Source of the DNA: a virus
Lineage: Duplodnaviria > Heunggongvirae > Uroviricota > Caudoviricetes
IMG/VR virus record: IMGVR_UViG_2695420596_000001
Location: 1-13,605 of that record
Strand: one strand, 5' to 3'
Length of the DNA stretch: 13,605 nt
Shown here: positions 1 to 13,605 of the stretch, piece after piece
How positions within the stretch are numbered: the first letter of the stretch is position 1
Layout of the letters: each line of letters begins with the position of its first letter
Translations under genes and position numbers: made by a program
Notes under the pieces: generated by a model
What the model was told of the DNA's origin: nothing
The model's database searches: none
The model's input: the letters and a program-made list of their open reading frames with translations, nothing else

Positions 1-221
1 ATTACGGTAACGACTGGCAGACGCTGGAGCTGGTGTTCACCGCCGGCAGTGCCACGGTTACTCCGAAACTGAATGGAGTGGCTGGCCCGGCATTCCAGGT
101 TATAAAAGACAGTCTGACACTGGGACTGAATGCGCTGACGCTGACGGATGTTACAAAAAATGCAGCGTATGGCGTTGAGATAGAAAGTCTGGTGCTGGAG
201 ATAAATGCACCGGCAGCATAA
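1..221 (+). CDS. 3' end of an upstream gene, 5'-truncated by the window edge; product unknown
   Basis: Frame 3 is open from the window edge to TAA at 219-221 (tail ...YGNDWQTLELVFTAGSATVTPKLNGVAGPAFQVIKDSLTLGLNALTLTDVTKNAAYGVEIESLVLEINAPAA). It is Cys-free and beta-strand-like. No family recognised; it does not resemble the C-terminus of lambda Q as I recall it. Confidence 0.4.
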   Translation, partial: YGNDWQTLELVFTAGSATVTPKLNGVAGPAFQVIKDSLTLGLNALTLTDVTKNAAYGVEIESLVLEINAPAA

Positions 222-222
222 T

Positions 223-263
223 AAAAAAAGAGCCAGCGACTGACCTGAAAGAAGACGCTGGCT
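223..263 (-). terminator. Hairpin with adjacent A7 tract (U7 on the minus strand): candidate minus-strand intrinsic terminator, copy 1
   Basis: Perfect 8 bp inverted repeat AGCCAGCG (231-238) / CGCTGGCT (256-263) with a 17 nt loop, preceded on + by AAAAAAA (223-229). It has terminator geometry only when read on the minus strand. Confidence 0.3.
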
Positions 264-370
264 AAAAGGCCTTATATGTTTGTAGAGACTTATTTTTCAC
301 AGACAGCAATGATGCCTGTCAATATATTATCAATATGCGGATTGTTTCAGTTACAGATGCTTTATTAAGG

Positions 371-413
371 AAAAAAACAGCCAGCACTGACTTTCGGTGG
401 AGAGGTGCTGGCT
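371..413 (-). terminator. Hairpin with adjacent A7 tract: candidate minus-strand intrinsic terminator, copy 2 (paralogous to 223-263)
   Basis: Inverted repeat CAGCCAGCAC (378-387) / GTGCTGGCT (405-413) with a 17 nt loop, preceded by AAAAAAA (371-377). Shares the GCCAGC(G)ACTGAC core with copy 1. Confidence 0.3.
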
Positions 414-483
414 CAGAAGGATAGTTGGATTTCACATGATACTTATGCCTGGCGGTATATTTTCTGACAGACAGTGACGGGTG

Positions 484-511
484 TTGTCAAGATATTGTGT
501 CATTTATAACC
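484..511 (+). promoter_or_regulatory. Candidate late promoter (pR'-like)
   Basis: TTGTCA (484-489) and TATAAC (505-510) with a 15 bp spacer, about 80 bp upstream of a strong terminator and about 160 bp upstream of the holin start. This is the position of pR'/qut in lambdoid late regions. Hexamers were picked by eye and the spacer is short. Confidence 0.25.
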
Positions 512-588
512 TGAATCAGGGGAGGCCGGAATGTTATCTGGCATTTTTAGCAGAGCCTGAATGCCATAATCACGGCTCCCGGAGTTGG

Positions 589-628
589 CCGTCAGTGGGT
601 GACACTGGCGGCTTTTTTGTTTTTCTTT
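589..628 (+). terminator. Rho-independent terminator (tR'-like) upstream of the holin
   Basis: 10 bp stem GCCGTCAGTG / CACTGGCGGC (one G-U pair), 5 nt loop GGTGA, followed by TTTTTTGTTTTTC. Confidence 0.55.
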
Positions 629-668
629 ACTTTCATTTTCTGTCGGCGGTGACGGAGACATACATCAG

Positions 669-875
669 ATGGAAAAAATCACAACAGGTGTGTCATACAC
701 CACGTCAGCGGTGGGGACGGGATACTGGTTACTGCAGCTGCTGGACAAAGTCTCTCCGTCCCAGTGGGTGGCAATAGGTGTGCTGGGAAGTCTGCTGTTT
801 GGCCTGCTGACGTATCTGACTAACCTGTATTTCAAAATCAGAGAGGACCGTCGTAAGGTGGCGCGGGGAGAGTAG
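669..875 (+). CDS. S: Class II holin (pinholin), phage 21 S-like, 68 aa
   Basis: Translation [68 protein letters not shown] closely parallels the S21 pinholin as I recall it (two TM helices, C-terminal ...[17 protein letters not shown]). SD-like GGAGAC lies 9 nt upstream of the ATG. Confidence 0.85.
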
Positions 876-1130
876 TCGATGAATAAACAATACGAACTGG
901 TTGTAAAATGAATATTTCTAACTGAAAAAACGTTCCATGAGGTAAGAAAAGGTCACAGGCAATCAATAACAGGACGTGATGAAAGACCCTTGCATTTGTG
1001 CGCTTTCTCTTTAGATAGCAGCAGATACTGAAAATCTGAGTTGTCGGGGAGTCAGGGATACAGCTGTGCAAGAGTTGGTCATTGTGATTCCATTGAAATC
1101 CTGTATGCCATGAAGGGCAGGATTTTATGG

Positions 1131-1445
1131 CTACCTGAGCTTTGGTGATAGTAAGTTGAAAATTCGCATTTTTTGCTGACATGCGTAACGAGAATCCCAT
1201 AAGCAGGGAGGACTTAATTCTTCATTAACCCATGCGTTGATATTATGTTTCAGCCGTTGAAGCATCAGCGGTGTTAATGTTGTGGTAATAATATCCAGCG
1301 TTTTATGTGAGATCTTACCGTAAGGGTCTGCAAGAATGCTGCTTGTTGCTTCGTTATTATCTGCCATCAGAAGAAGTAACTCTGATTTAACGTTTTCTGT
1401 CATTAGTTGTAAAAATCTTCTGCGCAAACTTTCTTTACTGTTCAT
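1131..1445 (-). CDS. Hypothetical protein (104 aa), opposite-strand cargo ORF inserted between holin and endolysin
   Basis: Intact minus-strand ORF (MNSKESLRRRFLQLMTENVKSELLLLMADNNEATSS...) in a visibly AT-rich ~690 bp segment that interrupts the otherwise contiguous S-R arrangement. A TATAAT-like hexamer sits upstream on the minus strand (around 1511-1518). The composition is helix-rich and protein-like; no family recognised. Confidence 0.4.
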   Translation of the reverse strand: MNSKESLRRRFLQLMTENVKSELLLLMADNNEATSSILADPYGKISHKTLDIITTTLTPLMLQRLKHNINAWVNEELSPPCLWDSRYACQQKMRIFNLLSPKLR

Positions 1446-1562
1446 TTATATGGCTTCATTTGTTGTAATCTGCTGCGTCTCAAGGGATATGTTTATGAGA
1501 GCGACCATGAGTGTTGGATTATATACCTAACATATCAAGGGATTAGAAATCGATAAATCCCC

Positions 1563-2096
1563 ATGCACGAAAAAATAAAATACGGCCTGTCGGCTGCCGT
1601 TCTGGCGCTGATTGGTGCAGGTGCTTCTGCGCCTGAAATCCTCGACCAGTTTCTGGATGAAAAGGAAGGTAACCACACCACGGCATACCGTGATGGTGCG
1701 GGGATCTGGACCATCTGCCGTGGTGCCATTCTGGTGGATGGTAAGCCTGTTATTCCTGGCATGAAGCTGTCAAAGGAAAAATGCGACCGGGTTAATGCCA
1801 TCGAACGTGACAAGGCGCTGGCATGGGTGGAGAAAAACATCCGGGTGCCGCTGACCGAACCCCAGAAAGCGGGGATCGCGTCATTCTGTCCGTACAACAT
1901 TGGCCCCGGTAAGTGCTTCCCGTCGACGTTTTATAAACGAATTAATGCAGGCGATCGAAAAGGTGCCTGTGAGGCGATTCGCTGGTGGATTAAGGACGGT
2001 GGCAGAGACTGCCGTATCCGTTCAAATAATTGCTACGGTCAGGTCTCACGGCGTGACCAGGAGAGCGCGCTGGCGTGCTGGGACATCGACAGATAG
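1563..2096 (+). CDS. R: Phage endolysin (lysozyme family, SAR-type N-terminus), 177 aa
   Basis: N-terminal weakly hydrophobic Gly/Ala-rich segment (KYGLSAAVLALIGAGASAP) followed by a lysozyme-like domain. It resembles the R21/RrrQ-type prophage endolysins of E. coli as recalled. A SAR endolysin is the expected partner of a pinholin. Confidence 0.88.
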   Translation: MHEKIKYGLSAAVLALIGAGASAPEILDQFLDEKEGNHTTAYRDGAGIWTICRGAILVDGKPVIPGMKLSKEKCDRVNAIERDKALAWVEKNIRVPLTEPQKAGIASFCPYNIGPGKCFPSTFYKRINAGDRKGACEAIRWWIKDGGRDCRIRSNNCYGQVSRRDQESALACWDIDR

Positions 2097-2185
2097 CAGA
2101 ATATTTTCCTGAAAAATGACGTTGGCCAACGCGGGTGGATAACACGAAATCCTGAAAACTGGTAAAACCTAAGTGAATAAAAGTA

Positions 2186-2226
2186 AAAACCCCGTTTGTT
2201 GGCAGCAAGCGGGGTTTTGTGTTTTC
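2186..2226. terminator. Bidirectional intrinsic terminator between endolysin and spanin genes
   Basis: Stem AAAACCCCG (2186-2194) / CGGGGTTTT (2210-2218) with loop TTTGTTGGCAGCAAG, flanked by an A-run upstream and TTTTGTGTTTT downstream. Confidence 0.55.
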
Positions 2227-2316
2227 TGACCTTGAGCAAGGCAAGGGAGAAATTATGGGTAGGGAGGTACTTTCCCTGTGAGGAAGTATAAAAGATTCTT
2301 TCTGAGGTTGTCCATT

Positions 2317-2430
2317 ATGAAAGGCATTGAAGTGGAGACGCCAGCCAGTCTGGATTTAACAAGAGCGGCAGCTTTTGCCATTCGTATTGTGGCCATTGCT
2401 GTTCTGGTCTGGGCAATCCGTTGGTGGTGA
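2317..2430 (+). CDS. Small ORF (37 aa) with a C-terminal hydrophobic helix, stop codon abutting the Rz start
   Basis: ATG at 2317 with GAGG 9 nt upstream; translation MKGIEVETPASLDLTRAAAFAIRIVAIAVLVWAIRWW; its TGA (2428-2430) is followed one base later by the Rz ATG (2432). Not in the ORF track because it is under 60 aa. Confidence 0.3.
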   Translation: MKGIEVETPASLDLTRAAAFAIRIVAIAVLVWAIRWW

Positions 2431-2431
2431 T

Positions 2432-2899
2432 ATGAACCGTGTTCTGTGCGTGGTTATCATTGTCCTGCTGGTGGCCTGTGGTGCGCTTAGTCTGGGGCTG
2501 AATCATTACCGTGATCACGCCATCATCTACAAAGAGCAGCGCGATAAAAAAGCCAGTGAGCTGGAGCTGGCGAACGCGACAATTACTGATATGCAGATAC
2601 GCCAGCGTGATGTCGCTGCACTTGATGCCAGATACTCGAGGGAATTAGCCGATGCGAGAGCTGAAAATGAAACTCTGCGTGCTGATGTTGCCGCTGGTCG
2701 TAAGCGCCTGCGGATCAACGCCACCTGCTCCGGTACCGTGCGTGAAGCCACCGGCACCTCCGGCGTGGATAATGCAACCGGCCCCCGACTGGCAGACACC
2801 GCTGAACGGGATTATTTCATCCTCAGAGAACGGCTGATGGCAATGCAGAAGCAACTGGAAGGAGCACAGGAATATATCCGTACCCAGTGTATACCGTGA
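2432..2899 (+). CDS. Rz: Rz inner-membrane spanin (i-spanin), 155 aa
   Basis: Translation from ATG 2432 (MNRVLCVVIIVLLVACGALSLGLNHYRDHAIIYKEQRDK...RDVAALDARY...TAERDYFILRERL...) is collinear with lambda Rz as recalled: N-terminal TM helix then coiled-coil periplasmic domain. Confidence 0.85.
   Translation: MNRVLCVVIIVLLVACGALSLGLNHYRDHAIIYKEQRDKKASELELANATITDMQIRQRDVAALDARYSRELADARAENETLRADVAAGRKRLRINATCSGTVREATGTSGVDNATGPRLADTAERDYFILRERLMAMQKQLEGAQEYIRTQCIP
2652..2837 (+). CDS. Rz1: Rz1 outer-membrane lipoprotein spanin (o-spanin), embedded in the +1 frame of Rz
   Basis: MRELKMKLCVLMLPLVVSACGSTPPAPVPCVKPPAPPAWIMQPAPDWQTPLNGII... has a lipobox (VSAC) and a proline-rich mature region nearly collinear with lambda Rz1; it lies wholly inside Rz in another frame. 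Confidence 0.8.
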   Translation: MRELKMKLCVLMLPLVVSACGSTPPAPVPCVKPPAPPAWIMQPAPDWQTPLNGIISSSENG

Positions 2900-3234
2900 T
2901 ATTTTGTTATGAAGGTGTTACTGGTAACGTTAAGGTAATTTAACAAAGAGTCAGTTCCGGACTTTATAGTGTGCTCAGTTCATGGCCAAAAACGATTTCT
3001 GTGATAAATATTTTGAATATTATTTACAGGTAAATGGAGTGGGGCACATGGATAGAAATATTACAATAGAGAATGAAGTATATGCCCGTATTGTATGGGC
3101 AGAGAAGGCAAAAACACGGTAATTCCGTGTGTTGCCATGATACCTGATTGGCAGAATAGTTGTTTGGTTTTGAGTATATAGTCAGCGTTTTTTGTTCAGT
3201 AATTGCTCCCTCAAAAAATAATAAAACAAGGTGA

Positions 3235-3345
3235 TTATTTTTGTTTATTATTTAGTTTTTTTGTGTGTTGTTTTATTGTTTTTGCGTGGTTTGTTTTTTA
3301 TTGTTATTTCATTAAGGGAAGGTAAATTCAGGATGGCAGTCTGTA
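3235..3345 (+). promoter_or_regulatory. T-tract-rich upstream region and candidate promoter for the PerC-like gene
   Basis: Successive T-tracts (TTGTTTT-type repeats) across 3237-3306, followed by TTGTTA (3301-3306), a 16 bp spacer and TAAATT (3323-3328), then GGAGG (3353-3357) and ATG 3364. Confidence 0.3.
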
Positions 3346-3363
3346 GATAATCGGAGGTCACTT

Positions 3364-3678
3364 ATGCTACATGATCACGTGGCAGAATGTCTGGAGAAAA
3401 AAGGACTGTACCGGAGAGCAGCTGAACGATGGGCAAAAGTGATGGTACAGCTAAGTGATGACCAGAAAAGAAAAGTGGCGGCACAGAAACGAGCAGAGTG
3501 TTTGCGTAAGGCGCGCCGGACTCCGGTTTCACCGGTGAACCTGACCGAAATAAAACAAGCGGTCAACAGACTACATTCTGAGTTGGGAATGGGATTTGAA
3601 GAGCGGCGGGTATTCCGACGATATAAAGGGACAGGAGAACAGAATACGTCCGGAAACGCGCGGTCAAAAAAATGCTAA
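3364..3678 (+). CDS. PerC-family-like small transcriptional regulator (104 aa), prophage cargo gene
   Basis: N-terminus MLHDHVAECLEKKGLYRRAAERWAKVMVQ matches the pattern I associate with the PerC/Pch family (AE.LE..G..RRAA.RW..V). Good SD (GGAGG, 6 nt spacer). Family call is from memory of the motif, not a search. Confidence 0.45.
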   Translation: MLHDHVAECLEKKGLYRRAAERWAKVMVQLSDDQKRKVAAQKRAECLRKARRTPVSPVNLTEIKQAVNRLHSELGMGFEERRVFRRYKGTGEQNTSGNARSKKC

Positions 3679-3714
3679 AAAATATCTGAGAGCGTTATTG
3701 CCTGTTACCATAAG

Positions 3715-3741
3715 AAAAAGCGACTTTAGTGGTCGCTTTTT
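3715..3741. terminator. Bidirectional intrinsic terminator shared by the convergent PerC-like and RHH genes
   Basis: AAAAA-GCGAC-TTTAGTG-GTCGC-TTTTT; the stem is flanked by an A-run on one side and a T-run on the other, between the convergent stops at 3678 and 3760. Confidence 0.5.
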
Positions 3742-3759
3742 GTGTCATATATAAGTCGT

Positions 3760-3984
3760 TTAAGTAAACCTGTCTGAACAGGTGCTCTGGTCGTGTTTGT
3801 CTTTGTTGGGTACAAATTGAGCATGTTTTTCATTAATTAATCTTCTTCTGCAGGCTTCAATAACCCACGCTGAAAAATTACCTGAACCTTTCTGATCAAG
3901 AGCGATGTTAATTTGTTCAATCATTTGGTTAGGAAAGCGGATGTTGCGGGTTGTTTTTCTGCGGGTTCTGTTCTTCGTTGACAT
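3760..3984 (-). CDS. Ribbon-helix-helix (Arc/Mnt/CopG-type) DNA-binding protein, 74 aa
   Basis: MSTKNRTRRKTTRNIRFPNQMIEQINIALDQKGSGNFSAWVIEACRRRL...: an Arg-rich N-terminal arm, then a beta-strand/helix/helix pattern (IRFP..E.I..A...G.S.NFS..V.EA) typical of Arc/Mnt-like repressors. Confidence 0.6.
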   Translation of the reverse strand: MSTKNRTRRKTTRNIRFPNQMIEQINIALDQKGSGNFSAWVIEACRRRLINEKHAQFVPNKDKHDQSTCSDRFT

Positions 3985-4153
3985 GAGGTTGCCCCGTATT
4001 CAGTGTCGCTGATTTGTATTGTCTGAAGTTGTTTTTACGTTAAGTTGATGCAGATCAATTAATACGATACCTGCGTCATAATTAATTATTTGACGTGGTT
4101 TGATGGCGTAGATGCACGTTGTGACATGTAGATGATAATTATTATCATTTTGC

Positions 4154-4180
4154 GGGTCCTTTCCGGCGATCCGACAGGTT
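4154..4180 (+). other. cosQ-like element (terminase nicking/termination accessory site)
   Basis: GGGTCCTTTCCGGCGATCCGACAGGTT immediately upstream of cosN is essentially the sequence I recall preceding the lambda right cohesive end. Confidence 0.55.
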
Positions 4181-4183
4181 ACG

Positions 4184-4195
4184 GGGCGGCGACCT
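4184..4195 (+). other. cosN: 12 nt cohesive-end sequence GGGCGGCGACCT
   Basis: Exact match to the canonical lambda cohesive end, and the following ~45 nt (CGCGGGTTTTCGCTATTTATGAAAATTTTCCGG) match the lambda left end as recalled. It sits about 185 bp upstream of the terminase small subunit gene. Confidence 0.85.
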
Positions 4196-4217
4196 CGCGG
4201 GTTTTCGCTATTTATGA

Positions 4218-4335
4218 AAATTTTCCGGGATCCATGTCCGGTTTCTCTTCAAGTTAACTATATGAAAAATATAAAAACAGGTCTTCTGTGAACCGGACAT
4301 GAACAAAAAACAGACATGTAAACCGGACATGACCG
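4218..4335 (+). repeat. cosB-like terminase small-subunit binding region: three copies of AACCGGACATG (one inverted, two direct) around an A/T-rich block
   Basis: Inverted copy at about 4220-4233 (CCATGTCCGGTTTC), direct copies at 4291-4302 and 4321-4332, with an A/T-rich segment (4240-4288) between the first and second. This R3-I1-R2-R1 architecture is classic for lambdoid cosB, but the repeat sequence is not the lambda one. Confidence 0.5.
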
Positions 4336-4378
4336 GTTTTGTTGTGATTGTGAGGTGAGAGTTTTTGCGAGGTGAGGA

Positions 4379-4888
4379 GTGGCTACGCAGACTGAAGTTG
4401 CCAGGCATTTAAGTCTGACCGATCGCCAGCTTCGCAGATTGCAGAAATTGCCGGGTGCCCCGATATCGAATAAGCGAGGGCAACTGGATCTGGATGCCTG
4501 GCGCGATTTTTACATATCGTATCTGAGGAGAAGTAAAAACGATGTGCCTGATGGCGATAGCGAAGACGACTATGAGGAGAAATTGCTTATTGCCAGATGG
4601 GAACTGACAGCAGAACAGGCTGTTACACAGCAGTTAAAAAATGAGGTGTCAAAAGGAAAACTTATTGACACCGGGTTCTGTATTTTTGCCCTCAGTAAGC
4701 TGGCAATGGCGTTATCCAGTACGCTTGATTCCATCCCTTTATCCATGCAGCGACAGTTTCCTGATTTAACACCGCGCCATCTTGACCATCTGAAAACCCT
4801 TATTGCTAAGGGGGCAAATCAGTGTGCGCGGGCAGGGGATAAATTACCGGATTTACTCGATGAATATATCAGAGCAACAACTGAATAA
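4379..4888 (+). CDS. nu1: Terminase small subunit (Nu1-like), 169 aa
   Basis: GTG start with AGGTGA SD. N-terminal HTH-like segment and C-terminal region (TGFCIFALSKLAMALSSTLDSIPLSMQRQFPDLTPRHLDHL...LPDLLDEYI) are collinear with lambda Nu1 as recalled. Overlaps the large subunit gene. Confidence 0.85.
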   Translation: MATQTEVARHLSLTDRQLRRLQKLPGAPISNKRGQLDLDAWRDFYISYLRRSKNDVPDGDSEDDYEEKLLIARWELTAEQAVTQQLKNEVSKGKLIDTGFCIFALSKLAMALSSTLDSIPLSMQRQFPDLTPRHLDHLKTLIAKGANQCARAGDKLPDLLDEYIRATTE

Positions 4889-6788
4889 TATGATGGCTGC
4901 CGTTTCGGTTGCGCTGCAGCCTCTGGTCAGGGTTGTACCAATGACGGCAGTTGAATGGGCTGATCAAAATTATTATCTGCCTAAAGAATCTTCATATGGT
5001 GAGGGAGAATGGAAAACGCTGCCATTCCAGATCGCCATTATGAACTGTATGGGTAACGACCAGGTTCGCACGGTTAACCTGATTAAATCTGCCCGTGTTG
5101 GCTATACAAAGATGTTGCTGGGGGTGGTCGGGTATTTTATTGAGCATAAATCCCGAAACAGTCTGCTTTTTCAGCCCACGGATTCTGCCGCTGAAGATTT
5201 TATGAAGTCTCACGTGGAGGCGACGATTCGGAACGTGCCATGCCTGAAAGACCTTTCCCCATGGCTGGGTCGTAAACATCGTGACAATACTCTCACGCTG
5301 AAACGCTTTTCATCGGGCGTCGGTTTCTGGTGCCTGGGCGGTGCAGCCGCCAAAAACTACCGTGAAAAATCCGTGGACGTGGTCTGCTATGACGAGCTTT
5401 CCTCGTTCGAGCCGGATGTCGAAAAAGAGGGCTCGCCAACCCTGCTGGGGGATAAGCGTATTGAGGGCTCTGTATGGCCAAAATCCATTCGCGGCTCGAC
5501 GCCTAAAATCAAAGGTACCTGCCAGATCGAAAAAGCGGCCAACGAGTCGGCGCATTTCATGCGTTTCTATGTGCCCTGCCCGCACTGTGGGGAGGCGCAG
5601 TATCTGAAATTTGGCGATGAATCCACGCCTTTTGGCCTTAAATGGGAGAAGGACAGCCCCGAAAGCGTTTTCTACCTCTGTGAACATCATGGCTGCGTGA
5701 TCCATCAGTCTGAGCTTGACCAGAGTAACGGGCGCTGGATCTGTGAAAACACGGGTATGTGGACCCGTGACGGCCTGATGTTTTTCAGCGCCCGGGGGGA
5801 TGAAATTCCGCCGCCGCGCTCCATCACGTTCCATATCTGGACGGCGTACAGTCCGTTCACCACCTGGATACAGATAGTCTATGACTGGCTGGATGCACTG
5901 AAAGATCCCAACGGCCTGAAAACCTTTGTGAACACCACGCTGGGCGAGACCTGGGAAGAGGCCGTGGGCGAAAAACTCGATCACCAGGTACTGATGGATA
6001 AGGTGGTGCGTTACACGGCGGCGGTGCCTGCCCGGGTGGTTTATCTGACGGCGGGCATTGACTCGCAGCGAAACCGTTTTGAGATGTATGTCTGGGGATG
6101 GGCACAGGGAGAGGAAGCCTTTCTGGTGGATAAAATCATCATTATGGGCCGTCCCGATGAGGAAGAGACGCTGTTACGTGTGGATGCGGCGATCAACAAA
6201 AAATACTGCCATGCAGACGGAACCGAAATGACCATTTCCCGTGTCTGCTGGGACACCGGGGGGATCGATGGTGAAATTGTCTATCAGAGGTCAAAAAAAC
6301 ACGGTGTTTTCCGGGTGCTGCCGGTAAAAGGCGCATCTGTCTATGGCAAGCCGGTGATCACCATGCCGAAAACCCGCAATCAGCGGGGCGTGTATCTGTG
6401 TGAAGTGGGGACGGACACCGCAAAAGAAATTCTCTATGCCCGTATGAAAGCCGATCCCACTCCTGCGGATGAAGCCACGTCGTATGCCATCCGTTTTCCT
6501 GATGATCCGGAGATTTTTTCGCAGACAGAGGCGCAGCAACTGGTCGCGGAAGAGCTTGTGGAGAAGTGGGAAAAAGGAAAGATGCGTCTGCTGTGGGATA
6601 ACAAAAAGCGGCGTAACGAAGCGCTGGACTGCCTGGTGTATGCCTACGCGGCATTACGTGTGTCCGTGCAACGCTGGCAGCTTGATCTGGCTGTACTGGC
6701 AAAATCCCGGGAAGAAGAGACGACCCGGCCAACCCTGAAAGAACTGGCAGCGAAGCTGTCCGGAGGAGTGAATGGTTACAGTCGCTGA
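4860..6788 (+). CDS. A: Terminase large subunit (gpA-like), about 642 aa from ATG 4860
   Basis: Strong collinearity with lambda gpA (AVEWADQNYYLPKES..., KSARVGYTKMLL..., GSVWPKSIRGSTPK..., TAYSPFTTW..., WDNKKRRNEALDC...). The ORF-track start at 4803 is an upstream in-frame alternative; MNISEQQ at 4860 matches the lambda A N-terminus MNISNSQ. Confidence 0.93.
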   Translation: MNISEQQLNNMMAAVSVALQPLVRVVPMTAVEWADQNYYLPKESSYGEGEWKTLPFQIAIMNCMGNDQVRTVNLIKSARVGYTKMLLGVVGYFIEHKSRNSLLFQPTDSAAEDFMKSHVEATIRNVPCLKDLSPWLGRKHRDNTLTLKRFSSGVGFWCLGGAAAKNYREKSVDVVCYDELSSFEPDVEKEGSPTLLGDKRIEGSVWPKSIRGSTPKIKGTCQIEKAANESAHFMRFYVPCPHCGEAQYLKFGDESTPFGLKWEKDSPESVFYLCEHHGCVIHQSELDQSNGRWICENTGMWTRDGLMFFSARGDEIPPPRSITFHIWTAYSPFTTWIQIVYDWLDALKDPNGLKTFVNTTLGETWEEAVGEKLDHQVLMDKVVRYTAAVPARVVYLTAGIDSQRNRFEMYVWGWAQGEEAFLVDKIIIMGRPDEEETLLRVDAAINKKYCHADGTEMTISRVCWDTGGIDGEIVYQRSKKHGVFRVLPVKGASVYGKPVITMPKTRNQRGVYLCEVGTDTAKEILYARMKADPTPADEATSYAIRFPDDPEIFSQTEAQQLVAEELVEKWEKGKMRLLWDNKKRRNEALDCLVYAYAALRVSVQRWQLDLAVLAKSREEETTRPTLKELAAKLSGGVNGYSR

Positions 6789-6978
6789 ACTACAGGCGCT
6801 ACGTCAGGCGCGCCTTGATTTATTAACCGGTAAACGGGTGGTGTCTGTCCAGAAAGATGGTCGCAGAATTGAATATACGGCGGCTTCTCTGGATGAGCTT
6901 AACCGGGCGATCAATGATGCGGAGTCGGTACTGGGGACAACCCGACGTCGCCGTCGTCCGCTGGGAGTGAGGTTATGA
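6772..6978 (+). CDS. W: Head-stabilisation / head-tail joining protein W-like, 68 aa
   Basis: LTGKRVVSVQKDGRRIEYTAASL...RRRRRP parallels lambda gpW ([23 protein letters not shown]...QRRRGP); same length; overlaps the terminase stop and the portal start (ATGA). Confidence 0.85.
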   Translation: MVTVAELQALRQARLDLLTGKRVVSVQKDGRRIEYTAASLDELNRAINDAESVLGTTRRRRRPLGVRL

Positions 6979-8672
6979 AACGAACGCCTGTCCTGATTGA
7001 TGTGAACGGCGTTCCGCTTCGTGAGAGTCTCAGCTACAACGGGGGCGGCGCAGGATTTGGCGGGCAAATGGCGGAGTGGTTGCCACCGGCGCAGAGTGCC
7101 GATGCAGCCCTGCTGCCTGCGTTGCGTCTGGGGAATGCCCGGGCAGATGATCTGGTGCGCAATAACGGGATAGCGGCCAATGCGGTGGCCCTGCATAAGG
7201 ATCATATTGTCGGGCATATGTTTCTGATCAGCTACCGTCCGAACTGGCGCTGGCTGGGGATGCGGGAGACTGCGGCAAAAAGTTTTGTCGATGAGGTGGA
7301 GGCGGCCTGGTCGGAATACGCCGAAGGGATGTCTGGCGAGATCGACGTGGAAGAGAAACGCACGTTTACGGAATTTATTCGTGAAGGTGTGGGCGTTCAT
7401 GCGTTTAACGGCGAAATCTTTGTGCAGCCGGTCTGGGATACGGAGAGCACGCAACTGTTTCGTACGCGTTTTAAAGCCGTGAGTCCGAAACGGGTGGACA
7501 CGCCAGGACACGGTATGGGGAACCGTTTTCTGCGGGCCGGGGTGGAGGTCGATCGATATGGCCGTGCCGTTGCGTACCATATCTGTGAGGATGATTTTCC
7601 GTTCTCTGGTAGTGGACGATGGGAACGGATCCCGCGTGAACTACCCACCGGGCGTCCGGCCATGCTGCATATTTTCGAGCCGGTGGAGGACGGGCAGACC
7701 CGTGGGGCTAATCAGTTTTACAGCGTCATGGAACGGCTGAAGATGCTGGATTCCCTGCAGGCAACACAGCTTCAGTCGGCCATTGTGAAAGCCATGTATG
7801 CAGCGACGATTGAAAGTGAACTTGATACCGAAAAGGCCTTTGAATATATCGCCGGTGCGCCGCAGGGGCAGAAGGATAATCCGCTTATTAATATTCTGGA
7901 TAAGTTCTCCACCTGGTATGACACGAATAACGTGACGCTGGGCGGTGTCAAAATTCCGCACCTTTTCCCCGGTGATGATCTGAAACTGCAGACTGCGCAG
8001 GATTCAGACAATGGATTTTCGGCGCTTGAACAGGCGCTGCTGCGGTATATCGCCGCCGGTCTTGGCGTTTCCTACGAACAGTTGTCCCGGGATTACTCGA
8101 AGGTCAGTTATTCAAGTGCCCGCGCCTCCGCCAATGAGTCGTGGCGCTATTTTATGGGACGACGAAAATTTATTGCGTCCCGGCTGGCCACGCAGATGTT
8201 TTCCTGCTGGCTGGAAGAGGCACTTCTTCGGGGGATTATTCGTCCGCCACGGGCGCGTTTTGATTTTTATCAGGCGCGATCAGCCTGGTCACGGGCTGAG
8301 TGGATTGGAGCCGGAAGAATGGCCATTGACGGGCTCAAGGAAGTCCAGGAATCAGTGATGCGCATTGAGGCCGGACTGAGCACGTATGAGAAAGAGCTGG
8401 CGCTGATGGGCGAGGATTATCAGGACATTTTCCGCCAGCAGGTCAGGGAATCTGCTGAGCGACAAAAAGCCGGACTCTCACGTCCGGTGTGGATAGCGCA
8501 GGCGTATGAGCAGCAGATAGCGGAGAGTCGCAGGCCGGTACCGGGGTTTCTCTTTAGCATGGCAGAAATGTGTTTCATGCTTTTCGGGCGAAGGATATCC
8601 GACTTCTGTACGGAATGGCAAGTGGCGGTTAATTTATTCAGGGGAAGGCTGTATGGGAAAAGGTGGCGGTAA
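6975..8672 (+). CDS. B: Portal protein (gpB-like), 565 aa, with a non-homologous C-terminal ~45 aa extension
   Basis: Collinear with lambda gpB across most of its length ([11 protein letters not shown]..., [13 protein letters not shown]..., [17 protein letters not shown]..., [13 protein letters not shown]..., STYEKE...). From roughly residue 520 the sequence (...[45 protein letters not shown]) has no counterpart in lambda B and runs into the J start. Confidence 0.85.
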
Positions 8673-11600
8673 GGCACACACGCCTCGTGAGGCGAAGGAT
8701 AATCTCAAATCCACGCAGATGATGAGTGTGATTGATGCGATTGGTGAGGGACCGATAGAAGGTCCGGTGAAGGGACTGCAGAGTATTCTGGTGAACAAAA
8801 CCCCACTGACGGACACGGACGGCAATCCCGTGATACACGGTGTGACGGCGGTCTGGCGCGCCGGGGAGCAGGAGCAGACACCACCGGAAGGCTTTGAGTC
8901 CTCCGGAGCTGAAACCGGACTGGGCGTGGAAGTGACGAAGGCAAAACCGGTGACGCGCACCATTACGTCCGCGAACATTGACCGCCTGCGGGTTACCTTC
9001 GGGGTGCAGTCACTGGTGCAGACCACGTCAAAGGGCGACCGTAATCCTTCCTCTGTCCGGATTCTGATTCAGTTACAGCGTAATGGCCGCTGGGTGACGG
9101 AAAAGGACGTCACCATTAACGGCAAGACCACCTCACAGTTCCTGGCCTCGGTGATTCTGGATAATCTGCCTCCCCGGCCCTTTAACATCCGGATGGTCAG
9201 GGAGACGGCGGACAGCACCACGGACCAGCTGCAGAATAAGACGCTGTGGTCGTCATACACCGAAATCATCGATGTGAAACAGTGCTACCCGAACACGGCC
9301 ATTGTGGGGCTGCAGGTGGATGCGGAGCAGTTCGGCGGCCAGCAGATGACGGTGAACTACCATATCCGCGGTCGCATCATCCAGGTACCGTCAAACTATG
9401 ACCCGGAAAAACGCACGTACAGCGGCATCTGGGACGGCAGCCTGAAACCGGCATACAGCAACAACCCGGCCTGGTGCCTGTGGGACATGCTGACTCACCC
9501 GCGCTACGGCATGGGAAAACGTCTGGTGGCGGCGGATGTTGACAAGTGGGCGCTGTATGCCATCGGGCAGTACTGCGACCAGACGGTCCCGGATGGTTTC
9601 GGGGGCACAGAGCCGCGGATGACCTTTAATGCGTACCTGTCACAACAGCGTAAGGCGTGGGACGTTCTCAGTGATTTCTGCTCGGCGATGCGCTGTATGC
9701 CGGTATGGAACGGCCAGACGCTGACGTTCGTTCAGGACCGCCCGTCGGATGTGGTGTGGCCGTACACCAACTGCGATGTGGTGGTGGATGATAACGGCGT
9801 GGGGTTTCGCTACAGCTTCAGCGCCCTGAAGGACCGCCACACGGCGGTGGAGGTGAATTACACCGACCCGCAGAACGGCTGGCAGACCTCCACGGAACTG
9901 GTGGAAGACCCGGAAGCCATACTGCGCTACGGGCGCAACCTGCTGAAGATGGATGCGTTCGGCTGCACCAGTCGCGGTCAGGCCCACCGTGCCGGGCTGT
10001 GGGTGATAAAGACCGGACTGCTGGAAACGCAGACGGTGGATTTCACGCTCGGGTCACAGGGGCTGCGTCACACACCCGGTGACATTATTGAAATCTGTGA
10101 TAACGACTATGCCGGGACCATGACCGGCGGACGTGTCCTGTCCATCGATGCCGCCAGCCGCACCCTGACGCTGGACCGTGAGGTGACACTGCCGGAGACC
10201 GGTGCCGCCACGGTGAACCTGATTAACGGCAGCGGTAAGCCGGTGAGTGTGGACATCACCGCACACCCCGCGCCGGACCGGATACAGGTCAGCACCCTGC
10301 CTGATGGTGTGGAGACATACGGTGTATGGGGACTCTCCCTGCCGTCACTGCGCCGTCGCCTGTTCCGCTGTGTCTCCGTCCGGGAAAACACGGACGGCAC
10401 CTTTGCCATCACGGCGGTGCAGCACGTACCGGAAAAAGAAGCCATCGTGGATAACGGTGCCCGCTTTGAGCCGCAGTCAGGCACCCTGAACAGCGTCATC
10501 CCTCCGGCAGTGCAGCACCTGACGGTGGAGGTGAGCGCAGCTGACGGCCAGTATCTGGCGCAGGTGAAATGGGACACGCCGCGGGTGGTGAAGGGCGTGC
10601 GCTTCAGTCTGCGCCTGACCAGTGGTAAGGGAACGGATGCCAGACTGGTGACCACCGCCATCACTGCGGATACAGAGCATCGTTTCAGTGGTCTGCCGCT
10701 CGGGGAATACACCCTGACAGTCAGGGCAATTAACAGTTATGGCCAGCAGGGGGAACCGGCCACCACCACGTTCAGGATTAATGCACCTGCGGTACCCGCC
10801 ACGATTGAGCTGACACCGGGCTATTTTCAGATAACAGCGGTCCCGCGTCTTGCCGTTTATGACCCGACGGTACAGTTTGAGTTCTGGTTCTCGGAAAAGC
10901 GGATTGCGGATATCAGGCAGGTTGAAACCGCAGCCCGCTATCTTGGCTCGGCGCTGTACTGGATAGCTGCCAGTATCAATATCAAACCGGGCCATGATTA
11001 TTATTTTTATATCCGCAGTGTGAATACTGTTGGCAAATCGGCATTCGTGGAGGCTGTCGGTCGGGCGAGCGATGATGCGGAAGGTTACCTGGATTTTTTC
11101 AAAGGAGAAATCGGGAAAACACATCTGGCCCAGGAGCTGTGGACGCAGATTGATAACGGTCAGCTTGCGCCGGACCTGGCTGAAATCAGGACGTCCATTA
11201 CGAATGTCAGCAATGAAATCACGCAGACCGTCAATAAAAAACTGGAAAATCAGAGTGCGGCAATCCAGCAGATACAGAAAGTTCAGGTTGATACAAATAA
11301 TAACCTGAACAGCATGTGGGCCGTGAAACTGCAGCAGATGCAGGACGGACGCCTTTATATTGCGGGTATCGGTGCCGGTATTGAGAATACGCCAGCAGGA
11401 ATGCAGAGTCAGGTGCTGCTGGCGGCAGACAGGATTGCGATGATTAATCCTGCGAATGGCAACACAAAGCCGATGTTTGTTGGTCAGGGCGATCAGATAT
11501 TTATGAATGAAGTGTTCCTGAAATATCTGACGGCTCCCACCATTACCAGCGGCGGTAATCCTCCGGCATTTTCCCTGACACCGGACGGGCGGCTGACGGC

Positions 11601-12126
11601 GAAAAATGCCGATATCAGCGGTAACGTGAATGCGAACTCCGGGACGCTCAACAACGTCACGATTAACGAGAACTGTCGGGTTCTGGGAAAATTGTCCGCG
11701 AACCAGATTGAAGGCGATCTCGTTAAAACAGTGGGCAAAGCTTTCCCCCGGGATTCCCGTGCACCGGAGCGGTGGCCATCAGGAACCATTACCGTCAGGG
11801 TTTATGACGATCAGCCGTTTGACCGGCAGATTGTTATTCCGGCGGTGGCATTCAGCGGCGCTAAACATGAGAAAGAGCATACTGATATTTACTCCTCATG
11901 CCGTCTGATAGTGCGGAAAAACGGTGCTGAAATTTATAACCGTACCGCGCTGGATAATACGCTGATTTACAGTGGTGTTATTGATATGCCTGCCGGTCAC
12001 GGTCACATGACACTGGAGTTTTCGGTGTCAGCATGGCTGGTAAATAACTGGTATCCCACAGCAAGTATCAGCGATTTGCTGGTTGTGGTGATGAAGAAAG
12101 CCACTGCAGGCATCACGATTAGCTGA
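8653..12126 (+). CDS. J: Tail tip / host-specificity protein J, 1157 aa
   Basis: Collinear with lambda gpJ from the N-terminus ([22 protein letters not shown]...) through the FN3-like region and conserved block ([40 protein letters not shown]). It diverges in a central segment and in the C-terminal receptor-binding region. Confidence 0.95.
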
Positions 12127-12144
12127 ATTTTATAACCCAGATAC

Positions 12145-12172
12145 GGGCGCCAGAAATGGCGCCTTTTTTATT
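12145..12172 (+). terminator. Intrinsic terminator downstream of J
   Basis: GGCGCCA-GAAA-TGGCGCC stem-loop followed by TTTTTTATT. Confidence 0.55.
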
Positions 12173-12193
12173 GCAGAAAAGCGAGAGGTAATT

Positions 12194-12793
12194 ATGCGTA
12201 AATTATGTGCTGTTATTTTGTCCGCAGTAGTCTGGCAGGTCGCCGCTGCTACGCCAGCGAGTGCAGCAGAACATCAGTCCACGCTGAGCGCGGGGTATCT
12301 CCATGCCTCGACGAACGTTCCCGGTAGTGATGATCTGAACGGGATTAACGTGAAATACCGTTATGAGTTTACGGACGCGCTGGGGCTGATTACGTCCTTC
12401 AGTTATGCCAATGCTGAGGATGAGCAAAAAACGCGCTACAGCGATACCCGCTGGCATGAAGATTCCGTGCGTAACCGCTGGTTCAGCGTGATGGCGGGGC
12501 CGTCTGTACGCGTGAATGAATGGTTCAGCGCGTATGCGATGGTGGGTGTGGCTTACAGCCGTGTGTCGACTTTCTCCGGGGATTATCTCCGCGTAACTGA
12601 CAACAAGGGGAAAACGCACGATGTGCTGACCGGAAGTGATGACGGTCGCCACAGCAACACGTCTCTGGCGTGGGGGGCTGGCGTGCAGTTTAACCCGACC
12701 GAATCCGTGACCATTGACCTTGCTTATGAAGGTTCCGGTAGTGGCGACTGGCGAACGGATGCATTTATTGTTGGTATCGGATACCGTTTCTGA
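12194..12793 (+). CDS. lom: Lom-like outer membrane protein (Ail/Lom family beta-barrel), 199 aa
   Basis: Signal peptide (MRKLCAVILSAVVWQVAAATPASA) and C-terminal ...AYEGSGSGDWRTDAFIVGIGYRF matching lambda Lom; conserved GINVKYRYE motif; position immediately after J as in lambda. Confidence 0.9.
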   Translation: MRKLCAVILSAVVWQVAAATPASAAEHQSTLSAGYLHASTNVPGSDDLNGINVKYRYEFTDALGLITSFSYANAEDEQKTRYSDTRWHEDSVRNRWFSVMAGPSVRVNEWFSAYAMVGVAYSRVSTFSGDYLRVTDNKGKTHDVLTGSDDGRHSNTSLAWGAGVQFNPTESVTIDLAYEGSGSGDWRTDAFIVGIGYRF

Positions 12794-12896
12794 CAACAGA
12801 CGCCGATTTATCTTCTGTAAATATTGTTATGATACGCAGGTTCATCCACCTTATGGGGTGAACTGCGTTTGAGGAAACGTAAAGTTACACTGTCCT

Positions 12897-12932
12897 GAAG
12901 CCCGTGGCGTCACTGCTGCGGGCTTTTTTTTA
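12897..12932 (+). terminator. Intrinsic terminator downstream of lom
   Basis: AAGCCCG ... CGGGCTT stem followed by a T8 run. Confidence 0.5.
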
Positions 12933-12945
12933 TTGGTGGAAAAGT

Positions 12946-13605
12946 ATGACAGTAAAAATTTCTGGCGTGCTTAAAGACGGCACAGGAAAACCGGTAGAGA
13001 ACTGCACCATTCAACTGAAAGCCAGACGGACCAGCAGCACGGTGGTGGTGAACACGGTGGCCTCTGAAAATCCGGATGAAGCCGGTCGTTACAGCATGGA
13101 CGTTGAGTACGGTCAGTACAGCGTCATTCTGTTGGTGGAGGGCTTCCCGCCGTCACATGCCGGGACCATCACCGTTTATGAAGATTCTCAACCCGGTACG
13201 CTGAATGATTTTCTCGGTGCCATGTCGGAGGATGACGTCCGGCCGGAGGCACTGCGCCGTTTTGAACTGATGGTGGAAGAGGTGGCGCGTCACGCTGAGG
13301 AGGCGAAGAAGAATGCCGGAGAGGCGGAGACGTCAGCGAGGAATGCCGGCATATCAGCCAGTCAGGCAGAAGAGAGCGCTGCAAATGCTGACACTTCAGC
13401 AGGGGAGGCATCGGAGTCAGCCCGGCAGGCGGCAGAAAGTGCAGCCTCAGCAAAGCAGTCAGAGGATGCGTCCTCGTCCTCGGCTTCTGCGGCCGCTCAA
13501 AAAGCCAGTGAGTCATCACAAAGTGCAGCAGAAGCTGAATTGTCAAGAAAGACGGCAGAAAGTGCAGCCGGTAATGCAGCCAGGGATGCAACGACCGCAA
13601 CAGAA
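12946..13605 (+). CDS. stf: Side tail fibre protein Stf, N-terminal 220 codons (3'-truncated by the window edge)
   Basis: MTVKISGVLKDGTGKPVENCTIQLKARRTSSTVVVNTVASENPDEAGRYSMDVEYGQYSVILLVEGFPPSHAGTITVYEDSQPGTLNDFL... is near-identical in pattern to the lambda Stf N-terminus, followed by the Ala/Ser/Glu-rich repeat region. GGTGGA SD. The frame is open to the window end. Confidence 0.9.
   Translation, partial: MTVKISGVLKDGTGKPVENCTIQLKARRTSSTVVVNTVASENPDEAGRYSMDVEYGQYSVILLVEGFPPSHAGTITVYEDSQPGTLNDFLGAMSEDDVRPEALRRFELMVEEVARHAEEAKKNAGEAETSARNAGISASQAEESAANADTSAGEASESARQAAESAASAKQSEDASSSSASAAAQKASESSQSAAEAELSRKTAESAAGNAARDATTATE

Follow-up and report, generated by a model that had tools for sequence, protein, structure and literature searches.

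The closest described relatives of the locus reported here are the Pas small RNAs (sRNAs) of E. coli prophages. The pasA and pasC genes lie between the sialic-acid esterase and the holin/lysozyme genes, and phage NC_011356 is named as a PasA carrier (Zhu, Shabalina and Storz, 2026 preprint, doi 10.64898/2026.05.13.724894). In EPEC E2348/69 (NC_011601), PasA is listed on the minus strand with a single start at 743499 and two ends, a major one at 743415 (85 nt) and a minor one at 743264 (236 nt); these ends were taken from RNA-seq coverage and northern sizes and hence are accurate to a few nucleotides only (Table S6 of Pearl Mizrahi et al., 2021, PMC8550237). The northern probe was GCCAGCACTGACTTTCGGTGGAGAG (PMC8550237), and the pasA RNA was found to be 2.8 log2 units lower in an hfq mutant (Table S2, PMC8550237). 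The region between pasA and the esterase gene is RNA2 in 100% of its RIL-seq chimeras (PMC8550237), a behavior characteristic of the 3′ end of an sRNA bound by Hfq. The PasA seed is given in the Fig. S5 text of PMC8550237 and is also discussed in the preprint (doi 10.64898/2026.05.13.724894).

Table S6 notes in addition 'homologues identified in EHEC (EcOnc51/EcOnc52)' (Pearl Mizrahi et al., 2021, PMC8550237). EcOnc51, in prophage Sp12 of EHEC Sakai, and EcOnc52, in prophage Sp4, are Hfq-CRAC sRNA candidates (Tree et al., 2014, PMC4104026, Table S2). They represent crosslink clusters, not mapped transcripts, and are listed as two separate candidates.

AgvB and AsxR (Rfam RF02702, RF02703), the convergent anti-sRNAs of the PR′ moron region, are also short prophage Hfq sRNAs that are antisense to the late transcript, lie downstream of PR′ and end in an intrinsic terminator. 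However, they are 51–60 nt long and precede the esterase gene, in the interval that separates it from stx.

The esterase–holin spacer in a Stx-type prophage

The window analyzed here, the whole stretch of 13,605 nt of the IMG/VR record IMGVR_UViG_2695420596_000001, is the late region of a lambdoid, Stx-type prophage. The gene order is sialate-esterase, intergenic region, holin S, lysozyme R, Rz and terminase (Table 1), and positions 1–908 show 95–98% identity to H-19B and many Stx1a phages. In homologous records the esterase is labelled either a yjhS 9-O-acetyl-N-acetylneuraminic acid deacetylase or a SASA family carbohydrate esterase, and the order there is antiterminator-side gene, tRNAs or stx, esterase, spacer and holin. 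E. coli chromosomes also show tRNAs or stx, followed by the esterase, upstream of the spacer, as in the phage records.

Passages in PMC7547250 and PMC4104026 locate PR′ upstream of stx. With tRNAs or stx and then the esterase found upstream of the spacer, PR′ is therefore placed well to the left of the window and not in 414–668. A reading made from the sequence alone had taken the stretch downstream of the two hairpins described below to be the late promoter region. This finds no support, as PR′ lies upstream of stx and positions 587–613 hold a plus-strand terminator and no promoter. The terminator consists of an 11-bp stem followed by the T-run TTTTTTGTTTTT (−22.3 kcal/mol, z = −3.7); it is kept in homologues and lies approximately 45 nt 5′ of the holin S start. 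In a lysogen, esterase/moron transcripts would stop at this site, and transcription toward it is convergent with PasA.

Two other segments of the window were noted. The 687 bp between holin S and lysozyme R (876–1562) are present at ≥99% identity in 631 of 5,426 complete E. coli genomes, and gave no megablast match among 50,697 phage records. The segment has a minus-strand hypothetical open reading frame at about 1131–1403 (WP_000138558.1 in RefSeq) with no Pfam domain, and it looks like an uncharacterised antisense moron within the lysis cassette. Further downstream, a DUF3950 open reading frame at 3760–3984 on the minus strand is homologous to Sakai ECs_2255. The 3′ end of ECs_2255 in Sakai overlaps HnrS (EcOnc10), a 66-nt anti-silencing sRNA, and the window diverges from Sakai exactly at that point.

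Table 1. Features of the esterase–holin spacer and its surroundings. Positions are those of the window; genome positions are those of NC_011601.
Feature	Position	Strand	Detail and basis
SASA-family sialate O-acetylesterase gene, 3′ end (nanS-p/yjhS type)	33–221	+	ORF list; stop TAA 219–221
CTGGTGCTGGA in esterase mRNA	189–199	+	GGTGCTGG within it complementary to PasA seed CCAGCACC; window sequence
hp1, distal Rho-independent terminator	223–263	−	stem AGCCAGCG 231–238 / CGCTGGCT 256–263 (263–256/238–231 in the RNA); 17-nt loop; A7 223–229, templating U7 (229–223); sequence, fold
Spacer, diverged body plus upstream part of unit 1	264–370	−	TTGACA 322–317, CTGTCTGT and ATAAGT paralogous to PasA upstream
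hp2, proximal Rho-independent terminator and Hfq-binding 3′ module	371–413	−	stem AGCCAGCAC 379–387 / GTGCTGGCT 405–413 (413–405/387–379 in the RNA); 17-nt loop; A7 371–377, templating U7 (377–371); sequence, fold
PasA seed GCCAGCACCU	404–413	−	PMC8550237; same letters in window
PasA-family sRNA, major 85-nt form	371–455	−	coordinates transferred by alignment; identical to Sakai Sp12
PasA read-through form, minor, ~236 nt	220–455	−	one start, two ends (Table S6, PMC8550237)
PasA 5′ end	455	−	743499; alignment
PasA major 3′ end	371	−	743415; last U of hp2 U7; alignment
RIL-seq RNA2 chimera end	223	−	743267 (743267–743294); last U of hp1 tail; alignment
PasA minor 3′ end	~220	−	743264; three bases past hp1 U7; alignment
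Candidate PasA promoter	461–490	−	−35 TTGACA 490–485, TG 469–468, weak −10 CAGAAA 466–461
Plus-strand intrinsic terminator upstream of holin S	587–623	+	terminator scan; fold
Holin S (phage 21 type)	669–875	+	Pfam PF04971, E = 1.3e-32
Lysozyme R	1563–2096		Pfam PF00959
Rz	2375–2899		
Terminase	from 4379 onward		

The two hairpins and the mapped ends of PasA

The sequence-only reading had also described two paralogous hairpin-plus-A7 elements at 223–413, and both are present there with a loop of 17 nt each. The start-to-start spacing of the two, hp1 and hp2, is 148 bp, and a shared A7-N2/3-GCCAGC motif is repeated at that spacing. The stems are 8 bp (hp1) and 9 bp (hp2) in length with 5–6 G-C pairs, and on the minus strand a U7 follows after one or two bases. 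When folded as minus-strand RNA, the stem-loop plus U7 of hp1 gives −16.0 kcal/mol (z = −6.1) with none of 200 shuffles as good, and that of hp2 gives −16.3 kcal/mol (z = −3.2) with 1 of 200 as good. Both hairpins display on the minus strand the G+C-rich stem followed by at least six U that marks a terminator, and both have loops that exceed the typical terminator loop length. A generic terminator scan of window positions 1–1600 found five terminator-like sites where 1.2 were expected; with its loop limit of 8 nt, the scan detected no more than an inner version of hp1 and overlooked hp2. A bidirectional function finds no support, as the plus-strand stems are followed by AAAAGG and CAGAAGG, with no U-tract.

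The earlier observation that no minus-strand open reading frame ends at the hairpins also stands. The nearest one, at 500–661 (53 aa), stops 87 nt before the hp2 stem. This open reading frame was considered as a gene ended by hp2 and was rejected. It shows no Pfam match, and the G-run at 521–527 (CAGGGGAGGCC) varies among homologous loci, where it reads GGGGTTGG, GGGGGGGGGAG, GGGGGGG or GGGGGG. These length changes break the frame, and thus 500–661 is not considered a gene.

The PasA locus of E2348/69 prophage PP2 was fetched and aligned base for base with the window, and the published coordinates were carried over (Table 1). The PP2 locus occupies the same position, from the esterase stop to the holin, is antisense, and has both hairpins with the 148-bp spacing. 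With respect to the window, its hp1 differs by a 2-nt shorter loop and by two extra bases (GA) between the A7 and the stem. The 236-nt PasA span shows 94% identity between window and E2348/69. Over the 85 nt of the major form the identity is 87%, but it is unevenly distributed: the 3′ 45 nt, which include the seed and the terminator, are identical, whereas the 5′ 40 nt share 72.5%. The 5′ part of PasA in the window resembles PasC more closely than it resembles the PasA of E2348/69, and the window sRNA appears to match the description of the common variant PasA-2 of Zhu et al. The phage NC_011356 is among the phage matches to the window region, with 95.5% identity.

The northern probe is found letter for letter at window positions 380–404, inside hp2. 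The PasA seed is likewise identical and overlaps the 5′ arm of the hp2 stem, read as 413–404 on the minus strand. The locus lies antisense between the esterase 3′ end and the holin/lysozyme genes of a lambdoid prophage, as do the members of the PasA family, and the folds, the U7 after both stems and the covariation described below all agree with the PasA terminators. The suggestion that the hairpins are minus-strand terminators of a small RNA is borne out by the published RNA-seq, northern and RIL-seq ends at the 94%-identical locus, which fit the two U-tracts.

The EHEC candidates lead to the same RNA. Positions 180–470 of the window are identical to Sakai Sp12 and positions 180–344 to Sakai Sp4, and the identity of the intergenic region to the two mapped loci is 94–100%. 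EcOnc51 falls on hp2 and EcOnc52 on hp1 (approximately window 211–288), both on the strand antisense to the late genes, although the identity of the Sakai copies prevents hp1 reads from being traced to a particular prophage.

Thus hp2 and hp1 are the main and back-up terminators of PasA, a published Hfq-binding prophage sRNA antisense to the late genes. The feature is genuine and already known from the literature, both 3′ ends included, as PasA in EPEC and EcOnc51/52 in EHEC. Strand, both 3′ ends, Hfq dependence and Hfq-bound chimeras at both hairpins have been published for near-identical loci, and by this likeness PasA would be expressed in the source organism of the window as well. To this known sRNA the present analysis adds an exact transfer of coordinates, a survey of architectures, compensatory changes and the duplication of the unit. 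With a probability of about 0.9, hp1 and hp2 act as tandem Rho-independent terminators of one minus-strand PasA-family sRNA gene that points against the late operon.

Identity of the locus with AsxR or AgvB was considered, as their class of position is similar, and rejected on the basis of their position between stx and the esterase and of the model searches. The AgvB/AsxR covariance models gave no match at gathering score in the whole window and none in 1–1000 at E-values up to 5.

In the proposed mechanism, transcription would start at about window position 455, or the RNA would be processed to that point. Most polymerases would stop at hp2 and its U7 to give the 85-nt sRNA. The 3′ stem-loop of hp2 with its U-tail would then form the Hfq-binding module, with the seed in the 5′ arm of the stem. 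Some polymerases would read through hp2, which would be a leaky primary terminator because its 9-bp stem carries a 17-nt loop. Read-through would be halted 148 nt later at hp1 and its U7, resulting in the minor form of about 236 nt. The hp1 U7 template ends one base from the esterase stop codon, and hp1 would keep antisense transcription out of the esterase gene; such insulation is a plausible consequence of the arrangement. Fail-safe tandem terminators such as rrnB T1-T2 consist of a leaky first terminator and a second one that serves as a backup a short distance downstream, and they give rise to short and long RNAs. The arrangement in the window differs in that the terminators are paralogous copies from the duplication of an sRNA unit and that each is also an Hfq-binding 3′ module.

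The longer northern band has been read as a 5′-extended precursor (Zhu et al., doi 10.64898/2026.05.13.724894). As the probe lies within hp2, the long RNA must contain hp2, and this fits a 3′ extension. In Table S6 of PMC8550237 the two forms share their 5′ end and differ at the 3′ end, which disagrees with the 5′-precursor interpretation, and the primary table is followed here.

The origin of the 5′ end is suggested in two ways. A candidate promoter upstream of the 5′ end (Table 1) is conserved in the PasA and PasC loci and, from its sequence, would put +1 at 454/455. However, it failed a consensus scan, which found no promoter above chance (two matches versus 2.8 expected). The other suggestion is that the 5′ end of PasA arises by processing (Zhu et al., doi 10.64898/2026.05.13.724894).

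Apart from the terminator, the 85-nt RNA shows no unusual structure (z = −0.5). The minimum-energy fold of the 236-nt RNA (window 221–455, minus strand) displays a long-range nested helix in which the arms of hp2 pair with the arms of hp1, because the two stems are paralogous. This pairing is probably an equilibrium artefact of the fold, but it could affect exposure of the seed in the long form.

A possible target is found in the neighboring gene. The GGTGCTGG segment, complementary to the PasA seed, lies within the last 30 nt of the esterase open reading frame and differs little from the 3′ arm of hp2. The PasA RIL-seq target motif in E2348/69 has sites in E2348C_0688 (CUGAUGCUGGA) and E2348C_1246 (CUGGUGCUGGA) (PMC8550237). 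These sites are homologous to window positions 189–199. PasA may therefore pair with the mRNA of its convergent esterase neighbor in this genome as well.

Conservation and duplication of the sRNA unit

Covariation was assessed with 11 distinct hairpin variants from homologous loci. Across these variants 94.5% of cells pair, and no shuffle or slid register reaches the observed pairing. Two stem positions are changed on both sides (C-G to U-A and G-C to A-U). The T-run is 6–8 long in every one of the approximately 180 hairpin units collected.

A search for other copies of the hairpin core had been proposed. The GCCAGCGACTGAC core occurs once only in the window, but the locus as a whole is multicopy in genomes: of 5,426 complete E. 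coli genomes, 679 carry it, and the number of places per genome has a median of four and a maximum of eight. The RefSeq annotation of the 679 carrier genomes shows no ncRNA at the spacer. In Rfam, no family was found at gathering threshold in the whole window, and none that is real in positions 1–1000 at E-values up to 5, where there was a chance snoRNA match only.

An exact-match scan of IMG/VR for the esterase 3′ end gave 119 loci, and 113 of these were long enough to classify. The architecture of hp1 plus hp2 is the most frequent (68 of the 113 loci). A single PasC-type hairpin is present in 23 loci, and ten have a lone hairpin of the hp2 type (stem GCCAGTAC/GTACTGGC) that follows the stop codon directly. 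In seven loci hp1 is the sole hairpin, and an IS element usually occupies the spacer. Two have hp1 plus the GCCAGTAC variant of hp2, two have hp2 only, and in one no hairpin was found. The 148 bp that are present or absent among loci are bounded by the two A7 runs.

The similarity between the two elements extends beyond the hairpins. When the units are aligned on the minus strand, TTGACA, CTGTCTGT and ATAAGT are in register, with a 15-nt gap in unit 1 around the position of the PasA 5′ end. Thus hp1 and hp2 represent a diverged tandem duplication of the whole sRNA unit, which supports the earlier idea of a duplicated element.

PasC of E2348/69 prophage PP5 is of the same locus type and on the same strand, and its 5′ end is homologous. 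Its stem, GCCAGCG/CGCTGGC, is of the hp1 type and is found directly after the esterase stop. PasC differs from the window in having a single hairpin with a shorter, different loop and a longer stem of 11 bp; a second terminator and the 105-nt spacer are both absent. Judged by this comparison, PasC looks like a one-unit form with an hp1-type stem.

Positions 264–350 form a recurrent IS insertion site. IS629 is found at 344/345 in Sakai Sp4 (L123) and in a second locus (L040), and other IS insertions are at approximately 283, 341 and 343 (IMG/VR loci among L014, L033 and L044). Each of them parts hp1 from hp2 and PasA.

The distal unit and other readings

The duplication raises the possibility, held here tentatively, that hp1 also terminates a second, independent sRNA of about 65–90 nt, encoded by unit 1 as a tandem paralogue of PasA related to PasC. 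Such an RNA would have its own promoter in the 264–350 spacer and a seed GCCAGCGUC instead of GCCAGCACC, the seed being altered by the G-C/A-U swap that distinguishes the two stems. It would be compatible with the role of hp1 in read-through. The motifs in register with the PasA upstream region agree with it, as does a promoter-like match on the minus strand at 350–321, but the −10 candidates are weak and the number of matches in the scan is at the chance level given above. PasC provides a precedent, being a validated 79-nt sRNA with the hp1-type stem in the same place; however, unit 1 is without the 15 nt around the PasA 5′ end. In Sakai Sp4 the two hairpins are parted by IS629; there EcOnc52 was assigned to hp1, with an upper edge (~288) near the position homologous to the PasA 5′ end, but the Sp4 reads may be multi-mapped from identical copies that keep hp2, or may come from read-out of IS629. 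In RIL-seq, the hp1 region takes the RNA2 position and has a set of partners of its own. The published probe is unable to detect an RNA of this kind. That the hp1 unit is a separate, undescribed sRNA gene, a PasA paralogue with its own promoter in 264–350, is from these sequence features somewhat more doubtful still.

HnrS (EcOnc10-12, 66 nt, PMC13502914), which is similar in size to the predicted unit-1 RNA, was considered as a candidate and rejected. It is situated approximately 3 kb away in Sakai Sp12, and the HnrS region of Sakai Sp12 has no match in the window.

It is unlikely that the hairpins act mainly on the plus strand, as 3′-UTR stem-loops that protect or process the esterase/late mRNA. 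As plus-strand RNA they do fold (−15.6 and −20.8 kcal/mol; z = −5.1 and −4.0), but any hairpin folds on both strands. The hp1 stem starts 10 nt after the stop codon, and plus-strand RNA across the spacer is seen in RIL-seq (pasA.E2348C_0689.IGR); against this, it is the minus strand to which the mapped ends and the Hfq binding belong, the T-run of 6–8 is conserved on the minus-strand side only, the plus-strand stems run into AAAAGG and CAGAAGG, and the plus strand has its own canonical terminator at 587–623. Stabilization of the plus-strand mRNA may at most be a side effect. A last reading denies the hairpins any RNA function and takes them for inert leftovers of a duplication, or for a target of recombination or IS insertion at the DNA level. 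The varying architectures (both hairpins, an hp1-type alone or an hp2-type alone), the A7 runs that bound the 148-bp indel and the repeated IS insertion between hairpins might suggest it, but it is hardly credible in view of the compensatory stem changes, the conserved U-tract, the experimentally mapped 3′ ends of an Hfq-dependent RNA and the retention of the locus in many genomes at a median of four copies.

The interpretation of hp2 and hp1 as tandem terminators of PasA places the window within a family that has been validated since 2014/2021 yet is absent from Rfam 15 and from RefSeq annotation. Because of this absence, readers of raw sequence keep rediscovering PasA and its two terminators. 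The biology itself is not new, and whether the distal unit is a gene of its own is a modest question. Of the accessory-genome sRNAs in EPEC, PasA is one of those with the most interactions, and its partners include type III secretion and bfp mRNAs; Shiga-toxin-producing and attaching-effacing E. coli carry the locus in several copies. If the distal unit does produce its own RNA, a single 240-bp spacer in two-hairpin prophages would give rise to two Hfq sRNAs, each with a different set of targets.

What the first reader, a model, noticed from the sequence alone, without database searches (positions are those of the whole stretch)
2097..2431. Terminator and a 37-codon membrane-peptide ORF inserted between endolysin and Rz
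Lambda R and Rz are adjacent. Here about 335 bp separate them, containing a strong bidirectional hairpin terminator (2186-2226) and then a small ORF (2317-2430) with a good SD whose stop is one base from the Rz ATG, an arrangement suggesting translational coupling. The peptide has a polar N-terminus and a single hydrophobic helix (AAAFAIRIVAIAVLVWAIRWW), reminiscent of small membrane-active lysis accessories or toxin-like peptides. The terminator would make Rz/Rz1 expression depend on Q-type antitermination or a local promoter.
Basis: seen in the sequence. Interest (0 to 1): 0.45.

Follow-up and report, generated by a model that had tools for sequence, protein, structure and literature searches.

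The report
Small membrane-peptide gene preceding spanin Rz
Between the cell-wall enzyme gene and the outer-membrane-disruption gene of this E. coli prophage lies a real, strongly conserved 37-codon gene for a one-helix membrane peptide, preceded by a conserved terminator; it is common in E. coli prophages, annotated only as hypothetical, and its function is untested.

Summary
A 335-bp spacer (2097-2431) separates the phage-21-type endolysin R from Rz. It holds a 15-bp hairpin terminator (2186-2218) and a 37-codon ORF (2317-2430) whose stop lies one base before the Rz ATG.

The ORF is a real gene. Eight diverged alleles give dN/dS of 0.03-0.10 in most diverged pairs, with synonymous sites near saturation. 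It matches PHROG 4493 (function unknown) and is already annotated as Sakai ECs_1094 / WP_000675931.1. AlphaFold2 predicts one 28-residue helix.

It is not an insertion peculiar to this window. All 76 related cassettes carry an intact 28-49 aa hydrophobic ORF ending 1-7 nt before Rz. These ORFs come from at least three families in a mosaic micro-gene array.

The peptide travels with Rz, not with the endolysin. It occurs with SAR lysozyme, GH108 and M15 endolysins.

The hairpin keeps its pairing through compensatory changes.

A related cassette is transcriptionally silent in uninduced lysogens, and no plus-strand promoter was found. Late, Q-dependent expression coupled to Rz is therefore the best reading.

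A conserved minus-strand promoter-like site (2314-2285) facing the hairpin raises an untested antisense-RNA possibility.

Function is unknown. Interest is moderate.

The parts
669..875 (+). Class II (phage-21 type) holin / pinholin S
   Evidence: Pfam PF04971 E=1.3e-32; PHROG holin
1563..2096 (+). Endolysin R (phage lysozyme, R21-like with a hydrophobic G/A-rich N-terminus, predicted SAR type)
   Evidence: Pfam PF00959 E=7.7e-24. N-terminal sequence read. SAR type inferred from PMC8136144; not tested here.
2097..2185 (+). Conserved non-coding 3' flank of R. It is a linker sequence also seen at other module joints.
   Evidence: First ~156 nt of the gap match at 85-93 % in Stx1a/Stx2a phages. 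2007 of 5426 complete E. coli genomes have a match to the gap. A similar stretch follows the 60-aa lipoprotein gene in L088.
2186..2225 (.). Bidirectional intrinsic-terminator hairpin: stem 2186-2218, + strand T-tail to 2225, - strand U-tail encoded by 2172-2189
   Evidence: 15 alleles show 85 % of cells paired versus 42-62 % in slid controls, and 5 pairs changed on both sides. Present in all gap classes that lack the ant antirepressor gene.
2243..2281 (+). Strong SD (AAGGGAG, 2243-2249) plus an 8-codon mini-ORF (ATG 2255 to TGA 2279-2281). The stop overlaps GTG 2278 as GTGA.
   Evidence: Read from the sequence. The same SD and start opens the family-A micro-ORF in the 298-bp class. Mini-ORF conserved in L103, L001 and L100.
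2278..2316 (+). Nearly invariant 39-nt leader. It is also a possible N-terminal extension (GTG start, RKYKRFFLRLSI) giving a 50-aa long form.
   Evidence: Alignment. In frame and open in 6 of 8 alleles, with mostly synonymous or conservative changes across the D and C families. The PHROG 4493 profile extends 13 positions N-terminal of the 37-aa form. 50-aa forms are called in public data.
2285..2314 (-). Sigma-70 promoter-like site on the minus strand (TGGACA-18-TATACT), pointing at the hairpin
   Evidence: 10 of 12. Found at the same place in L088, L097, L100 (TGGATA-17-TATACT) and in the C-family locus L024. Function not shown.
2175..2278 (-). Hypothetical ~100-nt antisense RNA, running from the promoter-like site to the hairpin
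   Evidence: Inference only. Predicted fold -26.6 kcal/mol, z=-3.2. Minus-strand RNA-seq/RIBOseq signal just beyond it (XECs106). No Hfq-CRAC peak in the Sakai gap.
2317..2430 (+). 37-codon gene for a single-helix membrane peptide (MKGIEVETPASLDLTRAAAFAIRIVAIAVLVWAIRWW)
   Evidence: PHROG 4493 E=5.5e-16. Annotated as WP_000675931.1 / ECs_1094. dN/dS 0.03-0.10 in most diverged pairs. AF2 helix 9-36, pLDDT 82. Exact sequence on >=1000 contigs.
2423..2431 (+). GGTGGTGAT: the last codons and stop of the peptide gene double as the Rz Shine-Dalgarno sequence. The stop is 1 nt from the Rz ATG.
   Evidence: Sequence. Junction invariant in 8 diverged alleles and shared with the family-A' ORF that also ends IRWW.
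2432..2899 (+). Rz i-spanin
   Evidence: Pfam PF03245 E=8.4e-49; PHROG 13
2652..2837 (+). Rz1 o-spanin lipoprotein embedded in Rz (+1 frame)
   Evidence: ORF with lipobox VVSAC. Annotated as a lipoprotein precursor in Sakai.

Best explanation
The 37-codon ORF is a genuine phage gene. It encodes a one-helix inner-membrane peptide with a short acidic N-terminus and a roughly 28-residue helix carrying conserved Arg23 and a C-terminal RWW. It belongs to the spanin (Rz/Rz1) module of the lysis cassette.

The most likely mechanism has three steps:
1. In the lysogen the cassette is silent. The intrinsic terminator just after R stops any RNA polymerase that is not Q-modified.
2. After induction, Q-modified polymerase from the late promoter reads through the hairpin and transcribes peptide-Rz-Rz1 on the same late mRNA as S and R.
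3. Ribosomes translating the peptide run over the Rz Shine-Dalgarno sequence, which is encoded by the peptide's last codons. They terminate one base before the Rz AUG, so Rz synthesis is coupled to peptide synthesis. Both products enter the inner membrane together.

The peptide then acts as an accessory factor of the envelope-disruption step. It might gate, tune or assist the i-spanin, or perturb the membrane.

What is shown: a real gene under purifying selection, the helix prediction, linkage and junction with Rz, the conserved terminator structure, and silence of a related cassette in lysogens.

What is inferred: Q-dependent read-through, translational coupling, membrane insertion, and any role in lysis.
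For: Coding:
- dN/dS is 0.03-0.10 in most diverged allele pairs, at pS 0.55-0.74.
- Replacements in the helix are conservative I/V/L/A/M changes.
- Frameshifted variants are rare singletons, while intact forms sit on >=1000, 999, 505 and 149 contigs.
- PHROG 4493 E=5.5e-16.

Structure: AF2 gives a single helix 9-36. Maximum Kyte-Doolittle hydrophobicity over 15 residues is 2.6.

Linkage to Rz:
- The gene lies 1 nt upstream of a PF03245 Rz in cassettes with PF00959, PF05838 and PF13539 endolysins.
- These Rz partners are down to 44 % identical to each other.
- 76 of 76 related cassettes have a 28-49 aa hydrophobic ORF ending 1-7 nt before Rz.
- Sister micro-ORF families are also under purifying selection.

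Junction GGTGGTGA-N-ATG is invariant.

Terminator.

Late expression:
- No +-strand promoter-like site between 2219 and 2316.
- RNA-seq baseMean is 1.9, 0.87 and 0.12 for R, a paralogous micro-ORF and Rz in uninduced EPEC (PMC8550237 table S2).
- ECs1094 is absent from the held supplementary tables of the Sakai RIBOseq study, which include its table of short annotated genes translated in LB.
Against: - No experiment addresses expression, localisation or function.
- Lambda-type and RrrD-linked Rz genes work without any such peptide, so it cannot be an essential spanin partner.
- In the commonest allele context (L088-L092) the downstream gene is not Rz but a 60-aa lipoprotein of unknown function.
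- In the LT-II prophages the downstream gene is decayed while the peptide is intact.
- The 39-nt leader is more conserved than coding or translation-initiation constraints alone would predict, and it carries a minus-strand promoter-like site. Regulation may therefore be more complex than simple read-through.
- Predicted sequestration of the Rz initiation region is not better than in shuffles (z=-0.9).
Confidence: 0.5

Rival explanations
1. Antisense-RNA-controlled module, type-I-toxin-like or P22-sar-like. The conserved leader holds a minus-strand promoter (2314-2285). It would drive a ~100-nt RNA ending at the bidirectional hairpin (about 2278 to 2175). This RNA is complementary to the SDs and starts of the mini-ORF and of the long form. 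It would silence the hydrophobic peptide, and with it Rz, in lysogens, or it would act in trans as another prophage sRNA.
For: - The promoter-like site is the best in 5 kb. It passes the scan at the homologous place in four further diverged alleles, including the C family.
- In L100 a 1-nt spacer deletion keeps promoter geometry (17 nt) while breaking the frame of the N-terminal extension.
- The A-run that gives the minus-strand U-tail is present in all 15 hairpin alleles, whereas L093 has lost the plus-strand T-run.
- The hairpin moves with the peptide module into M15 and GH108 cassettes.
- Minus-strand RNA-seq and RIBOseq signal is seen in uninduced Sakai right next to the predicted 3' end (XECs106; RPKM 5.9-60).
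- Other sRNAs of these prophages also lie antisense to the late operon: a PasA-like gene upstream of the holin here, and HnrS downstream of Rz in Sakai prophages.
Against: - No Hfq-CRAC peak in the Sakai Sp4 gap.
- No RIL-seq chimera was found, although E2348/69 lacks this leader and the tables are truncated.
- No Rfam family matches.
- The leader's conservation can also be explained by the ORF's initiation region or by coding of the long form.
- Cassettes that carry the ant antirepressor gene have a plus-strand-only hairpin.
- No plus-strand toxin promoter is present, which a classical type I system would have.
- The XECs106 signal lies beyond the terminator and could come from another promoter.
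Confidence: 0.25
2. Lysogen-expressed moron. The peptide would be made from the prophage and serve the host or the prophage, for example by superinfection exclusion or a membrane-stress function, independently of lysis.
For: - The R-Rz junction is clearly a moron site. Antirepressor genes and LT-II toxin genes are found there in relatives.
- Small membrane proteins are typical morons (own knowledge).
Against: - No plus-strand promoter and no downstream terminator of its own.
- Same orientation as Rz and a 1-nt junction with it.
- A paralogous micro-ORF has RNA-seq baseMean 0.87 in uninduced EPEC.
- ECs1094 does not appear in the held supplementary tables of the Sakai RIBOseq study of uninduced cultures.
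Confidence: 0.08
3. Pure coupling device or leftover. The ORF would matter only because its translation delivers ribosomes to the Rz start, or it would be a decaying remnant. The peptide itself would have no function.
For: - The stop and the last codons form the Rz SD, and the junction is invariant.
- Three unrelated peptide families can occupy the position.
- The array is mosaic, with truncated forms such as the 28-aa D form, and occasional pseudogenes such as two in-frame stops in Stx2_14040.
Against: - dN/dS of 0.03-0.10 over the whole ORF, with saturated synonymous sites, is not expected if only translation mattered.
- Arg16, Phe20-Ala-Ile-Arg23, Trp32 and Arg35-Trp-Trp are invariant.
- All occupants are hydrophobic single-helix peptides.
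- The peptide stays intact where the downstream gene has decayed.
Confidence: 0.1
4. The hairpin mainly marks the 3' end of an R-derived (3'-UTR) small RNA, or stabilises the S-R message. It would not insulate Rz.
For: - The 125-nt stretch from the R stop to the terminator is conserved across Stx phages.
- 3'-UTR sRNAs ending at the mRNA terminator are common in enterobacteria (own knowledge).
Against: - No Hfq peak there.
- R is not transcribed in lysogens.
- The hairpin travels with the peptide module next to unrelated endolysin genes whose stop codon lies only a few bases upstream.
Confidence: 0.07

Closest known systems
PHROG 4493 (with related PHROGs 1115 and 3246); RefSeq WP_000675931.1; Sakai ECs_1094
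   Same: The window's peptide matches the profile over its full length (E=5.5e-16). It has the same length and annotated position as ECs_1094, and the surrounding DNA is almost base-for-base the same. The C family (PHROG 1115/3246) shares the motif R-A-x-A-F-A-I-[RK] and the leader.
   Different: Nothing differs. This is membership of a catalogued family whose function is unknown.
Phage 21 / lambda lysis cassette (S, R, Rz/Rz1)
   Same: Pinholin PF04971, lysozyme-type endolysin and embedded Rz/Rz1 occur in the same order on the late strand.
   Different: In lambda-like and RrrD/Qin cassettes R and Rz overlap by 4 nt. Here there is a terminator plus one to four micro-genes between them.
P2 LysA, a membrane protein gene between endolysin K and spanin lysB (own knowledge)
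   Same: A membrane-protein gene in the same slot, between endolysin and i-spanin, co-oriented with the lysis genes.
   Different: LysA is about 140 aa with several TMDs. There is no sequence relation, and a role in lysis timing has not been shown for this peptide.
Mu gp25 'releasin' (DUF2730; PMC9239132)
   Same: A small accessory membrane-anchored protein of a lysis cassette with a SAR endolysin.
   Different: gp25 has an N-terminal TMD and a cytoplasmic domain, and it is tied to SAR-endolysin release. This peptide has no Pfam hit and also occurs with M15 and GH108 endolysins.
Type I toxin-antitoxin loci with divergent sRNAs (ZorO/OrzO, ShoB/OhsC, TisB/IstR; own knowledge)
   Same: A short hydrophobic one-helix peptide, and a candidate opposite-strand promoter upstream of the ORF with its own terminator.
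   Different: There is no toxin promoter and no demonstrated sRNA. The Rfam ohsC match is only 20 bits against a gathering score of 50. The gene sits inside a late operon and is coupled to Rz.
Prophage late-region sRNAs PasA, HnrS, AgvB, AsxR
   Same: Short RNAs encoded antisense to the late operon near the lysis genes. A PasA-type gene lies in this window upstream of the holin.
   Different: The gap sequence is none of these. AgvB and AsxR are in Rfam and gave no hit. PasA maps to 372-456. HnrS is absent from the window and in Sakai lies downstream of Rz.

Membership tests
PHROG 4493 (phage protein family, function unknown) | Significant full-length match to the family profile | tested here: met
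   E=5.5e-16, 59 bits, residues 1-37 on profile positions 14-54 of 56
PHROG 4493 (phage protein family, function unknown) | Phage or prophage genomic context | tested here: met
   Lysis cassette in every locus examined
Real protein-coding gene (versus chance ORF) | Purifying selection; frame kept in diverged relatives | tested here: met
   dN/dS 0.03-0.10 in most diverged pairs at pS 0.55-0.74. 8 DNA alleles all open. Disrupted variants are rare.
Intrinsic (rho-independent) terminator | G+C-rich stem-loop followed by a U-run; structure conserved | tested here: met
   15-bp stem plus T-tail. z=-4.2. 85 % of cells paired and 5 doubly changed pairs across 15 alleles.
Intrinsic (rho-independent) terminator | Termination of transcription in vivo, and read-through by Q-modified polymerase | not testable with these tools
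   Needs Term-seq or reporter assays with and without Q
Translationally coupled gene pair (peptide to Rz) | Stop of the upstream ORF within a few nt of the downstream start; downstream SD inside the upstream ORF | tested here: met
   TGA-T-ATG with GGTGGTGAT inside the ORF end, invariant in 8 alleles
Translationally coupled gene pair (peptide to Rz) | Downstream translation depends on upstream translation | not testable with these tools
   Predicted occlusion of the Rz initiation region is not significant (z=-0.9). Needs a nonsense-mutant reporter.
Holin / antiholin / pinholin families | Match to a holin family model | tested here: not met
   No Pfam or NCBIfam hit. PHROG hits are all 'unknown function'.
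i-spanin (Rz-like) | N-terminal TMD followed by a periplasmic coiled-coil domain long enough to reach the o-spanin | tested here: not met
   37 aa, one helix 9-36, nothing beyond the helix. No PF03245 or spanin PHROG hit.
Type I toxin-antitoxin system | Small hydrophobic peptide whose overexpression is toxic | not testable with these tools
   Hydrophobic helix shown. Toxicity needs expression assays.
Type I toxin-antitoxin system | Antisense or divergent sRNA that pairs with the toxin mRNA | tested here: inconclusive
   Conserved promoter-like site plus minus-strand terminator and a nearby antisense RNA-seq signal. However, there is no Hfq peak and no Rfam match.
Known prophage sRNAs (AgvB, AsxR, PasA-D, HnrS, StxS-type) | Sequence or covariance-model match, or same mapped coordinates | tested here: not met
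   Rfam gave no hit at gathering score. The EcOnc and Pas coordinates map elsewhere.

The most novel reading that the evidence does not exclude
Tiny one-helix membrane peptides translated immediately ahead of Rz could be an unrecognised functional class of lysis-cassette proteins. The role is filled interchangeably by at least three unrelated families in every cassette of this lineage. Such peptides might gate or assist the spanin or the final membrane step. In the C/D families they may be guarded by a ~100-nt antisense RNA made from a conserved promoter inside the gene's leader and ended by the bidirectional hairpin.
Probability: 0.2. Interest if true: 0.75.

Novelty: new member of a known kind. 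Interest (0 to 1): 0.42.

Why it matters
Phage lysis of Gram-negative hosts is taught as a three-step process of holin, endolysin and spanin. Here a fourth, very small gene sits at a fixed position, abutting the spanin start, in every cassette of a lineage that includes Shiga-toxin phages. About a third of complete E. coli genomes have a match to this gap region. The gene is under strong purifying selection and has never been studied.

If it tunes spanin action or lysis timing, it would affect phage release and Shiga-toxin release from EHEC. If the antisense promoter is real, it would add another RNA regulator to a region already rich in virulence-linked sRNAs.

If it proves dispensable, the finding is still a clean example of a micro-gene that annotation pipelines carry only as 'hypothetical'.

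Tried and rejected
- Rfam at gathering score over the whole window, and at E<=10 over 1900-2600. Only sub-threshold terminator-driven matches appeared (rimP 24 bits against a cut-off of 47; ohsC 20 against 50).
- Identity with known EHEC/EPEC prophage sRNAs was rejected. PasA maps upstream of the holin. EcOnc10-12 (HnrS) lie downstream of Rz in Sakai prophages. AgvB and AsxR are at the stx moron site. There is no EcOnc peak in the Sakai Sp4 gap.
- RIL-seq tables of EPEC showed no chimera in the E2348/69 gap. That strain lacks the C/D leader and the stored tables are truncated.
- tblastn of the peptide against phage records gave no match, probably because of low-complexity masking. It was replaced by blastn, which found 7 phage records, only 2 with the full ORF.
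- The genome-contig scan with Rz gave only 4 loci, 3 of them lambda-like, so it was of little use for breadth.
- K-12 Qin has no homologue, because rrrQ overlaps rzpQ. The K-12 small-protein literature therefore does not help.
- Full-text searches for the locus tags, protein accessions, peptide strings and the PHROG id found nothing.
- The Jobling 2016 LT-II paper is not held.
- Reading the peptide as a minimal i-spanin paired with the 60-aa lipoprotein was rejected. It is too short and has no periplasmic domain.
- Pfam and NCBIfam gave no hits for any of the four micro-ORF families.
Full report
**1. Setting**

The window is the late region of a lambdoid, Stx-phage-like E. coli prophage.
- The lysis cassette is of the phage-21 type:
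  - a class II holin (669-875, PF04971);
  - a lysozyme-type endolysin with a hydrophobic N-terminus (1563-2096, PF00959);
  - Rz (2432-2899, PF03245) with embedded Rz1 (2652-2837).
- Terminase genes follow from about 4379.
- The gap region is 100 % identical to E. coli O103 RM8385. It is nearly identical to an inverted segment of prophage Sp4 of O157:H7 Sakai, running pchA - Rz - ECs_1094 - R - S.

**2.

- R stops at 2096 and the Rz ATG is at 2432.
- The hairpin has a 15-pair stem (2186-2218) with a 3-nt loop. A T-rich tail follows, and an A-run precedes it, so it reads as a terminator on both strands.
- It folds at -22.9 kcal/mol (z=-4.2) on the + strand and -15.5 kcal/mol (z=-2.9) on the - strand.
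- The ORF runs from 2317 to 2430, with GAGG 9 nt before the ATG. Its TGA is one base from the Rz ATG.
- The last codons (GGTGGTGAT, 2423-2431) match the extended SD consensus GGAGGTGAT in 8 of 9 positions. They are therefore the Rz ribosome-binding site.
- Lambda-like loci, K-12 Qin and two E2348/69 RrrD cassettes have R and Rz overlapping by 4 nt.

**3. The ORF is a real gene, and already catalogued**

- PGAP annotates it as WP_000675931.1. In Sakai it is ECs_1094.
- It matches PHROG 4493 (E=5.5e-16; unknown function), with weaker hits to PHROGs 1115 and 3246. There is no Pfam or NCBIfam family.
- The exact peptide is on at least 1000 public contigs, always named hypothetical or putative transmembrane protein.
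- A search of 5.8 billion proteins found 62 cluster representatives. Every source name given is from Enterobacterales, mostly E. coli.
- I recovered eight distinct DNA alleles. Most diverged pairs differ at 55-74 % of synonymous sites but at only 6-10 % of non-synonymous sites, giving dN/dS of 0.03-0.10.
- Replacements in the helix are I/V/L/A/M/F/T exchanges. M1, K2, R16, A18, F20-A-I-R23, A28, W32 and R35-W-W are invariant.
- Frameshifted forms exist but are singletons.
- AlphaFold2 on this alignment gives one continuous helix, residues 9-36 (mean pLDDT 82; 94-98 over the last 17 residues).
The ORF stands.

**4. It is not an insertion peculiar to this window**

I fetched 80 viral contigs whose endolysin is 93-100 % identical to this one.
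- In the 76 that also hold Rz, the R-Rz distance is never zero. It falls into classes of 297/298, 335/336, 426, 438, 486-489, 642, about 978-1013 and 1197 bp.
- These spacers are mosaics of four families of tiny hydrophobic ORFs:
  - A/A' (PHROG 6632);
  - B (PHROG 4906);
  - C (PHROG 1115/3246);
  - D (PHROG 4493, the one here).
- The long classes also carry an antirepressor gene.
- In all 76 loci an intact ORF of 28-49 aa, with a strongly hydrophobic stretch, ends 1-7 nt before the Rz ATG. It is D in 24 loci, A' in 19 and B in 33.
- The sister families also show purifying selection: A' 0.05-0.12, C about 0.08-0.16, B about 0.3.
- C and D are homologous. They share MK-G/N-(I/L)-E-(V/L), R-A-x-A-F-A-I-(R/K) and the upstream leader, and natural C/D hybrids exist (P0029).

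**5. The gene travels with Rz, not with the endolysin**

Look-ups of five diverged alleles place the gene as follows.
- It lies 1 nt upstream of a PF03245 Rz in cassettes with three unrelated endolysins:
  - lysozyme PF00959 (window, L100);
  - GH108 PF05838 (L097);
  - Peptidase_M15_4 PF13539 (L103, L105), with different holins.
- The Rz partners are as little as 44 % identical to each other. That is as far apart as lambda Rz, which has no such peptide.
- In the commonest allele context, Rz is replaced at the same TGA-T-ATG junction by a 60-aa lipoprotein of unknown function (PHROG 7528).
- In LT-II enterotoxin prophages, the toxin genes sit between endolysin and peptide, and the downstream lipoprotein gene is frameshifted while the peptide is intact.
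- Homology between these contexts starts just left of the hairpin and ends at the downstream ATG. The mobile unit is therefore hairpin, leader, ORF and junction.

**6. The hairpin**

- All classes without the antirepressor carry the same hairpin, with changes mostly in the loop and upper stem.
- The M15 and GH108 contexts carry diverged versions that keep pairing: CCCCG/CGGGG, GCCCCGG/TCGGGGC, CCCCAG/CTGGGG, CCCCGGaCTG/CAGTCCGGGG.
- On 15 alleles, 85 % of cells pair, against 42-62 % when the 3' arm is slid. Five pairs change on both sides, and the covariation score beats all 500 shuffles.
- Antirepressor classes have a different, plus-strand-only hairpin at the same place. L093 keeps only the minus-strand U-tail.
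- A terminator after the endolysin gene is thus a constant of these cassettes. In the peptide module it is bidirectional.

**7. Expression**

- The simple scan finds no plus-strand promoter between hairpin and ORF.
- In E2348/69, prophage PP6 has the 642-bp class. RNA-seq baseMean in uninduced cultures is 1.9 for R, 0.87 for the C-family micro-ORF and 0.12 for Rz (PMC8550237 table S2).
- ECs1094 does not appear in the held supplementary tables of the Sakai RIBOseq study, which include its table of short annotated genes translated in LB.
- These points fit late, Q-dependent transcription through the terminator. That is established behaviour of lambdoid late operons, but it is inferred here because the Q gene is outside the window.

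**8.

(a) A strong SD (AAGGGAG, 2243-2249) opens an 8-codon mini-ORF (2255-2281). Its TGA overlaps a GTG at 2278 as GTGA.

(b) That GTG is in frame with the peptide and would give a 50-aa long form, adding RKYKRFFLRLSI.
- The extension is open in 6 of 8 D alleles and in all C alleles, where it starts at an ATG right after the strong SD.
- Its changes are mostly synonymous or conservative: CTG/TTG, TTC/TTT, ATT/ATA, AGG/AGA, ACT/ACC, AGA/CGA, R/K, F/I, F/L, S/T.
- Two starts are therefore possible. Only ATG 2317 is universal.

(c) The 39 nt before the ATG differ at only 3-4 positions between alleles whose ORFs differ at about 20 % of positions. This is fewer than coding constraint alone predicts (about 9).

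(d) On the minus strand this block reads TGGACA-18-TATACT (2314-2285).
- This is the top promoter-like site of the first 5 kb.
- It is found again at the homologous position in L088, L097, L100 and the C-family locus L024.
- In L100 a one-base spacer deletion gives 17-nt spacing while destroying the long-form frame.
- A transcript from it would start near 2278 and end at the hairpin, giving about 100 nt with a predicted fold at z=-3.2. It would be complementary to the SDs and starts of the mini-ORF and the long form.

(e) Evidence on whether that antisense RNA exists is mixed.
- The Sakai RIBOseq study lists XECs106 on the Sakai + strand at 1184893-1184994. This is window minus strand, about 2050-2151, just beyond the hairpin. 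RNA-seq RPKM is 5.9, 60 and 15 in three conditions. The minus strand is therefore transcribed in lysogens, though the start site is unknown.
- Hfq-CRAC found no peak in this gap.

**9. Interpretation**

Firmly shown:
- a conserved gene for a one-helix hydrophobic peptide;
- a conserved terminator structure;
- fixed linkage and junction with the spanin gene;
- a lineage-wide rule that a tiny hydrophobic ORF abuts Rz.

Most likely, but inferred:
- The peptide is made only late, from the Q-antiterminated transcript.
- It is translationally coupled to Rz.
- It acts in the inner membrane as an accessory of the last lysis steps.

It cannot be an essential spanin subunit, since lambda-type Rz lacks it. 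It is not an i-spanin, a holin-family member or a releasin by the tests available. The type-I-toxin/antisense reading and the moron reading remain as rivals; the second is disfavoured by the expression data.

**10. Novelty and score**

The sequence is already known and annotated as hypothetical, so this window adds another member of a catalogued family. I found three things nowhere in the searchable literature:
- the family's tight association with Rz across endolysin types;
- the 76-of-76 rule;
- the conserved leader and antisense promoter-like element.

This is a solid, testable lead for phage-lysis biology rather than a surprise. Interest is 0.42.

Noticed in passing
window ~372-456, minus strand (probe match 380-404): The Northern probe for the EPEC sRNA PasA (GCCAGCACTGACTTTCGGTGGAGAG) matches the + strand exactly. 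A PasA-type Hfq-dependent sRNA gene, with a hairpin plus U-run, therefore lies upstream of the holin on the opposite strand. It corresponds to EcOnc35 in Sakai Sp4. Rfam has no model for it.
   Followed up: partly
window 876-1562 (ORF 1131-1445, minus strand): The holin and endolysin, which are adjacent in lambda, are separated here by 687 bp holding a 104-aa ORF on the opposite strand (PHROG 1853, unknown function). RM8385 has a different filling at this site (a partial YdfR-family gene). This looks like a second variable slot inside the lysis cassette.
   Followed up: no
window 3364-3678 (+): A PerC-family regulator gene, annotated pchA in the corresponding Sakai segment, lies just downstream of Rz. 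It is annotated as a PerC family transcriptional regulator in RM8385.
   Followed up: no
window 2982-3122 (+) and 3760-3984 (-): A 46-aa ORF (PHROG 2157, unknown function) and a YlcI/YnfO (DUF3950) family gene on the opposite strand. The sRNA HnrS, which lies between Rz and the DUF3950 gene in Sakai Sp9/Sp12, is absent from this window.
   Followed up: partly
window ~2050-2151, minus strand (Sakai 1184893-1184994 +): The Sakai RIBOseq study lists a translated 'novel gene' XECs106 here, antisense to the 3' end of R. It shows that the minus strand of the gap is transcribed in uninduced lysogens. Whether it is a gene is doubtful, since it has an ATT or unclear start and overlaps R.
   Followed up: partly
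L088-L092, 2616-2798: In the commonest allele context, the peptide gene is followed at the same TGA-T-ATG junction by a 60-aa lipoprotein instead of Rz. The sequence is MARKHWTHRMPRAAAKWALVAILVPFLLVGC..., PHROG 7528, unknown function. No Rz/Rz1 is called in these cassettes, which raises the question of how they breach the outer membrane.
   Followed up: partly
L093-L096, 787-1925: Type II heat-labile enterotoxin genes (PF01375, PF06453) sit between a GH108 endolysin and the peptide gene. The endolysin-to-spanin junction therefore serves as a toxin-moron site as well.
   Followed up: no
L003 (Stx2a phage Stx2_14040), 2500-2797: The family-A' micro-ORF carries two in-frame stops (TGA and TAG) where other 298-bp-class loci have CGA and TGG. 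This is an example of decay of one of these micro-genes in a sequenced Stx2a phage.
   Followed up: partly

Follow-up and report, generated by a model that had tools for sequence, protein, structure and literature searches.

A pchA cargo gene next to a ylcI-family backbone gene between Rz and cos of a defective lambda-like prophage: probably neighbours rather than a two-gene module

Between the Rz lysis gene and cos, the stretch of 13,605 nucleotides of viral DNA analysed here (the window) carries two convergent genes, and the question raised by this locus is whether they form a regulatory module directed at the host, or are unrelated genes that lie side by side. An earlier note on this DNA had proposed the former: a PerC-like activator and a ribbon-helix-helix (RHH) protein of the Arc/Mnt type, sharing a bidirectional terminator. 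Our analysis supports this interpretation in part. With high confidence in the two statements taken jointly, positions 2900-4150 span two parts of a defective lambda-like prophage, the variable Rz-to-cos slot and, after it, the conserved backbone end next to cos, and the two genes are neighbours and not a new regulatory module. The features on which the argument turns are the following.

2375..2899, plus strand: Rz spanin gene (Pfam Phage_lysis, E 1.2e-48), the left edge of the cargo slot
2652-2837, embedded in Rz: Rz1 (Pfam Rz1, E 1.7e-21)
2878..3836, no strand: exchangeable cargo ('moron') segment without lambda homology, holding the pchA locus and the 3' tail of ylcI
2982..3122, plus strand: 46-aa ORF of doubtful coding status (phrog_2157, unknown function, E 2.7e-37)
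3140..3340, plus strand: AT-rich region (27-31% GC), presumed promoter/regulatory DNA of pchA
3364..3678, plus strand: pchA, PerC-family (group 1 Pch) regulator, 104 aa, ATG start, Shine-Dalgarno GGAGG at 3353-3357
3715..3741, between the stop codons: symmetrical hairpin A5-GCGAC-7 nt-GTCGC-T5, predicted and likely a bidirectional intrinsic terminator
3760..3984, minus strand: ylcI/ynfO-family gene (DUF3950), 74 aa, ATG start; codons 1-49 (3837-3984) are the conserved domain
3760-3836, minus strand: ylcI codons 50-74, encoded within the cargo segment

Both the convergent arrangement of the two ORFs and their placement in the interval that holds bor, p78 and p79 in lambda were correct in the earlier note. 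In blastn comparisons with lambda, 83% identity to Rz is found over 2495-2877; homology stops at 2877 and restarts at 3837. The same slot is filled by cspI...gnsB and ydfO in Qin and by iss in strain 204446, and the K-12 genes ynfO and ylcI adjoin nohA and nohD, where the slot again contains different cargo. In the window pchA comes after holin, lysozyme and Rz/Rz1 and before cos, TerS, TerL and portal. Like the bor and iss morons, which occupy this exchangeable interval in lambda and strain 204446, it serves host fitness and is equipped with expression signals of its own; bor and iss are minus-strand genes for lipoproteins, however, whereas pchA lies on the strand of the late operon and encodes a regulator. 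None of 5426 complete E. coli genomes contained a full-length match to the whole window. No Rfam family was recognized in 2500-4600 at E <= 1, no known sRNA accounts for the 465-nt gap between Rz and pchA, and no PADLOC defence model matched PchA, YlcI, the 46-aa ORF or a 104-aa minus-strand ORF.

By sequence, the plus-strand gene is pchA, a known activator, carried by prophages, of the attaching-and-effacing island of pathogenic E. coli. The PerC-like assignment in the earlier note was confirmed when the HMM check was run: the protein matches Pfam PerC (PF06069) with E 3.8e-44 and 149.3 bits (cut-off 22.6), residues 1-89 aligning to positions 1-89 of the 90 in the profile, that is, over its full length. 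Among PchA, PchB and PchC of O157:H7, it is PchA of strain Sakai (ECs_1091) to which both the protein (104/104 aa) and the coding DNA (315/315 nt) are identical; the exact sequence is labelled 'PchABC family transcriptional regulator' in UniRef. A paralogous pch copy differs at nucleotide 16, the site of a reported difference among the A/B/C alleles (PMC5931665), and pchABC are located on lambdoid prophages (PMC4456613). Nothing in our analysis contradicts this identification, which was already known and annotated. In Sakai pchA likewise lies directly downstream of Rz in a lambda-like prophage, and 348-3841 of the window is 99.7% identical to the Sakai DNA, including the same AT-rich upstream region; the window locus is uninterrupted (Rz-pchA-ylcI-cos-terminase), whereas Sakai Sp4 has an IS629 and an inversion that breaks ylcI. 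PerC of the EPEC plasmid pEAF (perABC) belongs to the same family and, like PchA, activates the LEE1/ler promoter (PMC4456613, PMC5931665), but it is plasmid-borne in the per operon while pchA of the window is prophage cargo.

Activation of LEE1/ler by countering H-NS silencing has been shown for the identical protein (PMC5931665, PMC4764244): PchA raised ler::lacZ from 1577 to 9087 Miller units (PMC5931665), Pch lowers H-NS/StpA occupancy at LEE1 (PMC4764244), and a passage of PMC6265319 citing Iyoda and Watanabe 2004 states that full ler and espA expression and adherence need the group 1 pch genes. As published for that protein, PchA of the window would bind AT-rich sites, that of the LEE1 promoter among them, and loosen the H-NS/StpA/Hha silencing complex, thereby activating ler and the regulon for type III secretion. 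The native promoter PpchA is controlled by Lrp/butyrate and LrhA (PMC7279287, PMC4456613), and treatment with SOS-inducing drugs raises group 1 pch transcripts (PMC5931665). Here this promoter, known from the literature, would be placed in the AT-rich DNA upstream of the gene, where GC content reaches a minimum of 0.267 at 3200-3349. Judging from the alignment with a pchB/C-type copy, in which 35 of 39 differences fall in 3189-3320, this DNA is the hypervariable part among pch paralogues. Because pchA is on the late-operon strand right after Rz, the late phage promoter may also read through into it at induction. The 46-aa ORF found further upstream has no Pfam or NCBIfam match and is without PGAP annotation in O157:H7; it was not counted as a gene, as just two differences separate it from the paralogous locus and both are non-synonymous.

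The minus-strand gene does not belong to this cargo. It matches Pfam DUF3950 (PF13132, E 7.6e-20, 70.9 bits, cut-off 25), NCBIfam YlcI_YnfO_N (NF041551, 34.8 bits, cut-off 30) and phrog_949 (E 2.1e-31), the family of YlcI (DLP12), YnfO (Qin) and a 64-aa ORF of lambda that is in the same place and without annotation in NC_001416. The Pfam E-values of pchA and of this gene both lie far from anything attributable to chance. In DLP12, Qin and lambda the family member is likewise on the minus strand, 200 nt from cosN and directed away from the small-terminase gene; in the window the distance from cosN to the ylcI start codon is also 200 nt, and the spacing is the same in L001, L005 and L006. A small minus-strand gene of this family precedes the packaging module in the window, lambda/DE3, Qin, strain 204446 and strain R7, in the last of these beside an HNH/TerS packaging module with unrelated flanks. 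Across 3837-4228, cosN included, the window is 93.9% identical to lambda (blastn), and 47 of the first 49 residues of YlcI are identical to the lambda ORF. These residues are nearly invariant in the family alignment, in which the C-terminal tails vary; residues 50-74 are unrelated to the tails of YlcI (DLP12), YnfO (Qin) and the lambda ORF, because they are encoded by the pchA cargo segment. As read from these alignments, ylcI is a lambda-family backbone gene, found beside cos with or without pchA, and the recombination junction is inside the gene, at codon 49, so that only the C-terminal tail travels with pchA and each cargo type gives YlcI a different one. This location of the slot boundary accounts for the many C-terminal variants. 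A literature search found no functional study of YlcI, YnfO or DUF3950. A role as an RHH antitoxin was considered and rejected, there being no conserved partner gene adjoining ylcI in the window, lambda, Qin, strain 204446 or strain R7.

Whether the ORF is a gene at all can be judged from its substitutions, which are overwhelmingly synonymous: 11-23 synonymous versus 3-6.5 non-synonymous, giving for codons 1-49 a pN/pS of 0.06-0.10 (pS 0.34-0.69). Homologues at 34-57% identity retain the hydrophobic pattern and the NFSAWV motif. This evolutionary pattern identifies ylcI as a real gene under strong purifying selection, and the copy with unrelated flanks in strain R7 and the transcription of ylcI in K-12 (PMC12288877) point the same way. 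An alternative account, that the ORF is non-functional and owes its conservation to constrained cos-flanking DNA, would fit the even stronger conservation of the adjoining non-coding 99 nt, the missing annotation in the lambda reference, the weak Shine-Dalgarno (GGGG) and the result of a promoter scan, which found no consensus promoter on the minus strand; against the evidence just given we consider it extremely improbable. What kind of protein the gene encodes is less clear. The canonical RHH topology consists of a beta-strand, helix A, a turn and helix B in about 45 residues; the strands form only in the dimer, where the paired strands insert into the major groove of DNA, and the C-terminal domains of HicB-like antitoxins are also RHH. 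The arginine-rich arm described in the earlier note is present (MSTKNRTRRKTTRN, four Arg and two Lys in 13 residues), and its RHH call is plausible; the HMM check returned DUF3950, with no match to Pfam RHH families at E <= 10 (34 + 17 family members). Arc and Mnt of phage P22 are of similar size, with a basic N-terminal arm, and align in register with the YlcI family over the N-[IL]-R-[FW]-P strand motif, helix A, a G-x-S/N turn and helix B, although they lie in the immI region, where they control ant, while YlcI sits at cos. The hhalign score for this alignment is 19.0 over 34 columns (Arc and Mnt sequences checked against PDB 1arq and 1mnt), a value reached by none of 300 shuffles (mean 8.5, maximum 17.9), with a probability of only 18%, which is below family-level significance. 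Comparison with a provisional CopG sequence gave an E-value of 0.11.

Structure prediction leaves room for a competing view, according to which YlcI is a real DNA- or protein-binding protein of some other fold, for example a helical hairpin whose basic arm is disordered; we regard this as possible, at well under even chances. It agrees with the first AF2 model, which has two helices only and a disordered N-terminus, and with the searches, in which sequences of the PDB gave only chance matches (with the single sequence and with the profile) and Foldseek of the model against PDB and BFVD only matches of E > 2. The weakness of the fold search is probably due to the monomer model of an obligate-dimer fold being too small and incomplete, and an N-terminus without a strand is what a monomer of a fold whose strands arise only in the dimer may look like. 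The second AF2 model shows the strand-helix-helix order of Arc and Mnt (E15-17, H19-31, H39-55), the strand directly preceding helix A, at moderate confidence (mean pLDDT 64-69 for the two monomer models); this, the Arc/Mnt alignment above all shuffles and a weak PHROG match to HicB-like antitoxins (E 0.0088) speak against another fold. On these models and alignments, then, an RHH fold for YlcI is plausible rather than proven: the 49-residue domain would most likely form an RHH DNA-binding dimer with a basic N-terminal arm.

The relationship between the two genes depends in part on what separates them. At 3715-3741 there is an inverted repeat, AAAAAGCGAC-7 nt-GTCGCTTTTT, with 10-nt arms that are 100% complementary, and the hairpin folds on both strands (−14.7 and −12.3 kcal/mol, z −2.6 and −2.8). 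It is missing from the output of a scan for consensus terminators, which is probably explained by the A/T runs forming part of the stem. Of the shared bidirectional terminator claimed in the earlier note, the perfect hairpin is thus confirmed, while termination is likely from position and sequence; the hairpin would insulate the two convergent transcripts. If it did not, transcription of ylcI past the hairpin could run antisense to pchA, or the reverse, in the manner of an 'excludon' with functionally unrelated proteins. We think this unlikely. RNA-seq in K-12 does show that the transcripts of the equivalent pair ybcW-ylcI converge and overlap (PMC12288877), the hairpin has just five G/C-containing pairs, the others being A:U, and a second hairpin at ~3107-3137, after the 46-aa ORF and upstream of pchA (−15.1/−16.7 kcal/mol, z −3.4/−3.1), is followed by a T run on the minus strand only; yet the hairpin between the genes is perfect, symmetrical and terminator-like on both strands, and the literature attributes pchA regulation to Lrp, LrhA and other factors, without antisense RNA (PMC4456613). 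Still less probable, to the point of being remote, is the proposal from which we started, that PchA and an RHH-like protein are a two-gene cargo module, inherited and used together, in which YlcI would for instance repress pchA or tune its regulon. The genes are indeed adjacent and convergent with a hairpin in common, the whole 2900-4400 arrangement is found in 660 genomes (at least 80% coverage), and the 74-aa tail variant and pchA are encoded by the same cargo segment. The conserved YlcI domain, however, lies outside the cargo, in the lambda-homologous backbone, and occurs without pch in lambda, DLP12 and Qin; among the 5426 complete E. coli genomes the domain is present in 4169 (9740 places) versus 673 for pch (1877 places). 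Of the two genes pchA is the cargo, and the module as proposed is very unlikely to hold. In Sakai Sp4 the inversion and a 107-bp loss have destroyed ylcI, leaving only 12 of its codons beside cos, and nevertheless the identical pchA allele, cloned and expressed in K-12, activates ler (PMC5931665); PchA alone, from a plasmid, activates LEE1 in K-12 (PMC4764244). The Sp4 case excludes only a need for ylcI in cis, as copies elsewhere in the same genome might work in trans.

On the cos side of ylcI the following features are found.

3985..4083, no strand: non-coding block of 99 nt upstream of ylcI, with one and the same sequence in lambda, Qin, strain 204446 and the window
4184..4195, plus strand: cosN, an exact match to the lambda cohesive-end sequence GGGCGGCGACCT, the right edge of the region
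4233..4331, plus strand: cosB-like repeats, CATGTCCGGTT once and its complement twice (repeat families D1, I5, I7)
4379-4888: Nu1-type small terminase gene (Pfam Phage_Nu1, match from residue 49 onward only)

The 99-nt block is 97-100% identical in 71 lambda-type phage records, and no signal of RNA structure was detected in it. Identity with lambda continues to 4228, and the cosB-like repeats beyond that point are presumably bound by the divergent small terminase. Our best guess is that YlcI serves as a regulator or autoregulator in the lysogen, through the conserved DNA that separates its gene from cos. A broader statement, that YlcI/YnfO is an overlooked lambda RHH protein which acts on the DNA between its gene and cosN, and which might also set the expression of slot cargo such as pchA through convergent transcription, is a long shot when all of its parts are taken together. 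As a separate observation, the DUF3950 domain is also fused to the DNA-binding helix-turn-helix of a small terminase in integrase-primase satellites, which hints at a link with packaging. Rpp is a satellite protein that redirects the packaging of the helper phage; the satellite fusion matched no solved Rpp chain, but only DNA-binding domains of small terminases.

These results can be considered from the side of each gene. The window represents a defective prophage in which pchA is intact. This gene has a part in deciding whether type III secretion is expressed in attaching-and-effacing E. coli; its intactness is useful in strain typing and is not new biology, and the points concerning YlcI (the RHH fold and the slot boundary) leave the understanding of Pch regulation unchanged. 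DUF3950/YlcI is carried by roughly three in four complete E. coli genomes and by lambda, is under strong purifying selection and is probably an RHH protein. If the broader statement above were true, YlcI might control the use of the packaging site, or transcription across cos, in the lysogen.

The window covers the late region of a lambda-like prophage, as judged from ORF calls and Pfam matches, and the features on which the present analysis depends are arranged in it as follows:

669-875, P21-type holin
1563-2096, lysozyme
2375-2899, Rz, with Rz1 embedded at 2652-2837
3364-3678, plus strand, pchA, 104 aa, GGAGG located 6 nt 5' of the ATG
3760-3984, minus strand, ylcI/ynfO-family gene, 74 aa
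4184-4195, lambda cohesive-end sequence GGGCGGCGACCT (cosN)
4379-4888, Nu1-type small terminase

The large terminase, portal, J and lom are also encoded in the window. The cohesive-end sequence places the pchA/ylcI region between Rz on its left and cos on its right, and the two genes (3364-3678, plus; 3760-3984, minus) are convergent, both as the earlier note had described. This prophage is defective: its similarity to intact relatives extends as far as 8538, within the portal gene, the tail-tip gene J begins at 8653, and because the head and tail-shaft genes are absent, particle formation is impossible. The exact 8538-8653 junction was found in no complete E. coli genome of the collection. 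A minus-strand ORF (1131-1445), opposite to the lysis genes, lies between holin and lysozyme; it spans 104 aa by ORF scan and is annotated in relatives as a 90-aa hypothetical protein (273-nt CDS). Its product matches phrog_1853 (unknown function), with no match in Pfam or PADLOC.

By sequence identity, the plus-strand gene is pchA itself, known and annotated before. Its product, which the earlier note had correctly assigned to the PerC family by motif recognition, covers the whole Pfam PerC profile (149 bits, cut-off 22.6, E 3.8e-44), and the gene is identical to pchA (ECs_1091) from the Sp4 prophage of E. coli O157:H7 strain Sakai over 104/104 residues and 315/315 nucleotides. The exact 104-aa sequence, named PchABC family regulator in UniRef, is present on at least 1000 public contigs. 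Of 5426 complete E. coli genomes, 673 contain the pch coding region (median, three copies), and among the 688 records with this region 687 show ≥99% identity; the trio 'PerC family transcriptional regulator, YlcI/YnfO family protein, terminase small subunit' has been annotated by the NCBI pipeline in hundreds of genomes. Residues 7-47 of PchA also give a weak, sub-threshold match to the ANR (AraC negative regulator) family (NF033650, E 0.046), which may be due to chance.

The minus-strand gene, judged from the alignments, is part of the phage backbone and lies outside the cargo. Its 74-aa product belongs to Pfam DUF3950 (E 7.6e-20) and scores 34.8 bits with NCBIfam YlcI_YnfO_N, for which the cut-off is 30. 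In a blastn comparison with lambda, homology extends over 2495-2877 in Rz (83%) and over 3837-4228 (93.9%), and since there is none between them, the exchangeable segment is 2878-3836. This slot contains bor, p78 and p79 in lambda, cspI to gnsB plus ydfO in Qin of K-12, and iss in strain 204446. The right-hand cargo junction is codon 49 of the minus-strand gene; hence, in an alignment of 34 family members, residues 1-49 are nearly invariant and are followed by unrelated tails. Lambda has an intact 64-aa homologue in the same place, ~200-395 nt before its right end (2441-2635 of the lambda locus L001, minus strand), for which the reference NC_001416 carries no annotated gene. In lambda, the window, Qin and strain 204446 alike, 200 nt separate cosN from the start codon of the gene.

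That ylcI is a real gene is borne out by its pattern of substitution. Codons 1-49 differ from lambda by 11 synonymous and 3 non-synonymous changes, and from the copy in strain R7 by 18.5 and 6.5, respectively, with pN/pS of 0.06-0.10 at pS of 0.34-0.69, so that the family is under purifying selection. When 1.8 billion cluster representatives were searched exhaustively, only 110 relatives came up, and those at 34-57% identity retain the same pattern. Among the 5426 genomes, 4169 contain the conserved domain (9740 places in all), six times the genome count of pch. Convergent overlap of ybcW and ylcI has been seen by RNA-seq in K-12 (PMC12288877). The protein search also returned dozens of ~3.5 kb contigs with frameshifted YlcI homologues, some labelled as unrelated species; these resemble the control amplicon from the right end of lambda that is used in nanopore sequencing, and they inflate the apparent diversity of the family.

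These results bear on the proposal that pchA and ylcI form a two-gene regulatory module, which is not supported: the conserved part of ylcI is outside the cargo, and lambda, DLP12 and Qin have it but lack pch. What does move together with pchA is the 25-residue YlcI tail and the shared hairpin, and a coupling of the two genes through convergent transcription is in our judgment improbable. In Sakai Sp4 the holin-to-pchA segment is inverted, with 107 bp lost, and only twelve ylcI codons are left beside cos; even so, a clone of the Sp4 pchA allele shows activity upon expression in K-12 (PMC5931665). Copies of ylcI elsewhere in the genome could act in trans, so the Sp4 case excludes only a requirement in cis. 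The hairpin, on which both ORFs converge, is a perfect inverted repeat, AAAAAGCGAC-7 nt-GTCGCTTTTT, at 3715-3741, and it folds on both strands (-14.7 and -12.3 kcal/mol, z -2.6 and -2.8). The consensus terminator scan did not list it, probably because pairing within the stem takes up its A and T runs. Of the shared bidirectional terminator proposed previously, the repeat and its folding on both strands hold, while it is a terminator by appearance only.

The same note had regarded the 74-aa protein as an Arc/Mnt-type ribbon-helix-helix (RHH) protein. The Pfam RHH models match none of 51 YlcI family members, even at E ≤ 10, and solved structures match neither the single sequence nor the family profile. 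On the other hand, comparison of the YlcI profile with Arc and Mnt (sequences confirmed against PDB 1arq and 1mnt) by hhalign gave a score of 19.0 over 34 columns, with a probability of only 18%, while 300 column-shuffled profiles scored 8.5 on average (sd 2.0, maximum 17.9). The alignment places NIRFP on NLRWP as the strand, followed by helix A, a G-x-S/N turn and helix B. AlphaFold, at moderate confidence in both cases, predicts strands 10-12 and 15-17 and helices 19-31 and 39-55 with a diverse alignment, and two helices with a loose N-terminus with close homologues only; pairing of the strand in an RHH fold requires the dimer. There is also a weak PHROG match to HicB-like antitoxins (E 0.0088), whose last domain is of the RHH type. 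An RHH fold is thus plausible but unproven, and we lean toward it; the protein is to be filed under DUF3950/YlcI-YnfO, with the resemblance to Arc and Mnt as a lead.

A 99-nt non-coding block just upstream of ylcI (3985-4083) shows 100% identity among lambda, Qin, strain 204446 and the window, and across 71 lambda-type phage records its identity is 97-100%, whereas the adjoining coding DNA is far more diverged, ylcI codons differing at a third of synonymous sites. No RNA fold signal was detected in this block, and the DNA upstream of the YlcI copy beside the HNH/TerS packaging module of strain R7 is unrelated. The best sigma-70-like match of the region (4121-4148, plus strand, GTGACA-16 nt-TATCAT, 10/12) lies in conserved DNA just 5' of cos, directed at the terminase genes, and has a near-identical copy in lambda. 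Beyond cosN, lambda homology ends at 4228, and CATGTCCGGTT occurs three times (4233-4243, 4291-4301, 4320-4331), once in one orientation and twice in the other, next to a small terminase whose first 48 residues fall outside the Nu1 profile, the match starting at residue 49. The repeats and TerS probably constitute a cosB/TerS pair with a specificity unlike lambda's. The DUF3950 domain is also found in small integrase-primase satellites (L008 3590-4363; L009-L012), once alone as a 60-aa protein and once joined to the helix-turn-helix from the N-terminus of a Terminase_2 small subunit (P0258, P0231). The L008 satellite appears to sit within the small-terminase gene of an HNH-type prophage with its own YlcI copy.

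PchA, PchB and PchC are the three group 1 PerC homologues carried by lambdoid prophages; full expression of ler and the LEE, as well as adherence, requires them (PMC4456613; PMC6265319). In K-12, a ler::lacZ fusion gave 1577 Miller units without PchA and 9087 with it (PMC5931665). Silencing is relieved by Pch, which binds in the region of the LEE1 promoter and reduces the occupancy of H-NS/StpA (PMC4764244). Transcription of pchA can start from a promoter of its own that is regulated by LrhA and by Lrp with butyrate (PMC7279287; PMC4456613). Transcripts of the group 1 pch genes also become more abundant under an SOS-inducing drug treatment (PMC5931665), which fits the location of pchA on the late-operon strand directly after Rz, where late-promoter read-through into the gene may occur. 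A 46-aa ORF within 2982-3137 matches phrog_2157 (unknown function); its coding status is doubtful because the two substitutions seen in a paralogous locus are both non-synonymous, and the strong hairpin that follows, with a T run on the minus strand only, could terminate antisense transcripts that cross pchA. Upstream of the gene (~3140-3340), the G+C content falls to 27%, counting from the pchA side. In comparison with a paralogous pch locus (a pchB/C-type copy from an O157:H7 EDL933 background), flanks and coding region are almost identical, the sole coding difference being nucleotide 16, one of three positions that distinguish the A/B/C alleles (PMC5931665). Since 35 of the 39 differences fall within 3189-3320 (130 nt, AT-rich, upstream of pchA), the pch paralogues differ mainly in regulatory DNA, and this clustering fits their reported differential regulation.

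Follow-up and report, generated by a model that had tools for sequence, protein, structure and literature searches.

The stretch of DNA analysed here (the window, 13,605 nt) very probably comes from a lambda-like E. coli prophage that in one isolate lost 11.5 kb through a very recent illegitimate deletion, where 'very recent' refers to identity to one complete genome, that of E. coli fS25a. The packaging genes that remain are, on this account, merely undecayed. A single event inside the prophage would have excised the protease/scaffold, decoration, capsid and head-completion genes together with all tail-shaft and tail-assembly genes, leaving cos, nu1, A, W, J, lom and stf unharmed and giving the portal a foreign 44-residue tail. 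The deleted prophage would no longer be able to make heads or tails, and its packaging genes would still be intact since mutations have had no time to build up.

The window corresponds to one whole contig, 13.6 kb long, in a draft assembly of an E. coli genome. The element is known from that contig alone, and its integrase, replication and regulatory parts fall outside it. Both contig ends lie in sequences that are multi-copy among E. coli genomes. The upstream late-region context within the window comprises a holin (669-875), a lysozyme (1563-2096), an Rz-like lysis protein (2432-2899), a PerC homologue (3364-3678) and, on the reverse strand, YlcI/DUF3950 (3760-3984). Scanning the window against Rfam and for tRNAs returned no match, and promoter and terminator scans of positions 2800-9000 gave no informative excess over the shuffled expectation.

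An intact counterpart is present in fS25a (NZ_CM176579.1). This prophage of about 51 kb, equipped with int and xis, lies between potB and potC (an interval of about 51.1 kb), has the same gene order as the window, contains T3SS effector genes and carries the full set of head and tail genes. Blastn places window positions 2426-8538 on positions 2356-8469 of the fS25a locus (L006), and window positions 8539-13605 on 20001-25067. The intervening 11,531 bp, which hold the head and tail genes (L006 8470-20000), are retained by the fS25a prophage, in contrast to the window, where they are missing at the junction 8538-8539. Over window 3271-13605 the two sequences are 99.98-100% identical and differ by one substitution, at position 13176 in stf, and by the deletion, and by nothing else; the J, lom and stf side (8539-13605) is 99.98% identical, and positions 3271-8538 hold no difference. 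Upstream of 3271 the window is mosaic relative to fS25a, and the Rz region differs at 37 positions. The late regions of strains CD45 and 2013C-4991 are near-identical to the fS25a prophage, and blastn of CD45 (L002) against the window gives 18 mismatches and one gap over 8,539 nt. Being collinear with an intact prophage save for the loss or disruption of essential genes, the element is probably a defective lambdoid prophage. The window is very probably part of a lambdoid, effector-type E. coli prophage hit by one deletion.

The deletion removes the genes for the S49 protease/scaffold, decoration and major capsid proteins, FI, FII, Z, U, V, G, T, the tape measure protein, M, L, K and I. It begins 29 nt short of the stop codon of the portal gene and ends 114 nt ahead of J, and its right breakpoint sits within a hairpin of the I-J spacer. 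A first, sequence-only reading of the window had described the loss of the morphogenetic genes, and correctly so: head and most tail genes are gone, and the portal ORF runs into J, lom and stf. On the right side of the junction and on the forward strand, the window retains an intact J gene for the tail tip attachment protein (8653-12126, 1157 aa, with six GpJ Pfam domains and 100% identity to fS25a), lom, which encodes an Ail/Lom outer-membrane protein (12194-12793, 199 aa), and the N-terminal part of the side tail fibre gene stf (12946-13605, PF08400), which is cut off by the contig end.

The retained packaging module

The cos site follows that of lambda closely on its left side. Window positions 3985-4228 align without gaps to lambda -198..+45, and 4168-4228 (-16..+45) are fully identical. 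The 12-nt cohesive-end sequence of cosN, GGGCGGCGACCT, matches lambda exactly at 4184-4195 on the forward strand. At 4154-4160 on the same strand lies the heptamer GGGTCCT, which we take to be the cosQ of lambda; in the gap-free alignment it occupies the position that it has in lambda, 30 to 24 nt before the first base of the cohesive end. An exact 12-mer and a heptamer at about -30 characterise the pair as lambda-type cosN and cosQ.

The sequence to the right of this block is of a different kind. A putative cosB-like region (4229-4339, forward strand) contains three CCGGACATG-type repeats, one inverted (4233-4244) and two direct (4287-4302 and 4317-4332), separated by an A/T-rich spacer. This layout of one inverted and two direct repeats is lambda-like, as are the gene order and gene sizes of the module, but the cosB-like sequence is unrelated to lambda cosB. 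Both the repeat sequence and the N-terminal DNA-binding domain of Nu1 are unrelated to those of lambda, 21 and phi80, and in a related prophage the cosB-like region and the Nu1 N-terminal domain are swapped together. A search between the repeats for the IHF consensus, allowing at most one mismatch, found no match, a further departure from lambda. The assignment of cosB is one that we infer from the repeat layout. The claim of an intact cos site thus holds for cosQ and cosN, which are the same as in lambda, and stays provisional for cosB.

The terminase genes lie on the forward strand directly downstream. The small-subunit gene nu1 (4379-4888) begins with GTG and encodes 169 aa, of which residues 49-150 match PF07471 (E=1e-18). 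Gene A (4860-6788) encodes a full-length large subunit of 642 aa with PF05876 and PF20454 domains; its start is the ATG at 4860, which replaces an earlier call at TTG 4803. The product is collinear with lambda gpA (641 aa) without a frameshift and is 66% identical to it, although its C-terminal prohead-binding tail differs from that of lambda. The residues conserved with respect to lambda gpA are Y46, K76-Y82, K84, D178, E179, G212-S213-T214, D401 and G491-P498, including K497. All three Pfam matches exceed their cut-offs, and the terminase has its ATPase and nuclease domains along with the catalytic residues. The early description of terminase ORFs that are full length and free of frameshifts was therefore accurate, and the alignment with lambda gpA shows none of the inactivating mutations in terminase motifs that would have counted against the first reading. 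W, encoding a head-tail adaptor of 68 aa (PF02831), follows at 6772-6978 on the forward strand. Each of nu1, A and W shows 0 nt differences from fS25a.

The portal gene is the one member of the module that the deletion reached. Its ORF (6975-8672, forward strand) encodes a fusion of 565 aa with PF05136 over residues 29-397 and a stop codon at 8672, the end coordinate given in the first reading. Residues 1-521 of the native 530 are preserved (6975-8537), and similarity to intact prophages ends at 8538. Residues 522-565, 44 codons in all, result from reading on into what was the I-J spacer, and the native nine-residue tail EEETTPRET is lost. The protein is not an intact lambda-family portal: the PF05136 core is there, and the last 9 residues are swapped for 44 foreign ones. 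We also considered a 521-aa member of the portal cluster (P0007) as a second truncation allele and rejected it, as it proved to have a shorter start call and the native C-terminus. What had been called a complete packaging module accordingly comprises cosQ, cosN, nu1, A and W as claimed, together with a portal gene whose last 9 codons have been replaced.

The same nu1/cos type is found in the PhiR12 series, deposited as complete phage genomes with laboratory E. coli strains named as hosts. The packaging module would be functional in kind, because these phage records share its nu1/cos type and because the catalytic residues of gpA are conserved.

Recency, selection and satellites

Window 4000-8537, which runs from cos through nu1, A and W to portal codon 521, matches fS25a at every nucleotide. 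This zero divergence means that recency is enough to explain the intact frames. The sequence-only reading had offered two explanations for frames that stay open over about 4 kb, a recent deletion not yet decayed or selection. The first is supported by the lack of divergence and by a junction that appears to be limited to a single isolate. The argument for selection fails, as intact frames carry no selection signal because there are zero substitutions on the post-deletion branch. The comparison of dN/dS that had been proposed for nu1 and A does yield low values against orthologues in phage PhiR12_1 (0-0.12 overall: 0.115 for A, 0.072 for W and 0.076 for the portal gene, with 0/4 changes nonsynonymous in nu1), values that reflect the past of the family as phage and are uninformative on the post-deletion branch. 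Divergence could likewise have been erased by gene conversion, or by recombination with another prophage in the same cell.

A single isolate appears to be the only carrier of the junction, which was found in 0 of 5,426 complete E. coli genomes, and the 24-mer across it, GTCGCAGGCCGGTACCGGGGTTTC, had 0 matches in IMG/VR viral contigs and 0 in JGI metagenome contigs. Exact copies of the fused portal protein were confined to a single NCBI contig and a single Logan contig, whereas the exact gpA protein is found on 259 contigs and the exact Nu1 protein on at least 1000. The Logan contig ends at window positions 4866 and 8877.

We consider it improbable that the window represents a selected satellite-like element, in which routine mobilisation in the capsids and tails of a lambdoid helper preserves cos and terminase and the deletion represents adaptive trimming. 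Such an element would make sense of an intact cos, nu1 and A of a type known from deposited phage genomes, its predicted size of about 39.6 kb would fit a lambda-type head, and complementation is able to package defective lambdoid prophages (PMC2669165). The multi-copy contig ends and the breaks in the Logan contig (4866, 8877) also hint, weakly, at further lambdoid prophages in the isolate. However, the retained module shows zero divergence from the intact prophage and hence no signal of maintenance, and the junction appears confined to one isolate. The same event damaged the portal and spared J, lom and stf, which looks like an arbitrary cut and not like a tidy module boundary. A family of satellites would be expected to have conserved boundaries in many lineages, and this junction is absent from the complete E. 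coli genomes, IMG/VR and the JGI metagenomes. Nor do related deletions repeat the pattern: a TB4019-type prophage has lost FII through I with other breakpoints, keeping heads and losing tails, so that no recurrent retention of packaging genes only is seen. Deletions in the late region, as these sequences indicate, recur independently.

The comparison with known satellites points the same way. Cos-type satellites, such as the Gram-negative PICIs (for example EcCICFT073; PMC6092414, PMC6739421) and P4, share a cos site with the window and need a helper phage for capsids and tails. PICIs are islands of small size that have att sites and exclusive genes of their own and whose induction is triggered by the helper; their Rpp protein redirects the small terminase of the helper, and lambda-type Nu1 and gpA are not among their products (PMC6092414, PMC6739421). 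In contrast to PICIs and P4, the element is a prophage minus one block with a complete terminase of its own, and it is collinear with a 51-kb prophage apart from one deletion, against the 10-19 kb of an island. Every gene called in the window belongs to the usual lambdoid late set, and none corresponds to an Rpp-type redirector, a capsid-size remodelling factor, a helper interference gene, a primase-replicase or an AlpA/Stl-type regulator. The window thus holds no satellite-exclusive or interference gene, and no mark in its sequence appears to set the element apart as a satellite.

Origin of the junction

The proposed deletion joins two sequences that have nothing in common at the breakpoint. 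In the junction alignment with fS25a, the microhomology at 8538|8539 amounts to 0 nt shared between the two sides. A CCGG microhomology was examined as a cause of the deletion and rejected, as the window keeps both CCGG copies.

It is slightly more doubtful still that the joint is an assembly chimera, with the portal end of one prophage connected to the J region of a second. In favour of a chimera stand the origin of the contig, a draft assembled from short reads whose genome probably harbours several similar lambdoid prophages, and the absence of the junction from all 5,426 complete genomes. With 0 nt of microhomology, on the other hand, a k-mer graph has no path across the joint unless reads span it, and the same intact prophage matches both flanks at 99.98-100%. 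A second assembly, the 4-kb Logan contig ERR124658_476, was built independently of the NCBI contig and contains the identical junction mid-contig at 100% identity; the two contigs may stem from the same isolate, even from the same reads. To judge from these assemblies, the junction is very probably real, and it is no repeat-mediated assembly join, because the sequences that meet there have nothing in common.

The poorest account of the joint is illegitimate recombination between two co-resident prophages leading to a larger chromosomal deletion or inversion: E. coli of the same pathotype do carry several near-identical lambdoid prophages (matching places per genome have a median of 4 and a maximum of 25) and the mosaic stretch upstream of 3271 could be read in its favour, but both sides of the junction are virtually identical to one fS25a prophage in the same order and orientation, and a single intra-element deletion is most economical because both sides match that one prophage.

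Complementation among prophages

By analogy with other prophages, helper-dependent packaging would be mechanistically possible in principle. Given a working integrase, excision and replication, the terminase that the element encodes could cleave the element's cos and load its DNA, and a co-resident lambdoid prophage with a compatible portal would supply proheads, tails and head completion. Assuming that the remainder of the element is like that of fS25a, its size would be 51.1 kb - 11.5 kb, or about 39.6 kb, which would lie within lambda-type size limits. The aberrant portal fusion might disturb helper assembly. That the element is already a nascent helper-dependent transducing element, which excises and replicates and whose own terminase and cosB specificity load a genome of about 40 kb, with T3SS effector genes in the fS25a counterpart, into co-resident lambdoid proheads, is as improbable as its being a selected satellite.

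The use of a prophage's own cos and terminase with the proheads of a co-resident lambdoid prophage, on which this analogy would draw, is already documented experimentally for other prophages. In O157:H7 Sakai, complementation from co-resident prophages allowed packaging of Sp4, Sp6, Sp9, Sp13 and Sp15, all of them defective in head or packaging functions, and Sp6 was transferred as well (Asadulghani et al. 2009, PMC2669165). Like Sp4, Sp6, Sp9 and Sp15, the window has lysis genes followed by cos, nu1, A, W and portal and then J, lom and stf. It also shares with the Sakai defective prophages the combination of a morphogenetic-gene deletion and accessory genes linked to virulence, which are a PerC homologue in the window and T3SS effector genes in fS25a. 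Unlike in the Sakai prophages, the deletion runs from portal codon 522 to the I-J spacer, a configuration not found elsewhere in the genomes and contigs searched and known here from sequence.

Lambdoid prophages with deletions abound among pathogenic E. coli, co-resident prophages are already known to rescue them, and a further example carries little weight beyond bookkeeping. Its lessons are practical ones. Intact ORFs in a prophage remnant that has a sequence-identical intact parent are no evidence for selection; the 3' end of any gene that seems complete beside a deletion needs to be checked; and a contig of a draft assembly is not to be equated with an element. Should the element be a nascent transducing element, it would show the passage from prophage to satellite at its very beginning, and its packaging, if true, would add a further case of effector-gene mobilisation through prophage-prophage complementation.

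Gene order and the missing interval

An exact-sequence match of its fused portal ORF shows the window to be the whole of CXZG01000049.1, a 13,605-bp contig in the draft E. coli assembly GCA_001283165.1. The Logan contig ERR124658_476 (4,012 nt) is 100% identical to window 4866-8877. The genes are arranged as in the late region of EHEC/EPEC-type lambdoid prophages: holin (669-875), lysozyme (1563-2096), Rz-like lysis protein (2432-2899), PerC homologue (3364-3678), YlcI/DUF3950 (3760-3984, minus strand), cos (about 4150-4340), nu1 (4379-4888), A (4860-6788), W (6772-6978), a portal-family ORF (6975-8672), J (8653-12126), lom (12194-12793) and a side tail-fibre gene that starts at 12946 and is cut off where the contig stops. 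The PerC-family regulator homologue and the divergent YlcI/YnfO (DUF3950) gene occupy a moron position between lysis cassette and cos that is kept in many EHEC/EPEC prophages. The 460 nt upstream of the PerC homologue (2900-3363) have a GC of about 0.37 and long T-rich runs; this interval contains no ORF of at least 50 aa and has no Rfam match, and a 24-codon ORF at 3049-3123 is followed there by a hairpin.

The prophage between potB and potC of E. coli strain fS25a (NZ_CM176579.1) carries the same late genes together with a complete head and tail set from portal to J. In blastn comparisons, window 2426-8538 falls on positions 2356-8469, and window 8539-13605 on positions 20001-25067, of L006, a stretch of fS25a DNA, so that exactly 11,531 bp of fS25a have no counterpart in the window. 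The missing genes are those for the S49 protease/scaffold, the decoration protein and the major capsid protein, then FI, FII, Z, U, V, G, T, the tape measure, M, L, K and I. The right breakpoint sits within a hairpin of the I-J spacer (CCCCGGTATC...GATACCGGGG, followed by T-rich sequence). This GC-rich hairpin (window 8539-8556, L006 19985-20017), with T-runs on both strands of a 341-nt spacer, looks like a bidirectional terminator. The corresponding spacer in a prophage of E. coli TB4019 (NZ_AP038817.1) is occupied by a sodC gene on the minus strand.

The packaging genes

The window contains GGGCGGCGACCT, the cohesive-end sequence of lambda, as a single exact copy at 4184-4195. In a global alignment with joined lambda ends, window 3985-4228 is collinear with lambda -198 to +45 and differs by few substitutions, every one upstream; the cosQ heptamer GGGTCCT at 4154-4160 and all of -16 to +45 are identical to lambda. 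From +46 on, the window is unrelated to lambda cosB. Three CCGGACATG-type repeats follow, one inverted (4233-4244) and two direct (4287-4302 and 4317-4332), with A/T-rich spacer between them, matching the R3/R2/R1 layout of lambda. Because no IHF consensus was found in this cosB-like region, the repeats downstream of cosN are a plausible candidate cosB only.

Nu1 is 169 aa long, and its PF07471 match covers the C-terminal two thirds only; the N-terminal DNA-binding part is unlike its lambda, 21 or phi80 counterparts. The same Nu1, at 99% or more, is found in five PhiR12-series records, which were submitted as complete phage genomes with laboratory strains of E. coli given as host. The gpA protein (642 aa, ATG at 4860) and lambda gpA can be aligned over their full lengths, with 66% identity. 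Several residues needed in lambda for ATPase and nuclease function are all conserved: Y46, the Walker A segment K76-Y82, K84, D178, E179, G212-S213-T214 and D401, as well as G491-P498, including K497. The packaging module described in the sequence-only reading stands for most of its length: cosQ and cosN are identical to lambda, the terminase genes are full length and free of frameshifts, gpA is collinear with its lambda counterpart, and W is full length.

The portal, which the same reading had counted as complete, is not intact. Intact relatives encode a protein of 530 aa ending in ...SRRPEEETTPRET; the window ORF encodes native residues 1-521, followed by 44 unrelated residues read from the normally non-coding spacer upstream of J, and similarity to intact prophages stops at 8538.

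The TB4019 prophage matches the window at 99% and 96% on either side of 4225-4591 (cosB and nu1 codons 1-71; positions 6234-6629 of the TB4019 stretch L005), with no match within. The last ~100 residues of its Nu1 are identical to those of the window, and its Nu1 N-terminus and cosB repeats are unrelated. Among phage records, the nearest full-length relatives of the window's Nu1 N-domain belong to Pseudomonas phages (43%). CosB and the Nu1 N-terminal DNA-binding domain appear to behave as a single exchangeable specificity cassette.

Possible mobilisation and comparison with satellites

Helper-dependent mobilisation of the element is conceivable in principle. Both cos and a terminase that appears functional would come from the element, and packaging would proceed from cosN rightwards through nu1. 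The potB-potC interval of fS25a spans about 51.1 kb, and the deletion derivative would measure ~39.6 kb if its remainder resembles fS25a. Lambda-type heads accept 78-105%, and the estimate falls inside this range, making the size compatible with such a head. Excision and replication functions would be needed from outside the window, along with late-gene activation, proheads with a portal recognised by the window's gpA C-terminus, which differs from that of lambda, and head completion proteins and tails from a helper.

Further features of the fS25a prophage lie at L006 26109-31972 and at 10001-10741 of a second stretch, L009. The gene for its replication ATP-binding protein (ATPase) carries an internal stop, and this 'intact' parent may itself be replication-defective. 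Downstream of its tail fibres lie T3SS effector genes, namely espW with a frameshift, DUF1076/NleG-like genes and a member of the WxxxE family, and an ISCro1 insertion. The ends of the Logan contig, at window 4866 (A codon 3) and 8877 (J codon 75), are probably k-mer branch points; they would suggest that the read set contains a further related copy of terminase and of J, and with it a co-resident lambdoid prophage.

Rescue of this type is experimentally documented in O157 Sakai: DNA of the prophages Sp4, Sp9, Sp13 and Sp15, defective in head formation or packaging, was found in DNase-resistant particles, and transfer of Sp6 to K-12 was also seen (PMC2669165). With this precedent the idea of helper rescue is sound but not new, and its operation here is unsupported by the sequence. 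A selected satellite-like element is mechanistically possible, and nothing lends it positive support. PICIs have att sites and exclusive genes of their own, and helper-triggered induction, a conserved organisation of the replication origin, interference mechanisms and specific packaging complete their definition (PMC6092414); those of E. coli redirect the helper's small terminase through Rpp (PMC6739421). The window, in contrast, consists of ordinary lambdoid late genes with no recognisable satellite genes; the element is collinear with a full prophage, and its boundary ignores module borders, falling within a gene on one side and within a hairpin on the other. In its workings it resembles a defective prophage rather than a satellite, and of the two explanations offered earlier, helper-dependent packaging and a recent deletion not yet decayed, the evidence favours the latter.

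Origin and age of the deletion

All database matches on the left of the window end at 8538, and all those on its right begin at 8539. Both flanks match one fS25a prophage, and recombination between two different prophages would be less economical than a single deletion. The breakpoints share 0 bases (left side ...GGCCGG/AAGAGG, right side ...GCTGA/TACCGGGG, window ...GGCCGG/TACCGGGG), which points to illegitimate end-joining, neither homologous nor microhomology-mediated. An assembly chimera is unlikely, since an assembler could not have built the join from a common repeat and the Logan contig holds the same junction.

Window 4000-8537, which runs from the sequence leading into cos through cos, nu1, A and W to the end of the native portal part, shows 0 nucleotide differences from fS25a, and 8539-13605 shows one, at 13176; the 10.3 kb flanking the deletion thus carry a single substitution. 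The other 37 differences all lie within 2426-3270 (the Rz region and just downstream), a mosaic boundary relative to the fS25a prophage. The junction is covered by none of the 5,426 complete E. coli genomes, and its 24-mer was not found in 2.9 million IMG/VR contigs or the JGI metagenome collection. The fused portal protein is recorded twice, on an NCBI and a Logan contig; identical gpA is present on 259 contigs, and at least 1,000 carry the identical Nu1. The rarity of the junction, together with the near-identity to fS25a, argues that the deletion is private and recent.

Reading frames intact over 4 kb had been taken to indicate recency or selection. Recency is sufficient: no substitution has arisen since divergence from the intact prophage, so nothing could yet have decayed, and the frames provide no evidence on selection either way. 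The suggested dN/dS comparison is computable only against diverged orthologues, here phage PhiR12_1; the resulting values (A 0.115, W 0.072, portal 0.076; 0 of 4 changes in nu1 nonsynonymous) reflect purifying selection in the phage life of the family, before the deletion.

A separate deletion in TB4019-type prophages, seen in four chicken isolates, joins FII to a 3' fragment of tail assembly gene I (L005 14338-15384), keeping all head genes and J and losing the tail shaft genes. Random deletions recur in this region, and a consistent pattern of keeping only packaging is absent. The sequence comparisons point to a lambdoid prophage of the ordinary kind that recently suffered a deletion in one E. 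coli isolate.

Follow-up and report, generated by a model that had tools for sequence, protein, structure and literature searches.

A lambda-like cos site with a probably separate packaging specificity in a defective Escherichia coli prophage

The region 4100–4420 of the window, the 13,605-nt stretch of viral DNA analyzed here (13.6 kb), reads as the cos site (cosQ-cosN-cosB) of a lambda-like Escherichia coli prophage. Judging from its sequence, this is very probably a lambda-type cos in which the small terminase subunit TerS binds R repeats, and it would form a packaging-specificity class of its own, here called type A. The class is regarded as separate because its pair of recognition helix (DRQLRRLQ) and site (ATGTCCGGTT) is unlike the pairs of lambda, 21, phi80, Gifsy-1, and N15. 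The elements of the site and the adjacent terminase genes are listed below, with +1 as the first base of the cohesive end.

4153–4164, plus strand: cosQ (the "R4" box), CGGGTCCTTTCC, the same as the R4 box annotated in phage 21 (M81255) and as lambda
4184–4195, plus strand: cosN cohesive end, GGGCGGCGACCT, identical to lambda, 21, and phi80; +1 is 4184
4196–4228, plus strand: spacer (+13 to +45) with the I2-like TATGAAAATTTT block in it; the lambda-like stretch goes no further than 4228
4233–4243, plus strand: R3-equivalent, CATGTCCGGTT, +50 to +60, at the position of the lambda and 21 R3 (+50 to +65; PMC9026076)
4255–4267, minus strand: candidate I1-equivalent with the IHF-like core TAACTATATGAAA, at +72 within the A/T-rich stretch 4244–4290, two mismatches to YAANNNNTTGATW
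4291–4301, minus strand: R2-equivalent, AACCGGACATG on the plus strand, +108 to +118, inverted with respect to R3; in phage 21, R2 spans +107 to +122
4321–4331, minus strand: R1-equivalent, AACCGGACATG, +138 to +148, in the R2 orientation
4328–4338, plus strand: overlapping fourth copy, CATGaCCGGTT, one mismatch, at +145, in the R3 orientation
4379–4888, plus strand: terS, 169 aa, GTG start; residues 49–150 are Pfam Phage_Nu1 (PF07471)
4860–6788, plus strand: terL (gpA family), 66% identical to lambda gpA

The left part of the site follows lambda closely. The GGGTCC of cosQ starts 30 nt ahead of +1, and GGGTCC(T)TTCC is retained across all type-A relatives, the Azospirillum and MAG loci included. 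Counted from +1, the prefix common to the window and lambda is exactly 45 nt (the 12-nt end and 33 nt more), and the I2 annotation of M81255 lies at the place equivalent to the TATGAAAATTTT block. Over the 60 nt on the left side of cosN, 55 positions agree with lambda and 36 with phage 21. Beyond +45, a blastn search with word size 7 found only words of up to 9 nt shared with the cosB of lambda or 21, those shared with 21 being no longer than 8 nt. In the phage collection, window 3900–4228 is 97–99% identical to lambda-type phages, with the Megablast match ending at 4228, and window 4133–4895 is 96.5% identical to PhiR12_1 to PhiR12_5; no single record of that collection spans both matches. 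The conservation of cosQ and cosN would be explained by a TerL so similar to gpA, and the break in similarity at +45 by the exchangeability of the TerS domain together with cosB. Type A is a further case of DNA-binding module exchange at a conserved cosN junction.

Exact copies of the 11-mer AACCGGACATG are present three times in the 13.6-kb window and nowhere else in it (4233–4243 on the minus strand, 4291–4301 and 4321–4331 on the plus strand), 4291–4301 being the reverse complement of 4233–4243. The shorter core CATGWCCGG occurs five times, four of them inside 106 bp, where 0.30 would be expected, and none of 200 shuffles reached five; the repeats are therefore real and not a product of chance. 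Much of what the initial annotation had described in this region agrees with these results: the cosQ and cosN of lambda type match lambda in CGGGTCCTTTCC and GGGCGGCGACCT, the three repeats do lie in an inverted-direct-direct pattern around an A/T-rich block, as their exact coordinates and strands confirm, and the positions of R3 and R2 fit the proposed R3-I1-R2-R1 layout with different R elements, with the exact R1 oriented differently from lambda. The match to lambda of about 45 nt after the cohesive end was correct in its length, which has to be counted from +1, so that only 33 nt lie past the end.

According to Murialdo and Feiss, the cosBs of lambda, phi80, 21, and Gifsy-1 follow the order R3-I1-R2-R1, and their R2 runs in the direction opposite to the other two R elements (PMC9026076). 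R3 occupies bp 50–65, and its distance from cosN is critical (PMC9026076). The exact copy at 4321–4331 has the R2 orientation, unlike the R1 of these four phages, which is oriented as R3, and the only R3-oriented copy near it is the overlapping one-mismatch copy at 4328–4338. Together with R1, this fourth copy makes up the palindrome AACCGGACATGACCGGTT at 4321–4338. The lambda model may therefore not transfer in detail.

Within the type, variation was followed in 41 distinct E. coli cosB variants, the first scan of viral contigs having yielded 80 loci that were all 99% identical. R3 is invariant in all 41, with variable flanks and spacers around it, while the exact R2 core is kept in 38 and the exact R1 core in 28, the usual alternative for the latter being AAGCCGGACATG. 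The fourth copy is seen in most E. coli variants and is absent from Klebsiella and Enterobacter kobei. A degenerate fifth copy (AAACAGACATG, 4308–4318) was dropped as an R element, since it is not conserved in PhiR12_1. One IMG/VR contig (L092) has R2 and R1, equivalent to 4291–4338, fused via a 30-bp deletion between the repeats; published work has proposed unequal crossover of this kind as the way in which simple cosBs arose.

The spacer between R3 and R2 (+61 to +108, 4244–4291) is 73% A+T. A scan of the window for the IHF consensus with at most one mismatch returned nothing in this spacer, and the core listed above has the same number of mismatches to YAANNNNTTGATW as lambda TAACTTAATGTTT at +74, namely two; the box annotated as I1 in phage 21, at +72 to +86, has one. 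Of the 11 type-A loci scanned, 10 have an IHF-like core at +71 to +73, and E. kobei has none there. This core is free of mismatches in Klebsiella, E. coli P0013 and L113, and Salmonella P0022, has one in four other loci, and two in the window and PhiR12_1. The locus P0014, read apart from these 11, has a perfect core as well. The IHF-type site of the window is thus a candidate, suggested by its position and by its relatives.

Next to cos, the window encodes a TerS with a predicted N-terminal winged-helix domain and a C-terminal Nu1 domain, followed by a gpA-type TerL. The start of terS is at +196, compared with +191 in lambda and +189 in 21. Residues 1–58 of the protein are predicted to form a winged-helix DNA-binding domain, with residues 15–22 (DRQLRRLQ) as the predicted recognition helix. 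In tblastn, the first ~60 residues of TerS have no match in lambda, 21, phi80, N15, or Gifsy-1, and the matches to 21, lambda, phi80, and N15 begin only at residues 57–73. A weak profile-profile alignment sets the helix-turn-helix of the TerS N-terminus in register with that of Nu1. Searches of PDB sequences with TerS and with the N-terminal profile gave no meaningful match, NCBIfam has no model, and Foldseek with the full-length TerS model gave no match at E <= 0.001.

When 1.84 billion proteins were searched, the profile of the type-A domain matched 514 cluster representatives, in almost every case at the N-terminus of a protein of 150–200 residues. Three much longer proteins (P0112, P0119, and P0173; 604, 2911, and 4162 aa) are matched in 7–11 stretches each, which may be repeat or low-complexity artefacts. 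In the alignment of homologues, one type of C-terminal domain is joined to three N-terminal types, namely type A, N15-type, and lambda/21-type. In alignment A3 and in loci L007, L010, and L123, cosB is seen to change along with the type of the TerS DNA-binding domain. This modularity, together with the way in which cosB tracks it, points to recombination within terS as well as at +45.

Among known systems, lambda shares with the window the tripartite plan, a cosQ, cosN, and +1 to +45 that are identical or nearly so, and a TerS C-terminal domain of about 46% identity. Neither the lambda R boxes, CGTTTCC(G/T)TTCT, nor the Nu1 helix RTIQNWQE are present in the window, however, and lambda R1 is oriented as R3. 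The nohD and nohA genes of the K-12 cryptic prophages DLP12 and Qin (some annotations of relatives read "Qin Nu1-like") were considered as type A and rejected, being of plain lambda type.

Phage 21 is similar in layout. It has the same cosQ and cosN with four differences in +1 to +45, R3 near +50, an IHF-type core near +72, an R2 that is likewise inverted near +107, and a terS start near +190, besides a Nu1-family TerS C-terminal domain, a gpA-family TerL, and the half-motif CATGTC..GG in its R boxes. Its annotation in M81255 runs from R4/cosQ, cosN, and I2 to R3 (+50 to +65), I1 (+72 to +86), R2 (+107 to +122, inverted), and R1 (+150 to +165). The repeats of the window could accordingly be read as diverged 21 R boxes recognized by 21 gp1, given that their R3 and R2 coordinates are almost those of phage 21, that CATGTC..GG is common to them and to 21 R1 and R2 (TTTCATGTCGG), and that the lysis module carries a P21-type holin. 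This reading is highly improbable. The match to 21 requires a 1-nt insertion (CATGTC-GG versus CATGTCCGG), and the 3' halves are unlike, ACCTT in the window versus TTTCT or TTCAC in 21. The R core is (T)CATGTCGGNCCTT in 21 and CATGTCCGGTT in the window, and of the 21 R boxes, TTTCATGTCGGNCCTT, the repeats share only CATGTC..GG. BLASTP does not align the TerS DNA-binding domain with 21 gp1, whose recognition helix is RTIERWQS instead of DRQLRRLQ. Furthermore, the DNA left of cosQ is lambda/DLP12-like and not 21-like. Lambda and 21 differ from each other far less than the window differs from 21, yet they exclude each other by about 1000-fold or more (PMC4669245, Table 6). A specificity either 21-like or of a further variant had been proposed for this site, together with an alignment against the 21 cos and gp1; the comparison does not support a 21-like specificity, and the further variant is the option that fits.

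Upstream DNA of type-A terS genes was compared across Klebsiella, an E. coli lineage of 77% identity, three lineages of Salmonella, Citrobacter, E. kobei, and contigs of IMG/VR, as well as in two sequenced phages and a number of distant genomes; a scan of genome contigs turned up only 12 loci, few of which were of use at intermediate distance. Among the enterobacteria, the comparison covers 12 distinct type-A loci. In all of these, PhiR12_1 and P0014 included, whose TerS proteins are 60–99% identical, R3 lies at +50 to +52. An inverted R2 is likewise common to all 12, and the eleven in which its position was measured have it at +107 to +109; every one contains cosQ, a G-rich 12-mer, and the TATGAAAATTTT block, with variable spacers and cohesive-end sequence. 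A lambda-type cosQ and cosN is, on this comparison of loci, the rule for the whole type-A group and not a special combination. Lack of conservation of the repeats among phages sharing this type of Nu1 had been named beforehand as the result that would speak against them, and the 12 enterobacterial loci and the 41 E. coli variants show the opposite. A third copy in the R2 orientation is found in E. kobei (+137) and Klebsiella (+151). The Salmonella relatives have two copies only, R3 and one inverted copy, so R1 may be dispensable.

Residue 20 of TerS co-varies with the repeat: arginine goes with ATGTCCGG, and aspartate or asparagine with A[T/C]TTCCGG, the T-for-G counterpart of ATGTCCGG being ATTTCCGG. 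Thus, the helix ..RQLRRLQK is found with (C/G)ATGTCCGGTT in the window, PhiR12, S. diarizonae, Citrobacter, and E. kobei, and the helix ..R[DN]LQK with CA[T/C]TTCCGGTT in Klebsiella, E. coli P0013/L113, and Salmonella P0022, P0027, and P0033. Every copy of every locus was checked, and no exception was found. For P0014, with the helix RN, the T was predicted before the sequence was read, and the copies proved to be CATTTCCGGTT and AACCGGAAATG. A neighbour-joining tree of the DNA-binding domain implies at least two switches at residue 20, this tree of a 58-residue domain being weak, and the co-variation rests on few independent switches.

At loci where a related C-terminal domain is joined to an N15-type DNA-binding domain, GGTTGTTGTTT stands at the R3 position and there is no TCCGGTT. 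Distant type-A members in Aeromonas phiARM81ld, Pseudomonas LPPA33, Azospirillum, and MAGs carry a tandem TTCCGGTTCCGGTT instead of inverted copies. The phiARM81ld record starts at the cohesive end and has the tandem at +52 to +68, and in LPPA33, Azospirillum, and the MAGs it lies shortly before terS. As read from these sequences, the tandem arrangement is a "simple" cosB like that of N15.

Inverted repeats ahead of a gene might also act in the late transcript, as RNA or terminator structures tuning terS expression, and not as protein sites. R3 and R2 do pair as a 12-bp stem, the 121-nt fold having an energy of -32.8 kcal/mol (z = -2.9), and the palindrome AAACCGGACATGACCGGTTT at 4320–4339, followed by the T-run TGTTGTG just upstream of terS, scores as an intrinsic-terminator-like hairpin. 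A fold of this kind is nevertheless expected from any inverted pair of protein sites, and R1 is oriented as R2, against an RNA element. The tandem direct copies of the distant relatives are unable to form a hairpin, and neither the fixed distance between R3 and cosN nor the co-variation with a residue of the protein helix would be expected for RNA. The terminator-like palindrome is conserved in most E. coli variants and not in other genera, being missing from Klebsiella and E. kobei. A purely RNA-level function of the repeats is therefore very unlikely; the hairpin at 4320–4339 may have an auxiliary role.

Under the preferred reading, in which the repeats are TerS sites, the CATGTCCGGTT repeats would form a tripartite cosB. 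The winged-helix domain of TerS would bind R3 at +50 and place TerL on cosN (4184–4195), where TerL would introduce the nicks. An IHF-type bend in the A/T-rich spacer would set the inverted R2 (+108) facing R3, with a TerS dimer bridging both, and R1 (+138) and its overlapping partner would add affinity. The cosQ (4153–4164) would serve termination as in lambda. Terminases of lambda or 21 would presumably not cross-react with such a site.

N15 and Monarch resemble type A in that a single type of DNA-binding domain occurs with both simple and tripartite cosBs. In type A, the simple form is that of phiARM81ld, LPPA33, and Azospirillum and the complex form that of the enterobacterial lambdoids. 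In sequence, type A is nonetheless unrelated to the N15-type domain (MAVLLNKSDMASS...) and to the R3 that goes with it (GGTTGTTGTTTAAT), and the window has neither. The Rpp proteins of PICIs (RppC, PDB 6HN7) show 16% identity with the domain of the window. Rpp is a hijacker that heterodimerizes with the TerS of its helper, whereas the domain of the window sits in a full-length TerS with a TerL-binding C-terminus, and the PICI cosB has been described as a single R3, in contrast to the tripartite cosB found here.

The window as a whole is a lambdoid prophage, with genes for a P21-type holin, lysozyme, Rz, a PerC homologue, and DUF3950/YlcI, followed by cos, terS, terL, gpW, a portal-family ORF, gpJ, and lom. 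The pinholin had been recognized from the outset as non-lambda, in keeping with its assignment to the P21 type (PF04971). The head genes after the portal and the tail genes from Z to I are all missing. The prophage is therefore defective, and its copy of cos would be usable only in trans, if a phage sharing its specificity resided in the same cell. Genes for a PerC-family transcriptional activator (3364–3678) and a DUF3950 (YlcI/YnfO) protein (3760–3984) separate the lysis genes from cos. The portal-family ORF (565 aa; Pfam portal domain at aa 29–397) runs straight into gpJ over 6975–12126, with the junction near 8539–8672. None of 5426 complete E. coli genomes has this junction; E2348/69 comes closest, at 87% and in two pieces.

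Many O157:H7 and O145 chromosomes contain window 4100–4420 at 100% identity. The segment comprising cosB and the 5' part of terS (4229–4560) is present at a coverage of at least 80% in 1164 of the 5426 complete E. coli genomes (21%), with a median of two copies per genome carrying any. The plaque-forming PhiR12 phages have the same cosB and terS, with 96.5% DNA and 99.4% protein identity; their records are complete genomes that list laboratory E. coli K-12 or C as hosts, which indicates that this type of terS and cosB belongs to viable phages. A prophage lacking most head and tail genes could be suspected of holding a dead cos, its repeats being a relic, a chance occurrence, or the sites of another regulator, with cosB function elsewhere or absent. 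The same arrangement is nevertheless found in the complete PhiR12 genomes and in more than a thousand complete E. coli genomes, the clustering of the repeats is far above chance, and their motif follows the type of the TerS DNA-binding domain across genera. Such an origin of the repeats is extremely unlikely.

Described cosBs are those of lambda, 21, phi80, Gifsy-1, N15/Monarch, and PICIs (PMC4669245, PMC9026076, PMC6739421). Searches of the literature, that on Shiga-toxin/O157 phages included, found neither a description of a type-A cosB nor a PhiR12 paper; subscription journals (e.g., Virology 2015, on N15-like cosBs) lie outside their scope, and a prior description may exist. Type-A DNA is present in thousands of public genomes, with the gene annotated merely as "terminase small subunit". 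The mechanism itself is ordinary and adds nothing past the lambda paradigm, type A being modestly new as a specificity class.

A broader proposal can be put forward tentatively, at slightly less than even confidence: type A may be an undescribed and widespread specificity family of lambda-like cos phages, in which TCCGGTT is read by the helix xRxLRxLQK. It would be carried by about one fifth of the complete E. coli genomes, those of O157:H7 having several such prophages each, and would extend to Klebsiella, Salmonella, Citrobacter, Enterobacter, an Aeromonas phage (phiARM81ld), and phages of Pseudomonas and Azospirillum. Within it, two sub-specificities that exclude each other may be determined by one residue (R20 or D/N20) and one base (G or T in front of TCCGG). 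If this holds, type-A together with lambda-, 21-, and N15-type cos sites would split the prophage pool of a cell into cross-packaging groups, defective prophages included.

Packaging specificity determines which co-resident prophages, defective prophages, and islands are mobilized by a lytic phage, and O157:H7 and other pathogenic E. coli contain several lambdoid prophages with a type-A cos. Once the R elements and the residue reading them are known, cross-packaging groups become predictable from sequence. The pair of R20 with G and D,N20 with T is besides a natural experiment on DNA recognition by TerS, analogous to the "tri1/tri2" work on lambda and 21.

A few further features of the cos region deserve mention. 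Window 3900–4228 is nearest to lambda/DLP12-type sequence. Lambda (L122) has a TCCGGTT of its own at +41 to +47, precisely where the window and lambda diverge (ttTCCGGTTtaagg versus ttTCCGGGATCC), probably by coincidence. The 12-nt cohesive end varies among type-A relatives, with examples such as GGGCGACGCGCT, GGGCGGCGTCCG, and GGGCGCTAACCC (loci L097–L109, L113, and L120), and cosQ and the block from +25 to +40 are constant there despite this variation; the positions +1 to +12 at these loci assume a lambda-like spacing from cosQ. Finally, the ribosome-binding region of terS shows a 17-bp tandem duplication at 4348–4376 (TTGTGAGGTGAG / TTGCGAGGTGAG), and some IMG/VR variants, those of the L019 class, carry a single copy.

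Follow-up and report, generated by a model that had tools for sequence, protein, structure and literature searches.

A probable 11,531-bp internal deletion of head and tail-shaft genes in a lambda-like prophage of Escherichia coli

Gene content of the contig

The stretch of DNA analysed here (the window) comprises 13,605 bases with no N and is the entire contig CXZG01000049.1 of the E. coli draft assembly GCA_001283165.1, a short-read draft contig from a repeat-rich prophage region. Genes are on the plus strand unless indicated, and positions are those of the window. The contig begins in the 3′ end of a SASA-family esterase gene (1-221) and ends within the 5′ part of a tail fibre gene (12946-13605), both of which are repeated among lambdoid prophages, and such repeats probably cut the contig at both ends.

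Upstream of the cos site we found a lysis cassette (669-2899) consisting of a holin gene (669-875, Pfam Phage_holin_2_1), a lysozyme gene (1563-2096, Pfam Phage_lysozyme) and an Rz-like gene (2432-2899, Pfam Phage_lysis), with 99.8% identity to the CD45 prophage. Between the Rz gene and cos there is a gene for a PerC-family transcriptional regulator (3364-3678) and, on the minus strand, a DUF3950 (YlcI/YnfO) gene (3760-3984); prophages of attaching-and-effacing E. coli typically carry accessory genes in this interval.

The cosN site (GGGCGGCGACCT, 4184-4195, plus strand) has the exact lambda sequence and lies 184 nt upstream of the Nu1 gene. Window positions 4184-4228 match lambda 1-45 at 100%, and 4184-4224 match phage 21 1-41 at 95%. 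It is followed by an intact gene for the terminase small subunit (Nu1-like, 4379-4888, Pfam Phage_Nu1), whose DNA is the same as in the prophage of E. coli fS25a and whose product shares 40% identity with lambda Nu1 (tblastn). An intact gene for the large subunit (A-like, 4860-6788, Pfam GpA_ATPase and GpA_nuclease) encodes a product 66% identical to lambda gpA over 639 aa, and next to it lies the intact head-tail joining gene W (6772-6978, Pfam gpW), which gives a tblastn match to lambda W. The portal open reading frame comes next (6975-8672, 565 aa, Pfam Phage_portal_2) and proved to be a fusion, as described below.

Directly behind it lies an intact gene for the tail-tip and host-specificity protein J (8653-12126, 1157 aa, GpJ Pfam domains). 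Its DNA is that of the fS25a gpJ gene; with lambda it shares about 77% of its DNA sequence, and the product is 68% identical to lambda gpJ over 1153 aa. The lom gene (12194-12793, Pfam Ail_Lom) encodes an Ail/Lom outer-membrane protein with 40% identity to lambda Lom. Last comes a side tail fibre gene (stf-like, 12946-13605, Pfam phage_tail_N) that runs past the contig end; its 5′ part encodes a product 72% identical to residues 1-179 of lambda orf-401. In the related fS25a and CD45 prophages, type III effector genes are found past the fibre genes.

Thus cos is followed by Nu1, A, W and B (the portal gene), with J, lom and stf downstream, all of them on the same strand. Judged from its sequence, the window represents the late region of an E. 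coli prophage of the lambda type, with phage 21-type packaging and portal genes and lambda-type tail-tip genes. The order cos-Nu1-A-W-B ... J-lom/stf is shared by CD45, phage 21 (OL657228.1; 94.5% DNA identity with window 4934-8538) and lambda (NC_001416.1). In lambda and phage 21, however, about 11 kb of head and tail genes lie between B and J, and their 60-nt I-J spacer is unrelated to the sequence that precedes J in the window (8539-8652).

The sequence missing between the portal gene and J

The closest relative is the intact prophage of fS25a (NZ_CM176579.1, about 2,820,500-2,846,000), located beside potB/potA, which has the same terminase, W, first 521 aa of the portal, J, lom and the part of the fibre gene held by the contig. 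Its late region reads, in order, Nu1, A, W, portal, S49 peptidase (C/Nu3), D, E, FI, FII, Z, U, V, G, T, H, M, L, K, I, J, lom and fibre. Coordinates of this prophage region are given below as L003, those of CD45 as L002 and those of TB4019 (NZ_AP038817.1) as L001. Direct alignment placed window 2426-8538 on L003 2356-8469 and window 8539-13605 on L003 20001-25067. The left flank, at 3271-8538 (5.27 kb, up to L003 8469), is 100% identical to fS25a, and the right flank, at 8539-13605 (5.07 kb), differs from it by one mismatch (at 13176). The breakpoint lies exactly at 8538|8539, where every phage and E. coli match either ends or begins.

A mosaic boundary lies further upstream. All 37 left-side differences from fS25a (34 mismatches and 3 gaps) are in window 2426-3270, whereas window 1-2425 is CD45-like (99.8%) and matches fS25a at about 89-94% in patches; the holin/lysozyme region of fS25a is unlike this part of the window.

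The window is devoid of L003 8470-20000, that is, of 11,531 bp that lie between the two flanks in fS25a. The missing DNA begins with the final 29 nt of the portal gene, continues through the block from C to I and ends with 227 nt of the 341-nt I-J spacer. The genes lost are C/Nu3, D, E, FI, FII, Z, U, V, G, T, H, M, L, K and I, annotated in fS25a as 15 genes (16 counting Nu3). No remnant of the C-I block was detected in the window by tblastn with the 15 fS25a block proteins (best E = 0.1), nor did any turn up when head and tail proteins of lambda and fS25a were used as queries. The complete head and tail set from C/Nu3 to I, which lies between B and J in an intact, virion-competent lambdoid phage, is therefore missing from the window.

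An earlier note, made from the letters of this DNA, had proposed an internal deletion of the head and tail-shaft block that left cos, the terminase, portal, tail-tip and fibre genes in place. The comparison with fS25a, which carries all of these genes in the absent 11,531 bp, supports the deletion, and the Pfam, tblastn and cosN matches bear out the list of retained genes, to which W and lom should be added. The size suggested at that time, about 15 kb, was too large: against fS25a the loss is 11,531 bp, and in lambda the distance from the end of B to the start of J is about 11.1 kb. The alignment to lambda, phage 21 and prophage genomes, which had been recommended for locating the breakpoints, placed them in the 3′ end of the portal gene and in the I-J spacer.

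Over residues 1-521 (6975-8538) the product of the portal frame is identical to the 530-aa portal encoded by the prophages of fS25a and CD45. The native last 9 codons are absent (29 nt of the gene lost), and the last 44 residues are new, being read from the former I-J spacer. The frame closes with a stop codon ending at 8672, while J starts at 8653, which gives a 20-nt overlap. By tblastn, lambda gpB residues 7-522 align to window 6987-8528. The previous description of this frame, with about 520 residues collinear with gpB, about 45 unrelated ones and a 20-nt overlap with J, was thus correct.

The same could not be said of a short frame ending at 8630-8632, which had been suggested to be the 3′ end of gene I. 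This frame falls within the 114 nt of I-J spacer closest to J (8539-8652, L003 20001-20114). Gene I of fS25a ends at L003 19773, 227 nt before the right breakpoint, the short frame is closed by a TAG at 8555-8557, inside the right-hand parental sequence, and is open only downstream of this codon, and its product bears no resemblance to the C-terminus of I (...KVVVIGRQA). The right breakpoint is in the I-J intergenic spacer, not in gene I.

The fusion protein is deposited as CTR79685.1 under the name 'capsid protein of prophage', with one NCBI contig on record. This name is misleading for the product of a truncated and extended portal gene. In an exact look-up among about 15 billion proteins, the fusion protein was found in CXZG01000049.1 and in one Logan run only. 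A 521-aa portal of the same cluster (P0007) had the look of a second truncation at the same residue; it turned out to be an N-terminally shorter call with a normal C-terminus.

The flanks follow the order of an intact relative with one mismatch in 10.3 kb, and the sharp breakpoint cuts a gene short, as expected of a defective prophage produced by deletion. We consider it very probable, on these alignments, that the window derives from a prophage in which one recent, non-homologous internal deletion removed 11,531 bp, from the 3′ end of the portal gene to the J-proximal spacer. The deletion would be recent, since the flanks have hardly diverged and have decayed no further.

A larger rearrangement, in which two lambdoid prophages of one chromosome, or a prophage and an incoming phage, were joined by ectopic non-homologous recombination, could produce a similar junction. 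Such partners would be at hand, as the number of places per E. coli genome that match the window has a median of 4 and reaches 25; moreover, window 1-2425 follows CD45 and not fS25a, which points to mosaic ancestry, and the contig is too short to show what adjoins either end. However, both flanks match the same fS25a prophage with that single mismatch, whereas on the J side the divergence of other prophages is 1-12% (identity is 99.0% for DEC5E, about 97.5-97.9% for the others listed and 88% for CD45). The order and orientation of the flanks are also those expected of one prophage. We therefore regard an inter-prophage join as very unlikely and an internal deletion as the better reading.

Authenticity and distribution of the junction

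A junction seen in a short-read draft contig of a repeat-rich prophage region, and unique to the assembly of this strain among everything searched, could be a chimeric join made during assembly or library preparation, with the real prophage intact. Arguing against this is a second assembler: the independent Logan assembly of run ERR124658 contains an unbranched contig of 4,012 bases that is identical to window 4866-8877, spans the junction and encodes the fusion protein. ERR124658 is either the read set of GCA_001283165.1 or that of a different isolate, and both assemblies may share any library artefact. Misjoins occur at shared repeats, yet here the parents share 0 bases at the join; a word-overlap assembler therefore needs junction-containing reads to build it. 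There are also no Ns. Because the second assembly has the same junction and the parents share no sequence there, misassembly is unlikely, and for an artefact of either kind we see very little chance. The unbranched course of the contig across the junction also argues against a co-existing intact copy. A search of the literature for ERR124658, CXZG01 and GCA_001283165 found no paper.

The portal-J order could also be native to a distinct element, either a phage with its head genes elsewhere or a satellite that borrows capsids. Nothing specific speaks for this, except that cos and terminase, needed by a helper-dependent element, are kept. In a megablast of window 6900-9400 against 50,697 phage records, 253 matched, each of them up to 8538 or from 8539 on, and none of the 253 covered at least 80% of the junction-spanning query. 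Likewise, 300 nt centred on the junction matched one half or the other in 2,199 of 5,426 complete E. coli genomes, many at 100% (megablast), while not one of the 5,426 crossed the junction. The exact 40-mer of the junction was absent from the GTDB species representatives, the JGI metagenome contigs and IMG/VR.

In addition, the flanks are identical to a full-length prophage, and the portal gene has lost its end and runs on into non-coding spacer, which looks like the outcome of an accident rather than a gene boundary made by design. A phage satellite or cos-type PICI would be a small element that has an integrase, a regulator and a replication module of its own, is devoid of the helper's lysis and large terminase genes and is conserved in this form among relatives. 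The window, which covers the late region and not the integrase and replication modules, has a full lysis cassette and a large terminase identical to those of full-length prophages, and among the genomes and records searched no relative has the junction. The probability of a native order is, in our judgement, close to nil. The earlier note had named misassembly evidence and a native portal-J order as findings that would speak against a deletion; neither appeared, as the junction was reproduced by a second assembly and the native order was found in none of the phage records and E. coli genomes searched. On these searches, we take the junction of the deleted prophage to be a private allele of one strain.

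Consequences, related elements and breakpoint anatomy

According to the scheme that we favour, illegitimate recombination in vivo would have removed the DNA starting 29 nt before the end of the portal gene and stopping 114 nt upstream of J. The portal frame would then have run into the former spacer, which would account for the 44 additional residues and for the 20 nt shared with J. The genes that remain show no damage and have one orientation, and a late transcript from the late promoter could, if lambda biology applies, still span Nu1-A-W-B′-J-lom-stf. We infer that the element makes no capsid or tail shaft, so that no virions would be formed without another phage's proteins.

Deleted defective lambdoid prophages are well known and routine in E. 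coli, and the B-J deletion fits the known pattern. Of the 10 lambda-like prophages of E. coli O157 Sakai, only 3 have a full set of morphogenetic genes, and some of the defective Sp prophages are packaged with proteins from co-resident prophages (Asadulghani et al. 2009, PMC2669165). The element described here resembles the Sakai Sp series and the K-12 cryptic prophages in being a lambda-like prophage that lost morphogenetic genes by deletion. It differs from them in its breakpoints and in being a private allele of one strain.

Because cos and the terminase genes are kept, packaging in trans by a co-resident lambdoid prophage is conceivable by analogy. A stronger proposal would make the element a helper-dependent mobile element which, having kept cos, terminase, portal, J and stf, is packaged in borrowed capsids and tails or donates J/stf by recombination. 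If this were true, induction of a co-resident lambdoid prophage would permit packaging, and the loss of 11.5 kb would provide cargo room; we nevertheless give this proposal hardly any credence.

A second deletion in the morphogenetic block was found in a sister prophage of four chicken isolates (TB4019, TB4328, Z1323CEC0018 and Z1323CEC0010), whose late region is about 95-99% identical. Here about 7.4 kb are missing, from the end of FII into I, but the head genes are kept. In TB4019 the join is at L001 15341-15353 and connects the 3′ end of FII to the middle of I; in comparison to CD45 (L002 32297-39668), the chicken-isolate prophage is without Z, U, V, G, T, H, M, L, K and the 5′ part of I. 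This deletion is an independent event.

The B-J deletion has little import beyond annotation. The contig is best labelled as a defective prophage whose portal pseudogene is truncated and extended, and the prophage should not be counted as inducible or virion-forming. It is also a clean, datable example of early prophage decay, with a single deletion and almost nothing else changed in comparison to an intact relative. Surveys of prophage inactivation in E. coli, and of the late genes that persist (J, lom, fibre), could make use of it.

At the breakpoint itself (8538-8539, L003 8469 joined to 20001) the left parent reads ...GTCGCAGGCCGG|AAGAGGAG... and the right parent ...AAACCCCGGTATCTGCTGA|TACCGGGGTTTCTC..., and the junction cannot be slid by even one base against fS25a. 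We looked for microhomology or direct repeats at the breakpoints; with 0 bp shared, a simple microhomology-mediated deletion is not supported. The tetranucleotide CCGG is found immediately 5′ of the left breakpoint and again 2 nt 3′ of the right breakpoint, but a join via CCGG would yield a sequence other than the one observed.

The intact I-J spacer of fS25a contains a very stable hairpin (L003 19981-20014, AAACCCCGGTATC-TGCT-GATACCGGGGTTT) with a folding energy of -30.8 kcal/mol (z = -7), the other strand being similar. The right breakpoint lies 2 nt into its 3′ arm, so that the 5′ arm and loop are gone, while window 8539-8549 retains most of the 3′ arm (TACCGGGGTTT); the J ribosome-binding region is also inside 8539-8652. 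In the window the same stretch folds at -12.5 kcal/mol (z = 0.7), that is, the hairpin is destroyed. The I-J hairpin escaped a simple terminator scan of fS25a on account of its interrupted T-run; in phage 21 an annotated terminator is also located between I and J. It is a matter of speculation whether the hairpin had a role in the deletion, for example through breakage or replication stalling there. Equally speculative is a weaker variant of the helper-dependent proposal, in which deletions of this kind would repeatedly have a breakpoint at the strong I-J hairpin.

Among these phages the I-J spacer varies in length and content, with 60 nt in lambda (15445-15504) and phage 21 and 341 nt in fS25a (L003 19774-20114). 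In CD45 (L002 39849-40699) and TB4019 (L001 15533-16383) it contains a reverse-strand sodC (superoxide dismutase) gene.
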